From: Promethearchaeota archaeon
Lineage (GTDB): Archaea; Asgardarchaeota; Lokiarchaeia; Sigyniarchaeales; SOKP01
Assembly (NCBI GenBank): GCA_029838195.1
Contig: JALGVJ010000009.1
Span: forward strand, 50,661-114,660
Direction of reading: 5' to 3'
DNA length: 64,000 bases
The notes below the pieces were generated by a model. The model was given only the letters and a program-made list of their open reading frames with translations. It made no database searches and was not told where the DNA came from. The translations under genes were made by a program, and so were the position numbers. This document shows positions 1 through 64,000 of this stretch, in pieces (the stretch's first letter is position 1; the number at the start of each line of letters is the position of its first letter).

Positions 1-1508
1 GTGAAAAGACGTTGTGGGGCAAGGGTTGCTGGGAAACGGAAGAAATTCTAAGACACGAATTCCAAGATCAACGATTAGCAGTAATGTCAATCGGTCCAGC
101 AGGAGAAAGAATGAGTAGAATTGCATGCATCACGAATGATAGAAACCGACAAGCGGGTCGCACGGGCATGGGCGCTGTCATGGGCTCTAAAAACTTAAAA
201 GCGATATGTTTTAGAGGAACTAAAGGTGTTCAAGTAGCTCATCCCGCCGAATTTTACAAATTGGCGAAGAAATTAATTAAAGTGGCGAATGGTCCTGCTA
301 CTGCTAAATATCGTGATCAAGGTACTCCTGCGGGTTTGACGAGTTATAATAAATTAGGGATGATGCCCATTTTCAATCATCGAGAAGGTACGTGGGAAAA
401 GATCACGGAAGGACCCATTACAGGCGAGATTTTGAATGAAGAATGGGTGGTGAAAAAAGTAGCCTGTTCTCAATGTAGCATAGCATGTGATCATCTTGCC
501 CGCGTTCCTAAGAGCCATCCTGATTACCCTAATTTAATAGCAAGCGTGGATATTGAGTTAGTCTATGGCTTTGGTACGGCTTGTGGAAATTGGGATTGGC
601 CGACTATCTTCAAGTGCATTACATTATGCGATAATTTAGGCATTGATGCGATTTCCGGAGGAGTCACCGCTGCCATGGCGTGTGATTTGTATGAAGAAGG
701 CATTATAACAAAAGAGGATTTAGGATATGAGTTGCCCTTTGGTTCCACGCACAATCTCGTACGGTTCACGGAGGAGATGATCATGGGCAAGGGTTTTGCG
801 GGTAAGATTTTTGGTGATGGAACGAAAATGGCGGGTGTTCGATTAGAAGAAATGGGCCGTAAAAATGCAAGTTATCATGCCATGCAAATCAAGGGCTTAG
901 AAATGCCCGCATTTGACATCCATGGCATGACATCTTTTGCAGTGGGAGAAAGTGTTGCAGTTAGAGGAGCGTGCCATTTGAGAAATGGTGCTTATGGACT
1001 GGATGCAAAAGGAACCTTTGATCGATTTTCCTATGATAAACCGCTTGAGAGAGGAAAAGCAATCATGGATATTGAAAATATCTATGCTATTATTGATTCC
1101 TATATCATTTGTAAATTTACTCGTGGAATCTATGAAAACGATGCGGAGATGGCAAAAGTATATGAATTGGTCACTGGCATTCCTGTCACGGACGAATTTA
1201 TTATAAAAAGAGGAGCAGCAATTGTCAACCTTTCGAAATGCTTTAACATTCGAGAAGGATGGACGAGAGCCGATGATCATCCACCTCAACGATTCTTCAA
1301 GGAAGCTCACACGAAAGGACCGGCTAAAGGATTTACCCTGGATGAAAAAGGTTTTCAGACCCTTTTGAGCGGGTATTATGAAGCTCGCGGATGGGATCCG
1401 GAGACGGGCATTCCAAAGGAAGAAACTCTAAGAGATCTAGGATTAGATTTTGTAATTGGAAAATTAGAACCAAAAGCAGCAAAACCTAAAAAAGGAGGAA
1501 AGAAATAA
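1..1508 (+). CDS. aor: Tungsten-containing aldehyde:ferredoxin oxidoreductase (AOR family), 5'-truncated by the window edge
   Basis: SIGPAGE, AGRTGMGAVMGSKNLKAI, CSQCSIAC, DxISxG, RGACH and YYEARGWD motifs. The frame is open to the window start. Lys-rich C-tail. Confidence 0.93.
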   Translation, partial: EKTLWGKGCWETEEILRHEFQDQRLAVMSIGPAGERMSRIACITNDRNRQAGRTGMGAVMGSKNLKAICFRGTKGVQVAHPAEFYKLAKKLIKVANGPATAKYRDQGTPAGLTSYNKLGMMPIFNHREGTWEKITEGPITGEILNEEWVVKKVACSQCSIACDHLARVPKSHPDYPNLIASVDIELVYGFGTACGNWDWPTIFKCITLCDNLGIDAISGGVTAAMACDLYEEGIITKEDLGYELPFGSTHNLVRFTEEMIMGKGFAGKIFGDGTKMAGVRLEEMGRKNASYHAMQIKGLEMPAFDIHGMTSFAVGESVAVRGACHLRNGAYGLDAKGTFDRFSYDKPLERGKAIMDIENIYAIIDSYIICKFTRGIYENDAEMAKVYELVTGIPVTDEFIIKRGAAIVNLSKCFNIREGWTRADDHPPQRFFKEAHTKGPAKGFTLDEKGFQTLLSGYYEARGWDPETGIPKEETLRDLGLDFVIGKLEPKAAKPKKGGKK

Positions 1509-2078
1509 ATGTCAGCTTCAACAAAAAAGTCCGTGGTAAAACGCAGGGGAGGAAAAATGCATCAATTCATTTGCGTGGATGCCAATCTCTGCACGGGTTG
1601 CGAAACTTGCGAATCGGTATGCTCTTTTGTACACGATGGGGAATTTAATCCCATAAATACACGCATTCATAGAGTTCGCATTGAACCCGTTTTGAACATA
1701 GCACTTGCTTGTCAAAAATGTGAAGATGCTCCCTGCGTTCGTTCTTGTCCTGAAAAGGCACTGGAGAAAGATGAAGAAACGGGATCCATTATAGTAATAG
1801 AAGACAAGTGCAATGGTTGTGCCTTTTGCGTGAGAGCTTGCGATTTTGGCGTGATTTCTTTACACATAGATTCCCAAAAAGCGTTGGTATGCGATCTCTG
1901 TGAAAACATGAAAGAAGAATTCATCGACCCCGAAAAAGGGGTGCCGGAGCCTCAATGCATTGAAGTATGTCCAAAAGAAGCCATTTCATTAAAGAACGTG
2001 GAGCAAATTGGAGAAGAAACCCGTTTCGATGCTGTAAAAAGACTGTTTGCTGACATTATTGCGGATTATGAAAGCTAA
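1509..2078 (+). CDS. 4Fe-4S dicluster/polyferredoxin subunit (DmsB/HydN-like), probable AOR partner
   Basis: Four Cys clusters (CTGCETCESVC, CQKCEDAPCVRSCP, CNGCAFCVRAC, CDLC...CIEVCP); abuts the aor stop codon. Confidence 0.9.
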   Translation: MSASTKKSVVKRRGGKMHQFICVDANLCTGCETCESVCSFVHDGEFNPINTRIHRVRIEPVLNIALACQKCEDAPCVRSCPEKALEKDEETGSIIVIEDKCNGCAFCVRACDFGVISLHIDSQKALVCDLCENMKEEFIDPEKGVPEPQCIEVCPKEAISLKNVEQIGEETRFDAVKRLFADIIADYES

Positions 2079-2568
2079 CTTCAGACCCCATCCTTATTTT
2101 ATTCTTTTTTTTCCTTAATTTCGGATTCTGAAATGGGAAAATGAGGTTTTTTAAGAAGCTTTTTTGAATTGAAAAATTTGATGTCATGCTAGCATTTTTA
2201 ATAAATAAACAAACGAGAAAAAATTCATGAAATTTCCTCAACAATATCATTTAATTTTTCTAATGACCCTTTCTTTTTTCAATCATTAAAGAGAGCTCAA
2301 ATCCGAACAATAGAATATCAACACGAGACTAAGTTAAAGCTCTCTTTCTTAAAAGGGATTGACCACCAATTGAACGCTCCAACCATTACAAAACCCATTT
2401 TGGATGAAAACTTTATCCCTTTTATCCCCATTTTTTACTTCATTCTACTTCAACAACTATCAGTTTTAGAACACCAACCTCCGCTTCATTGTCAAAAACA
2501 GCAAAAAAAATTTTAAAAGAAAAAAATGAATAGATTGTAAATCCCTCATCCAACCGAAATGAATTATT

Positions 2569-2630
2569 TATTCCATGATAAAAGGTCTATTACATCATCT
2601 ATTCCATGATAAAAGGTCTATTACATCATC
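2569..2630. repeat. Perfect 31-bp tandem duplication (TATTCCATGATAAAAGGTCTATTACATCATC x2)
   Basis: Units at 2569-2599 and 2600-2630 are identical. Confidence 0.95.
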
Positions 2631-2676
2631 GTTCTAAAAATTCTTCAAAAATTATCATTGAAATTTTTAATATAGC

Positions 2677-3204
2677 TCAACTCCGGTTTTTCTTAAACAC
2701 CTTTCTCAGCCAACTTAAAAAACCCGTTCTGTTGGTTTGAAACGTGTTTAGAAATTTTAACGTTTTCGTATTATTCGGACACCCTTCACATTCCTCGTGC
2801 CCCCCGCAGTTCTTCCGTGCCAAATTCATATCGAGCAAGACTTGCTTGAAATCATCAAATTGCGAAACCTCCCCATCAAACGCCTCCAAGGTTGAATCAT
2901 ATTTGCTCGTAAAAATCCCCGCAATCCTTCGAATTTTAAAATTAATATCACTCGGATCTTCCCCGCCATCCGAAATGAACACGTGAAGCAAATCAGGCCT
3001 CCTCTCATCCCTGTAAAAATAAAAATTATACTCCTCAAGATTAATCGATTTAATCGTAGACCCGGTTAACTCCTTCGAAAAATTTTGTAAAGCACATAAA
3101 AACCCTGTCAATAACTCCTCATTCGACCCTAATGAATGACACTCACCAAAATGTAATTTTATCAAGGGAACCCCATCCTTGATGATGAATATATTCCGAA
3201 TCAT
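2677..3204 (-). CDS. Longin/roadblock-like domain protein with C-terminal Cys motif and amphipathic tail
   Basis: MIRNIFIIKDGVPL...LLTGFLCALQNFSKEL...IKSI pattern typical of Asgard longin-like domains; CGGHEECEGCP; GFLSWLRKVF tail. Confidence 0.7.
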   Translation of the reverse strand: MIRNIFIIKDGVPLIKLHFGECHSLGSNEELLTGFLCALQNFSKELTGSTIKSINLEEYNFYFYRDERRPDLLHVFISDGGEDPSDINFKIRRIAGIFTSKYDSTLEAFDGEVSQFDDFKQVLLDMNLARKNCGGHEECEGCPNNTKTLKFLNTFQTNRTGFLSWLRKVFKKNRS

Positions 3205-3798
3205 GACTTAAGCATTTTAAAATTCATTCTATAAGAAAATTCATATCCCTTAATTTTTAAATCTTATTTTCATGAAATATAATCCACTCTCATCCGTTCC
3301 TCCCATCCCTTGCGCACACCACCTCTCTCACCAAAAAACCAAGTAAAGATTCCCTCTCTGTAATACACTCATCCAAATTTTATTCTATACACGTCTTCCC
3401 TATCGATGATTTCTATTTATTAAAATTCTTTCTAACCCTAATAAACCATATCTTTTACCAGCCCCCATTATCCTTGTAAATACGACACTCGCTTCCCTCC
3501 ACGTGATTTCTAAATTAACCCCCCCAATTTATCACCCGCCTAATTTCAAATCTTAGGTCTATCCTTTCTTCCCTCATCTCCCCCCTCCAGCCAACACCCT
3601 CTCAGCATGACATTATCTTCCTCTTCAAACCATTGGTGTTTCCCAATTTGACAAAAAAATTAAGAAAAATTAAATATCCTAAAATAAAATCCTATAAGAA
3701 TTAATATTAAATTAAATTGTTAATTGTTTAAATTATATAATACGTTTTAATAACACATGAATTAAAGATCCTATATATTAGGAGGTATCAAGATAAAA

Positions 3799-3806
3799 AA
3801 GGTGAG
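3799..3806 (+). promoter_or_regulatory. Shine-Dalgarno site for the hdrA TTG start
   Basis: AAGGTGAG, with AGGTGA ending 6 nt before TTG at 3812; complementary to the archaeal 16S 3' end. Confidence 0.65.
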
Positions 3807-3811
3807 AAAAT

Positions 3812-5773
3812 TTGTCTGATAATCAGACCACGGGTAAACCTACGGTGGGAGTTTTCGTATGCCGCTGAGGGATTAACATCGCTGGGATCTTAGATGTTCC
3901 ACGCATGGTTATAGAATTAAACAAGTTAGAAGGCGTGAAAGCGTTCGAATATATTAGCATGTGTACGGAGGGAGGCGCTACCTATATTAAGGAGCAGATA
4001 GCTGAGAGCAAGCTCGAGCGCATCGTCGTGGCGGCTTGCACGCCCCGCACCCATCAACCAGTCTTTCATGCTATTTTAAAGGAAGCTGGTTTGCCACCTC
4101 GATATTTGGAGTTCGTTAACATACGAGAGCATTGTAGTTTTGTCCATCAAGCACTTGAAATTCGAGAGAAGGCATTTAATAAAGCCTTGGAATTAATTAA
4201 AGCGGGGATTGCTCGAGCCCGATTTTTAGAGGATGTTCCCACGAAGACGGTCAAGGTGAATCAAGCAGCTTTAGTGGTTGGGGGAGGCATTGCGGGCTTA
4301 TCGGCTGCCATTGACTTGGGGGATGCAGGATTTAAGGTGTATTTGGTGGAGAAGAATACGACGATCGGTGGGAGAATGTCTCAGCTCGACCGCACCTTTC
4401 CGACCGATGATTGTAGCATATGAATATTAGGCCCGAAGATGCTCGAGGCGAATCGCCATCCCAACATAGAAATCTTAAGCTATTCAGAAGTCATTGAAGT
4501 AAATGGATATATTGGAAATTTTAATGTTAAGATAAAGCGTAAATCTCGCTACGTGGATGAGACAAAATGCACAGGTTGTGGAAGCTGTACGGATGCATGT
4601 CCCATTTACGTGCCCAATTACTTTGATGAGTATCTTTCGGCCCGTAAAGTGATTGATATTGCTTTTGCTCAAGCAGTACCAGCGGTTAGAAACATTGAGC
4701 GTCATTCGTGCGTGGAATGCTTCGCATGTGTGGATGCTTGTGAGCAATCTGCAATAGATTTTAGCATTCAAGACAAGATCATGGAGGTAGAAGTTGGAAC
4801 CATCATTATAGCAACAGGTTGGGACTTATACGAAGGAGAAGATTATGGATATGGCATTTATGATAACGTCATTAATCAAATTCAATTGGAGCGAATCTTG
4901 GCACCTAATGGACCCACATTGGGCCATTTAAAGCGTCCTTCTGATGGAAAAAGGCCGAAGCGTATCTTGTTTATCAATTGCGTGGGCTCACGAGATATCA
5001 ATAAAAACCCTTGGTGCAGCGTGGTGTGTTGTAATTTATCCTTGAAGAATTCCAAGCTCATCAAGTCAGAGCATCCCGATTCGGAAATCGTGTGTGTTTA
5101 CATAGACATGCGTTGTGCCGGAAAAGATTATGAGGAGTATTACCGGCGATCTCGCGATGCGGGTATTATTTTCGTAAAGGGTATCGTGGGTAAAATTGAG
5201 GAAGATCCAGAAACAAAGAACTTGCGCGTTTGGTTTGAGCCGGTTGGAGCAGATACGGTGATAAGCAAGGAATTTGACATGGTGGTACTATCCTCATCAT
5301 CGTTGCCCTCGAAGGGAACGAGGGAAATAGCAGAAGTACTTAACATGGAGCGGAGTCCTGACGGATTTTTAAAAGAATATCATGCACGATTAGACCCGAT
5401 AAGTACTAAAGTATATGGCATTTATATTTGCGGCTCATCTCAAGGACAGAAGGAAATCGATAAAGCAGTGAGTCAAGCAAAGGGAGCCGCCTCTAGTGCG
5501 GCAATTCCCATGAAAAAGGGAGAGTTTACCATTGAATTAATTCGAGCTACACCGTCAGATGAGCGATGTGCAAAATGCTATAAATGCATAGAGATCTGTC
5601 CATTTAGTGCAATCTCTGTGAATGAAACTGGAAATCTAGTAGTTGATTTAATTGCGTGCCGAGGATGCGGAACTTGCGCAGCTATTTGTCCTTCGAAAGC
5701 GATTGATTTAATTTATTATCGAGATCTACAATACATGAATTTGATAGATGAATTACTTCCCATGGAAGATTAA
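3812..5773 (+). CDS. hdrA: Heterodisulfide reductase subunit A (FAD/FeS), selenoprotein with two Sec (UGA 3866-3868 = U19; UGA 4421-4423 = U204), 653 aa
   Basis: One continuous frame from TTG 3812: MSDNQTTGKPTVGVFVCR-U-GINIAG (HdrA C-x-C-G-x-N-I-A motif), VAACTPRTH, VNIREHCS, GGGIAG, TFPTDDCSI-U-ILGPKM (C-S-x-C motif), CVGSRD, ferredoxin motifs. Joins ORF-track pieces 3905-4423 and 4439-5773; ends in TAA. Confidence 0.95.
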
Positions 5774-5786
5774 AGAGGTTAAAAAA

Positions 5787-6233
5787 ATGTCGGAAATGGA
5801 TGATATTAAGATTTTGGCTTTCCTCTGTTGGAAATGAGGATATGGGTCGGCAGACATGGCAGGAACCATTCGTGCGCAATATCCCACGTCGATTCGGCCT
5901 GTTTTAGTTCCATGTACGGGTAGGGTAGGAGCAGACGATGTCATGCGGGCGTTTGGAAGAGGAGCAGATGGCGTGATGATTGTAGGATGATATCCTCATG
6001 AATGTGACTATGAAATCGGGAATTTTTTCGCTTATCGTCAGGTGGAATATTTAAAAGAAGTAATGAGGGCTGTTGGACTTAGTGAAGAGAGGCTCATGAT
6101 GGGCTTCTGTTCGGCAGCAGAAGGAGAGAAGTTTCAGAGAACGGCCACGGAATTTGACAAGCGAATTAGAGAATTAGGGCCGAGTCCGTTGAGAACAAAA
6201 AGCGGCACCTCCAAAAAAAAAGCAAAAGTATAA
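5787..6233 (+). CDS. mvhD: Hydrogenase iron-sulfur subunit MvhD/VhuD/FlpD, selenoprotein with two Sec (UGA 5835-5837 = U17; UGA 5988-5990 = U68), 148 aa
   Basis: ATG 5787 with GAGGT SD. Reads MSEMDDIKILAFLCWK-U-GYGSADMAG...VPCTGRV...GADGVMIVG-U-YPHECDYEIGN...SAAEGEKF...LGPSPL; both UGAs are at conserved Cys of MvhD (CxWC and GCxxxxC). The ORF track shows only 6042-6233. Confidence 0.95.
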
Positions 6234-6237
6234 AAAA

Positions 6238-6307
6238 CGTGTTAGCTGATGATGCTGGGTTGGAAATATTAGAACCTAGTGGAGGAAATGGTTGCACCAT
6301 TAACACG
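6238..6307 (+). promoter_or_regulatory. Eukaryote-like SECIS element in the 3' UTR of hdrA-mvhD
   Basis: Helix I CGTGTTA(6238-6244)/TAACACG(6301-6307); core ATGAT(6249-6253)/GGAG(6281-6284) giving tandem G.A pairs; helix II GCTGGGTT(6254-6261)/AACCTAGT(6273-6280); apical loop GGAAATATTAG containing AAA; begins 5 nt after the mvhD stop. Confidence 0.85.
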
Positions 6308-6463
6308 CCTTTAATCATTAAAAAAATATAAAGATTTAAGACACGTATTAGAAAAAATAAAGAGAGAACAACTTGAAGTTTTAAAACAAATTAAATAGAA
6401 ATTTTAAAAAAAAATAACTTGTTCCATTTAATAATTAAAAATAACTATTCAAGTGGGAAATAC

Positions 6464-7603
6464 ATGGATGCAATTGCTGAATATCTGATCAAGATAAAGG
6501 ATTTTCAAGAATTATTATCTACTCTTTTAGAGCAGAAAGTAGTAGATAAGGTACTTGGCGCAAAATTGAAGGTTGATAAAAAATCGGGGGGAATTAACCG
6601 TTTTACGGTCGTACCAGAAGCGGTTTCTGATCCCAATGGAGTGTCAGGTTTTCCCTTGACGGCGCTTTTAGCCTATGGATATGCCCGAACGGATTCTGCG
6701 GCAAAGTACGTGCACAAATCACTTCAAGGAGCGAAGGAAGAAAAAATAGGTATTATTGCGAGACCCTGTGATACGCGGGCGCTCATTGAATTGGCTAAAT
6801 TAAAACAAGTAAATTTGGAAAACATTTTCATCATTGCATTTGAAGACAGGGGCACGGTTCCGAAGGCTTCCAGAGAGATCAAGAAAATAAAGGATGTGGA
6901 TCCTTCGAAAATCGTAAAAGAGAAAGTAGAAGATGGTGGCCTCCTCGTTCAGTTAGAGGATGGTACTACTAAACTGTTGAATCTCACGATTGCGGAGAAT
7001 TGCTTGCGATGTTATCGGAAAAAACCGGTCATGGCAGATTTATCCATTAGCGATTTGGGAATTCCTATAGAATCCGATGAAATTATCTTAAAAGTATATT
7101 CTGAAAAAGGAAATGATGTGTTAGAAAAATCGGGAATACAGAAAAATCCAATTTCGGATCAAGTGAAAAATGCTCACGAAACTAAATATAAAGAAATCAT
7201 TGAAAAAGCACGGGAAAAGCGAGCAAAAGATTTGGAGGAATGGGCAAATCTTCCTCAAGAAAAAAAGATCGAACTCTTGAAAAAATGTACTGCTTGCGGA
7301 ACATGTATTCGTGGATGTCCTGTTTGTTATTGCGTGGATTGCATATTAATGAAGAAAAGAAAAGAAAAGTCAATCGATACTGTGAGTTATCAATTAACCC
7401 GCATAGCACATGATGCAGATCGATGCGTGGAATGTGGAAATTGTGATAATAATTGTCCAATGAACATTCCTCTTTCCTTATACTTTCAATCGTTAAATGA
7501 TGCCTTCAAGGAAAAGTTTGACTATGAACCCGGCATGTCTATAGAAGATATTCCTTTTCGATCCGGGATGGCAATAAAGAAAATGGAATTAGAAAAAGCA
7601 TGA
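6464..7603 (+). CDS. FrhB/FdhB (F420 dehydrogenase beta)-like / FlxB-like FeS protein
   Basis: IARPCDTRAL, NCLRC, ADLSI, CTACGTCIRGCPVCYCVDC, DRCVECGNCDNNCPMNIP. ATG 6464 preferred over TTG 6419. Confidence 0.8.
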   Translation: MDAIAEYLIKIKDFQELLSTLLEQKVVDKVLGAKLKVDKKSGGINRFTVVPEAVSDPNGVSGFPLTALLAYGYARTDSAAKYVHKSLQGAKEEKIGIIARPCDTRALIELAKLKQVNLENIFIIAFEDRGTVPKASREIKKIKDVDPSKIVKEKVEDGGLLVQLEDGTTKLLNLTIAENCLRCYRKKPVMADLSISDLGIPIESDEIILKVYSEKGNDVLEKSGIQKNPISDQVKNAHETKYKEIIEKAREKRAKDLEEWANLPQEKKIELLKKCTACGTCIRGCPVCYCVDCILMKKRKEKSIDTVSYQLTRIAHDADRCVECGNCDNNCPMNIPLSLYFQSLNDAFKEKFDYEPGMSIEDIPFRSGMAIKKMELEKA

Positions 7604-7694
7604 CGTTTTTTTTTAATTTTTTTTCATTCATGCGAAAAATTAAAATAGAAAGATTAAAATAAAATTAAATAAAACACAAGGCTAAATAAAAAAA

Positions 7695-8468
7695 ATGAGT
7701 CTTCCCTCAAAAAAAGCAATTCAAGTGGATGAAAATATCACGGATTATCAATATAAGATGCTAAACTTAGAAATGGTGCTCCGATACGACGATACCAAAT
7801 GCCTAGAATGTGGATTTTGCCACAGAGTCTGTCCCGTGACCACGCAAATAGTAGACGGAAAAGAAGTACCTTTGAAAAGAACTGCGATCGGCACGCCCGA
7901 GCAAATGAATATCAAATCTGATAAGAAGACCGTCGTGGATTTAGACAAATGCATTTGGTGTGGCTCTTGCACGTGGATCTGCCCAGGGTATACGCTAGAA
8001 TTATTCATTGATGGACAAAAAAAGTTATTATTGGTGGAGAATGGATCTCTTCCCGAATTTGAGGAAGAAATACGAGAATTAGAAGATGGCAGGAAAGTTA
8101 GGAAAGTGGTGGAAGGGAGTATTAAGATCACGTGCAATGAAACAGATGAAAAGATAATTGAAAATTTTGTCGACGAGTGTGCCGTGGGTGCCATGAGTAG
8201 AAAAGAAAAAGACATTGAAGTAGATATAAACAAGTGTATTTTATGTTTTAAATGCACAGAAGCTTCAAAGAATTATGAAAACATCAGCGTGGAAGTCCAT
8301 AGGGATCGCTTTAAACAGGTAAAGGGCGAACCGGGATCCGTATGGAATGGTATCATGTTGCGGGTATTAGGAAAAGAAGGTAAGATTAAGGGCATTATTA
8401 GTCGCACTCAAAATAAACTTGCGGATGCTGTAATGCGGCTATTAGGAAGAGAATTTATTGAAGAGTAA
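7695..8468 (+). CDS. Polyferredoxin (4Fe-4S binding protein)
   Basis: CLECGFCHRVCP, CIWCGSCTWICP, CILCFKC. Confidence 0.85.
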   Translation: MSLPSKKAIQVDENITDYQYKMLNLEMVLRYDDTKCLECGFCHRVCPVTTQIVDGKEVPLKRTAIGTPEQMNIKSDKKTVVDLDKCIWCGSCTWICPGYTLELFIDGQKKLLLVENGSLPEFEEEIRELEDGRKVRKVVEGSIKITCNETDEKIIENFVDECAVGAMSRKEKDIEVDINKCILCFKCTEASKNYENISVEVHRDRFKQVKGEPGSVWNGIMLRVLGKEGKIKGIISRTQNKLADAVMRLLGREFIEE

Positions 8469-8521
8469 AAAATTTCTACATTTTTTCATTCTTATTTTTT
8501 TATTTGAAATTTTAGAATGTC

Positions 8522-9112
8522 TTAACTTTTTACCCTGTTTCTATACAAGGTAGGGTCAATAGCTTTTAACATTTTGTCCACGTCTAGAGGGAGATTTAAA
8601 AATTCCATGATTCGTTTAATTTGAGGGATGGGGTCCTGAATCATATCGGAGTAATTTACTTTGAGAACCTCGATATTTTCATTTTCGTCCATCCATAGCT
8701 CAACGTTATTTAGTTCTTTATTGAAAATTTCGATCATCTCAGGAGGATAGCCATTTTCTTCTTCACCGAGCATTTTTTGTTGCGATCGCATTATTTCTTC
8801 CATGTTTCTGTTCATGAAGATGATTTTATAGTTAAATTCCATGGGGAGATGTTTTAATAAGTGAGATATGACTTTTACGACCTTTCCTCGTGCTTCTCTA
8901 ATGATGGAATTATCCTTATCCAATCTTTTTATGGCGTCTAATTCATAATATCCTTTGGGATTGCTGTGATCTGCTTGGCGTTTATGATCCGATAAGATTT
9001 CCAATCCACCAGCTTCTAGCACCTGCATCATCATACTTGTACCCGATCTGGGAAGACCTGAAACGATGATAATGGTATTCTCTAATATCTTATGCATGTT
9101 TTGGTCATTCAT
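8522..9112 (-). CDS. Sulfotransferase-family P-loop protein
   Basis: PAPS-binding loop IVSGLPRSGTSMMM; NPKGYYE; IFMxR. Confidence 0.85.
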   Translation of the reverse strand: MNDQNMHKILENTIIIVSGLPRSGTSMMMQVLEAGGLEILSDHKRQADHSNPKGYYELDAIKRLDKDNSIIREARGKVVKVISHLLKHLPMEFNYKIIFMNRNMEEIMRSQQKMLGEEENGYPPEMIEIFNKELNNVELWMDENENIEVLKVNYSDMIQDPIPQIKRIMEFLNLPLDVDKMLKAIDPTLYRNRVKS

Positions 9113-9503
9113 GATATAGTTCTAACATATTTGGTTAACTTAGATGAAATGGCAATCCATTTCAAGAATTTATTATAATAGTGGAAAATCATTCTAATAT
9201 TTTTAACTTTTTTACTTCCATCATTTCAGAGTTTTCATGAATTTCCCGCTAATTTTAAGAGGGTATCACTCCCACCAATTATTTTGTTATTTTAGCAATT
9301 TTAAGAATTGAAAAAAGAAAGAGATAATTCACTGGCGCCCTAATCACGTTAAAAGTGAAATTTTTTATGAAATTTATTGAAATTTTTTAAGATCTTTTTT
9401 AAAATCATACTTAGGAGAGTTGAGAAATTTTTCAAATTCAAGAATGGTAAATGGCATTTAAATAGCATAAAATGATAGAGTGTTTAATAAAAAGTTTGCT
9501 AAG

Positions 9504-9626
9504 ATGGGATTTCTTTATATTTGTATTAAATGTGGACGTCCTCATGACGTATTTCACATGAGTTCCGGAGAAATAAAAATTCGATGCATGTGTCGTTCTT
9601 GTCTCGAAAGTAAACAGCATTTTTAG
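9504..9626 (+). CDS. Putative 40-aa zinc-finger microprotein (not in ORF track)
   Basis: MGFLYICIKCGRPHDVFHMSSGEIKIRCMCRSCLESKQHF: CxxCG ... CxxC pairs in an otherwise AT-rich intergenic region. Confidence 0.6.
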   Translation: MGFLYICIKCGRPHDVFHMSSGEIKIRCMCRSCLESKQHF

Positions 9627-10092
9627 AATGAGGTGAGATATAATACGATAAGAATTTACAAGCTAATTTCAAATTTTAATTATTTTTTCTCTTCTCGTCT
9701 AAAACTTTTTCTCTTATTTTGATGATTTTAAAAACACGAGTTAAGTTAAAGAATAGCTTCTATGATTTCTTATAAAGTGTTATTATCATGCCTAAATAAA
9801 TTAAGTGGTTGATAAAACATCCAAAAAATAAAATTTGAAATTAATCTCAGACCCTATTATTTAGCAACATGAATAAATGGAGCACAATCATCAGTTTCTT
9901 AAAAAAAAAAAGATGAGTTAGAAACATAAAGAGAAGATTGATTTAAAATTTAACCAGTAAGTGAGAAATTTTCTCAGTGTACTCATTTATGGAAAAACTA
10001 AAAAATTAATAAATTAACCTTCACATTCTAGACTTGATATCTTCGATATTAAAAATTCATAATAAAAAAGAAAAGCGAAGAGAGTGAAAATA

Positions 10093-11097
10093 ATGAAGAA
10101 AGTTATGATAAACGGGTTCGGGAGAATTGGACGCAATTTTTTTAGAGCAGTATGGCAGAATTGGAAAAATGACATCGAAATTGTGTATATAAATGATCTG
10201 TTTGAACCAAAATATCTGGCGTACGTGTTGAAATATGATACAGTATTTGGAAGATTCGCGGGAAGCATTGAAGCTAAAGAAAAATCATTGATAATTGATG
10301 GCAAAGAAATTCCTGTTACTGCTGAGAGAGATCCTGCTAATTTACCACATTCTGAAAATAATATTGATGTGGCAGTAGAATCCACGGGTTTTTTTGTTAA
10401 AAGAGATGGAGCCAAGAAGCATTTGGATGCTGGAGCTAAAAAAGTATTGATCTCTGCTCCTGCTGTCGATCCGGACATCACGGTTGTTCTTGGATGTAAT
10501 GATGACAAACTGACAGATGAACATAAAATCATATCAAACGCTTCTTGTACGACTAATTGTTTGGCACCAGTAGTAAAGGTTTTGAACGATAATTTTGGAA
10601 TTTCTCACGGTATAATGACGACCATTCATTCTTTAACCGGAAATCAAAAACCAGTCGATACAGCAATGGCAGGGGCTCCTATTAAGATGACTAGGGGGCG
10701 TGCTGCCGCTGCTAATTTAGTGCCAACTTCTACGGGAGCTGCTAAAGCAATTGGGCTTGTTTTCCCTGAATTGCAAGGAAGATTGGATGGCATTGCTATT
10801 CGTGCTCCTACTCTCGACGGAAGCGTGGTGGATGGTAAATTCGTGTTAAATAAGGCTGTATCTGCGGCAGAGGTTAATGAGAAAATGAAACAGGCAGCAG
10901 AAGGTCCTTTAAAAGGTATTTTAGAATACACGGAAGATCCCATTGTAAGTTCTGATATTATTGGTAATCCCGCCAGTTCTATTTTCTGTGGAATATTTAC
11001 TAATTGCATTGACAATCTCTGTTCAGTTCTAAGCTGGTATGATAATGAATGGGGGTATTCTAACCGATTGGCAGAATTAATTGTAAAAAAATTATAA
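10093..11097 (+). CDS. gap: Type I (bacterial/eukaryotic class) glyceraldehyde-3-phosphate dehydrogenase
   Basis: INGFGRIGR, VESTG, SNASCTTNCLAP, STGAAKA, SWYDNEWGYS. ATG 10093 (GTG 10084 alternative). Confidence 0.96.
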   Translation: MKKVMINGFGRIGRNFFRAVWQNWKNDIEIVYINDLFEPKYLAYVLKYDTVFGRFAGSIEAKEKSLIIDGKEIPVTAERDPANLPHSENNIDVAVESTGFFVKRDGAKKHLDAGAKKVLISAPAVDPDITVVLGCNDDKLTDEHKIISNASCTTNCLAPVVKVLNDNFGISHGIMTTIHSLTGNQKPVDTAMAGAPIKMTRGRAAAANLVPTSTGAAKAIGLVFPELQGRLDGIAIRAPTLDGSVVDGKFVLNKAVSAAEVNEKMKQAAEGPLKGILEYTEDPIVSSDIIGNPASSIFCGIFTNCIDNLCSVLSWYDNEWGYSNRLAELIVKKL

Positions 11098-11247
11098 TAT
11101 CATTAATTCTTTTTTTTCCTTTTCCTATTTTTCTTATTATCAATTTCTAAAGAGATTTATCCCTTGCGTTATCTAAATGACATATTTTGATTGAAATCGA
11201 GCTTCTTGCTCTTATATTTTTTCCATTCTAACAAGAGATGTTCTAGT

Positions 11248-11469
11248 CTAAAGTTAGATACATTGATAATTCACGTGGAAAAAGCTCATGTAGAGCATGA
11301 AGGAGCGTATCAAGCAATTAATAATTTATTTTTGAAACATTGTTGTAAGGAAGGAGTTAAATACGTGAATGGAGAGCAAGATTTAGGAATTTCGGGAATT
11401 AGAAAAGCCAAACTTTCTTATAAACCACATCACATGGTTAAAAAATACATTATTTATAAAAAATCGTGA
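11248..11469 (+). pseudogene. C-terminal fragment of a DUF2156 / aminoacyl-phosphatidylglycerol-transferase-like protein
   Basis: IHVEKA...GAYQAINNLF...YVNGEQDLGISGIRKAKLSYKP matches the DUF2156 C-terminus; the N-terminal two thirds are absent. Confidence 0.65.
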
Positions 11470-11605
11470 AAATATCCTTATGAACGGATGATCTCTTCAT
11501 TCTAAAACATTTATATGCTACGATTTAGATGTTTATCATGGAGATTAAAAATTAATCTAAGAAGAATTTATATTTATAAAAAAATACGGGGTATCTTGAG
11601 AAATC

Positions 11606-13498
11606 ATGAATGATCAAGAAATGCCGGAAAAAGAATCAAGCGAACCTGTCGGCAGGTTAACCGGAAAGACTACAACCCATTCGGCTACCATGCTAATTAA
11701 AGACCCAAAGGTGGGTAAGAATAATTATTTTGTATTATATGGGCATGAGGGTAAAGAAGGCGAGCAAGAGTACTATATATTAACCGTTGAGGATATTTGG
11801 AATGATTCAGAAGGAATTAAAGCGAACGTAAAAATAATAGGAAATCGGCCTAATCGGCCTTTTGATATAGGCTCTGATGTATACCTCGCAACAGATGAAC
11901 AAATTAAAAAAATATTGGGGATCGATAATCCTCCGAATCAATCAGTCTCCTTGGGTACTCTTTTAGGGTATGATTTTAATGTTAATCTTTTAGTTAAAAA
12001 AATAGGGCGGGTTTTCATCACGGGCAAGTCCGGATCAGGAAAGAGCTACACGATGGGTGTATTATGTGAAGAATTCCTTCAAAAAGGCATACCCATCGTG
12101 ATATTAGACCGTCATGGAGAGTATGGGAGTTTGAAAGTATCAAGTGATGAATTAACACCTCTTGAAAAGGAGGAAAAGCAAGAAGTCGAGGTGGGAGAAA
12201 GGGATGAATCCGGACTCTGTCCTTGGTGTGGTTCTTCCATTCCATTAGATGCCAAAATTTGTGAATTTTGTGGAAAAGAGCTCGTAGCGGAATTCGATAA
12301 AACATCCAACGAAGGCCAAACGCAAGAAGCCATCCACGAAAAAACGTCAGAAAAAAGGGGGTCCACCCCTCAAAAAGAAGCTTTAGAAAGTCCTTTTGTG
12401 AATAGTATCATTGAATATGCAGATCTAAAAAAGAATCGGGGTGGAGATATTGATCTTGAATATCTTTTTTCACTAGACGTGAAGGATATCGTGGCTCCCA
12501 GATTATGTACAATTGTGAACTTGCGTGGATTAGACTTGGAAGTTCAAGAACAAATCGCCGGTAAGCTTCTCAAAAAATTATATCAAGCTAGCACGGAAGG
12601 AAAAATCCCGCCATTCTACTTATTTTTAGATGAAGCCCATTTATTTGCCGGGAAAAAAACCAGCGAAACTTCAGAAATAGTAAAACTTTTTGCTCAAGAG
12701 GGGCGAAAATTTGGTGCAAATATTATCATTGGAACTCAGAGACCCCAGCTTCTCGATACCACGATTCGAGCTCAAGCCGGAACGTGGATAGTCCATAATT
12801 TGTCGGATGTTAGAGATATCGATATCACGATTTCCAGTGCGGAAGATTTGAGTAAAGAACATAAAAACGATATTTCGGGTCTGGATAAAGGACAGGCAAT
12901 TATTAGCGGAGAAGCGGTTTCCGGGATCCCTCTATTAGTGCAAGTGAGAAGAAGAAAAACTAAACACGGAGGAACTGGATTTAATCCATTGGATTTTCTT
13001 TCGGAAGAGACCATTGAAGAGCTTCAAAAGAGAAAAGAAAGGATATTAGCGAAAAAATCTTCAGAAGAATTACAAGTAGGTCGCACGATGTTTGAAGAAA
13101 TGCAAAAGCCCCGGACTGTTGAAGAATCCTTGGAAGAAATCGCTCAATTGAAAGTAAGATTGAAGGAATTGGAAGAAGAAAATGACATGCTAAAAGCAAA
13201 ATGTAATGAATTAGAACGGAAAACGCCCGCCGGATCCATTAGTTCCAGGGCAGAAAACGAAAAAATAAAGGAATTACAGACCCAGATAAAAGTATGGCAA
13301 GAAAAATATAATCATTTAAAAAAATCCATGGAAACCTCGGAGCCTTCCACTTTCACAGAAACTAATGATCAACTGAGAGAACTTAATAATAAAATTATTG
13401 AATTACAAGCAGAACTTAAAAAATACAAGGAGAAATACACGGATGCGCTTCTTTTAGCGGAAAAATCAATTGCAGAATTGAAAAAATTAAAACGCTAA
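11606..13498 (+). CDS. HerA/FtsK-superfamily (DUF87) ATPase with zinc-ribbon insertion and C-terminal coiled coil
   Basis: Walker A GKSGSGKS, LDRHGEY, Walker B LFLDEAH, EGRKFG, TQRP; CPWCG..CEFCG insert; heptad-rich tail. Confidence 0.88.
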   Translation: MNDQEMPEKESSEPVGRLTGKTTTHSATMLIKDPKVGKNNYFVLYGHEGKEGEQEYYILTVEDIWNDSEGIKANVKIIGNRPNRPFDIGSDVYLATDEQIKKILGIDNPPNQSVSLGTLLGYDFNVNLLVKKIGRVFITGKSGSGKSYTMGVLCEEFLQKGIPIVILDRHGEYGSLKVSSDELTPLEKEEKQEVEVGERDESGLCPWCGSSIPLDAKICEFCGKELVAEFDKTSNEGQTQEAIHEKTSEKRGSTPQKEALESPFVNSIIEYADLKKNRGGDIDLEYLFSLDVKDIVAPRLCTIVNLRGLDLEVQEQIAGKLLKKLYQASTEGKIPPFYLFLDEAHLFAGKKTSETSEIVKLFAQEGRKFGANIIIGTQRPQLLDTTIRAQAGTWIVHNLSDVRDIDITISSAEDLSKEHKNDISGLDKGQAIISGEAVSGIPLLVQVRRRKTKHGGTGFNPLDFLSEETIEELQKRKERILAKKSSEELQVGRTMFEEMQKPRTVEESLEEIAQLKVRLKELEEENDMLKAKCNELERKTPAGSISSRAENEKIKELQTQIKVWQEKYNHLKKSMETSEPSTFTETNDQLRELNNKIIELQAELKKYKEKYTDALLLAEKSIAELKKLKR

Positions 13499-13537
13499 TA
13501 TTGCTCTGATTTTTTGTTTAAAATGAAATGGCTTAAT
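13221..13537 (+). repeat. Direct repeat copy 1 (3' end of the HerA-like gene plus downstream 39 bp)
   Basis: 317 bp aligned without gaps to 14486-14802 (offset 1265); 7 substitutions by my count. Confidence 0.95.
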
Positions 13538-13560
13538 TAAGAAGAAAAGAAAAAATGGAA

Positions 13561-13702
13561 TAATGATGAGAATATTTATTATAAGAAAATTTAATAATAG
13601 AACATGTTTGTAAACATTAACTAATCATTTTTAATAAAAGATAAAAAATGAAAATGGAAAGATAAAATTTAGAGCCTCATTCTTTAACCATTGAAAACCT
13701 AA
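13561..13702 (+). pseudogene. Degenerate copy of the P-type ATPase upstream region and first ~16 codons
   Basis: Resembles 15058-15196. ATG 13654 reads MER*NLEPHSLTIENL versus MERKNLDAHSLTIETL of the intact gene. Confidence 0.85.
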
Positions 13703-13756
13703 AAAATTTGATTAATTTTACTATATTATCCAAATATTTTGGACAAAGCGAGTTAA

Positions 13757-13783
13757 TTATAAATATGTGTATGAATATGTGTA
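13757..13783 (+). promoter_or_regulatory. Putative TATA box plus direct-repeat operator of the vapBC operon
   Basis: TTATAAAT (13757-13764) overlapping AATATGTGTA-TG-AATATGTGTA (13762-13783), just before ATG 13789. Confidence 0.5.
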
Positions 13784-13788
13784 AATTG

Positions 13789-14028
13789 ATGACTTCTAAA
13801 AATATTAGTATACGGGAAGATGTCTATAATAAATTAATAAAAATTAAGAGAGAAAAGGAAAGTTTTTCGGATTTATTTTTGCGATTATTAAAAACACAAA
13901 AAATGAATCTTAAAAAATCATTTGGGGCTTGGCAGCTTACTGAAAAGGAAAAACAGGAAATTTGGAATGATATTACGAATCGGCCTGGAAGAAAATGGAA
14001 TAAATCAAAATTAGATCAAGTAAAATGA
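13789..14028 (+). CDS. vapB: VapB-type antitoxin (DUF217-like archaeal family)
   Basis: MTSKNISIREDVYNKLIKIKREKESFSDLFLRLL...SFGAW; overlaps the PIN gene by 4 nt (ATGA). Confidence 0.85.
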   Translation: MTSKNISIREDVYNKLIKIKREKESFSDLFLRLLKTQKMNLKKSFGAWQLTEKEKQEIWNDITNRPGRKWNKSKLDQVK

Positions 14029-14432
14029 TTGTTCTTGATACAACAGCTTGTATTGATTATTTAAACGGTAATGAGAATATCTGGAATCTAATTTCAAAAA
14101 TCGAAGGTCTTTTTTATATTACGTCCATTACGATATATGAAATTAATATTGGATTAGAAAGAACAAAAATAAAAATATCAGAGAAAAGATATAATGAACT
14201 TAATAAGAGATGGCTTGAATTTATTAGTGGAATAGAAGTTCTTCCCTTAAATATTAAAGAAGCCTTGGAGGCTGCAAGAATATATAATAGATTAGAATCT
14301 AAAGGAAAAATCATTGATGATAACGATATTCTTATAATGGGAATAATGCTATCAAACGGTTTTAGAAAAATTATTACAAGAAATGTCAAGCATTTTAAAT
14401 TAATTAAGGAAATTGAAGTTTTAACCTATTAA
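14025..14432 (+). CDS. vapC: VapC PIN-domain ribonuclease toxin
   Basis: MIVLDTT, TIYEI, DDNDILI, ITRNVKHF PIN motifs. Confidence 0.92.
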   Translation: MIVLDTTACIDYLNGNENIWNLISKIEGLFYITSITIYEINIGLERTKIKISEKRYNELNKRWLEFISGIEVLPLNIKEALEAARIYNRLESKGKIIDDNDILIMGIMLSNGFRKIITRNVKHFKLIKEIEVLTY

Positions 14433-14485
14433 ATAATAATGCAAACCATATTTTGTAAACTTAATATCTCAGAAATAGGGAAACT

Positions 14486-14802
14486 AAACACCCGCCGGAT
14501 CCATTAGTTCCGGGGCAGAAAACGAAAAAATAAAGGAATTACAGACCCAGATAAAAGTATGGCAAGAAAAATATAATCACTTAAAAAAAACCATGGAAAC
14601 CTCAGAGCCTTCCACTTTCACAGAAACCAATGATCAACTGAGAGAACTTAATAATAAAATTATTGAATTACAAGCAGAACTTAAAAAATACAAGGAGAAA
14701 TACACGGATGCGCTTCTTTTAGCAGAAAAATCAATTGCAGAATTGAAAAAATTAAAACGCTAATATTGCTCTGATTTTTTGTTTAAAATGAAATGGCTTA
14801 AT
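14486..14802 (+). repeat. Direct repeat copy 2 (orphan 3' end of the HerA-like gene)
   Basis: Near-identical to 13221-13537. An in-frame TAA at 14485-14487 means it is not joined to an upstream ORF; internal ATG 14593-14763 could give a 56-aa coiled-coil peptide. Confidence 0.95.
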
Positions 14803-15147
14803 GCATGCGAACATGTTGTTCTTAATTCTTAGAATTTTTATTTTTCTCTTCTGAATTATGAATTCAATGGTTTATTTTTTTAGTTTCATTATTCTTTGGA
14901 AATATTGAACCAGAATGGGAATTTTATGCTGTTCTTTTTTTTTAAGTGCCCATGGGTAAAAATTAAGAAGAATTATATGAAATTTCAAATTTTAATTTAA
15001 ACGAATATAACCCTCCTCCAGTGAAATTAAATAAATAGGGAAGTAAAAATTGAATGATAATGATACTATAATAGATTATCATGAGAAAATTTAATAATGG
15101 ACCTTGTTTTAAAACATTAACTAACAATTTTCAACAATAGATACAAC

Positions 15148-18045
15148 ATGGAAAGAAAAAATTTAGATGCTCATTCTTTAACTATTGAAACCCTAAGCGA
15201 CATTTTAAACACCTCAATCCAAAATGGTCTTAGTGAGGAAGAAGCTAAAGTTCGGCTGGAAAAATACGGCTCAAATGAGCTAAAGCAAGTGAAGAAAATT
15301 TCGGCCCTCGAAATTTTTATTTCTCAATTCAAGGATTTTTTAATATATTTATTATTTGGAGCAATAATATTTTCGTTATTTGTAGGATTTTTCGAACTAA
15401 TAGAAGGAAATACTCCTACTGAATTTCTGGATGCAATTGTCATATCCATTATTTTAGTAAGTAACGCAATTTTGGGATTTTATCAAGAATACAAAGCAGA
15501 GAAATCTCTTGAAAGTCTAAAGAAAATGGCGCCTCGTAATGCTACCGTAAAGCGAAATGGAAAAGTAAGAGAAATTGATGTGGAAAATGTTATACCCGGA
15601 GATTTAATAATTTTAAAAGAAGGAGATAAAGTTCCCGCAGACGCAAGGCTGGTTAAAGCCTTTTCATTATATGTGGATGAGTCAATATTGACAGGAGAGT
15701 CCCAGCCCATCCTCAAAAAGACTGAAGTTTTAAAAAGAGAAACTCCTTTAGCCGATAGAAAGAATATGGTGTATAGCAATACCATTATAACTCGCGGAAA
15801 TGGTATGGCTTTGATCATTAATACCGGTATGTCTACAGAAATAGGTAAAATTGCCGAAAAGATTCAAGAACAAGAACCGGAACTTAGTCCTTTTCAGCAA
15901 GAAATTAATCGCTTCGGAAAGACCTTAGGTAAAATAGTCATCTTGGTCTGTGTTACATTGTTCTCCATTGAATTAATTCTCATTTTGATGTTTGCGGGAA
16001 ACATGCCATCCGGAGCAATAATTGAAGAAATCCTCAAGGCAATTACAATAACCATCACTCTGGCCGTTTCTGCTGTGCCTGAAGGCTTAGTCGTTGTTAT
16101 AACGGTTGTAATGAGCATTGGCATGCGAAAAATGGCCGAAAGGAATGCTTTAGTGAAGAGACTCACCGCAGTAGAGACATTAGGAAGGATAAATATCATT
16201 TGTTCGGATAAAACGGGCACCTTAACTCGAAATGAAATGACCGTGGTAAAAATTTATGAGGGGGGGAATACATTTGCTGTAGATGGAGTGGGATATAAAC
16301 TCGAAGGCACCATACTAAATCCCTCTGGAGAGCCAATGAAAATTATTGAAAATCCTTATTTAGAAAAATTTCTTCAAGTAGCCTTGTATTGTAATAATTC
16401 AAATGTCAATATTAAAGAAGATGGTGTTAATTTAGAGGTCGTGGGCGATCCTACAGAAATTTGCCTAAAGGTGCTCGCTTTAAAAATGGGACTTGCTCCT
16501 AATGCGGAAAAATTAGATGAAATACCTTTCAATTCGGATAGAAAGATGATGTCTGTTGCCGTTCGAATTGACGGGAAACTTTATTCCTTTATTAAAGGAG
16601 CACCGGATGTTCTATTGAAGAAAGCAGCTAAAGGAATATTAAATGGTAAGGAATACCCGATTGATGAGGTTAAAGACCTCATTATGGAAAAAAATAATCA
16701 ATTTGGGAATGAAGCTTTAAGAGTACTTGGACTAGCTTATAAACCATTAAATGAAAATTATAGTAAGGAAGATTTAGAGAAAGATTATATTTATCTGGGA
16801 TTAGCGGGCATTATCGATCCTCCTCGCCTTGAAGTTAAGGATTCTATCAAAAAAGCCAAAAATGGAGGAATCAGAACCATGATGATCACAGGAGATCATA
16901 AAGTTACGGCAATCGCCGTCGGTAAAGAAATTGGTTTGACTGAAAATGATGAGGCTATTACCGGTGTTGAATTAGAAGAAATGGACGATGCCCAATTGGC
17001 CCAAAAAATTAAAAATACGAATATATTTGCCCGCGTGACGTCTGAGCAAAAACTCCGCATTCTTAATATACTTAAATCTCAAAACAATGTTGTTTGCATG
17101 ACGGGAGATGGAGTTAATGACGCCCCTGCAGTTAAAGCAGCGAATGTGGGCGTTGCCATGGGAATTAATGGAACTGAGGTTACCCAAGAAGCCGCGGACA
17201 TGATCCTACTTGATGATAATTATGCTACCATCGTGAATGCAATTGAAGAAGGACGAGGTATTTTTAATAATACGAAAAATTTCTTCCGATACATGTTAAG
17301 TGTAAATTTTGCAGAGATATTTTTAATTCTAACCGCCTGGATTTTAATGAGTTTTACGCGTGGTATCTTTTTTGCCATACCTTTAGAGCCTATTCAAATT
17401 CTCTGGCTTAATATCGCCACGGATGGTATTCCGGCAATGGTTTTAGGTTTTACACCTACAGATCCGGACGTAATGAAGTTCAAGCCCCGTAAAGGGTTTA
17501 ATATGATTTCTGATATTAAAAATGCCATTATTTTTGCCTCGGTGCTTAACTCAATCATAGACATCATTTTGTATGTTTCATGTTGGACCATATTGATACC
17601 TTCTTGGAGTATAATAGATTCGCGATTCGTGTACGGAACAGAGATTAATGGAATCATTTATACGGGAATGGAATATAAAATCGCTGTCGCACAGACCATC
17701 TTATTTACCAGTGTCGTATTCTTCGAATTATTTTTCGTCTTTTCGTGTATTTCTGAATATAAACCCTTGTGGTTATTCCGAAATAAGCATCTCTTTTGGG
17801 CCACGGGCATATCTTTTGTTTTACATCTTATGCTCCTATTCACACCATTAGCGTACATATTTAATGCGGTGCCGTTAGACCGATGGTATTATTGGCTCGT
17901 AGTATTTAGCGCTGCCCTTATCTTACCTGCTGAAGAACTGAGAAAATATTTTGTACGCCGTAAGCTGAAGAAGAAAGAAATCATTGATTTTCAAGATAAT
18001 AATCGTTTCTCCAAGCTAAAACCAAAATCCAAAGAAATGAACTAA
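15148..18045 (+). CDS. P2A-type cation (Ca2+-like) transporting P-type ATPase
   Basis: TGES, PEGL, DKTGTLT, KGAPD, MITGD, TGDGVNDAPA, ILWLN motifs. Confidence 0.95.
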   Translation: MERKNLDAHSLTIETLSDILNTSIQNGLSEEEAKVRLEKYGSNELKQVKKISALEIFISQFKDFLIYLLFGAIIFSLFVGFFELIEGNTPTEFLDAIVISIILVSNAILGFYQEYKAEKSLESLKKMAPRNATVKRNGKVREIDVENVIPGDLIILKEGDKVPADARLVKAFSLYVDESILTGESQPILKKTEVLKRETPLADRKNMVYSNTIITRGNGMALIINTGMSTEIGKIAEKIQEQEPELSPFQQEINRFGKTLGKIVILVCVTLFSIELILILMFAGNMPSGAIIEEILKAITITITLAVSAVPEGLVVVITVVMSIGMRKMAERNALVKRLTAVETLGRINIICSDKTGTLTRNEMTVVKIYEGGNTFAVDGVGYKLEGTILNPSGEPMKIIENPYLEKFLQVALYCNNSNVNIKEDGVNLEVVGDPTEICLKVLALKMGLAPNAEKLDEIPFNSDRKMMSVAVRIDGKLYSFIKGAPDVLLKKAAKGILNGKEYPIDEVKDLIMEKNNQFGNEALRVLGLAYKPLNENYSKEDLEKDYIYLGLAGIIDPPRLEVKDSIKKAKNGGIRTMMITGDHKVTAIAVGKEIGLTENDEAITGVELEEMDDAQLAQKIKNTNIFARVTSEQKLRILNILKSQNNVVCMTGDGVNDAPAVKAANVGVAMGINGTEVTQEAADMILLDDNYATIVNAIEEGRGIFNNTKNFFRYMLSVNFAEIFLILTAWILMSFTRGIFFAIPLEPIQILWLNIATDGIPAMVLGFTPTDPDVMKFKPRKGFNMISDIKNAIIFASVLNSIIDIILYVSCWTILIPSWSIIDSRFVYGTEINGIIYTGMEYKIAVAQTILFTSVVFFELFFVFSCISEYKPLWLFRNKHLFWATGISFVLHLMLLFTPLAYIFNAVPLDRWYYWLVVFSAALILPAEELRKYFVRRKLKKKEIIDFQDNNRFSKLKPKSKEMN

Positions 18046-18394
18046 AACATCATAATTTTTTTAAAAATTAAATTTATACTCTTTATTCTCGAATTAGACG
18101 GGTTTCACCATTAATTTTTTCTTCTTTTTAATCCTATTAATTTTATTTTTAAGGAAATAGCTTCATTCTAAAAATTGAATGTTCAGGGAAATAAAAGTCA
18201 GAGAGATTTGAATCAGGAGAAATGTAAACGATAGAACTCCCTGCAAGTGAGCAAACATGTAAATCTAAGTAAGAAAGAACCATGTTTAAATGAAAAAGTC
18301 CTTGCTAAATGAACTAAATAATAATGAAAATCATGTAGCTAATAAAAAAGAAATAGATAAAATAAAAAAAATATAAATGATAATTTTTAAATCT

Positions 18395-19621
18395 TCATTT
18401 ATTGGTAATAGGTTTAATTAAAAGGGCAAGGACCGCGGCGATTATCGATAGCGTGCCTAAGAAGATATATAACGTGAAGTACCCTCCAAAGGCCAGAACG
18501 ATTTGATTTACAGCAACCGCTCCGATGAAACCGGCCACGCCATAGGCAGTGAACATGGCGCCATAATTTGAGCCAAGATTTTTCGTGCCGAACATGTCGC
18601 TGGTAGCCGTGGGGAAAAGAGAAAGATTTCCTCCGAAGCAAAACATGATGAGTCCCGTGAACAGGAAGTAAAAAGGGATGCTCATGTTAGTCATAAAATA
18701 AAAATAAAATAAGAATGCTTGGAGAATCATCATAATGATGAGTGCTTTTTTGAAGTTTAAGAGATCAGCTAATTTTCCCCAGGAGATTCTCCCGAGTCCA
18801 TTAAATAGTGCTCCAATGCTTCCCGTTAATACGATTAAATCTGCGCTATTTATGAGATAATTAGGATCCGATTTTGCGAAGGAGCCGTATGTCCCGATAA
18901 GCATCAAGCCACACATGGCGGAAAGAAAATAGGAGCCCCACATTAACCAGAATTGCATTTTTTTTACTATTTCTCTCCTTTCAAAATCCCTTGAAGAAAT
19001 TAAGCTTCCTTCTTTAGGAGCAGGAGGCATCCAACCAGAAGGCATGTAGCCTTCGGGAGGGTCGAGCATGAAAGCCGAGCCAATGATGAGGAATGCAAAA
19101 TAGAACATTGCAAGCAAGATGAACATGAGCGGAATGCCAAGAGGCGCAAAAAACTTGATCAAGTAATTAAAGATGAAGGAGCCAGCACCAAATCCGGCCA
19201 CGGCGACACCGGTAATCATCCCTTTTTTATCCGGAAACCAGAGATTGGCAATAGCTATCGGAACAACATAAGCCAATCCAATCCCGAGTCCAAACATTAA
19301 ACCATAAGTGAGTAGCAATCCGATGAGCGTGGTCATGGTCGCGGAAAGGAATACACCTGTTGCAATGACGATAGCTCCAATGAGAACGGTTTTTTGCGGT
19401 CCCACTTTCTTAACAAGCGCTCCCGCTTGAATCATGGTCACGGCAAAAGCAATTAATCCAATCCCGAAGATATAAATAGTTTCAGCAGGATCCCTTCCTA
19501 AATAAGGACTCACGAACACGGTAAGCGTGCCCCAACTGTAGATTGACCCAAGAGCTAATTGAATGAGTATGGCGCCTATTACTACGTACCACCGATTTTT
19601 TTCTAATAATTCTTTAAACAT
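18395..19621 (-). CDS. MFS transporter, OFA (oxalate:formate antiporter) family
   Basis: 12 hydrophobic segments; WFPDKKGMITGVAVAGFGAG; FNGLGRISWGKLAD; FGTKNLGSNYG. Confidence 0.9.
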   Translation of the reverse strand: MFKELLEKNRWYVVIGAILIQLALGSIYSWGTLTVFVSPYLGRDPAETIYIFGIGLIAFAVTMIQAGALVKKVGPQKTVLIGAIVIATGVFLSATMTTLIGLLLTYGLMFGLGIGLAYVVPIAIANLWFPDKKGMITGVAVAGFGAGSFIFNYLIKFFAPLGIPLMFILLAMFYFAFLIIGSAFMLDPPEGYMPSGWMPPAPKEGSLISSRDFERREIVKKMQFWLMWGSYFLSAMCGLMLIGTYGSFAKSDPNYLINSADLIVLTGSIGALFNGLGRISWGKLADLLNFKKALIIMMILQAFLFYFYFMTNMSIPFYFLFTGLIMFCFGGNLSLFPTATSDMFGTKNLGSNYGAMFTAYGVAGFIGAVAVNQIVLAFGGYFTLYIFLGTLSIIAAVLALLIKPITNK

Positions 19622-20194
19622 GGTTCCTAACCTCGATTTTTTTTATTTTAATAGTAGATACCATTGAAAAAAGATGATTTGATTTATTGAGAGGAAATTT
19701 TTGTTTTTTAAAAATATTTCAATTTTAAACCATTAACTTTTAATAGAATCACTGAAAAGCATGTACGGCTCGGTAATGGTGTTTTTTTAAAAAACATTTT
19801 TACATTAATAATATATTCATGGTGATTTATTCCGTTTTCATATAGAACTTGCTGATCGGCGTAATAAATCAAAATTTCATGGTTTTTTGATGAAATTGTG
19901 AATTTTATTTAAAACGCGTGGAGTGGATCGTAGAATTATAAGGAGTATAGATATTTCTTTTTCCGATATTCGATTTTTTATAGAGAGAACAAGAGATGAC
20001 AAAGTGTATATAAGTGTTTATGGATGAAAAATAGCTTGTCATTAAAGGGTCAAGTTTCCTTACTTCTAAATGGAGAAGGAATGAAGTTTAAACTATTAAT
20101 AAAAGTTTTCCCAGATTAAAAAGATTTATTTGTAAAATTTATTTATTTTCCGTAGTCATGTTATTATAAATTATAGAGAGATTAGGTATATGAA

Positions 20195-21841
20195 ATGAGT
20201 ATATTAATTAAAAATGGAACCGTCGTAGACGGAACAGGGACCACAGCTTTTAAAGCGGATATTCTAATAGAAGGAGATAAAATTCAAAAAATAGGAGAAA
20301 ATCTTTCGAAAGAAGGAGCAAGAATAATTAATGCTAAGCATAGAATTGTGTGCCCTGGTTTCATTGACATGCATAATCACAGCGATCTTACGCTGTTTCA
20401 ATCGCTAAACGTGGAGCCTTATATACTGCAGGGGTGTACAACTCTTGCAGTTGGGATGTGTGGCTTGGGAATCAGTCCGGCTAACGAAAAAGTGAAAGAA
20501 CAATATTTTAATTTCCTCAATAAAGCATTCATTTCCACCGAACAAATTTTTGAAACGCTTCAAGATTATTTTGATGCCATTGAGAAAAACGGAGGAGTCT
20601 CCATTAATTTAGCATTTTTTATTCCTCAAGGAAACGTGAGGGCTTACGTCATGGGATCTGAGGAGCGCCCGGCATCATCGACAGAATTAGAAGCCATGAG
20701 AGAAATTGTGAGGGAAAACATGAAAGCAGGAGCGTTTGGATTATCATCAGGGTTGGTTTATCCCCCGGGATCAATCACTTCCACTGAAGAGCTCATTGAG
20801 TTATCGAAAGTAGTGAGTGAATTTGATGGACTTTATGATTCTCACATGAGAAATGAAGGCTCGGGCGTCATAGATATTGGAATGAGTGAATTAGTACGAA
20901 TCGCTCGGGAAGCTAACGTTAGGGCGCATATTTCGCATTGGAGCGTTATAAGCAAGCATGCATTGGACATGACGCCGAAAGTGATTGATTATATTAGAAA
21001 AGCCCGTGAAGAAGGTCTTCAAATCACGGCAGACGTTACGGTTTATGATGATGGGTCAACCAGTCTTTCATTCATTCTTTTACCAACTTGGGTCTTTCAA
21101 GATTTCGAAAAAAATTTGACTGATCCCGCCATGAGGAGGAAAATCATAAACGAAGTGTTTCAAAAGCTTTATTCCATGTTTTTAGCGGATGCTCCCCTTT
21201 ATATAAAATTGATTCCAAAAAGCATCTTAAAGAAGATGATCTTTAAAGGCTTGGCGAAGAGTACGGGTATCATTAGTACAACTCATAATAGGGAAGTCGA
21301 AGGAAAGTCGATCTATGATGCCTTGCGCGAATTGTATCCCGATAAAAAAATCGAAGATGCCTTGTTAGATTTTATTAAAGCAGAAGAGGGGGGCATTATG
21401 ATTCGCGTGAAACATAAAGACGAGTTGAAAAGCGTCATACCCATTTTTAAGCAAGAATTTGTTTGCCCCAGTTCTGATGGATTTTTAGAAATGGAAAAAA
21501 ACACCCATCCCCGTTCCTATGGAGCTTTTGCTCGCGTCCTTCAGCGGTGGGTTCGTGAAATGAAGGTTGTTTCCTTAGACGAAGCTATCAGGAAAATGAC
21601 CTCACTTCCGGCATCTATTTTAAAATTACCCGATAGAGGGCTCATAAAAGAAGGTTATAAAGCGGATATAGTGATATTTGATCCGGAGAGGATTGAAGAG
21701 AAAGGAACGATACAAAATGGGCGTCAGCATCCTGAAGGGATTGATTACGTGATCGTAAATGGTGTCATAACGGCAGAAAAAGGGAAGCATGTGGGCGTTC
21801 GAAATGGGGTCATACTAAAAAATTATAATCGAAAAAAATAA
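20195..21841 (+). CDS. N-acyl-D-amino-acid deacylase / amidohydrolase 3 family
   Basis: PGFIDMHNHSD, GLSSGLVYPPG, SHMRNE, HISH, HPRSYGAF, ADIVIFD. Confidence 0.9.
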   Translation: MSILIKNGTVVDGTGTTAFKADILIEGDKIQKIGENLSKEGARIINAKHRIVCPGFIDMHNHSDLTLFQSLNVEPYILQGCTTLAVGMCGLGISPANEKVKEQYFNFLNKAFISTEQIFETLQDYFDAIEKNGGVSINLAFFIPQGNVRAYVMGSEERPASSTELEAMREIVRENMKAGAFGLSSGLVYPPGSITSTEELIELSKVVSEFDGLYDSHMRNEGSGVIDIGMSELVRIAREANVRAHISHWSVISKHALDMTPKVIDYIRKAREEGLQITADVTVYDDGSTSLSFILLPTWVFQDFEKNLTDPAMRRKIINEVFQKLYSMFLADAPLYIKLIPKSILKKMIFKGLAKSTGIISTTHNREVEGKSIYDALRELYPDKKIEDALLDFIKAEEGGIMIRVKHKDELKSVIPIFKQEFVCPSSDGFLEMEKNTHPRSYGAFARVLQRWVREMKVVSLDEAIRKMTSLPASILKLPDRGLIKEGYKADIVIFDPERIEEKGTIQNGRQHPEGIDYVIVNGVITAEKGKHVGVRNGVILKNYNRKK

Positions 21842-21954
21842 TTGTTTCTTTTCTTTTTTGTTATTTGAGCTTCTTTTTGAAAAGCGAGCTCAGAGAATAT
21901 ATTATTTTTATTCGTGCAATTAGATGTTTAAAAACAAGTTTTTAATTTTTTATC

Positions 21955-23325
21955 ATGGAAAAAATAACTCGTGAAGAATTAATTCGAAGATCGAAAATTC
22001 CGGGCGTGAATGCTTTAAAAATGCATCTTTTTTATCAAGGAAAGATGCAAGTCATGCCAAAATGCCAGATTAGGTCGTTTGAGGATTTTGGTATTTGGTA
22101 TTCTCCCGGAGTAGCAGCGCCCTGTCGAGAAATCCATAAAAATAAAGAAAAAGTTTATGATTTTACGAGCAAGTGGAATCATGTAGCGGTGGTAAGCGAT
22201 GGATCAAGGGTGTTGGGGCTCGGAAACATTGGTCCAGAAGCATCACTTCCGGTCATGGAGGGAAAGGCGCTATTATTTAAATATTTAGGAGGAGTGGATG
22301 CTTTTCCATTGAGTATTGGATATGGGGATTGTTGTACGGCGGAGCAAATAATCGATTTTGTTAAAATGATTCAACCTACCTTTGGTGGCGTGAATTTAGA
22401 GGACATTAGCTCTCCTAAATGTTTTAAGGTATTGGATACATTACGGAGCGATCCGGAACTAAATATTCCCGTCTGGCATGATGATCAACAGGGAACGGCA
22501 TGCGTTACATTAGCAGCCCTCATCAATTCATTGAAGATTGTCGGTAAGAAAAAAAAAGAAATAAAAATAGTATTCAATGGTGTGGGAGCATCTAATTTTG
22601 CAATTGCGCGTTTATTAAAAGAAGATGGGTTTGATCTTAAAAAGGCATTATTCGTTGACTCCAAGGGAATATTATATAAAGGGCGGTCTGATTTAACAAA
22701 TCTCGAGAATTACAAACACGGAATTGCGAAAGTGAGTAATCCGGAGGAAATTAGGGGAGATTGTGGGGTAGCGTTGGAAGGAGCAGATGTCTTGATCTCT
22801 TTAAGCGTGCCGGGACCAGGAGTCATCAAAAAAGAATGGATTTCGCATATGGCAGAGGATCCAATCGTTTTTGCGTGTGCTAATCCGGTGCCTGAAATAT
22901 TCCCTTGGGATGCTAAGGAAGCGGGAGCGAGAATCGTAGCAACGGGACGTTCTGATTTCCCTAATCAAGTGAATAATTCCTTGGGATTTCCCGGTATTTT
23001 CAGGGGCACATTGGATGTTCGAGCTAAAACGATAACTGATGAGATGTGTATTGCTGCAGCGCATGCATTAGCAAATATTGTTTCAGAAATTCCAGAATGC
23101 CTTACGGAAGATTGTATCATTCCTACGATGGAATATGAAGATTTGTTCGTGAAAGAAGCCGTTGCAGTAGGATTAACCGCCATTAGGCAGGGAATTGCCC
23201 GCTTGAAATTTTCTGAAGAAGAATTAAAAAAAAAAGCCCGAACCATAATTGATTTAGCGCAAGGTCAATATAAAGCTCTATTGAAAGCAGGGTTCATTCC
23301 CGAATTTACAGATTACGTATCATGA
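21955..23325 (+). CDS. NAD(P)-dependent malic enzyme
   Basis: YSPGVA, LGLGNIG, PVMEGK, NLEDI, HDDQQGTA, ATGRSDFPNQVNN. Confidence 0.95.
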   Translation: MEKITREELIRRSKIPGVNALKMHLFYQGKMQVMPKCQIRSFEDFGIWYSPGVAAPCREIHKNKEKVYDFTSKWNHVAVVSDGSRVLGLGNIGPEASLPVMEGKALLFKYLGGVDAFPLSIGYGDCCTAEQIIDFVKMIQPTFGGVNLEDISSPKCFKVLDTLRSDPELNIPVWHDDQQGTACVTLAALINSLKIVGKKKKEIKIVFNGVGASNFAIARLLKEDGFDLKKALFVDSKGILYKGRSDLTNLENYKHGIAKVSNPEEIRGDCGVALEGADVLISLSVPGPGVIKKEWISHMAEDPIVFACANPVPEIFPWDAKEAGARIVATGRSDFPNQVNNSLGFPGIFRGTLDVRAKTITDEMCIAAAHALANIVSEIPECLTEDCIIPTMEYEDLFVKEAVAVGLTAIRQGIARLKFSEEELKKKARTIIDLAQGQYKALLKAGFIPEFTDYVS

Positions 23326-23499
23326 CTAAAAGATTTCTTTTTGAGATGGCAAATTTCATTTTAGATTTCTCCTTTTTTTTACTTCTACATGATATTCTCG
23401 AGAATGAAATTCCCATTACTCTCCCTTAATGTATTAAAATTAGGTTTAATTTATTTTTCTTGTAATTGAGAATTTGGTTTAGAGAGGAACGGATTTTTT

Positions 23500-25239
23500 A
23501 TGAATTTTAAAAGGCTCGTGTTAAGCGGAATTTTTTTAGCCATATTTATCATGGGTGCTTGTTTATTATGTACTACTCCGATTTCAGTGAAAATATATTC
23601 AAACGTGAAGATTCAAAAAGAAAATGGGGATTTTATCTATATAAATATAATTTCTCCTCAAGAAACCTTGTTTCAACAAGAAAATGGTTATGAGAAAAAA
23701 AACGTGATTTTTTTACTTCATGATGGATGGCAAAATAAAGAAACCATGAAAGCTTTAGGAATTGAGCTCGCTACTGCGGGCTTCCTAATCGTGAGTCTTG
23801 ATTTTAGAGGGTTAGGGAGAAGTTCTCTCACAAATAACATTTCAGAATGGAAAAATGATATCGCAACCGTCAAGGCGTATCTTCTTGAAGCAAGAAATGA
23901 AATCAATAGAGAAGCCTTTGGTCTAATAGGACATGGTCTTGGAGGAATAATGGGATATTCTTACCTTAAAAATGATTTAGATATCAAGGCTTACGTGGGA
24001 ATAGGTACGGGACTTTCCTATTTCTCCGATGATATCATTAAAGTGAAGTCGAGATTTTTAAATCTCCTCATCATTCATCCAAAACACGATCAAACTGTTC
24101 ATTTAATAGACATAAAATCGGGTATGGCAGCACGTTTAAATGTTCAAAATCCTGATGTTGATGTGAATAAGCTTTATGGTGATTTCCAAGAAGGTACGGC
24201 ATCAATGATTTATTTAGATGATAATAGTAATCATTTAACAGCAATATGGGATTCAAATATTTTAAGAATGGCTCGTTTTTGGATGGTTAACTCCTTTCCT
24301 CATGTTAATGCCGTGGATGAGAACTTTCATGCTAATTTTCGAGCATTAATTTTAATCATTCAATTAATAGGGGGTTTGGGATTTTATTTTTCAATTTTTA
24401 GTCCTATTTCGAAACTCTTTTTAGGAACAAACAATTCGAGAAAAATAAGGATAAATATTCATCCATTAACTTTTCGAGGCATTCCCATAAGGCTCATTAC
24501 ATATCCCGTTGTTTTTAGTTTCCCTGTTATTGTCTTGTTTTCTCCCATCATGTTTTTCATACCCTTGCCCGTTACAGGGTTTATCTTAACTCTATTCCTC
24601 GGACAAGCAACTGGTTTTTTGATACTATCTTGGAGGATAGGAAAAAGAACTAAGATGAGAGTTAGAGATTTTATTGAATTGCCTTTTAGAGAAAAAAAAA
24701 GCCGGATCTTTATCAAAATTGCTTTAGGAATTATTCTTTTTGCTATTTTATTTGGAATCTTATACTTATCCATCGGAATGAATTATTTAGGAATTGTCCC
24801 ACCATTTTTAAAGATTCCCTTTATTGCCGTTCATGGACTCATTGGAGCGTTCATTTTATTAGTGGAAGACATGATTTTTCGATTAATAATTCACTCACGA
24901 TACCCCTTTATCCGGAAAAACTTGATTAAAATGGCGCTGGTGTCTTTTGGATACCAATCCTTCTATTATTTCACGTATATTTTGAGTTTTTGCATCCATT
25001 TGGGTAATTATCATTATTTTGGAATATACATGCCAATTGGTCTTCCCGTTCTTTTATTAATTTCGTTCATTTCTTCAATTTCTTATCAAAAAACGGGTAA
25101 TGTTTTGACCGGCATGACAATCAACACTTTATTCATCATTCCTTTTCTCTGCACGCTCTCATTTCCTCAAAATGGTTTCACGTTCGTTTTCGATTACGTG
25201 CATCGAGTTATTGCTAATTATCTTGCTATGTATCCCTAA
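23500..25239 (+). CDS. Membrane-bound alpha/beta-hydrolase-fold protein (N-terminal anchor, polytopic C-terminal half)
   Basis: LDFRGLGRS and GLIGHGLGG (nucleophile elbow without Ser), followed by about 8 TM helices. Confidence 0.7.
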   Translation: MNFKRLVLSGIFLAIFIMGACLLCTTPISVKIYSNVKIQKENGDFIYINIISPQETLFQQENGYEKKNVIFLLHDGWQNKETMKALGIELATAGFLIVSLDFRGLGRSSLTNNISEWKNDIATVKAYLLEARNEINREAFGLIGHGLGGIMGYSYLKNDLDIKAYVGIGTGLSYFSDDIIKVKSRFLNLLIIHPKHDQTVHLIDIKSGMAARLNVQNPDVDVNKLYGDFQEGTASMIYLDDNSNHLTAIWDSNILRMARFWMVNSFPHVNAVDENFHANFRALILIIQLIGGLGFYFSIFSPISKLFLGTNNSRKIRINIHPLTFRGIPIRLITYPVVFSFPVIVLFSPIMFFIPLPVTGFILTLFLGQATGFLILSWRIGKRTKMRVRDFIELPFREKKSRIFIKIALGIILFAILFGILYLSIGMNYLGIVPPFLKIPFIAVHGLIGAFILLVEDMIFRLIIHSRYPFIRKNLIKMALVSFGYQSFYYFTYILSFCIHLGNYHYFGIYMPIGLPVLLLISFISSISYQKTGNVLTGMTINTLFIIPFLCTLSFPQNGFTFVFDYVHRVIANYLAMYP

Positions 25240-25457
25240 ACCTTATCCGATTTTAAAATAAGTCAATAGCAAGATAAATGAATAATTAAATGAATTTTAA
25301 ATAGTTTCTCATTTTCATAATACAATTAGATAAAATTTAATCGCGAAAATACGGCGTGTATTAATAATTTTTTTAATCAAGACTTTTTCTGTAATCCGCT
25401 TTTAGTTGTTTTTGGATTTTATGGTTCCTTTGGGCGTTAAAAGACTTCAAAAGCAGC

Positions 25458-26753
25458 TCAAGAGCGATTTTTTTTCTGCCATTCAAAATAGCTTTCAGGG
25501 AGGCTTGAAATATAAGCGGGAGTAATTTCATCTAAAGCATAATCTCCTTCATCATATACCGCCTTTCTTAATTTCCAGATATCCCCTTCTTTCGTCCATA
25601 TATGAGGATTCCTAAACTTGTCAACGATCCTCCAAAATTCATCAGCCGTGATCTGGGTGTACTCTAAAAATTCTTTGAACCACCTTTTTGGAAATTCTCC
25701 ATCATACCGCTTCACTAAAGATACTCCCTCTTCCCGCGTGATATGACCATCACGAATTTCATGAGCAGCATCAGAAGTACATCGCCCAATTCCAAATTTT
25801 ATAAAGGCCATGTAAAAATGAAAACCATCTGTTTGATCATCCAAGCTGGCATATTTAGAATAGGTCCCCTCCGAGCGCCCTTCTGGGTTAGCTTCAAATC
25901 CCGTGTGCTCCGCAGCAAGATAATAATTTTCTTGGGGTATCCATTTGTGATAATAAGAAAACCAGTGAAATTGAATCCCTAAATCCTTCATCTCTTTAAT
26001 ATCCGGAGGCCTATAAAACCTCAAATCACTTTCATCAAAATCGTTTTCAGTAAAATAATCCGTCTCTTCCAATCCATATTTTATTAAATCATCAACCGTA
26101 ATGCCCTTGAAATATTGCTCCGCCCACAGCTCAAAAGGCATCCCCCGAAGATTATATACGCGAGGATCCCCTGAATATTCAGCTTCTCCATTTTCTCCAA
26201 AAAAAACTAATTTTACATCAAAAGCTTTTGCAATGTGAAAAGCATAGCAGACCTGGCCATAAGTGAAAGGCTGCCAAGCATCGCCGACAGCTTCCAATGA
26301 AATTCTAGACAATTTTCGATGGAGATGGCCATTGGGCCATGCCATTAAATTATTAAAACCCCCTACTTTAATGAAATTACGAAAATTTTTATAACCGATT
26401 GGCGTGTATTCGAAGGGAGCCCACGTAATCGTGAGAGGATGCATGTTAAATTTATATTTTAAAGTCCATGCCACGCGGGCCGAGTCTTTTCCCCCGCTGA
26501 CGGGAATGATCACGTCATAGCGACCATCATTTCTGCGATACTCATCGCAGAGATTTGCTAGCATTTCTTCTCTTTCTTTCCAATCGATTTCATGATTTTT
26601 GATGTCGGTGAACTTGCAAGCCCCGCAAATTCCATCTTTAGTCCAATGAATTCTAGGTCTTTGATTGGAAACCACGCATCTACGACAGAATTTTATTTCC
26701 TTGGGTAATTTAGGAATTTGTCTATCGAGTATTTTTTGGCTAACCATATTCAA
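25458..26753 (-). CDS. N-acetyl sugar amidotransferase (WbpG/WbuX/PseA/AglX-like)
   Basis: CRRCV, CGAC, PP-loop VSGGKDS, GENGEAEY, KFGIGR, EIRDGHITREE. Confidence 0.9.
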   Translation of the reverse strand: MNMVSQKILDRQIPKLPKEIKFCRRCVVSNQRPRIHWTKDGICGACKFTDIKNHEIDWKEREEMLANLCDEYRRNDGRYDVIIPVSGGKDSARVAWTLKYKFNMHPLTITWAPFEYTPIGYKNFRNFIKVGGFNNLMAWPNGHLHRKLSRISLEAVGDAWQPFTYGQVCYAFHIAKAFDVKLVFFGENGEAEYSGDPRVYNLRGMPFELWAEQYFKGITVDDLIKYGLEETDYFTENDFDESDLRFYRPPDIKEMKDLGIQFHWFSYYHKWIPQENYYLAAEHTGFEANPEGRSEGTYSKYASLDDQTDGFHFYMAFIKFGIGRCTSDAAHEIRDGHITREEGVSLVKRYDGEFPKRWFKEFLEYTQITADEFWRIVDKFRNPHIWTKEGDIWKLRKAVYDEGDYALDEITPAYISSLPESYFEWQKKNRS

Positions 26754-26780
26754 TTCAATTTTTTTAATGAGTTTTACTAT

Positions 26781-27461
26781 TTATATCCCATATAATGTAC
26801 AAAATTTATTTAACATTTTCAATCCTTCTTTTGCACTTTTCTCAGGATGGTATTGCGTTCCGCTAATATTATCTTTTTTTACCACGGCACAGAATTCTTG
26901 CCCTCCATAAACGGACGTAGCTAAAATGGTATCTTCTTCTTCTGGCACGGGATAAAATGAGTGAACAAAAAATACATCTGTTCCTGGTTCGGTGGATTCT
27001 AGCAGAGTGCCTTTCCATCGTGTTAGATCTTTTGTAGAGACAATTTCTGGTAATTGTAGTTCATTCCATCCCATGTGGGGTACCTTGTATCCTTCAATGT
27101 TTACTTCTTGCGGAGGCTTGAAGGGAATGACCCTGCCAAGTATTAAATTTAACCCTTCATGGCGACCAAATTCTTCACTTTCCGAAAACAACATTTGCAT
27201 TCCTAAACAAATCCCCAGCAAGGGAGTTCCTTCTTCTACTTTTTCTCGAATGGGTTCTATTAATCCTCTTACTCGCAATCCTTCCATGCCATCACCAAAT
27301 GCTCCAATACCGGGCAATATGAGGCACTTGGCTTCAATAACTTCTTCGGGAGTTTCAATGATTTTAAAACTCTTGCCAATTTTCCGAAAAGCCATGCTCA
27401 CGCTTTTTAAATTATTAATTCCATAATTAATAATACTTACATCAGGAATTTTTGAATTCAT
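26781..27461 (-). CDS. hisH: HisH-like glutamine amidotransferase subunit (HisH2/WbuY/AglY type)
   Basis: LPGIGAF, GICLGMQ, VPHMGWN, FVHSF, QYHPEKS; sits in an operon with the sugar amidotransferase. Confidence 0.88.
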   Translation of the reverse strand: MNSKIPDVSIINYGINNLKSVSMAFRKIGKSFKIIETPEEVIEAKCLILPGIGAFGDGMEGLRVRGLIEPIREKVEEGTPLLGICLGMQMLFSESEEFGRHEGLNLILGRVIPFKPPQEVNIEGYKVPHMGWNELQLPEIVSTKDLTRWKGTLLESTEPGTDVFFVHSFYPVPEEEDTILATSVYGGQEFCAVVKKDNISGTQYHPEKSAKEGLKMLNKFCTLYGI

Positions 27462-27463
27462 TT

Positions 27464-28228
27464 TTACCAGGTCATTCTCACGGGAATGTCATATTTTTTT
27501 AATTCATTTTTAATTTCTGGGATGGTGGTCATGTTATAATGAAGAATGGATGCAATGGCAATAGAATCTGCCTTGCATTTTTTTATACACGTGATTATAT
27601 CCTCAATACATCCTGCCCCCCCCGATACAATTACGGGGATGGAAATTTCCTCGATAACCCTTGAAATTAATTCTAAATCAAAACCTTTTTTAGTTCCTTC
27701 TTGGTCGATCGATGTCAATAAGATTTCTCCGGCCCCTAATTCCTCTCCTCTTTTTGCCCATTCGATCACATCCAAACCAGTCCGTTCTCGCCCATTATTG
27801 GTGTAAGCTTCCCATTTCTCTTCGCCTTGTTTTTTTGCTTCAATGCTTAACACGATGCATTGAGAACCAAAAGTATGACTTGCTTTAGCGATCAAATCGG
27901 GATTGATGGTGGCAGCAGTATTAATAGCAACTTTATCAGCACCCGCTTTGAGAAATTCTCGAATGTCATCGATGGTTCGAATCCCGCCTCCCACCGTGAA
28001 TGGAATGAAAATCTTATCGGAGGCTTCATGAACGATGTTGAGCAAGTTTTCTCTCCTATATAAACTTGCGACAATATCAATATATAGAAGCTCATCTGCT
28101 CCCGATAAATAATATCGTTCTGCGAATTCACCGGGTTTTCCTACCACGCGAAGACATTCCAAATGTATGCCCTTGATCACATTTGGCCCCTTTACATCGA
28201 GTCTGGGAATGATCCGTATCTTTTTCAT
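27464..28228 (-). CDS. hisF: HisF-like cyclase (HisF2/WbuZ/AglZ type, acetamidino modification)
   Basis: [51 protein letters not shown]; the ASLY variant is typical of glycan-associated HisF2. Confidence 0.88.
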
Positions 28229-28323
28229 AACATGAGAAGTTTTGGGGGATAATTATGGAAATAAAATGAAACATTTTATAATGAATATTTCGAAAAATAT
28301 TAATAGCAAATGAATCTCTTTTC

Positions 28324-29349
28324 TTAATCGACTTTATAATATTTAAGCAAACCTTCTAAAATATCCGTGGCATCTGCGACTATACAGTAATCTGCAACCT
28401 TAAAGAGAGCACAATTTGGATCCTTATTAATGGCTACAATAGTTTTTGAGCGGGTAATCCCTACGACGTGTTGAATTGCGCCTGAAATGCCAAATGCGAT
28501 GTACAAATCGCAATTGATGGATTCTCCGCTGATTCCGATTTGAAGGTGTTCGGACATCCAACCTTCAATTATCGGGCGTCTCGTTCCTCCTACTTTCCCA
28601 TTCGTAAATCGTGCTAATTCAAATAATTTTTCGAAGTTTTCCTTGGTAGATAAACCATGTCCACCTCCAATTACAAATCGAGCGTCTGACAAGGTGGCGG
28701 TAGGCTTGTCTTTTCTGGTGGGTGTTCCGATGATTTTAATCTTAATGTTTCGATCATCAAAAGTATACTCTTTTTTAATAACTTCTATGGAGGATTTTCT
28801 CGACTTTTTCTTTATAAATGTTCCTCCGGTTATCGTGCACATTTGAGGCCTGGCATGAGGGCAAATAATTTTCACGTGAATATTTCCACCATAGGCGGGT
28901 TTATCTGTGAGAAGTAAATTCTTTCCATGCTCATCGCTTAATTCTAAATCTAATACATCACTCACGAGACCCGTTCTGCAGCGATAAGCAATTCTTGCTG
29001 CCAAGGAGTTACCGGCTTCGGTACTTGGAAACAAGAACACGGAAGGCTTGTATTCTTTAATCAAATCGTATACGAGTGATGTAAAAATACGTTCATGGTA
29101 ATGTTTTAAATTAGGATGACTAATATAGATGATTTTATCCACCCCATAGTCCTTGATCGTTTCCAAATATTGTTCGGCTTCAAGCGCTAACACGATGGCA
29201 ACGAGTTGTTGATCTAATTTATCTGCGATTTCTCTTGCCTTGCTTAAAATTTCTAAAGCGGTGTCATGAACTTCCTCGTGATCTTTAATTTCTGTAAAGA
29301 CCCATACGTCCTTGTACTCGGTCAAGTCGTGAACTTGTTGAGCGCTCAT
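28324..29349 (-). CDS. etfA: Electron transfer flavoprotein alpha subunit
   Basis: QIGISG, LYIAFGISGAIQHVVG, AINKDP. ATG 29349 preferred because 29388 overlaps etfB. Confidence 0.93.
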   Translation of the reverse strand: MSAQQVHDLTEYKDVWVFTEIKDHEEVHDTALEILSKAREIADKLDQQLVAIVLALEAEQYLETIKDYGVDKIIYISHPNLKHYHERIFTSLVYDLIKEYKPSVFLFPSTEAGNSLAARIAYRCRTGLVSDVLDLELSDEHGKNLLLTDKPAYGGNIHVKIICPHARPQMCTITGGTFIKKKSRKSSIEVIKKEYTFDDRNIKIKIIGTPTRKDKPTATLSDARFVIGGGHGLSTKENFEKLFELARFTNGKVGGTRRPIIEGWMSEHLQIGISGESINCDLYIAFGISGAIQHVVGITRSKTIVAINKDPNCALFKVADYCIVADATDILEGLLKYYKVD

Positions 29350-29350
29350 G

Positions 29351-30163
29351 CTATTTATTTCCTCCCGTCCAGATTCTCTCAATGCCATGTTCTCTCATGA
29401 TAGAAATTAATTTATATATTTTTTCATTCACGTTCCCTTGGATGAATTCGTGTTTTCTTTCATGCTTTATTTCAAAGGTTTTTACCACTTTTGTAGGAGA
29501 TTGATTGCATCCATCCAAGTGAGCAGGAAAATTCAAATATTTATGATCAATAATTTTAATTTTTTTTCTAAAAGCTCTTTTAATTCTTAATAAGGAGACA
29601 TGTCTGGGAACATTAAAATGCCGAGGAACCCTTATTAAAACGGGCAATTCTACCATGATATTTTGCGATTCATGACCAAAATTACGATGACAATAAAAAA
29701 TTCCACCCTCAATAGACATGGAAAAGATGTCCGTGATCAAGGGAATGTCAAGGGCTTCCGATAATTGATAAGGAACTTGTCCCGTGCTTGAATCGGCCGT
29801 TTTGCTTCCCGTTATGATGATATCATAATGTCTAATGGAATTAAATACTTCCTTTAAGACAAGAGTGGTTTGCAGGGTATCTGAATATGCAAATCGAGGA
29901 TCGGATATTAAAATAGCGCCATCCACGCCCATTGCTAAAGCTTCTCGTAATGCTAATTCCGCTTGAGGCGGGCCCATGGTAACAGCAGTAACATATCCTC
30001 CATATTGCTCTTTTAGGCTAATACCTAATTCTAATCCGTTTAAATCATCAGGATTTATAATGGTTTCAATTCCTTCTCTAATAATGGTACCTGTTTTAGG
30101 ATTGATTTTAATCTCACGAATTTCCGGGACTTGTTTAATCAACACGTAAATTTCTAACCCCAT
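29351..30163 (-). CDS. etfB: Electron transfer flavoprotein beta subunit
   Basis: KQVP, INPDD, TMGPP, ALAMG, DTLQT, DSSTGQV. Confidence 0.93.
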   Translation of the reverse strand: MGLEIYVLIKQVPEIREIKINPKTGTIIREGIETIINPDDLNGLELGISLKEQYGGYVTAVTMGPPQAELALREALAMGVDGAILISDPRFAYSDTLQTTLVLKEVFNSIRHYDIIITGSKTADSSTGQVPYQLSEALDIPLITDIFSMSIEGGIFYCHRNFGHESQNIMVELPVLIRVPRHFNVPRHVSLLRIKRAFRKKIKIIDHKYLNFPAHLDGCNQSPTKVVKTFEIKHERKHEFIQGNVNEKIYKLISIMREHGIERIWTGGNK

Positions 30164-30176
30164 TTTTATTTTCCTC

Positions 30177-31328
30177 TCATTTTCCCAAAATTTTTCTTGA
30201 AATAATTAATTTCATGATTTCATTGGTCCCTTCATATAATTCCGTGACTTTTGAATCCCGATAATACCGCTCTAAAGGCAGATCTTTCATGTATCCATAC
30301 CCACCGTGAATTTGTATGGCTTCTTGAGAAATCTCTCTTGCAATCTTACTGGCAAAATACTTACATGTAGCCGAGGCTTTTGAAATATCTCTCTTCTGAT
30401 CTTTTAAAAACGCAGCATTATAAACCAGTAATCGGGCGGCATCTATTTTTGCTGACATTTCAGCCAATTTGAAAGAAATGCCTTGGAAACTTGAAATGGG
30501 CCTCCCAAATTGAATGCGGCCCTTGGAATATTCAATGGAATGTTCGAAAGCTGCTTGAGCAATTCCTAGCGCTTGGGCGGCAATTCCAATTCTTCCCACG
30601 TTTAACGCATCCATTGCGATTTTAAAACCATCGGAAAGATTCCCCAAAACATTTTCTATTGGAATTTCCACGTCATGAAAGTAGAGACTGGTGGTGATGT
30701 TTCCCCGCATGCCCAACTTATCTTCTGGAGGTCCAATCTCATAGCCTTTCATGTCCCTTTCCACGATGAATGCTCCTATTCCCTTTTGTCCATCATCCGT
30801 TAAAAATTTTGCTCCAATTAACATTACAGAGGCGATCCCGCCATTAGTTACGAAAATTTTCGAGCCATTCAAGATAAAATGATCCCCTTCTTGAACGGCC
30901 GTGGTTTCAATAGCCGCCGCATCCGAACCTGCATTTGGTTCCGTCCAAGAAAACCCCGCTATTTTTCTCCCTCGGGCTAAATCCGTCAAAAATCTTGCTT
31001 TTTGTTCTTCCGTACCCCATTTATAAATTGGGTAGGCCCCTACAGAATTATGAACCGTTAATGTTAACGCCGTGGAAGCACACACGCGAGCGATTTCTTC
31101 AATTATAAGGGTATAAGAAATGGAATCCAAACCAGCACCGCCATATTCCTCTGGAAGCTGGATACCCCAGGCATTTATCTCCGCTAATTTTTCGAAAATT
31201 TTTTGGCTAAAAGTTGCTTCTTTATCAAAAATAGGTGCGACTGGAGCTAGAATATCGTTTGCGAACTTTCTAACATTCCTTCGTATTAGTTTTTGTTGAT
31301 CGGTTAGCTCAAAATTCAAGATTATCAC
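30177..31328 (-). CDS. Acyl-CoA dehydrogenase (butyryl-CoA dehydrogenase-like)
   Basis: TEPNAGSD, NGSKIFVTNG, KLGMRG, GRIGIAAQ, R-QFGRPI, QIHGGYGY, YEGTNEI. Confidence 0.95.
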   Translation of the reverse strand: MIILNFELTDQQKLIRRNVRKFANDILAPVAPIFDKEATFSQKIFEKLAEINAWGIQLPEEYGGAGLDSISYTLIIEEIARVCASTALTLTVHNSVGAYPIYKWGTEEQKARFLTDLARGRKIAGFSWTEPNAGSDAAAIETTAVQEGDHFILNGSKIFVTNGGIASVMLIGAKFLTDDGQKGIGAFIVERDMKGYEIGPPEDKLGMRGNITTSLYFHDVEIPIENVLGNLSDGFKIAMDALNVGRIGIAAQALGIAQAAFEHSIEYSKGRIQFGRPISSFQGISFKLAEMSAKIDAARLLVYNAAFLKDQKRDISKASATCKYFASKIAREISQEAIQIHGGYGYMKDLPLERYYRDSKVTELYEGTNEIMKLIISRKILGK

Positions 31329-31760
31329 GAATAAAAAACATTAAAATTTTCATGAATTAGTAAAAATTTGCGTACTCATTATTTCTTTCCATACTAATTC
31401 TAAAGATTTAATGATTTAAAATTTTCATTGATCCATTCATTTCATTCTCTCATCTTGGAAAAGATTTCGAGAAATAATCCCGTCCTGTAAGATTAATTAT
31501 TCTCATTTTAAAAAAATGGAAAAAACATTATCCCTTATATTTTTTGGAGGAACCTTACTTTAATAAAGCGATCTGGAAGAACATCATGTTAATAAACCAA
31601 TTTAAAAAAAAAAAACGGGATATGAGATTTCTCCAATTATTATTTCTCCTATAAGGCTTGAATACGAGAAGATTTTTTAAATATCAAATATAATTAGAAA
31701 TCAAATGAAAAAATTTGGATTGAATTACGACTAAAATATAACGCAATCTAACGGCGGTAT

Positions 31761-32135
31761 GTGATCATGTCTATAGCATGGAGAGGAATCACTTGGGGTC
31801 TCATTTTTTTAATGGGGGGATTAATTTTCTTAGTGATTCCCACCTACTTGGTTGTTACATTTTGGGTTTTCTTAAATGAAATTACGATTAACGGAAATCC
31901 CGTGTATACATACGCTTTATTTGCCATTTTTCTTTATATTATTTGTATTTTAGTTGGAGCCATTTTTATCACCGCAATGATCAGGGCGTTCATTCAGAGG
32001 AATAACCCCGATTTGGGAATTCCTAATGGCGTGAAAGGAGCAGCTCTCATTACTGATATCATCGTGATTGGAATAATGGTATTAGTTTATTTTTTCACGG
32101 GTTCTATTGCTTTTTTTTCCTTAAAGCCACCTTGA
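31761..32135 (+). CDS. Small membrane protein (3 TM), unknown function
   Basis: Three hydrophobic segments. Confidence 0.7.
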   Translation: MIMSIAWRGITWGLIFLMGGLIFLVIPTYLVVTFWVFLNEITINGNPVYTYALFAIFLYIICILVGAIFITAMIRAFIQRNNPDLGIPNGVKGAALITDIIVIGIMVLVYFFTGSIAFFSLKPP

Positions 32136-32415
32136 ATTCATTAAAAATAAATGAAATCTTTTATTGGAAAAATAATCGAACCCTTTTTTTGTTCCATCTT
32201 ACTCCACTTTTCTTCTTTACTAAATTGTTAGTTTAGAATAAAAAATTTCTTGAATACGTTTCAATCCTTTTGCTCGTATGATTTTAGATCTTTACGTGAA
32301 CGTGAAGATTTACTAATATTATAAATTCACGTATTTTTTTATTATTATATAATAAACTATATTCGTTTTATAAAAATCAACTCGAATATTGCATGATTGT
32401 TGAGGTGTGTGATTC

Positions 32416-32994
32416 ATTCCGCGTGATAGAGTTTATTTTGATCGAAAGAATGATGATAAAGAAAGAGTTCTCTTTAAAATCTGCGTTTTTGGCGATGGAG
32501 GGGTGGGAAAAACAACCTTAATTAATCGATACATTACGGGTTCATTTAGAGATTCCTATAAAATGACAATAGGAGTAGACTTCATGTCCAAGATCTTAAA
32601 TATTAAAGGAATAGAAGTATATTTACAGATATGGGATTTTGCCGGAGAAGACCGGTTTCGCTTTCTAATTCCGGGCTATATAGAAGGAGCAAGCGGAGGA
32701 ATTTTCATGTATGACATCACGCGGCTTAAAAGTTTAATAAATCTTGAAGAGTGGTATTCCATACTTATAAAGTCATGGAAAGAATATGATTTATTTCCCA
32801 TTGTTTTAGTAGGAGGAAAGTCAGATCTCAAGAGAAATAGGTCGGTAAACATGAAACAAGGAGAGGAGTTTTGTCGGAATCATAAAATGATAAAATTCAT
32901 TGAATGCTCCTCTAAAACAGGTGAAAATGTTGCGGAGATCTTTGATGTATTAGCTCGTGAATTGGTGGAACGCATGTTAAAAAGTAATAAATGA
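32416..32994 (+). CDS. Rab-like small GTPase; start uncertain (ATT 32416 proposed)
   Basis: The frame extends upstream of GTG 32503 to give a complete beta1/G1 (VLFKICVFGDGGVGKT); TIGVDF, IWDFAGEDRF, GKSDL, ECSSKTG. Confidence 0.85.
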   Translation: MPRDRVYFDRKNDDKERVLFKICVFGDGGVGKTTLINRYITGSFRDSYKMTIGVDFMSKILNIKGIEVYLQIWDFAGEDRFRFLIPGYIEGASGGIFMYDITRLKSLINLEEWYSILIKSWKEYDLFPIVLVGGKSDLKRNRSVNMKQGEEFCRNHKMIKFIECSSKTGENVAEIFDVLARELVERMLKSNK

Positions 32995-33009
32995 AAAAAG
33001 AGAAAGGTA

Positions 33010-34218
33010 TCATCTTCTTTTCATGAAGATTTTAATGAGCTGATAAATAACGTTTTTGTTATTTTTAAGAAAATGGGTTAGAAATCGTAAAATAGAAAAA
33101 TTTCGAAGGAGTTTAAGGAGAAATCTCAAGGGAAAATCCATGTCGCCATAAAGAGTTATGAGATGTTCGATTTTAGCCATTTTTATAATAGAAAAAAGAT
33201 GGTCAAACTCTTCGGGAGTAAAAGAGAGAAACAAGATGCGAAGAATGAGATGGATTTTTAATTCTCGTCCAATTTTTCTTCGGCAAGGGCGTTCATAATA
33301 TTTTTCTATAATCCGATGGGAGAAATCATTGTTTTTAAAGCATAAATCGATACACTGCGCAGCGATTTTAGCAGCCGTTAGTAACATGATGATGCCCCCT
33401 CCCGTAGTGGCCTTTACTTGGCACGCTGCATCTCCTAATAATAACACGTTATCAAAGGCTAAGCGATTCATTGTACCAAGGGGTATGATTCCTCCTTGAC
33501 GGTTGACAATATTTTTCTTGGAAACTTGAAGGTATTCTAATAAATAATTTAATTTTGAGGCGGGATTCTTCTCGCATGCAAGTCCGATTCGATAAAAATA
33601 ATTTCCTTCCGGTACGATCCATCCAAATAATTCTTTCCAAATTGGTTTGAATATCATGACCGCTTCTCTATCATTAAAAGAAGCTTTCACCCGAACTTGA
33701 GCGCCATAAATAACCTTGTTTTTAACACCTAATAGTCGTGCCACGGTAGATAAGGGGCCATCACATCCAATAACTAATTTACATTTTATTTGACGTTTGG
33801 AGGTTTGGACACGCATGATTCTCTCGGAATGCTCTAATTCAGGAGAGAAAGATTTGAATTTTTCATTTAAGAGATAAGTCACATTACTTAGATGCTTGAT
33901 TTTTTCATAAAAATATCTATCTAAAGCAATTCTGTCAATAATAAGAGGCTCTTCCTCCCCTGCTAACTTGATTACTAATCCCGAAGGAGAAATCAATTTA
34001 GCAACCTTCACACGGTTTAAAATTATTGTTTGAGGGATGGTAATTAATTGAGTGAGCTTTTTCGACACGATTCCCGCGCATTGAAACGGATAACCTATTT
34101 CTCCGTGCTCTTCAATAACAATGATTCTATAATTTTTTTTTGATAAAAGATAAGCTAAGTAATTGCCCGCAATGCTTCCTCCTACGATTACAATATCATA
34201 GTTTTCTACTTTTTCCAT
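33010..34218 (-). CDS. Geranylgeranyl reductase family flavoprotein
   Basis: VGGSIAG, QCAG, GCDGPLS, FGWIVP, GDAACQVKATTGGGI. Confidence 0.88.
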   Translation of the reverse strand: MEKVENYDIVIVGGSIAGNYLAYLLSKKNYRIIVIEEHGEIGYPFQCAGIVSKKLTQLITIPQTIILNRVKVAKLISPSGLVIKLAGEEEPLIIDRIALDRYFYEKIKHLSNVTYLLNEKFKSFSPELEHSERIMRVQTSKRQIKCKLVIGCDGPLSTVARLLGVKNKVIYGAQVRVKASFNDREAVMIFKPIWKELFGWIVPEGNYFYRIGLACEKNPASKLNYLLEYLQVSKKNIVNRQGGIIPLGTMNRLAFDNVLLLGDAACQVKATTGGGIIMLLTAAKIAAQCIDLCFKNNDFSHRIIEKYYERPCRRKIGRELKIHLILRILFLSFTPEEFDHLFSIIKMAKIEHLITLYGDMDFPLRFLLKLLRNFSILRFLTHFLKNNKNVIYQLIKIFMKRR

Positions 34219-34727
34219 TTTAGCTTCAGACTTTAATATTTTTCTCTAATCCCATGTATTTTAAAATTTCTTTTTTATTTTTCAGAATGTTAACCATTAA
34301 TAAAGTCTTTTTTCATTTCGCAATAGTGCTTACGTTAAAAAAAATCAAATCTTTTAATCCTATTATTATAAAAATTCTTTTTCGTTTTGATTATCATTTT
34401 ATAATAGGTAAATAATAGAAAGAATACTATTTTATTAACCCAAATGTACTTAGCAAGATAATTATATTCCTAAATAACCGTATTTTAACTCCCAAGATTG
34501 CGGGATATCGTCGTTTTATATCTAAAAACTGATACATGAAACTGATTTAAAAAAAAACAATACCTATAGCCTTTCCGATATAAACAATACGGAAAATATT
34601 GAATGGGCAAAAATCCCATAAATTTTATCTAATTTTTTTGGAGAGCAGGAATTTTTAATGTTTCTTTTTATATTTATCAAATTTTTAATTAAAAATTTAC
34701 TTCATGAAAATGAACTTTGAGGTTTTT

Positions 34728-35714
34728 TCATTCTTTCCGATAACCTAAATCCATTAACATGCCATATACGAGGCCTAAAATTATTCCTTTAAAAGTAGAA
34801 TCATTATCTCTAGCAATATCAGACCTCTCCATCAATAAGGGCGTGATCTTTTCTACAACATATCTCGTTTCGGGTTTCTCTTGATAATATTCCATGACTT
34901 TTTTCCTAAAAAGTTCTGTAAATGCCTCATTTTCTTCAATAATTTCTTTCACGCTATCGCGGCCCTTTATCAAGCCAAAATGACCAAAGCCCCCCATAAT
35001 AGGTTTAAATTGCTTGATCTTTCTTAATGAATTCATGTATTTTTTATGATTATATAAAACGGGCATGGAGGTTGGCATGGTAAGTAATTTCGTGGAATGA
35101 TAAAGGGTTCCGACCGCTTCTCCAAAAAACATGAATTCTACCTCTCCATTTTCTTTTATAAATAGCGGGCACTGGTGATCATGAGTGTGGCCTGGCGTTG
35201 ATAGAATAGCTAATCCGAGTTCAATACCATTCACGTGGAATTTTTCAAGTATTTCAAGTCTCTCAGGATTTTCAAAGGGTGTGATGATTTTAAAATATTC
35301 GGGAGGGATGGGTTTCATTTCGCCCACAAAATTACCATAGGTTCGTCTCGCTCTATCTAAATGGTATTGAAAGTCATTTAACAAGCCCATCATCGCATTA
35401 CTTGCTAGAATTTTTATCTCCGGAGAATAGTTTTTTATTAATTCGATGAATTGCCATGTTCCCCCATTATGGTCGAAATGTCCGTGGCTGGGAATGATAT
35501 ACTTCACGGAAGATAATTCAATTTCGCTTTTTTTTAAATATCTCATCAATTTTTTAGTGTCAAGAGAAGATCCCGTGTCAAATATCAGAGTACCTTCTTC
35601 AAATTCTGCTATATAAACGGATAAGATTCGACGTGAGCCATAGGCCCGTAGATCAACGTGATGCAAATAATCATTAACTTTTCCCGAATCCAAAATTATC
35701 TCATGTCCATTCAT
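34728..35714 (-). CDS. Metallo-beta-lactamase fold hydrolase
   Basis: SHGHFDHNGG, TPGHT, FGHFG. Confidence 0.88.
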   Translation of the reverse strand: MNGHEIILDSGKVNDYLHHVDLRAYGSRRILSVYIAEFEEGTLIFDTGSSLDTKKLMRYLKKSEIELSSVKYIIPSHGHFDHNGGTWQFIELIKNYSPEIKILASNAMMGLLNDFQYHLDRARRTYGNFVGEMKPIPPEYFKIITPFENPERLEILEKFHVNGIELGLAILSTPGHTHDHQCPLFIKENGEVEFMFFGEAVGTLYHSTKLLTMPTSMPVLYNHKKYMNSLRKIKQFKPIMGGFGHFGLIKGRDSVKEIIEENEAFTELFRKKVMEYYQEKPETRYVVEKITPLLMERSDIARDNDSTFKGIILGLVYGMLMDLGYRKE

Positions 35715-35756
35715 TTTAAAAGAAATAATGTAAAATTGATTAATAACTCTATGATT

Positions 35757-36320
35757 TCATATCATGACTTCTTCATTCAAAAGAGACAAGACGACAGCAT
35801 CATGAAAGGTACCTCTCAAATTAAGATAATGCCGTAACACTCCTTCTTCAACAAATCCAGATTTTTTGAATAGTTTTAAAGATCGTGCATTTTTAGTTGC
35901 TACATGGACTTCTAAGCGGTGTAATTTTAAATGGTGAAATGCAATTAATTTTATCAATTCAAGAGCTTTTGTGCCGTATCCCTTGCTCCAATAATCAGGA
36001 ATCAGCCAAATTCCAATTTCTGCCCGACCATGGTGCCAACTAATATTCCATAAGCTAATAAGTCCTATTTTCATGATTCTTTCTTTTTCTAATTCAATGA
36101 TGTAATTAAACTGATGATATTTATTCCATTCCTTGAGATATTCATTTATTAGTTTTTTGGCACTTTTCTTAGAAAAAAGAGGGCCTATTGATAAATATTG
36201 CGTAACATGCATATCCTTAAGACTTTCTTGAAGAAAATGAAAATCTTTTTTTTTGACTTTCCTTAAAATTATAGGCGCTTCAGAAATTTCCTCTAAGATT
36301 TCTATATTAGGTCGCATCAA
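35757..36320 (-). CDS. GNAT acetyltransferase, RimJ/RimL-like
   Basis: AEIGIWL, YWSKGYGT, NARSLKLFKKSGFVEEGVLR. Confidence 0.9.
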   Translation of the reverse strand: MMRPNIEILEEISEAPIILRKVKKKDFHFLQESLKDMHVTQYLSIGPLFSKKSAKKLINEYLKEWNKYHQFNYIIELEKERIMKIGLISLWNISWHHGRAEIGIWLIPDYWSKGYGTKALELIKLIAFHHLKLHRLEVHVATKNARSLKLFKKSGFVEEGVLRHYLNLRGTFHDAVVLSLLNEEVMI

Positions 36321-36410
36321 GTAAAAATTATATCGTTCTGTTTTTAAACTTTTAAAAATAGGATGATAAAATAAAAAAAAAAGCTTTAAAGATACTTGAG
36401 GAAGTTGGTT

Positions 36411-37259
36411 TTAATATCCTTTAAATTTCGGCTCTTTTCTGCGCAAGAATGCATTTATCCCTTCTTTAACGTCAGAGGAAGCAGAATTTACACCAAATCC
36501 TAGTTGTTCAAATTGTAGCCCAATTTTCAAGGGGACTTGAGTTCCAAATTTCGCCGCTCGTTTTATCACCATTAAAGCGGTAGTCGCAGCATTTCCCAAC
36601 CATTTAGCTTTTTCATGTACGAATTCTTCAAATTTATCATCATCTACTAAATATGTAACAAATCCCCATTCGTACATAGTTTCTGCAGTTTCTCTCTCAC
36701 CAAAATAAAGCATTTTCATGGCTCTATTTAATCCTATATGGCGAATCATTCTTTGTGTTCCTCCATTTGCCGGAAATATTCCTCTAACAATTTCAGGAAA
36801 TCCGAATTGCGAGCGCTTGCTTGCAATTATGATATCACAACACAAAGCTAATTCACAACCACCACCAAATGCATATCCATCAACAGCACCGATTAAAGGT
36901 TTAGCAAATTCTTCGATGAGATCATAATATTTATGTCGCATGTACATCGCATGAGTCATGTGAATGGGAACATTCATTTTTAATTGCGGAGGCATGGGTG
37001 CCGATAAATCTGCTCCAGAAGAAAATGCAGGCTTCTTAGTATATTCTTTCGTGCCTCGAAGAACGACGCAGCGAATATCATTGTCAATTTCCATCATTTC
37101 TAAAGCTTCATACACTTCTTGAACCGTTTGAACTTGTAATGCATTTAATTTATCAGGGCGATTTAAAAAAATCACAGCATAATTTCCATCAATGGTTCCT
37201 CCCTCTTTAGTGGTAGGCCAATCAATTTTAATATGTTCAAATTTTTTCTCTTCAGCCAT
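36411..37259 (-). CDS. Enoyl-CoA hydratase/isomerase
   Basis: LNRPDKLNAL, FSSGADL, GYAFGGGCEL, PEIVRGIFP-GGTQR. Confidence 0.93.
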   Translation of the reverse strand: MAEEKKFEHIKIDWPTTKEGGTIDGNYAVIFLNRPDKLNALQVQTVQEVYEALEMMEIDNDIRCVVLRGTKEYTKKPAFSSGADLSAPMPPQLKMNVPIHMTHAMYMRHKYYDLIEEFAKPLIGAVDGYAFGGGCELALCCDIIIASKRSQFGFPEIVRGIFPANGGTQRMIRHIGLNRAMKMLYFGERETAETMYEWGFVTYLVDDDKFEEFVHEKAKWLGNAATTALMVIKRAAKFGTQVPLKIGLQFEQLGFGVNSASSDVKEGINAFLRRKEPKFKGY

Positions 37260-37793
37260 TTTTCAAACCTCTTTCTTTTTAATTTACATGTATTGAGAAT
37301 TTTTTTACCTTAATAGAAGGAAATTCTCATGATATTTTTACTTTTTAATGGGTAGTATAGGTTTTAGTATAATTAAAAAATTTACAAAATGATAATTTTT
37401 TAACTAAAAATGGATCATCAATTATCTTGAAATTGTTTTCTCATGATTAATTATCTCAATAGAACTTAATGATTTCTAACCATTTTGTTATTGAACTATA
37501 AACACGTTCCCTTAAAAAATTGTAAATGAATCTACTATTTTTGACGTTTTAGTAATTTTTGATAAAAGAATTTGCTTTTTTAAGCAATTCAGAGCTTTTA
37601 GTCTATTTGTTTTGAAAAAAAAGCGAAAAATTAAGAGATTATTAAGTTTTTCTTATTTATAATTTACGCATATGAAAAAATGTTGCTTGAGGTAAGATTT
37701 AATAGTAATTTATCAACGTGTTTCTTGAACTCAATACATTTCAAAGAAGAGTATGAAAATAAAAAAGAAATATTATTTAGAAATGTAAATTGG

Positions 37794-38969
37794 TTATTTT
37801 CTCATTTTTACAAATTGACCCGTCTTCATTAACTCGCACGGACGCAAGTATTCCTTTTTGGTTTTATCCGCTAATTCTTCTAAAAGTTTAGACCATTTTT
37901 CCCAATTTTTTTTTCCGGCTCCAAAAGGTCCTGGCGTATTCATACCGGCCATGTTAGCATCATCTATAATCTTATAGCCAGATGCAACACCTTCCTCAAG
38001 AATTCGGCATCCTTCGTTTAGCATGATGGCCATGGAATACTCTAAATTAAATATTCCGGCAGGTTCTGCCTTTTTAACTTTTTCCACAATAGCGTCTCTG
38101 CCTTGACTCCAATCATAAAAGCCCTTACCAGTTTTCGCTCCCAAGTTTCCATTCGCCACAAGCTCTTTAACAACTTTAGGAGGTTCAAAGTCAGGTGAAA
38201 GGGTTTCCTTATAATAATTCATAACATGCAACATGGTGTCCAAACCAACATAATCTGATAACATGCACGGACCCATGGGCATTTTCCCGCCCGCATCTGC
38301 ATCGATTCGCTCCCATGGAATGCCTTTTTCAGCAGCTTGGTCGAATACCCATCCCATATAGATTTGAACGGGTGCATTCATTCGATTCACGATGAATCCG
38401 GGTCTATCCTTCAATACGGGAGCAATGTATCTTTTACCACGCAAACATGGTAAAGTCTCTGCAACTTGCATTGCTGTATTAAAGGTCTCATCGGAAGTTT
38501 GAGCTCCCTTGATCACCTCAATACATCTCATAAGTGGGACTGGATTAAAGAAATGCATTCCACATACTCTTTCCGGGGCGCCCGAATCTTTTCCAATTTC
38601 CGTGATGCTCATCGTAGAGGTATTAGAAGCAAAAATCACGTGAGCTGGTCCATTTTCCATGACGGTTTTACAAACATCTTTTTTTACGTCCATTTTTTCT
38701 ACGACGGCTTCTATAACTATATCGGTGTCTTTTACAGCGGATGCGAGATCAATGGATGTTTTTAGCCGTCCCATGACTTCTGCTGCATTTAATTGTCCTT
38801 TTGCTTCTAATTTTTTTAATCCTTCTTCAATTTTTTTTACACCGTTATCGATGAATTCTTGTTTAATATCGACGAGGGTTACATTGTATCCCGCCATGAT
38901 GGAGACTTGAGCTATACCATGCCCCATCAGGCCAGCACCTAAAACGAGAACATTTTTTACATCAACCAT
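37794..38969 (-). CDS. 3-hydroxyacyl-CoA dehydrogenase
   Basis: GAGLMGHGIA, IEAVVE, ASNTS, GMHFFNP, PGFIVNR, PMGP, GAKTGKGFY. Confidence 0.95.
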   Translation of the reverse strand: MVDVKNVLVLGAGLMGHGIAQVSIMAGYNVTLVDIKQEFIDNGVKKIEEGLKKLEAKGQLNAAEVMGRLKTSIDLASAVKDTDIVIEAVVEKMDVKKDVCKTVMENGPAHVIFASNTSTMSITEIGKDSGAPERVCGMHFFNPVPLMRCIEVIKGAQTSDETFNTAMQVAETLPCLRGKRYIAPVLKDRPGFIVNRMNAPVQIYMGWVFDQAAEKGIPWERIDADAGGKMPMGPCMLSDYVGLDTMLHVMNYYKETLSPDFEPPKVVKELVANGNLGAKTGKGFYDWSQGRDAIVEKVKKAEPAGIFNLEYSMAIMLNEGCRILEEGVASGYKIIDDANMAGMNTPGPFGAGKKNWEKWSKLLEELADKTKKEYLRPCELMKTGQFVKMRK

Positions 38970-39563
38970 TTTTTAAATCAACCTTTTTTTAATTGAAATT
39001 GATTATTTTTTTTTGTTAAAATAATACTTTACATGATTATTAATCATGAAAGATTTTTTAATTTTTAACATTTTTTTGATCCATTTAATTATCAAGGATG
39101 AAAATAAAAAATAATATATACCAATTTATCAATCTTCTTTCCTTCAGAACACGGCTGTTCCCAGAAAAGAGCTTTTGACACTAGCATTTCATATTTTTTA
39201 TAATCCAAATGGGAATAAAAAAGGGATATCGGATGGATGAATTGAAATTACGACGTACGCTTGGTTTAAGTTTTAAATGATACGGAACAATTCCAATTTT
39301 TACTATTAAAATAACATTCAATATAAATCTATTTTCTTCATTACTCTAGTAAAACTATTGTTATTTTTAAAAATCCGTCAATAAGATTAATTCTCTAAAT
39401 AGATTTCAAACTTCTATTTTACTTTTTCTTTATAACCATAACTTATTTATATTTAAATTTTCATAATGATCATAAGATAACTGCTGAAATCATTGATTAA
39501 ACTTAGTTAGTTTCGTATTGATAATAATTGAAAGCAATTCAAATAAGGAGGGGGTAAAGAAAA

Positions 39564-40679
39564 ATGAAGATTGGAACGATTAGGGGAATTAATATAAAAT
39601 TACACTTTTCGACCTTATTAATCGTAGGATTAGTTGGATTTTATGCCGGATATTTTTATTTAGATTTGGTTCCCGCCGCTTCCGTTCTCGAGCTCATTGG
39701 AGTGGGAATTTTTAATGGATTTATCATATTATTCTGTATTCTGGTTCATGAATTGATGCATTCATTAGTGGCGAAGAGATATGGAATCAATGTTCCCGAA
39801 ATAAAATTGTACATTTTTGGGGGCGTATCTAAGATTGAAAGTGAACCGACAACGGCAAAAAGCGAAGCTATCATTTCTGGGGTTGGACCTCTTTCGAGCT
39901 TGCTCTTGGGGCTTGGATTTTTAATTGTGTCCTTTTCCGGAAGCGTGTTGCCTTCAATGCTAACGGTGTCATTTTTGTATTCCGGAATAACGAACCTGGG
40001 ACTGGCACTATTTAATTTAATACCGGCGTTTCCCATGGATGGTGGCAGAATCTTGCGGGCATTTATTTGGAGCCGTAAAAATGATTTTCTGCGCGCAACG
40101 ATGATTGCATCGAGAATAGGAAGAGTCTTTGGATATGGATTCATTTTCTTCGGTCTTTATCAGGTATTCTTTTTCGGTTTAGTGAATGGGATTTGGTTAA
40201 TTATGATAGGCTCTTTTCTAAACAACTCTGCTAGGAGATCTTACATTGAAACGTTGAATGACTTCAGATTATCAAGGATTCACGTGAAGGAGATGCTAAA
40301 TCCGGGCAAGCTTACCATCCCTCATGACATGATCATTAGCGACGCCATACGAGAATATTTCATTCCTCATAACAAGCCTTATTTTCCTGTAGTCAGAAAT
40401 GGCGAGATCATTGGTATTGTTCATATCGATGATATCAAGAAACTTTCCGTAGAAGAGCGGGCATTTAAGACCATTGGTGAATTGACTCGAAGCATTTCCT
40501 ATTTTCCAACGATTACAGGAGATAAAACGGGAATGGATGTCGTAAAAGCAATGCGAGCCATGGGCAATTATCCTCATTTAGTAGTAGTAAGAGATGATGA
40601 TGCTGAACATATTTTAGGATTTATTGGCCGTAAAGAACTAATAACATCCTTGCGATTTTGGAGGAGCATGAACGCGTAA
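39564..40679 (+). CDS. Site-2 protease (M50) with CBS domains
   Basis: HELMH, FNLIPAFPMDGGRILRA, C-terminal CBS pair. Confidence 0.92.
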   Translation: MKIGTIRGINIKLHFSTLLIVGLVGFYAGYFYLDLVPAASVLELIGVGIFNGFIILFCILVHELMHSLVAKRYGINVPEIKLYIFGGVSKIESEPTTAKSEAIISGVGPLSSLLLGLGFLIVSFSGSVLPSMLTVSFLYSGITNLGLALFNLIPAFPMDGGRILRAFIWSRKNDFLRATMIASRIGRVFGYGFIFFGLYQVFFFGLVNGIWLIMIGSFLNNSARRSYIETLNDFRLSRIHVKEMLNPGKLTIPHDMIISDAIREYFIPHNKPYFPVVRNGEIIGIVHIDDIKKLSVEERAFKTIGELTRSISYFPTITGDKTGMDVVKAMRAMGNYPHLVVVRDDDAEHILGFIGRKELITSLRFWRSMNA

Positions 40680-40876
40680 CGTGCTATCATGGTATTAACC
40701 CTCCTTCTTTTTTTTTTTATAATCAGTAATTCACGATTTTAACTGGATTTTTAAGGCTCCGATTCATGTAATTTTAGTGTTTTCACTCATTCCCGATTTC
40801 TCGAATCTTTCATTAAAAGGTGAATTCAGTCTCGCGCAATCACTCTTTTTTCTTTAAAATTTCATGTAAAAAAGAG

Positions 40877-41449
40877 TTAAAAATAAAAGTGCAATTTTTC
40901 GAGGCAAACATCTTTAAGTTCGTCATTTTTTACGAAATTAATCTCTATCTTTCTCAGTTTTTTTCCCAATAAGCTTTTAAATGCAGTTTCAAAATATCCT
41001 TTAGAAATTCTGCACAAACTTTTCCCATGCTTTAATTTTTCCCTTTGCTTTATGGGGTTCCTTAAAAAACAGTGATTTTCAATCGTAAGGGTAATTTTCC
41101 TTTCAAGCAAGTTTTTTTCAATCGAAATAATCTTGACCGAGTAAAATTCTTTTAATTCTTTCAAAAGTAATTCAAAAGCTTCAAACAATTCAAATTCCCT
41201 CTTGTTATATTGATTTTTAATACGTTCTGCTATGGTCTCTCCAGGACCACTTCCTACTTGATAAAGAGCAGATAAAAGCATGTTTCTTCCAAAAAGATCA
41301 TATATTTTAAACACCAATGATTCAGCAATAATTTCAAACCCCTTTAAACTATCTAAATTTTCTTTAGGATTATAAATTCTACGATTTATCTCTTCTTTAT
41401 CAATTTCAACTTCCATTAATGGCATCCCCTTAACTCTGTTCTTACTCAT
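40877..41449 (-). CDS. V4R-like domain protein (putative ligand-binding/regulatory)
   Basis: LYQVG...IENHCF...CRISKGYFE...DVC pattern. Confidence 0.5.
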   Translation of the reverse strand: MSKNRVKGMPLMEVEIDKEEINRRIYNPKENLDSLKGFEIIAESLVFKIYDLFGRNMLLSALYQVGSGPGETIAERIKNQYNKREFELFEAFELLLKELKEFYSVKIISIEKNLLERKITLTIENHCFLRNPIKQREKLKHGKSLCRISKGYFETAFKSLLGKKLRKIEINFVKNDELKDVCLEKLHFYF

Positions 41450-41709
41450 GTTTAAAATTTAAAAAATTGATTCACTGATCAATTAAAAAAAACTATTGTT
41501 TTTAAAAATATTTTTTATTAATTTTGCTACATGTTGTTTTCGAATTTGATAGATATTATTAAATAAGAACGTTGTTTAATTAATTGCCTAAAAAGAAAGA
41601 ACTTAAAAAAGCTTTAAATCGAATTTCTTTTAGGGGGTTTTATGATGAGATTATTACCCTCACATTCTTTCTATAGAGAATTTTATTAGATATCTAATTT
41701 TACTACGTG

Positions 41710-42441
41710 TTAACTTTTAATTAACCAATTTGCTAATTTATCTGGCAAGAGAAACCCTAAATAATATTCGATAGCGCTTGAAATTAATATGGATCGGATG
41801 ATAGCAAGAGTAAGGGCAGTCATGGGAATCGCCGCATCAAATACAGCGGCTAAAGTAAACGAAAAAAAACCAATAAGGAGAAATCTTCCCTTCCATTGAA
41901 TTTTTTCATCTTCTGAGCGCATGGAAACCCGAGATAGGATAACCCCCGTGATGAGAGCAGTTGCTATAGATAAAATTTGAAAAGAGAAAGGATAAATCTC
42001 GTGTTCTGTATTGAAACGAGCCGTCGATCTTCCGATTAAACTCAAGTCCGTGAAAAAGAAAATGAGCAAGAAAATTTCGTATATAATGGAAATCGCACTA
42101 TAAATAGATAGGATTAATTTTAATCGTTCAGGAACTACTAGTTTGCAAAAAGAATACACCCAGCATACTAAAGCCAGCGGGATAAAAATATTTCCTAAGA
42201 ATAAATCCAAGAATACACTAATTTCGGTTTCATTAATGGCAAAAGTAATAAAGGAGATGGCATTTCCCCACCATGGACTAGATAAAAATATCCAAGTTAA
42301 ACCCACCGTTAATAACACCGTATTCTTAGTTGTAAAATATTTTAAAAAAATTCTTATTCCTACGGCTAAAGAAATGATTACAAATAAGAAGGAAAAGCTA
42401 ACTTGGATTATTTCTAATGGTGTTAATGACTCTAATCCCAT
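41710..42441 (-). CDS. Polytopic (about 7 TM) membrane protein of unknown function
   Basis: Seven hydrophobic segments; ATG 42441 preferred over 42513. Confidence 0.75.
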   Translation of the reverse strand: MGLESLTPLEIIQVSFSFLFVIISLAVGIRIFLKYFTTKNTVLLTVGLTWIFLSSPWWGNAISFITFAINETEISVFLDLFLGNIFIPLALVCWVYSFCKLVVPERLKLILSIYSAISIIYEIFLLIFFFTDLSLIGRSTARFNTEHEIYPFSFQILSIATALITGVILSRVSMRSEDEKIQWKGRFLLIGFFSFTLAAVFDAAIPMTALTLAIIRSILISSAIEYYLGFLLPDKLANWLIKS

Positions 42442-42676
42442 GTGTTTATCATTAAATGAATTATAATTTAATTGACGTATAATTTTTTTTTCTTTAGTGT
42501 ATTGATCACGCATTCGATTATTTAAATCTATCGTTTTTCTTTTTTATTGGATTTATTAAATGATTGCATTTCACGTTCTTTTCTATTTGAAGTTGATTAA
42601 AGAGAATTGGAAAATATTATTTTCATTACCATGCTAATTAATTTAATCAATTTAATACAAAGATGGAAAGAAAATA

Positions 42677-43171
42677 ATGGGTAAAATTAAAAAGGTATTA
42701 TTTATTTGTTATGGGAATACTGCACGCTCTCCAGTGGCGTGGGCCTTAGCTAGAGATTTAAAAAAGATTTATCGGGAGCTTTCGGAGGTAGAATTTGATA
42801 GTGCTGGTTTTATTAATGCTTTTTCCTACATGCAACCCGAATCTCGGGCATTTTTAGATGCTAAAAATATTTTTCATTCGGATTTTGTACCAAAAATAAT
42901 AAATCGTAGACTTTTAGCAAATCAAGATCTCATATTAACAATGGAGAAGGTACATAAACAACAAATTTTAGAAGCTTATGGGAATATTGAGGAAATTAGG
43001 AAAAAAGTATTTACGTTGAAAGAATTTAATGGTGAGAAGGAAGAAATGGATATAATTGATCCTTATTATACGGATTCTAAAACTTATGAAAAAATTTTAA
43101 AGATTATAGAGAGCCAAGTAAAAGAAATGGTACAAAAAATTATCAGAATTAATAGAAATAAGAAAACATGA
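42677..43171 (+). CDS. Low-molecular-weight protein phosphatase (LMW-PTP/YwlE family)
   Basis: CYGNTARS (CX5R), DSAG, DLILTME, IIDPYY. Confidence 0.92.
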   Translation: MGKIKKVLFICYGNTARSPVAWALARDLKKIYRELSEVEFDSAGFINAFSYMQPESRAFLDAKNIFHSDFVPKIINRRLLANQDLILTMEKVHKQQILEAYGNIEEIRKKVFTLKEFNGEKEEMDIIDPYYTDSKTYEKILKIIESQVKEMVQKIIRINRNKKT

Positions 43172-43219
43172 ATTTAAAAAAGTGTTAAAGAAAGTAAAAG
43201 AAGTTTTATTTTACCGAAT

Positions 43220-43717
43220 TTAAGGTTTTTCATTAATTTGAATAATTTTTTCTATTGCTTTAATTACCGCCTTTTCAATCTTTTTCAAGGTTTCTTGATA
43301 TTCTTTCTCTTCATAATGAAAGGGATCAAGGATTTCTAAGTTCTCAGTTTCTCCGATAAATTCTAATAATAAATGTACTTTTTTATTCAGATCTTTCAAG
43401 TGCTTAAACTTGCGTAATAACTTATCCGAATGATGTTTTTTCTCAAAAGTCAAGATTAAATCCTGCTTGTCAAGTAATTCTTCAGTCACTTTTTTCGCTT
43501 GAAAATCGCTAACATCAATTCCTTTGTTGGCGAGATATGCTACCGTGCCTGGTTGAGGAGTGTCATAATAATGATAAATCCCTGCTGAATCGAATTGCAC
43601 GTTTTTTAATTGTTCTTTATATTTATTCTGTTTTAACCATTTTGCGAAATATTCTGCGAAAGGAGAGCGGCATGTGTTTCCAGCGCAAACAAATAATACG
43701 TTTTTAATTTCAGTCAT
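43220..43717 (-). CDS. Low-molecular-weight protein phosphatase (LMW-PTP/YwlE family), paralog
   Basis: CAGNTCRS, DSAG, DLILTFE, ILDPF. Confidence 0.92.
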   Translation of the reverse strand: MTEIKNVLFVCAGNTCRSPFAEYFAKWLKQNKYKEQLKNVQFDSAGIYHYYDTPQPGTVAYLANKGIDVSDFQAKKVTEELLDKQDLILTFEKKHHSDKLLRKFKHLKDLNKKVHLLLEFIGETENLEILDPFHYEEKEYQETLKKIEKAVIKAIEKIIQINEKP

Positions 43718-43923
43718 CGTTATAAAGGGTAATTAATCATGATTTATTAAATTAGGTATAATAGAATATGGAATGCGGGATCAACTCTGGATTTTAGCAT
43801 GAGAATGAATAGTTAAAAATGAAGTTGAAAATTATAAAATTTCTTAAATTAGAATGGTTTTAATTACATCAATAGTCGACTATTCAATAATTACCAATAT
43901 TAAAAAATTTGAGATAATCTCTC

Positions 43924-45495
43924 TTGAAGTTTAAAACTGACGTATTAATTATCGGCGGTGGCATTTCTGGGGCAGCATTAGCGATAAAACTAGCTCTTTC
44001 AAATGAAAATGTCCAAATAATGTTAATCACGAAAGAAGAATTAGAGAATTGTAATACCTTCCATGCTCAAGGAGGTATTGCATGTGTATGGAGTGAAAAG
44101 GATGAGTTCAAAAAACATGTTAGAGATACTTTAATTGCGGGAGATGGCTTATGTAAGGAAGAAGTTGTAAAAAGAATCGTCATGCAGGCACCTGAGCGCA
44201 TTAACGAGCTCATTCAATGGGGGGTAAAATTCACGGAAAATGAAAGAGGAGAATTCGATTTAGGAAAAGAAGGAGGGCATTCAGAACGAAGGATATTACA
44301 TGCAAATGATTTGACGGGAAGAGAAATAGAGATAAAATTATTAAAAAAACTACGAGAATATCCTAATATAGAGATTCATGAACAGTGGTGCGCCATAAAT
44401 TTATATGCAAGAAATTTAAAATGTCATGGAGTACATGTTTTGGATAATCTAACGGGAGAAATATATAATATAGCGGCAAAAATTACGGTTTTAGCTACAG
44501 GGGGAGCGGGAAAAATTTATTTATATACAACTAATCCGGATATTGCCTCTGGAGATGGCATTGCGATGGCATATCGAGCTGGGGCTTCAATCATGAACAT
44601 GGAATTTTACCAATTTCATCCCACTTGTCTTTACCACCCGTATGCTAAATCTTTTTTAATAACCGAAGCGTTGCGAGGAGAAGGGGCTGTTTTAAAAGAT
44701 ATTCGGGGTCACACATTCATGGAAAAATATCACCCTCTAAAAGAATTAGCTCCTAGAGACATTGTTTCGAGAGCCATTGATGCGGAATTAAAAAAATCGG
44801 GAGATGATTTTGTTTATTTAGATATAGCTTCTTATAGAGAGCCAGAATTTATTAAAAACCATTTTCCCGGGATTTATCAAAAATGCATGGAATTTAATAT
44901 TGATATTACTTCAGAACCGATTCCTGTAGTTCCTGCGGCTCATTATTGTTGTGGGGGTGTAAAATCTACTATTGGTGGAAAAACAGATGTTAAAGGGTTA
45001 TATGTCATAGGAGAGAGCGCATGTACGGGATTTCATGGTGCTAATCGGCTTGCAAGTAATTCTCTTTTAGAAGGACTGGTCATGGCACATGAATGCGCTT
45101 CAGAAATCGAGCATCTTTTACCTTCTTATAAATTAAAGGAATTTAAGGAATGGGAATCAGGAATTGCAGTTCCTTCTTCTGAAGGTGTGATGATCACGCA
45201 AAACTGGGATGAAATCAGAATGACCATGATGAATCTCGTGGGGATTGTTCGTTCTGATAATAGATTAAAGCGAGCACTAAAACGAATGCATCTTTTTTCT
45301 GAAGAAATAGATTATTATTACTGGAATTATCAAATAACGAAAGATTTAATTGAACTTCGAAATCTCTCCATGGTAGCAGAAATCATCATTCGATGTGCCA
45401 TGTCAAGAAAAGAAAGTCGTGGAGCTCATTTTAATAGCGATCATCCGGAAAAAGCAAATATTCCTCGAGATTCTATCATTCGAAGGCCATGGTAA
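43924..45495 (+). CDS. nadB: L-aspartate oxidase
   Basis: AQGGIA, EGGHSERRILHA, QFHPT, EALRGEG, ELAPRDIVSR, AAHY, HGANRLASNSLLE, ESRGAH. Confidence 0.95.
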   Translation: MKFKTDVLIIGGGISGAALAIKLALSNENVQIMLITKEELENCNTFHAQGGIACVWSEKDEFKKHVRDTLIAGDGLCKEEVVKRIVMQAPERINELIQWGVKFTENERGEFDLGKEGGHSERRILHANDLTGREIEIKLLKKLREYPNIEIHEQWCAINLYARNLKCHGVHVLDNLTGEIYNIAAKITVLATGGAGKIYLYTTNPDIASGDGIAMAYRAGASIMNMEFYQFHPTCLYHPYAKSFLITEALRGEGAVLKDIRGHTFMEKYHPLKELAPRDIVSRAIDAELKKSGDDFVYLDIASYREPEFIKNHFPGIYQKCMEFNIDITSEPIPVVPAAHYCCGGVKSTIGGKTDVKGLYVIGESACTGFHGANRLASNSLLEGLVMAHECASEIEHLLPSYKLKEFKEWESGIAVPSSEGVMITQNWDEIRMTMMNLVGIVRSDNRLKRALKRMHLFSEEIDYYYWNYQITKDLIELRNLSMVAEIIIRCAMSRKESRGAHFNSDHPEKANIPRDSIIRRPW

Positions 45496-45778
45496 GGTAA
45501 ATCATATCTCTCTCTTTTAAAAATCTTAAATGCCAAAATTCTTTATTTTTTGTTAATTAAATAGGAGTTTAATTAAATTATTTAATTCTCTCAATTAAAA
45601 AAAGAATTAAGTGAAAATGAGAAGTATAAAAATAAAACCCCGCTTTCCATAGAATCTTATCTTTTTTCTGAATGAAGATTCAATGAATAAAAGGTGAATT
45701 ATTTTCCTTGTCTCAATAACCTTTTATTATTAAAATCATGATTTATCTTATAGATAATAACCTTTTATTCTTAAATTC

Positions 45779-46573
45779 ATGATAGGAAAACAAATAAGAA
45801 TTGAACGCATAATCAATAGAAAAACGAAAAGAACAATTATCATTCCCATGGATCATGGCTTAACTCTTGGAACGATTAAAGGGCTAGAAAATTTAGCTGA
45901 AATGGTGGATAAGGTTGCTATGGGAGGAGCAAATGCAGTATTAGAGCATTCCGGCATGGTAGGTGCCGGTCATCGAAAATATGGAAAAGACATAGGATTA
46001 ATCATTCACTTATCTGGAGCTACCAGCTTGGCCCCGGATCCTAATAAAAAAGTATTGGTTTGTACTGTTGAACGTGCCCTAAAAATGGGAGCAGATGGCG
46101 TTTCTATACATGTCAATATTGGGGCCGATGATGAGCCTGAAATGCTAAAAGACGCTCAGAAAGTTGTGGAGAGTTGTAGAGAATGGGGCGTGCCATTATT
46201 AGCGATGATGTATCCAAGAGGAAAGAAAATTAAGGATGAGAATAATCCGGAAGTTGTCAATATTGCCGTTCGAGTAGGAGCTGAATTAGGAGCAGATATA
46301 GTAAAAACAAATTATACAGGGGATATTGACTCATTTAAATATATTGTAAAAGGAGTTCACGTACCAGTAATAATAGCGGGAGGACCCAAAATGGATACGG
46401 TAAAAGATCTATTGCAGATGGTTCATGATTCAATTGAAGCAGGAGGGGCAGGCGTTGCTTTTGGAAGGAACGTGTTTCAATCGGAGAATCCCACGGAATT
46501 AGTAAGAGCACTATTTAAAATTATTCATGAAAATTATACGGTTGAGGAAGTACTGAAAGAGTTGAAACTTTGA
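45779..46573 (+). CDS. DhnA-type class I aldolase, probably 2-amino-3,7-dideoxy-D-threo-hept-6-ulosonate synthase (AroA') or fructose-bisphosphate aldolase
   Basis: [32 protein letters not shown]. Confidence 0.88.
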
Positions 46574-46589
46574 GGATTACATTTTTACC

Positions 46590-47861
46590 ATGACCAAGAA
46601 TAAAATTTGCGATCTTTTTTTAAAGAAATGGGAACGAGATTTAAAGGACCACGATGTAATAATCACTTTTAAAAGTAGAAAATCCCGAGATCGATTCATT
46701 CAAGAGAAGAGTGGTAAACTTGTCATATTAAATAAATATGACATTCTTCCGGCAATTAAGATTAAACAGACGAAAGCACAAATATCTGATATTAAGAACT
46801 TTAAAGGGGTAAAAAGGATTGAAGAAGATCAGATTTTATATCTTTCAATAAAAGAACTTTTTGAAAATTGGAATTTAATTGAATATAAAAATTTTCAAGC
46901 TTCTCATGAAGGAAAGGGTGTTTCATTAGGCATAATTGATGATGGTATTAATGATGAATTTGAATATATTCCAAAAGTGGTGCCGTTTAACAAAGCAATT
47001 CCAAAAAAAAAAATTTCCAGCAATAATGAAAATGAGAATAGTGAGATGGTCTCTCATGGTACGCTCATGGCAGGAATCATTGGAAACAAATGCATTTATA
47101 ACAATCATTTCCTTGGTATTGCCCCTCAAGTTCAAATCATTGATATCCCGCCGACTAACCATGATACCATTATTAGAATATCGAACGTGCTCCACGTTTT
47201 TGATGTGATAATAAGGCGACGATTATCCTTAGATATCCTCCTGATTTCATTCACGACTTTAGAATCTTCTGATGGGAATGATGTATTATCCCGGGCTTGT
47301 AATAAACTCGTGAAAAAAGGGATTACAATTGTATGTCCTGCCGGAAATTTCGGACCAGAATCCCATACGATTGGTAGTCCTGCCGCTGCTAAGAGGGTTA
47401 TTACGGTGGGAGCTCTTACAAAAAGCAATACAATTGCTTATTATAGTGGAAGAGGCCCAACTCTCAATGGAAAAATTAAACCTGATTTTTGCTTGCTTGG
47501 ATCTAAGATTTCTATCCCATTGACAAGAGAAAAATCCATTATTTTTTCTGGAACAAGCGCAGCTGCAGCGATTGCTGCTGGTATGATTGCTATTTTAAAG
47601 GAAATCAACCCAACCTTGCGTCCCAAACAAATTAAAAAATATCTCATTAAATCTTGTAAGCTATTAAGATATGAAGACATGTCACAAGGATGGGGAACGA
47701 CTAATTTAGAAAGACTTTTTAAAGTATTAAAATTATCTCAAGTAGAGAGTTTAAATTATCCCCTATTATTGAAAATTTCAATTAAGTATACCATCTTACT
47801 GATACTTTTGTTATTAATCATCTTTTATTTTAGAATAATCATCCAAATTTTTCAAGTATGA
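46590..47861 (+). CDS. Subtilisin-like (S8) serine protease with C-terminal membrane anchor
   Basis: GIIDDG, SHGT, AGN, YSGRGP, KPDF, SGTS; hydrophobic last ~25 aa. Confidence 0.88.
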   Translation: MTKNKICDLFLKKWERDLKDHDVIITFKSRKSRDRFIQEKSGKLVILNKYDILPAIKIKQTKAQISDIKNFKGVKRIEEDQILYLSIKELFENWNLIEYKNFQASHEGKGVSLGIIDDGINDEFEYIPKVVPFNKAIPKKKISSNNENENSEMVSHGTLMAGIIGNKCIYNNHFLGIAPQVQIIDIPPTNHDTIIRISNVLHVFDVIIRRRLSLDILLISFTTLESSDGNDVLSRACNKLVKKGITIVCPAGNFGPESHTIGSPAAAKRVITVGALTKSNTIAYYSGRGPTLNGKIKPDFCLLGSKISIPLTREKSIIFSGTSAAAAIAAGMIAILKEINPTLRPKQIKKYLIKSCKLLRYEDMSQGWGTTNLERLFKVLKLSQVESLNYPLLLKISIKYTILLILLLLIIFYFRIIIQIFQV

Positions 47862-47890
47862 ACTCCAACATAAAAATGAATTGAATTTAC

Positions 47891-48427
47891 ATGTATCCTT
47901 TATGTCATTTATTTGTCCCCCTCCTAATTTTTGAAATTCCCAAATTAAAAAACAGCTACAAGGCAAACAGGCTTGCACTCATAATTGGAAGCTTATTTCC
48001 CGATATTATTGATAAATCTATTCATTTTATCAATAGAGAAAGCGGAATAATGTATTGCCATAATTTCTTATTTGTATTTCTTTCTTTTCTTTTCCTCCAT
48101 GTTCTAAGCAAGGGAAAAAAAGAGATTTCTATTCCTTTTCTAATCGGAATGTTAATACATTTGGCCTTAGATCTTCCTTACATTCCTATTTTTTATCCTT
48201 TTATTCACTATGAACACGAAATAATTGAAACACCTTTTAAATATTATGCCTCTAAATATTTTAATAATGTATTCATTATAACTACGGAAATTAGTTCAGG
48301 GATCGGCTTGATTTGGATTATCAAGAAAAATAGAATTTTTACCATTCAGCAATTAAAAAATTATTTGAATATAAAATTAGATATTGATGAACAAGCGACC
48401 ACCAGTATGGTTAGTAAAAATGAATAA
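47891..48427 (+). CDS. Membrane metal-dependent hydrolase (YdjM-like), paralog 1
   Basis: N-terminal His, GSLFPDIIDK, H-N-F, HLALD. Confidence 0.8.
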   Translation: MYPLCHLFVPLLIFEIPKLKNSYKANRLALIIGSLFPDIIDKSIHFINRESGIMYCHNFLFVFLSFLFLHVLSKGKKEISIPFLIGMLIHLALDLPYIPIFYPFIHYEHEIIETPFKYYASKYFNNVFIITTEISSGIGLIWIIKKNRIFTIQQLKNYLNIKLDIDEQATTSMVSKNE

Positions 48428-48553
48428 ATTTTTTAAAACAAATCACTTTATATATTTGCAAATTTGAAAGATTCATGTAAAATAAAAGTATTAAAAATTG
48501 AAAATTATTAAATCATTATTTTTTTAAAGATCAAAAATAAAAGAGGGATTTTT

Positions 48554-48655
48554 ATATTTCCTTTGTTTCATATGGCCTTGCCATTGATATTTTTTGAAAT
48601 TCCACGAATTAAAAGAAAATATAATGTCAATAAATTTCTTATGAACAAGAAATAA
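48554..48655 (+). pseudogene. Truncated 5' copy of the YdjM-like gene
   Basis: IFPLFHMALPLIFFEIPRIKRKYNVNK...*, matching the N-termini of both neighbours and stopping after 33 codons. Confidence 0.8.
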
Positions 48656-48883
48656 TTGAAAAAAATAAAATCTATAATTTTCACCAGTTAAAAAATATTT
48701 AAATCTTCATTTTCCAAGTAAGGATGATTCATCCCTTTCCATGTGCGAGAAAAAAAATAAACTTTTCAAAACACGCCTCTTTATATACTTTAAATTTAAA
48801 AGATATTTTCATACCAATAAAAGAAAATAATAAAAATTAAAATCCTAAAATTTATAATTCCATACACGAAAGAGGGATGCAGA

Positions 48884-49387
48884 ATTTTTCCTTTATTTCA
48901 CATGGCTTTACCCTTAACAATTTTCGAAATTCCACAAATTAAAAGAAAAAATATGGTACATCGGTTAGCATTATTAATAGGAAGCATATTACCTGATTTA
49001 GTAGATAAACCCTTGATGTTATTGCGTTTAGAAAATGGGAGAGGATTCGCTCATACTTTATTATTTACAATTATTTCTTTTCTTTTTGTTCTGATTTTAT
49101 TTAAAGATAAAAAATCGATACCTTTTTCTTTATTAATAGGGAATTTATTTCACTTAATATTAGATCTTCCCTACGTTCCTATTTTTTATCCTTTTATTTC
49201 CTATGATATTTCATTTGAGGAGTATCCCTTTGAAAAATGGTATGAAGCTATTTTTAATCCCGTGATTTTAACTACCGAGCTCATAGGCTTAAGTTTATTA
49301 TTTTTTATTATTTTTCATAACAAATTGTTTAATGTTGCAAGCTTTTGGAATTATTTAAACCATGGTCCCCTCTCATTGAATTCTTAA
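48884..49387 (+). CDS. Membrane metal-dependent hydrolase (YdjM-like), paralog 2; ATT start proposed (ATG 48902 would drop the conserved His)
   Basis: (I/M)FPLFHMALP aligns with MYPLCHLFVP; GSILPDLVDKP, RGFAHT, HLILD. Confidence 0.8.
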   Translation: MFPLFHMALPLTIFEIPQIKRKNMVHRLALLIGSILPDLVDKPLMLLRLENGRGFAHTLLFTIISFLFVLILFKDKKSIPFSLLIGNLFHLILDLPYVPIFYPFISYDISFEEYPFEKWYEAIFNPVILTTELIGLSLLFFIIFHNKLFNVASFWNYLNHGPLSLNS

Positions 49388-49549
49388 ATTAATGGAACAT
49401 GACGATTCTTTACTTTCCCCTTATATTTTTAATTATTTAATAATTTTAAAAGTCTTAAAAGGAAGGAATTTAATAGAAACACGTGATTAATTTAGTTGAT
49501 TTTTATAGTTTTAAATCTAAATGAAGGTTAAAATTATCTCTCGAGGAAA

Positions 49550-50287
49550 ATGAGTAAGAAACTAATCCCTCATGTTATTATTGACGTACGAGAAAAAAAA
49601 TTGATTGAAATTTTTAAGCGAAAGAAAGAGAGCATTACCCATGAGGTAAAGCAATTAGATGTGGCGGATGTGGTTATTACTAATGAGGTGGCATGTGAGA
49701 GAAAAGAAGGTTTTGATTTCATTGCATCTATCATGGATAATCGGTTATTCGAACAACTTCTAAGATTAAAAGAGACGTATACTACGCCCATATTGCTTTT
49801 GGAAGGACTAAATCAAGAGGTTTTTGAAACAATGGGCATGAGCCTATCATCAATATACGGTGCGCTCTCTTTTATTTCTTATAAATTAGGAATCCCCTTA
49901 ATTCCCACCAGGCACGTTCAAGATACAGCACTTGTTATAGAACGGATAGCCTATCGCGAACAAGTAAAAGATAATGCACCAATATTATCACGGAAAGCTC
50001 CTAAGGGAATGAATGACAATGAGAGAAGAGCCTACATTTTAGAAGGATTAATTGATACGGGGCCCAAAAAAGCTCAATTGTTAATAAAGAAGTTTAAAAC
50101 ACCTTATAATGTTATGAGAGCTATTAAAAATACAAGGATCATTTATACCAAAACAGGTAAACCCAAAGGAATTGAAGGGCCACTAAAAGAGATACCGGGA
50201 TTTGGATGGAAATATCTTCAAAAGAATAAAAAAATCTTATTTGGAATGGAAAATAATGCTCAAAAAAAAATTGATGACCATTGGTAA
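49550..50287 (+). CDS. Short ERCC4/XPF-type structure-specific endonuclease with HhH domain
   Basis: IIDVRE, ADVVI, ERKxxxD, DNRLFEQ, LLEG, HhH-like GPKKA and IPGFG. Confidence 0.9.
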   Translation: MSKKLIPHVIIDVREKKLIEIFKRKKESITHEVKQLDVADVVITNEVACERKEGFDFIASIMDNRLFEQLLRLKETYTTPILLLEGLNQEVFETMGMSLSSIYGALSFISYKLGIPLIPTRHVQDTALVIERIAYREQVKDNAPILSRKAPKGMNDNERRAYILEGLIDTGPKKAQLLIKKFKTPYNVMRAIKNTRIIYTKTGKPKGIEGPLKEIPGFGWKYLQKNKKILFGMENNAQKKIDDHW

Positions 50288-50531
50288 TTTAAGAGAAGAT
50301 GAATTACAAATTGAATAGGCTCTCCTCTAAGGGATGAAAATATTCATGTCTATAGAGAAATCGATATTCTTTAAATATTTGAAGAGGGAAGGGCTCCGTA
50401 GTTCCATTTAGTTGATTTTATCTTCCTCAATGTAATTATTAATTCTGGAAAGAGAATGGGTTTTAAAAATAGAAAAAGGAAAAGTTTATAATTTTATTAT
50501 TCAAAAAAAAGGGCGAAATTTAGAGATTCAT

Positions 50532-51296
50532 TTAATTGAGTTGTGCGCCGCATTCTGAACAGAAATTACCAGCTGTCGTTATTTTAGAACCACAGTGAGG
50601 ACAATATCTTACCTCCTCACTCATAATAACTTTAGGAGGGGTGCTTGGAACGGGTTGAGGCGGTGTTGGTGCTGAAGGTGAAGGTGCAGCAGGAACCGTC
50701 TCTTCACGGGAGGGAGGCAGATTTTTCAAAGATGCCACGCGAAAGAATCCGACAATCTGAAGTATTACTCCGATGATCGAAAGAATTAATGTCATATAAA
50801 AGATAACGCTTAATTTTAAGTTCTTTATTCCTTTCAACGTATCTTCAACGATCATGGCCGGGAACATGGGACGATGATTCTCGAAAAATGATTCTAAATA
50901 TCCCCAAGCTTGATATTCCAATACGGCACTTATAAGAAAGATTATCATCGAAATAACCATCATCACTATGAAGCCACTAATGAAAGCATAGAAATAATGG
51001 AACACGAGGCCAAGTATTAACATGAGAAATGCAATAAACATTATACACCCTCCGATTAATTGTACCAGGAACCCTATTATATATCTTAACCTAAATTCGC
51101 TGAGATTCGCATCCGGCATTTCATGCGTGATTCTCTTTATTGTTCCTAGCGCTAAAAAGATATAGATCAGCTGAATGATGCCCACAAAAGGAATAATGAA
51201 AGCTAAGATTGCCAGAATAGCAATAATCTGCATCTTGGAGCCAAAATCTCGAAATTCATTTAATATTTTCGATTCGTTCATTTTGATATACACCAC
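50532..51296 (-). CDS. Membrane protein with Pro-rich linker and C-terminal double zinc ribbon
   Basis: Several TM segments; PAAPSPSAPTPPQPVPSTPP; YCPHCG...FCSECG. Confidence 0.8.
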   Translation of the reverse strand: MVYIKMNESKILNEFRDFGSKMQIIAILAILAFIIPFVGIIQLIYIFLALGTIKRITHEMPDANLSEFRLRYIIGFLVQLIGGCIMFIAFLMLILGLVFHYFYAFISGFIVMMVISMIIFLISAVLEYQAWGYLESFFENHRPMFPAMIVEDTLKGIKNLKLSVIFYMTLILSIIGVILQIVGFFRVASLKNLPPSREETVPAAPSPSAPTPPQPVPSTPPKVIMSEEVRYCPHCGSKITTAGNFCSECGAQLN

Positions 51297-51614
51297 ACGA
51301 TAATTTGTTATTATTTATTTTTTAAATTTAAATGATATTTTCATTCTTAAAAGATAGGAAAGAATTCTTACTTATAAAAAAATCATAGACCAATTCTTAA
51401 TTTTTTTTCATTAGGAAATTTAATAATTACATGGCTTTTTAAATTCCTTACATTGAATGCCTTTTAGAGTATCTATTATCATAATTATTAATTCGTGATT
51501 CTCCGTCAATCCTTAATGAAATAAAAAATTCTTTTTTATTCAAGAAAATATTCGAAAATTTTTTTTATCGAAAGAACGTGTTAGAGAAAAGGAAAAATGA
51601 GGAAAAGAAAAAAA

Positions 51615-52871
51615 TTATAGGAGATTTTTGTATTTCCGTAATAGATTTTGAATGATAAATAATTGAATATTACGCGCGCCTCCAATTACCTCTTCTATTT
51701 TGCTGGTATCCATTAATTCGTCCACGGGAGTGTTGTCTGTCACAGAAACGCCGCCCATGTGTTGCTGGACTTCATAGCAAACTTCATGTGTTAATTTCGA
51801 AACGAAATATTTGCCTTGAGAAGATACCGCAGCAACCCATTTTTCTGCTTCTTTATTGGGTTTTTCAGAGAATAATACTTTATCATCATAGATGGTTGCT
51901 GCTTGCAATGCTAATGAAGTGGCAGCCGTGCATTTAGAGAGGAGATCCGCTAAGCCGAATCCCACTCCTTCGAATTTGATTACTTCTTGCCCGAATTGCT
52001 TTCTTAAATTTGTATAAATAATACCGTAAATTAATCCCGCCCAAGCGATTCCAATTCCCGAACCCATGATACCCAAGCGCTCGGGGACCAATCCTTCAAA
52101 TAGCCGTACATATCCTTCCCCACCATCCGCAAGAACGTATTCTTGAGGTACTTTCACGTCTTTTAAAATGGTATGAGCAATGTGAACGCGTGGAACCGAA
52201 TTAATCTTTAATCGTTCTGTTCTTACTCCGAACTCTCGTTTAATCATGGCTTGTACCATGGTTTCTCGTGGATGATTTGTATCATAAACGCCATAGGTAC
52301 AAAAATAATGGGCTTTGGGCCCATTTGTTGTGAATACTTTCTCTCCATTATAGAGTATGCCATCATCTACTTTAGTGCAAATGGTCGTCATATTAACAGC
52401 ATCACTCCCTCTCGGAGGTTCCGTTATTCCTATGCATCCAATTTTTTTTCCGGACATCAATTCATCTTGTACTTTTTGAATTGTTTCTCCCTTTCCTCCA
52501 TATTTGTAATAGTGAAAAGTAGGATTTCCGCATAAGATACCACTAGCTAATCGGGCGAGTTCAAGTTGAGGATCCAAGAGAGAAAGATGCGTTCCTAAAA
52601 GTATTTCTTTTTTCATGCCATAGGGAGTGAAATCTTTCCATTTATTGATGCGTTGCATGTAGCCGTGTTTTCCTAGCTCAGGAAATAATTCATATACATC
52701 CTTAGATTTATCGATCCTCGGATGGAGTTCCAGGCAAAATTCTTGGAGTTCTTTGCAATACTGGCGTTCCTCATCATTTAGCATTGAGAACACGTTGTCG
52801 TTGAAAATTTTGAAGACGTTATCTAACGACATCTTTTCATGAATTTTATCATCAATTATTTTTTCTTTCAT
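51615..52871 (-). CDS. Acyl-CoA dehydrogenase family protein (divergent)
   Basis: ITEPPRGSD, NGEKVFTTNG, R-QFG, QHMGG, IGGARNIQ. Confidence 0.88.
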   Translation of the reverse strand: MKEKIIDDKIHEKMSLDNVFKIFNDNVFSMLNDEERQYCKELQEFCLELHPRIDKSKDVYELFPELGKHGYMQRINKWKDFTPYGMKKEILLGTHLSLLDPQLELARLASGILCGNPTFHYYKYGGKGETIQKVQDELMSGKKIGCIGITEPPRGSDAVNMTTICTKVDDGILYNGEKVFTTNGPKAHYFCTYGVYDTNHPRETMVQAMIKREFGVRTERLKINSVPRVHIAHTILKDVKVPQEYVLADGGEGYVRLFEGLVPERLGIMGSGIGIAWAGLIYGIIYTNLRKQFGQEVIKFEGVGFGLADLLSKCTAATSLALQAATIYDDKVLFSEKPNKEAEKWVAAVSSQGKYFVSKLTHEVCYEVQQHMGGVSVTDNTPVDELMDTSKIEEVIGGARNIQLFIIQNLLRKYKNLL

Positions 52872-53264
52872 ATTGTACTTTCCTCTGGCAAGGTCCTAAT
52901 TAATTTTGATAATATTAGTAATAATATTATGTAGAAAAATCTGGAATGATTCTTAAAGTTTAGAGTTTCAAATACCATAAAAAAAAGCATGCTTTTCTTG
53001 AAAGCCACGTGAGCATTTGCTCTAAAAGAAGATTCTAAGTTAAATACCGAGATAAATTCTATTTAAGATATTACGCTTTTCAATAGTCATGTGGTAAAAT
53101 CATTTCAGAAAAAAAATTAGAAATTTTTCTCAAATTCACGAAGTATTTTGGAATAGAAGGAAATTTAAAAATTTATTCTATTATTAATATCATAAAGTTA
53201 TATTATTATATTAAAATTATTATTAATATACATTACAAAAATTAATATCATGCCTTGAATATTC

Positions 53265-54476
53265 ATGTTCAGTACATATTTGGTATTAATCACTTTAGTA
53301 ATATTGCTTAATTTCTCATTTTTTAGGAAGGTTCGAGATTTATTTGATAAAATACGTAAAGAAAGAACAGAAAAAGAGAAATCCTTAGATAGGTTATTAG
53401 ATAAGTATGTCACTATCGATAAAAAGCAATATTTTATAGAAAAATATGCTAAGATTTCGGAATTAATTGCTCAAACAGAACGTGAAGTAGAAAAGAAGGT
53501 CCAAAAGAAAATTAAAGAACTCCAAACTAAATTCAATATTGGAGACCAGGAATTAGAACTAATCCGGCAAGGATCGATTGATTATAACACGTTCATGTCG
53601 AAATTAAGATCTGCTGTACCTGAAACGGAGGAGCAAAGAAAAAGAGATTTAGCCGATTTAGAAAGGGCAATCTCTATCTTAGAATCGTATGATGAAGAAT
53701 TATATAAAGAGATTCCAAAACGATATGATATGGGCATGGGCATGTTCTTAGATAAAATGACCCAACGCTTTCAGAAAATCATGGAAGAACATTCGCTAAC
53801 TCAATTCTCCGTGATTCCCATCCAGAGACTAAAATATCATGCTTTTCAAGAGATTAAAAATATAAAAGACCTAGATGTTCTCCCAATTTTAAAAATCATG
53901 AAAAATACCAACATGATCGAAGACCTCATTGAAGTCAATCCTACCTTAACCTTAATCATTCTGAAAGAAAACGGAAAGTTAGAATTAACTTCTTCAGAAA
54001 AAGTTGTAATTAGCTTGACTTATGATGAGCCGGAACTAACAATAGAAACCTTGCTCAAAATTACTGAATGGAAGGAAGAGAAAGCAGCTCGCGTTATTGA
54101 GAGTCTAAAACAAAAAAATCTCATCCAGGTAGAAGAATCTACTCATGAGATTATTATTAAAAGTTTTGGTACTTTTAATGAACGAAAAACATGGGAGGAT
54201 TTAATAAAAGTAAAACTTCAAGATGAGAAAGAAAAAGAAGAAATACGGAAAAGACATCAAGAAAGGATGCAAAAACTAATCAAAGAAAAAATTCCTCAAA
54301 TCTCCTCAAAAGAACCCGTAAAAATACAAGAAGAAAAAGTTTTGGATAAAACTAAAAGTATTTCTGAGGATGTTGAGGATTTAACAAGAAAAAAATTAGA
54401 TGAAATGAAATTAAAAGAAAAACCGAAAGTTAAAACCCTTCCTACAAAACCGAAAGAAGAAAAGAAAGAAAAATAA
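53265..54476 (+). CDS. Putative ESCRT-II Vps22/Vps36 (EAP30)-like tandem winged-helix protein with coiled coils
   Basis: The segment LELTSSEKVVISL...LTIETLLKITEWKEEKAARVIESLKQKNLIQVE and the preceding WH pattern resemble Vps22/SNF8 by eye; hydrophobic/amphipathic N-terminus. Confidence 0.55.
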   Translation: MFSTYLVLITLVILLNFSFFRKVRDLFDKIRKERTEKEKSLDRLLDKYVTIDKKQYFIEKYAKISELIAQTEREVEKKVQKKIKELQTKFNIGDQELELIRQGSIDYNTFMSKLRSAVPETEEQRKRDLADLERAISILESYDEELYKEIPKRYDMGMGMFLDKMTQRFQKIMEEHSLTQFSVIPIQRLKYHAFQEIKNIKDLDVLPILKIMKNTNMIEDLIEVNPTLTLIILKENGKLELTSSEKVVISLTYDEPELTIETLLKITEWKEEKAARVIESLKQKNLIQVEESTHEIIIKSFGTFNERKTWEDLIKVKLQDEKEKEEIRKRHQERMQKLIKEKIPQISSKEPVKIQEEKVLDKTKSISEDVEDLTRKKLDEMKLKEKPKVKTLPTKPKEEKKEK

Positions 54477-54497
54477 TTTAGCATGCCCTTAAAATTT

Positions 54498-55331
54498 TTA
54501 ATCCGTCCAAAAATTTTTCGCCAATTTCCTGCGCTCATGCCACAAGCCATCTTTTCGAGCAAATCCTAAAATTCCCTTTCCTTGATCTGCATCCTTTATT
54601 TTCCACATTCCGCTTACCGCACCAGTTAAGGCTCCTGAGAGGGCTTCGAATCCTTGAGCCGTATAAAGATCGCACTCTACTCCTTTATTTATTATGAATT
54701 TTAATTGTCTTAACCCCTGCTGATTTTTTGATCGAAGAACTTTTAAGAGGTTTTGAACTTCCTCCTCCAATTTATCTGCAGGTACTACTCGATTCCACAG
54801 ATTCCATTCTACGGCTCTCTTTGCGGAGTGTAAGGCTCCAATTAAATTAATCTCTTTTGCCCTTCTTCGTCCAATAAGACGAGCTAATCGTGTGGTCCCT
54901 CCCCATCCTGGAGTAATTCCCACGTCAACTTCCGGCATGCCCCATTTAGCTCGCTCTGTTGCAATCACGAAATCTACGGCCATGGTAATTTCCAAGCCGC
55001 CTCCTACCGCATACCCATCCACGGCGGCGATGGTAATTTTGTCTAATTCTTCTAATTGATTTGCCATATTTTGATAAAATCGAACCCTGCGCATGATATC
55101 ATTCGCATCGCCCCATTTTATCATTTCCTTGATGTCATCTCCGACGCTAAAATTGTTTCCTGCTCCTTTAATGACCATGAAATTTAATTTGGTTGATTGC
55201 CGGACGAGTTCTATGGCTTCGACTAATTCATTAGAAAGCTTCATGCTAAGCGCATTTAATACTTTTGGGCGATTTAAAGTAATCCATGCGGTTTTATCTT
55301 TTTCCTCATATATTAATTGTTCGAATTTCAT
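54498..55331 (-). CDS. Enoyl-CoA hydratase/isomerase
   Basis: LNRPKVLNAL, FSVGDDI, GYAVGGGLE, PEVDVGITPGWGGT. Confidence 0.93.
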   Translation of the reverse strand: MKFEQLIYEEKDKTAWITLNRPKVLNALSMKLSNELVEAIELVRQSTKLNFMVIKGAGNNFSVGDDIKEMIKWGDANDIMRRVRFYQNMANQLEELDKITIAAVDGYAVGGGLEITMAVDFVIATERAKWGMPEVDVGITPGWGGTTRLARLIGRRRAKEINLIGALHSAKRAVEWNLWNRVVPADKLEEEVQNLLKVLRSKNQQGLRQLKFIINKGVECDLYTAQGFEALSGALTGAVSGMWKIKDADQGKGILGFARKDGLWHERRKLAKNFWTD

Positions 55332-55566
55332 ATGTTATAATTGATTTTTCTTTTTATTCAATTTTTATATTTCCTGATTTTTTTACAATTTTCGGCTTTA
55401 TGAGTCTAAATAACTATATCTTTCTTACGTGCATGTGGTAAAATGGTTGAAAAATTAACAGAAATCAATCGAAAGATGATATAACATCTAAAATAAGGAG
55501 GGGGGCTTGTTTTTTAATAAATTGTAAAAAAAGAAAATCATATTCAAGTAAAGAAATCTAAAAGGA

Positions 55567-57339
55567 TCACGAATAATTTTCTTTCACATGCAGCTGAACG
55601 GTTTTAATTTCTTCTAAATAGGTTTCTTTCTTTCCAAAGATATAAAACCGGACTTCTGGTCCTGTTCCGGAGGGGCGGAAATATAAAATCGAGTTATTAC
55701 TTTTCAATTGAAATATATCTACATTACCCGAATTATCTGATAAAGATTGAACTTGGTATTGCTTATTTCCAATGGTTATCACGTTTCCATCGTTTTTCTT
55801 GAACTTTTCCATTATTTTTATTTTTTCTTCATCGTTTGCGTCAATAGTTCTATTAATTCCTTTAACCGTCCAATCAATGGATTCTGAAATATGATATCCC
55901 CGATATATCAATTCCGTTATCAAAACTAACGCAGGAGCCGGATATTTATCGGCTATGAGAGGAAGATCCGTAGAAAAAGTATATTCGCCGGTTTCGGAGT
56001 TCTGAGAAACTGTTAAGATATTAATGGTATGTCCTCCCGACTCTTCCCACATTACGATGATGAATTTTTCTTCAGTTAATCCTCTACTTTCCATTAATTT
56101 AATAATTTCCTTCTTTAAAGGCTGAGGATTATTGATTTTAATGAGATTTTTATTTGAATCTTCTAAATATAAAATCGCAGTATCGATTTTGGATTGTTCT
56201 ACTTCAATGTCAAATAGAAAATAAAGAATGACTCCCAAATGTTTATAACCTACCCCAGTAAGCACGTTTAGAAAACTCGAATAATCGCCCCTCGGATCAC
56301 TTGGAATTGTTCTCACATTAATGATGTTCATGTAATATTTTTCAGCAAGAATGTTATGCATGGCTGAATAAATTTCGTTAGGAATATAATAAATGAATTC
56401 TCCATTTTGGTGGACATAAAGTGCAATTCTATCGCGATCGGCATCTAATAGAATAGCCACTTTCGCATTTGAACTAAGCATGACTTCTTTCAATTTTTCC
56501 TCCTTGATAACCTTAATGGGATTAGGAGGATTCAGTTCTTCTTTAATTACAATTACATTTGCTCCATAACTCTTAAAAAGGTCAACAATTCCGCGAGCTT
56601 TTCCCAAATAAGGCCATATTACGAGGTTTTGACCGTGAAGGCTCTTAATTTCTATTATCCGTGCTAATAATTCCCGTATATATTCATTATTTCTTGCTTC
56701 CGCATTAATTTGAATGGGATTACATGGTCTCAACGGGATGGTTTTTATCCCTAACGCTCTTGTCGTCACTTTTTTAAAGAGGTTTCCCGAGATGGGAATA
56801 GGATATTCCATATAAAATTTAATTCCGTTCCAAGATAAATCATTATGACTTGCGGTTAAAACAATGACTAATTGAATATCCTCAAGGAGTGCCACCGATG
56901 CAGCACCATAAGGCGAGGATAACCGAGAATACTCATTTTCATCTTTTTGATGATATACTTGATATCTATTATAAGCAAAAATTTGAGAGGCATACTTTAA
57001 TAAAGTATCTTTACTTGGTCTATTATCGGTAACAATGAGAACTTTTAAATTGCACGGGTTATATGATTCTACAAATTCCTCACTTATGGCTTTTAGAACT
57101 CTCAAAAAGAGAAATAGTTTTCTTCGAGTTAAAAGATATTTATCTTTTTCTTTTCCTTTCTTTACTTCATAAATTTGCATCCTTAAACCGCTTGTAGGCG
57201 CAATTAAAGGATCAACTATCCTTTTTTCCCCCTCTGTTAACTCCGGCAACTCTATAACTCGTACTTCTTCTCCTTTTTCTATTTCCTCAACGGGTTCTTC
57301 ATGAAATTCTATATTTAACAGAGCGTCCACCTCTTCCAA
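55567..57339 (-). CDS. Alpha-D-phosphohexomutase (PGM/PMM) family protein
   Basis: TSGLR, TASHN, NGIK, DADRDR, GYK, EESG, RPSGTGPEVRFY. Confidence 0.88.
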   Translation of the reverse strand: MEEVDALLNIEFHEEPVEEIEKGEEVRVIELPELTEGEKRIVDPLIAPTSGLRMQIYEVKKGKEKDKYLLTRRKLFLFLRVLKAISEEFVESYNPCNLKVLIVTDNRPSKDTLLKYASQIFAYNRYQVYHQKDENEYSRLSSPYGAASVALLEDIQLVIVLTASHNDLSWNGIKFYMEYPIPISGNLFKKVTTRALGIKTIPLRPCNPIQINAEARNNEYIRELLARIIEIKSLHGQNLVIWPYLGKARGIVDLFKSYGANVIVIKEELNPPNPIKVIKEEKLKEVMLSSNAKVAILLDADRDRIALYVHQNGEFIYYIPNEIYSAMHNILAEKYYMNIINVRTIPSDPRGDYSSFLNVLTGVGYKHLGVILYFLFDIEVEQSKIDTAILYLEDSNKNLIKINNPQPLKKEIIKLMESRGLTEEKFIIVMWEESGGHTINILTVSQNSETGEYTFSTDLPLIADKYPAPALVLITELIYRGYHISESIDWTVKGINRTIDANDEEKIKIMEKFKKNDGNVITIGNKQYQVQSLSDNSGNVDIFQLKSNNSILYFRPSGTGPEVRFYIFGKKETYLEEIKTVQLHVKENYS

Positions 57340-57451
57340 ATAAGATAATAAGAATTATTTTTGAAGCAAAAAAAAATTTTTCCTTACATTGAGTCCAAGA
57401 AAGGAATACCAAAAGCAACCGCTCTTAAAGAGAAAAATGCTACAAGTTGAT

Positions 57452-58432
57452 TTATTTGGAGTTATTTGATTTTTTATTTTTTGCCTCAACTTGCTTAATT
57501 GCATCTCTTAATAAGCCCAAAATCTTTTCTCTATAATTAGGGTTAATTGCGACCATCCCGTAAACTTTAATGGGGGGATGTCTCTCTGTAGAAGAAAGAA
57601 TTTTTTCACAAAACTCAGGTGTTAGACGATGTGGTAAATCTTGTTTATTTGCGATGCCAATTACCAAAGTATTTTTGTAATATTTATCTAAAATGTCATT
57701 AATGATTTCTTTTGAGGAATTTAAATTCTCAAACGTTGAATCCAATACCAAGAGGGCTATATCTGTTCCATCCAATAAACTTTGCCAAAGACTCCGAAAA
57801 TTACTTTGACCCGCAAAATCCCAAAAAACAATCTTCCTGTGAACATCTAACTCTTCTCCATCATAAGACGCGATGTCAGCAGTAATGGTGGGCACGTATT
57901 CTAAGTTTATATCCTTTCCACAGATTAAATGAAGCAAAGTTGTTTTTCCCACCCCACCGAAACCGATTATTGAAACTTTAATTTGACCGAGCAATATATT
58001 ATCTAATTCTTTTTGAAAATCGGCAAAGATTGAGCGATTACCCGCCCAACTTCCATCTTCTAAAAGTTTTCCATATTTCTCAATGAATTTTCCCTTAATC
58101 ATATTGATCTTGGAATATACTTGATCCTCTTTTTCGTCGAGATCCGTGCAGACCACGATGATGATATCATTTAAAATGGTATAATAATATTTAAAATCTT
58201 CAGTTTGGGTGGAGCGAATGTCTGATTGACTAATTTCCTTGATGAATCCTGAAAACGCACTCAGAAATCCCGCCAATAAATCTCGATCTATTTCCGTGTC
58301 ACCATAATTTCGAAATAATAAAGACTTTCCATCTCTCGTGAGAATATTCACATATTCAATCATGTTTTTCACTCGGTTAAGAATTATTGATTCAGTTTTA
58401 TTTAAATTGATTATATCTCTGTCCTTGGCCAT
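57452..58432 (-). CDS. Longin/roadblock domain fused to an Arf-like small GTPase
   Basis: N-terminal LLAGFLSAFSGFIKE longin-like helix; GFGGVGKT, PTI, WDFAGQ, ANKQD. Confidence 0.85.
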   Translation of the reverse strand: MAKDRDIINLNKTESIILNRVKNMIEYVNILTRDGKSLLFRNYGDTEIDRDLLAGFLSAFSGFIKEISQSDIRSTQTEDFKYYYTILNDIIIVVCTDLDEKEDQVYSKINMIKGKFIEKYGKLLEDGSWAGNRSIFADFQKELDNILLGQIKVSIIGFGGVGKTTLLHLICGKDINLEYVPTITADIASYDGEELDVHRKIVFWDFAGQSNFRSLWQSLLDGTDIALLVLDSTFENLNSSKEIINDILDKYYKNTLVIGIANKQDLPHRLTPEFCEKILSSTERHPPIKVYGMVAINPNYREKILGLLRDAIKQVEAKNKKSNNSK

Positions 58433-58559
58433 TCATTTATATTCACTTCAAGGGTCATATTAATAAAGAAAGATTATTATTATAAATATAACTTTACTTC
58501 ATTAATCTTTTATTCTATCCATTTGAAAGTAGACACGCTTCCTTATTTCAAAAAAAATC

Positions 58560-59159
58560 ATGACAGAAAAAAATAATGACAATACTAATGACTTGAAACA
58601 AGAAATTAATTCCCTAAAAACGAAGATTGAGGAGTTCTCATCCATCCTTGAAAAATTCGGATTAGATTTAATCACGAAAATAGGACAGCAAAACACTAAA
58701 ATTCACATGCTCTCGGATAATATTGAAGAACTTAATAAAGCAACCATCCAAATCAAAGCTTTAGCACCCCAATTAAATAACATTATCGAAAATCAAAAAT
58801 ACTTGGAATCTGAAATGGATCTCTTAAAATCAATCCTTCAAGAGCTAAAATCATTACATCTTACTGAAAATGCTCCAAAATTAGAAGTGAGTAGGGATGA
58901 TGATGCATTAGAAAAAAAAAACGCTATTTTGAATCAGTTTGACGAACTCCAACAAAATTTATCCTCAATAAAACCCCCGGATTTAAAAAATTTTTTATTA
59001 AACCTTAAAGAGGCTATTTTTGAATATACCGGCGGACATTCCATGTTGTATGAAATTTCTAAAATCATTCAAGAACTTAAATCTGAAAATAACTTATCTG
59101 AGGAGTTTAGATCCGGGCTTAAAGAAAAATTAATTTATTGGAAAAACAAGCTAATTTAG
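58560..59159 (+). CDS. Coiled-coil hypothetical protein
   Basis: Long heptad-rich N-terminal half. Confidence 0.75.
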   Translation: MTEKNNDNTNDLKQEINSLKTKIEEFSSILEKFGLDLITKIGQQNTKIHMLSDNIEELNKATIQIKALAPQLNNIIENQKYLESEMDLLKSILQELKSLHLTENAPKLEVSRDDDALEKKNAILNQFDELQQNLSSIKPPDLKNFLLNLKEAIFEYTGGHSMLYEISKIIQELKSENNLSEEFRSGLKEKLIYWKNKLI

Positions 59160-59203
59160 TCGTGTTCTAAATTCATTAGAATAGTAAAACGTAAAGGAGA
59201 AAG

Positions 59204-59770
59204 CTACTTGTTATATTTCAAATATAATAACTCTGCCATTCTTCGAAACATCTTATCGACATTCACGCCAGTTTTTGCTGAAGTTTCAAAATATTCTGCA
59301 TTTAGCTTTTCGGATAGATGTTGCGTGTGAGGCTTTATTATCTTTCGCTGGTCTTCTAAATCTATCTTGTTGCCTACTAAAACACGAGGAATCCCACTTA
59401 ATCCATATTTTACGGCACTATTATACCAGTTATTCACGTTAGAAAAGGTGGAGGCACGAGTAATGTCAAAAACTAAAAACATTCCATCAGCACCATTGAA
59501 ATAAGGTTTATGAAGCATATAAAATTGCGGTTGCCCGGCAATGTCCCATAGCATTAAATTAATTTTAGTGTTTTTTCCCTGGATATTAATATCCATGACC
59601 TCTTTTACAATATTCACGCCAACGGTCGGTAAATATTGACTGTTAAATTTTTTTGTTGAAAATTTAGTTAGCAAGGAAGTTTTTCCTACAGCGGGATCTC
59701 CGATCACGATGACCTTATAGATGTTCTCAGTTTTGGCTTGAAAGACGACATCTTTATTTTCTTCACTCAT
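59204..59770 (-). CDS. Rab-like small GTPase
   Basis: GDPAVGKT, PTVG, WDIAGQ, GNKID, ETSAK; no C-terminal Cys. Confidence 0.93.
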   Translation of the reverse strand: MSEENKDVVFQAKTENIYKVIVIGDPAVGKTSLLTKFSTKKFNSQYLPTVGVNIVKEVMDINIQGKNTKINLMLWDIAGQPQFYMLHKPYFNGADGMFLVFDITRASTFSNVNNWYNSAVKYGLSGIPRVLVGNKIDLEDQRKIIKPHTQHLSEKLNAEYFETSAKTGVNVDKMFRRMAELLYLKYNK

Positions 59771-60000
59771 AATTGATCAAACAAAGGATCGATTAAAAAA
59801 TTTAATTTAATTTAATAGTTGAAATTAATATGGGGTATAAGTTTTTAAGGGTTATCACGTTCATTTTGATTTTTGGAATTTCATAATAAATGCCACCTTA
59901 TTAGAGGGGAATAGTGAGTATAGATAAAACTCATGATAATAATGTTGTAAGATAAAATAGATTTAAACAAGCAAATAGAAAGAGCCATTTCATTTCACGG

Positions 60001-60477
60001 ATGAGTAAAAGTAAAAAATCATGGATGATTCCTACGGGTTTATTTAAAGATGCGTATATTTTGAATTTATCTGAGTGCGTGCGAGAAATTAACTCTAAAC
60101 AATTAAACAAGGATGAAATAATTATTCGAATAGCACCTACAAGGGAGACTAGTCTCTAACTATAAATTTGGACAAATTATCCTCTCATCCCGTCGTTAGA
60201 GGAAACGGGAAAGATGGAAGATGCATCACGGCGAAGAGAAGCCACCGCATGCGAGATGAGCTTGAAGTAATAACGCCGAGAGCCGGGCGGAATTCGAGTG
60301 CCGCGTGCGCAAATTAGAACGCTATTTTATCTATTGAATGAACATCAAAAGTACATTCCTATTAAGATTTGGAGGAGAAAGAAGCGCCTAATTATGGGAA
60401 GATATAAGAAGGACTATCTTGAAATCTTTTCTCAAATAGAGCAATTACATCGTAGGATTAAAGAATACGAACCTTGA
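60001..60477 (+). pseudogene. Interrupted ORF: two same-frame protein-like segments separated by a GC-rich insert with stops
   Basis: ATG 60001 to TAA 60159 (52 aa); the same frame is open again from 60274 to TGA 60477. Confidence 0.35.
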
Positions 60478-60493
60478 AAAAATTATCGATAAA

Positions 60494-61051
60494 TTAAATT
60501 TTTTCTAAACTTAATAATGGTATTTCCTCACTAATTTCGAATTTAGAGCTTTTTTCGGGTTTTCTCTGGATGAAATAAATCGATTTAACTAAAAATGTAA
60601 GGGGTTGCCAAGATTCTTGAAGCTTTAGAAGGAGCGTGATTAATTTTTTTTTCCCCTTAACTTGCCCCACGCTTAAATGAGGCTTAAATCCCCCTTTAAA
60701 TCGATTTAGATCATCACATTCCGGGACTATTTTAAGGAGCTTTTTTTGTAAATTAAGGATGGGAGTGGGTGGGTCAGTGTTTAACCAGATAGTGTAATTT
60801 TGATGCCCATGGCTAAAATATTTAAATTGGTTTAAGGTTATTTCAAAGGATTTAATTTTTTTACACTCATCAAGGAGCTTGGAGCGAATTGTGAGATATT
60901 CTTCTCTAGTTAAAAAAGGGTACATCAGATTAACGTGTGGCATCCATCGAAAAAATTGTCGGTCATTTGATTTTCTAATCGCTTGAATTGGAGGCCAGAA
61001 ATCTATAGGAGGAATGATCACTAAAGCAGAACGATATATCTTTTTTTTCAT
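60494..61051 (-). CDS. 2H phosphoesterase / 2'-5' RNA ligase family protein
   Basis: Two HxT/S-like motifs: WMPHVNLMYPF and FKPHLSVGQ. Confidence 0.85.
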   Translation of the reverse strand: MKKKIYRSALVIIPPIDFWPPIQAIRKSNDRQFFRWMPHVNLMYPFLTREEYLTIRSKLLDECKKIKSFEITLNQFKYFSHGHQNYTIWLNTDPPTPILNLQKKLLKIVPECDDLNRFKGGFKPHLSVGQVKGKKKLITLLLKLQESWQPLTFLVKSIYFIQRKPEKSSKFEISEEIPLLSLEKI

Positions 61052-61187
61052 GATACACGTCCGTGATTAACACGTGATAATTAAATCAATCGCTCTTATT
61101 AAATAAGATTTTTACTTAGAAAAATTTATGGTATAATAGGTTAAAATTATTATTATTAAAAGTTAAAGAACCAGCAAACATGAAATC

Positions 61188-62081
61188 ATGGGTGTAAAAA
61201 AATATATTTTCTACATGGAATCATTTCCAAGTGATATTAAGGACATGCTTAAAGAGCATCCCATTGCCTACGTGCCTTTTGGTGCTTTAGAATGGCACGG
61301 ACCGCACATGGTTTTAGGCGTGGATAGCATTAAAGCAGAGGAAATATGCCGTCGCTCAGCAGAAATAACTGGGGGTGTAATTTTTCCATGCGTAAATTAT
61401 GGAGCGTTTGACACCATGAGGTTTCCTTTTACGTTTCATTTTTCCAAGCGGTGTTTAAAAAAAGTTACGAGAAGTCTGGTAAAACAATTATATCAGTGGG
61501 GGTTTAAAATTATCATATTATTAACGGGCCATTATCCCGAAAGTCAAATAAAACAAGTCATGAAAGCTGCCCGATGGATTTCTAAGAAGCATGAAGATTG
61601 TTTTGCTTTAGGAATACCAGAACAAAAATTAATTCCTGATTGGGACTATTTTGGTGATCATGCGGCATTTTGGGAGACCTCCATGATGATATCAATCAAC
61701 CAAGATTTTGTTAATTTAGAAAACCTTCCTAGCGGATTAAATTATCCGGAAAGAACGATTCGGTATGGCGTGTGGGGAATTGATCCAAAAGAACATGCCA
61801 CGGCGGAACAAGGAAAACGGATTTTAGATGAAATTGTGAAAAGACTCTCCGAGATAATCCTTAAAGTCGAGCACTCACGGTCGATCGAGCCATTCAATCA
61901 GATTTATTCTACTTATGAACAGTTAAAAAAAGAAACGCGAAAAAGTTTAAAGAAATTTTTTGCAGTTCATGGGATCACGAATCGGCAAGAGGGACTTGCT
62001 ATTTTGAAATGGATGATCTTTAAAAGGAAAAAGCAAGATATAAAATATCAATTTAAAATAAAGAAAGCGTTCAAGAAATAA
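61188..62081 (+). CDS. Creatininase family amidohydrolase
   Basis: PFGALEWHGPH...D, LTGH, DHAAFWETS, A-AEQG. Confidence 0.88.
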   Translation: MGVKKYIFYMESFPSDIKDMLKEHPIAYVPFGALEWHGPHMVLGVDSIKAEEICRRSAEITGGVIFPCVNYGAFDTMRFPFTFHFSKRCLKKVTRSLVKQLYQWGFKIIILLTGHYPESQIKQVMKAARWISKKHEDCFALGIPEQKLIPDWDYFGDHAAFWETSMMISINQDFVNLENLPSGLNYPERTIRYGVWGIDPKEHATAEQGKRILDEIVKRLSEIILKVEHSRSIEPFNQIYSTYEQLKKETRKSLKKFFAVHGITNRQEGLAILKWMIFKRKKQDIKYQFKIKKAFKK

Positions 62082-62375
62082 ATTGATTGTTTTTAAATAT
62101 ATTAATAATTTTCTTGGAAAGTAGTTTATTAGATGCGAAAAATCCAGGAGTGCTGCAATTTAATTGATCATTCGTAAAAGAAAGATGGTTTCCATTCAAA
62201 AATTTTACATTTTTAACGTGAAAGTTGAAACCATGAATTTTAAACCATTCTGCGATTTTAGATAAATATTAATATTTCTGACTAAATCATGGGTAAAAAA
62301 CTAAACTACCAATTTAATGGAGTGACCAAGTAAGGTTTAAATTATTTCAATCCTACTTTTAAGTGACGATTTTTT

Positions 62376-62888
62376 ATGGACATTAAACAACGCCATTATA
62401 TTTCAAAATCTGAAATAAAAAAACTGAAAGAAGAGATTTTAAACCAATACGACAAAGATTTCTTGAATGCAATATTTCCTAAAAAAGCAAAAATAGAAAT
62501 GATTCTAACGGAAGCTGGGGATATTTTATATGCTGTAAACGGAGAATTAGTCCTATGGAAATCCCAAGAAGGGTATATACCCGTACTCACGTTATTATTA
62601 GAGAATAGAGTGAAATTGAAAAGCATTGTCGTTGATATGGGCGCTGTAAGGTTTGTTACTCTAAATCGAGCTGACATCATGAGACCCGGCATAGTAGAAA
62701 TTGATCCTTCCATTAAAAAGGGGGATATTGTTCAAATTCAAGATGAAAGGAATCGAAGGGTGTTAGCAGTGGGAAAAGCATTATACGATGCCGGGAAGAT
62801 GGAACAAATGTCATCGGGTAAAGTCGTGAAAAATTTACATTCCATATCAAAAGACGACGTGTGGAATTTTGCTAAAGAATTTCAATAG
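62376..62888 (+). CDS. Pre-PUA/PUA domain RNA-binding protein (MCT-1/eIF2D-like archaeal family)
   Basis: VVDMGAVRFV..ADIMRPGI, KKGD, AVGKAL, GKVVKNLH...D. Confidence 0.9.
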   Translation: MDIKQRHYISKSEIKKLKEEILNQYDKDFLNAIFPKKAKIEMILTEAGDILYAVNGELVLWKSQEGYIPVLTLLLENRVKLKSIVVDMGAVRFVTLNRADIMRPGIVEIDPSIKKGDIVQIQDERNRRVLAVGKALYDAGKMEQMSSGKVVKNLHSISKDDVWNFAKEFQ

Positions 62889-63267
62889 GTTTAAAAAAGA
62901 TTTCTTTTTTTTTTAATATTTTCGAAAGTTTCAATAACACACCTCTAATCTCTATTTTATTAAATCTGGGTCTATTTAACAAGGAAAACATTTATTATTT
63001 AATGAATAGAGAAAACGCTCATGCTCCCCCTTTCATTACTTTTTTTAAAAAAATAGAGTGGAAATCAACCCCAACTAATTCAATTTACCTAATTAGTTCA
63101 GCACGATTTACTTATTCATTTAAAAAGAATCACCCGCATAATTAATCTTGAGATAGTTCCTCCATTTACATGGATTGCTGGTTGCTATATAAGTTCTAAT
63201 ATTATTCTCATATTATATCACTCTAATATTACAGGGTTCTTTAATCCATTATTTAATATAATACATG

Positions 63268-63318
63268 GATCTCTCCCCGGTAGCACGATGCGAATATCGT
63301 GCAATTGGAGGGGGGATT
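63268..63318 (+). other. Stable GC-rich stem-loop upstream of ORF 63351
   Basis: GCACGAT(63283-63289)/ATCGTGC(63296-63302) inner stem plus GATCTCTCCCCGGT/ATTGGAGGGGGGATT outer stem with G.U pairs. Confidence 0.6.
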
Positions 63319-63350
63319 AATCATAATTATATGTTTGGTCGTGTTGGAAA

Positions 63351-63656
63351 ATGAGTATGTATAGAAATTTCTTGTTAAAAAAGGATTTTTGGGCGAAAAA
63401 AGGAAATAATAATGACCCCTCTACTCAGAAAATATATCTAAAGCATAGTTCTAAAGTTGGCGGAATCTATGCCATCATACAGGACTTTCCTCATAAAAAA
63501 GGAGTAGTCATCATTGCTAATGGTGAACGGCGGTTTTTTAACAATTTTGATGATTTAGATGGGTATCTCCATAAATTAGAACACGTGGAAGAAGATTTTC
63601 TTAGAATTTTGAAACGGAAAGACATCTCTCGTCGCTTGAGAACTTTAAAAATATAA
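63351..63656 (+). CDS. Hypothetical protein
   Basis: 101-aa ORF with normal composition; no motif recognised. Confidence 0.55.
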   Translation: MSMYRNFLLKKDFWAKKGNNNDPSTQKIYLKHSSKVGGIYAIIQDFPHKKGVVIIANGERRFFNNFDDLDGYLHKLEHVEEDFLRILKRKDISRRLRTLKI

Positions 63657-64000
63657 ATATAGATTCATAAATAATTGGAATTTTTTTTATCGTTTTCCTT
63701 TTTCATTTATTTTCTCTCTTCATGTATAGGGGAATTTAATGAAGATATCAACCATTAATTCATTTTAATTAATCTGAATTTAAAGGAAAATCCAAATAAG
63801 TAAAAAATATATAAGAAAATGTACACTTATATTTTTTTTAGACTATGAATTAAACATGATAGCTTCCATTTAAAGCTATTTCAACTATGACGACTAAATT
63901 TGTGGAATGCTTCCCTTTCCTCTGGAAAGAATCTCCTCTATCTCTTACTTTGAACCGTTGGGGAGTACTATCAAGTGAATTCACCCCTCTCTCTATTCTA

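Follow-up and report, generated by a model that had tools for sequence, protein, structure and literature searches.

How can four in-frame UGA codons spread over two adjacent genes be read as selenocysteine (Sec) when the only recognizable SECIS element lies downstream of the second gene? This question is raised by an hdrA–mvhD pair in a contig of a Promethearchaeota archaeon (JALGVJ010000009.1), of which we analysed a stretch of 64,000 nucleotides, called the window here. A first-pass annotation of the same DNA had started hdrA at a TTG and mvhD at an ATG codon and had given each gene two in-frame UGAs and a TAA stop. We confirmed all of these assignments, and the four TGAs are the sole interruptions of what are otherwise single frames. 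Matches in Pfam, NCBIfam, and the PDB make the identities of both products unambiguous. HdrA is of type I, with an N-terminal Fe-S domain, a FAD domain, and two ferredoxin domains, and matches Methanococcus maripaludis HdrA (9sfi_A) with an E-value of 1e-210; MvhD (VhuD) matches PF02662 with an E-value of 9e-42. The closest relatives in the genome collection are Promethearchaeota (Lokiarchaeota), with ~64–81% identity in MvhD, and orthologous hdrA–mvhD loci have comparably short intergenic gaps. Complete genomes from the order of Promethearchaeum syntrophicum, a cultured Loki, also contain this gene pair (L227 and L228). The annotated feature ends at 6307, which is the end of the lower SECIS helix; mvhD itself ends at 6233. 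A scan for sigma-70 promoters and terminators was uninformative for an archaeon. Standard gene callers split hdrA and miss mvhD, which gives the gene models in the table value for annotation.

Table. Features of the hdrA–mvhD locus (positions in the window).
Feature	Position	Strand	Description
Shine-Dalgarno-like AGGTGA	3800..3805	+	5' of the hdrA TTG start; predicted from sequence
hdrA	3812..5773	+	653 aa; TTG 3812, TAA 5771-5773; two Sec (U19, U204)
UGA = HdrA Sec19	3866..3868	+	C-x-U of the N-terminal Fe-S domain; corresponds to Cys13 in 5odc/9sfi; TGA in 74/74 orthologues
UGA = HdrA Sec204	4421..4423	+	Canonical site; corresponds to U197 of M. maripaludis, Cys197 of 5odc, Cys205 of M. marburgensis; TGA in 77/77 orthologues
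Intergenic gap	5774..5786	+	13 nt; holds the GAGGT ribosome-binding site of mvhD
mvhD/vhuD	5787..6233	+	148-aa [2Fe-2S] adaptor; ATG 5787, TAA 6231-6233; two Sec (U17, U68)
UGA = MvhD Sec17	5835..5837	+	Corresponds to Cys16 of M. marburgensis MvhD (extra non-ligand cysteine); TGA in 80/80 orthologues
UGA = MvhD Sec68	5988..5990	+	G-C motif; TGA in 80/80 orthologues
Whole SECIS, three-way junction	6238..6307	+	Closed by lower helix P1 (6238-6244 with 6301-6307); MFE and centroid folds agree
lokiSECIS core	6249..6283	+	AUGA 6249-52; 9-bp helix 6253-61/6273-81; 11-nt loop 6262-72; GA 6282-83
Side hairpin P3	6288..6300	+	AUGG/CCAU stem; conserved loop GC at 6294-95
FdhB/ElpB-like F420-binding subunit	6464..7603	+	E 2e-40 to 9t1s_M, 1e-33 to 8rvu_E

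Three lines of evidence indicate that the four UGAs are almost certainly read as Sec: their conservation, their places in structure alignments, and the presence of the full Sec machinery. First, Cys or Sec lies opposite each UGA in homologue alignments, as the first-pass annotation had predicted, and TGA is kept in every orthologue, counting for each site only those of the 80 orthologous loci that cover it (74, 77, 80, and 80). The Sec that had been claimed in the N-terminal C-R-U-G motif of HdrA holds up in the same way, with U19 falling on a Cys/Sec column. Stops placed at random would hit Cys columns in all four cases with a probability of ~3.5e-6. The only other in-frame stops of hdrA among the orthologues are also TGAs; eight loci have one at Cys51 and 11 have one at Cys76. 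Positions 17, 19, 51, and 76 of HdrA are invariantly Cys or Sec. Three further hdrA–mvhD pairs in the same genome carry UGAs on Cys columns, whereas Cys occupies all four positions in the other paralogues. Second, in the structure alignment U204, U17, and U68 stand opposite residues given as X (Sec) in M. maripaludis 9sfi_A and 9sfi_K, and U19 stands opposite Cys. Third, the components expected elsewhere in the genome are present. A tRNA-Sec with a UCA anticodon and a long variable arm (G000:C3:36948-37040) scores above the cut-off of Rfam model RF01852, EFSec with an archaeal SelB domain III (aSelB_III) and SepSecS are encoded in the same cluster, and the SelD gene carries one in-frame TGA of its own. 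The PSTK homologue is a 267-aa ORF that spans the whole TIGR03574 model (E = 1e-44) with a score of 153.6, below the curated cut-off of 290.5.

Interruption of both frames under translation table 11 is the sole support for taking the genes to be pseudogenes or assembly errors, or for a genome-wide reassignment of UGA to Trp or Gly. Conservation already refutes these explanations, as the stops are only TGA, occur only on Cys columns, and are invariant in 74–80 genomes. Contigs from independent vent and sediment DNA runs are also identical at the positions that they cover (3866, 4421, 5835, and the SECIS). Moreover, the genome has a tRNA-Sec and uses TGA as an ordinary terminator, which ends 505 of 1,850 long ORFs and is three times as frequent as TAG. 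We assign these explanations a negligible probability.

The first-pass annotation had placed all four UGAs at cysteines of Fe-S-binding motifs. Location in such motifs is borne out, but cluster ligation is not a property of all four residues, as U17 and U204 match extra relay cysteines. U68 is at a [2Fe-2S] ligand position of the 5ODC structure, and U19 is presumably a ligand of the N-terminal cluster. The HdrA residue equivalent to U204 ligates the N-terminal cluster of the partner subunit in a crystal structure (PMC9012536); in cryo-EM states it lies between the MvhD [2Fe-2S] cluster and FAD and engages in a selenenylsulfide or in binding of an unknown ligand (PMC13518236; PMC13580544). Cys16 of M. 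marburgensis MvhD was named an additional cysteine, not a ligand (PMC13580544). MvhD U17 and HdrA U204 are thus better seen as a redox relay than as plain Fe-S ligands.

The element downstream of mvhD fits the published definition of the lokiSECIS or type I eSECIS-like element (AUGA, 9-bp stem, 11-nt loop, GA). All nine pairs of the core helix are formed, and eight of them show two-sided changes among orthologues. The loop, GGAAA...AG, has A at three of its first five positions and ends in AG. AUGA begins 2,383 nt past the first UGA; orthologous cores lie 2,360–2,407 nt past it and, nearly always, 11–21 nt after the mvhD stop. The few orthologues missed by the core pattern have a bulged helix. 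A strict lokiSECIS pattern gave four matches in the 4.5-Mb genome and none in four simulated genomes. A covariance-model search of the whole genome recovered this element alone, the model being too specific to the orthologues, and an Rfam scan of 3000-8000 gave no match to a SECIS family. Folding z-scores of the element by itself were unremarkable (-0.8 and -1.6), and the case for it therefore rests on conservation and covariation.

Does hdrA have an element of its own? The first-pass annotation had found a SECIS-like structure only 3' of mvhD and none in the 13-nt gap, and our search for a second one by pattern, covariance model, and comparison of 80 orthologues agreed. The core-like pattern had no match in 3400-6500 besides the one at 6249. 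The covariance model, which was trained on the orthologues, found nothing above chance in 3700-6236, its one match being at 10 bits inside mvhD; true distant SECIS elements score 11–27 bits with this model, and a non-canonical internal SECIS could escape both model and pattern. None of the internal or upstream candidates was conserved among the orthologues (at most 6 of 80), and RNAz detected none in the earlier study of Lokiarchaeota, as reported in its main text (PMC4989117). These results make it improbable that an unrecognized SECIS in the coding sequence or 5' UTR of hdrA serves this gene separately, even though two relatives (L223 and L224) carry a separate hdrA SECIS, one methanogen SECIS in a 5' UTR is documented, and a lokiSECIS can overlap coding sequence (PMC4989117).

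The stop codons of the two genes provide suggestive support for a shared SECIS. In 81 loci, hdrA ends in TAA (51) or TAG (30) and never in TGA; among orthologues its stop changed from TAA to TAG eight times and to TGA never, whereas the mvhD stop changed from TAA to TGA four times. This pattern, with TGA arising only at the SECIS-adjacent mvhD stop, is as expected if a UGA far from the SECIS would be recoded. A downstream non-selenoprotein control gene also favours TAG (six changes versus two), and the hdrA stop overlaps the ribosome-binding site of mvhD, which weakens the argument. Apparent TGA stops of hdrA in three loci (L166, L172, and L175) turned out to be Sec17 of a fused MvhD, as shown in two of the three genomes. 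Rearranged loci act as natural controls and fit the shared-SECIS model. One Asgard family (L225, G114; L226, G142) has a fused gene, in which a single frame with four UGAs encodes both HdrA and MvhD; the stop codon is part of the AUGA of its one SECIS. In L223 (G031:C209), hdrA and mvhD are 700 nt apart, each has its own three-armed SECIS, and hdrA ends in TGA; in L223 and L224 alike, an hdrA with its own adjacent SECIS may end in TGA. Sharing of a SECIS by hdrA–mvhD pairs is thus not universal, L223 being an exception.

Distance and the cistron boundary would be irrelevant if a SECIS acted in trans or if context allowed UGA to be read without a strict requirement for a cis-SECIS. SECIS-independent routes have been discussed for prokaryotes (PMC13188914), and no SECIS-binding factor is known from archaea. 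However, the genome uses UGA as an ordinary stop, a 3' element follows every Sec gene examined in it, including a divergent element with an AUGC/AA core that overlaps the stop of a paralogue (C1:90957-91380), and methanococcal recoding requires a cis SECIS (PMC9622424). We consider trans or context-driven reading very improbable, more so than a separate hdrA element. A 3' SECIS is functional over 520–679 nt in M. maripaludis, with no strict limit on distance (PMC9622424).

A single 3' SECIS common to hdrA and mvhD is the best reading of these results, and we infer co-transcription and action on both cistrons from it. The proposal of the first-pass annotation, that one SECIS recodes four UGAs in two cistrons over about 2.4 kb, is supported to this extent, given the lack of a second conserved element. 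In the mechanism that we envisage, hdrA and mvhD would be co-transcribed on one mRNA, and the archaeal pathway of PSTK, SepSecS, and SelD would supply Sec-tRNA(Sec), with EFSec as the delivery factor. The lokiSECIS 3' of mvhD, in its three-way fold, would be bound by a factor other than an SBP2-sized protein and would work in cis: whichever cistron a ribosome on the mRNA is translating, a UGA at a sufficient distance upstream of the SECIS would be recoded. The hdrA UAA would terminate translation normally, and mvhD would restart from its own ribosome-binding site. The products would form an electron-bifurcating module with probable input from the FdhB/ElpB-like subunit and with Sec placed in the N-terminal cluster, in the FAD-proximal C-x-x-U relay, and at the MvhD [2Fe-2S] site. 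We regard this account as a whole (co-transcription, Sec at four UGAs, one 3' lokiSECIS acting on both cistrons, and an HdrA–MvhD module) as highly probable. A whole-genome search for SBP2 gave only two L7Ae-family frames (125 aa) and therefore no SBP2-sized protein; by this and by the lack of an Rfam SECIS match, the genome and its element differ from the eukaryotic SECIS/SBP2 system. The literature that we found contains no demonstration of one SECIS recoding two cistrons, nor of an Asgard SECIS binder, two questions on which the locus bears.

The FdhB/ElpB-like gene is found in 78 of 80 orthologous loci, in nearly all of those ~130–220 nt past the core, and the SECIS may therefore sit within a longer mRNA. 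Judging from sequence, its product is probably the partner of MvhD–HdrA in an HdrA–MvhD–FdhB-like bifurcating module. Joint encoding of HdrA, an MvhD-type adaptor, and an FdhB-like subunit recalls the Elp-Hdr and Fdh-Hdr modules (HdrA–MvhD/ElpC–FdhB/ElpB; PDB 8rvu, 7bkb; PMC12350162); unlike these modules, the cluster here has no FdhA/ElpA or HdrBC gene. Neither hdrBC nor genes for large or small hydrogenase subunits adjoin the hdrA–mvhD locus. Upstream lie genes for an aldehyde:ferredoxin oxidoreductase and a 4Fe-4S partner (12-2078), and a polyferredoxin-like gene lies downstream (7695-8468); for the two Fe-S genes, no more than 17 and 23 of the 80 orthologous loci have homologues. A 175-aa ORF divergent from hdrA (2677-3204, minus strand) has a Cys-rich motif near its C-terminus and no Pfam or NCBIfam match.

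As far as their main texts go, on which all our comparisons with them draw, two papers already describe this system. In Lokiarchaeota, tandem HdrA–VhuD pairs share one lokiSECIS, which serves as many as six UGAs across ~2 kb (Mariotti et al., 2016; PMC4989117), and hdrA–frhD(mvhD) neighbours sharing one element were later reported across Asgard MAGs (Huang, Xiao and Zhang, 2024; PMC11227280). The locus shows all testable defining features of the published system and is therefore not new: the pair is one more example of an arrangement described in 2016 and surveyed and generalized in 2024. Like the pairs of PMC4989117, it has the same gene order on the same strand with a very short gap; a multi-Sec HdrA that always includes the site near residue 200, together with a two-Sec VhuD; one 3' element with AUGA, a 9-bp stem, an 11-nt loop ending in AG, and GA; an hdrA stop that is never UGA; the full archaeal Sec machinery; and a long reach. 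It differs from them in having four UGAs over 2.38 kb, a loop that starts with GGAAA instead of AAAAA, and a tRNA-Sec without an intron. The AUGA_GA core is also that of the Asgard type I eSECIS-like element, for which loop variants including G[U/G]AAA were reported (PMC11227280). What the first-pass annotation had offered as its own inference, one SECIS for two cistrons, is the published lokiSECIS model (PMC4989117; PMC11227280). M. maripaludis likewise has Sec at HdrA position 197 (204 here) and at both VhuD positions (PDB 9sfi; PMC13518236). By contrast, it has one HdrA Sec, an archaeal GAA/A-bulge SECIS, and a methanogenic Hdr-Vhu-Fwd context, whereas here HdrA has two Sec and neither hdrBC nor mvhAG adjoins. 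Compared with the methanococcal GAA/A-bulge SECIS, the main element here is AUGA/GA, and the side hairpin has GAA before it but U after it.

Comparison of orthologues revealed a small hairpin directly 3' of the core GA, plus the closing lower helix. A hairpin with GC in its loop or closing it follows 105 of 106 cores, and 14 of 14 in the non-redundant set, versus a mean of 1.6 after shuffling (maximum of 5 in 300); after chance cores genome-wide, such a hairpin occurs in ~11%. In the elements of selD, a largely independent set, it is present in 29 of 34 cases, some with GU for GC, and in 6 of 8 non-redundant ones versus 1.0. Stem sequences differ completely between gene families with pairing retained; alignment of close orthologues is weak on covariation because the hairpin is nearly invariant there. 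The hairpin also follows monocistronic and selD elements, and we therefore rejected the idea that it belongs to long-range bicistronic recoding alone. The tRNA-Sec variable-arm loop, GCGAA, resembles the hairpin loop, but mimicry of this arm is unsupported: 15 of 19 tRNAs have GC in the arm loop, and genomes whose tRNAs lack it (G025 and G028) retain GC in the SECIS hairpin.

The main texts of the 2016 and 2024 papers do not describe a third helix (PMC4989117; PMC11227280), and a literature search combining SECIS, three-way junctions, and archaea found no paper on the topic. The model in the main text of PMC11227280 consists of a core with upper stem and loop, an internal loop, and a lower stem without conserved nucleotides, whereas the element here includes a third helix, in which a GC is conserved; the 49 'eaSECIS-like' calls of that paper, downstream of the core, may in part correspond to the side hairpin. 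We propose, as an idea for which the balance is even, that the Asgard SECIS is a three-way, k-junction-like RNA and not a shortened eukaryotic hairpin. Its GC-loop third helix would be a required, unpublished determinant of Asgard SECIS elements at large (among them those of hdrA/mvhD and selD), with no special tie to long-range bicistronic recoding. It would probably dock an SBP2-replacing factor or EFSec/ribosome and would have been lost en route to the eukaryotic SECIS. The conserved helix offers a concrete target for mutation and improves the model with which Asgard selenoproteins can be searched for.

Several other loci were noted. In the window, a 17.7-bit SECIS-like match at 9099-9171 (plus strand) lies over the start of a minus-strand gene (8522-9112), and L032:4985-5056 gives a 42-bit match on the opposite strand; we took the window match as chance, there being no plausible upstream UGA frame. 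On the minus strand of G000:C39, a small GDCCVxC-like ORF with four in-frame UGAs precedes a lokiSECIS (core 9962, L189) that has a side hairpin. This ORF falls outside the seven Asgard selenoprotein families given in the main text of Huang, Xiao and Zhang (2024; PMC11227280). A ubiquitin/MoaD-like ORF (G000:C34, minus strand, core 12266, L187) has two adjacent UGAs after P-G-C and a lokiSECIS behind them, and is a candidate Sec-Sec selenoprotein. Two ORFs of ~115–135 aa (G000:C7:32150, L185, and C38:69225, L188, both on the plus strand) have one in-frame UGA with a Cys five residues on and near-identical SECIS helices 3' of each, and are possibly HesB/IscA-like selenoproteins. On the minus strand of G000:C19 (core 29954, L186), an ORF of ~50 aa with a single membrane span ends in S-U-P-G, with a perfect lokiSECIS 3'; its C-terminal Sec layout recalls eukaryotic SelK/SelS. 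A paralogous pair (G000:C1:88908-91430, L183) encodes HdrA with U19 and U204 and MvhD with U17 only; its non-canonical AUGC/AA core overlaps the mvhD stop, with the lower helix and the GC-loop hairpin retained. Further SECIS-like elements with a side hairpin lie at G000:C35:169262 (minus strand) and C34:75832 (plus strand).
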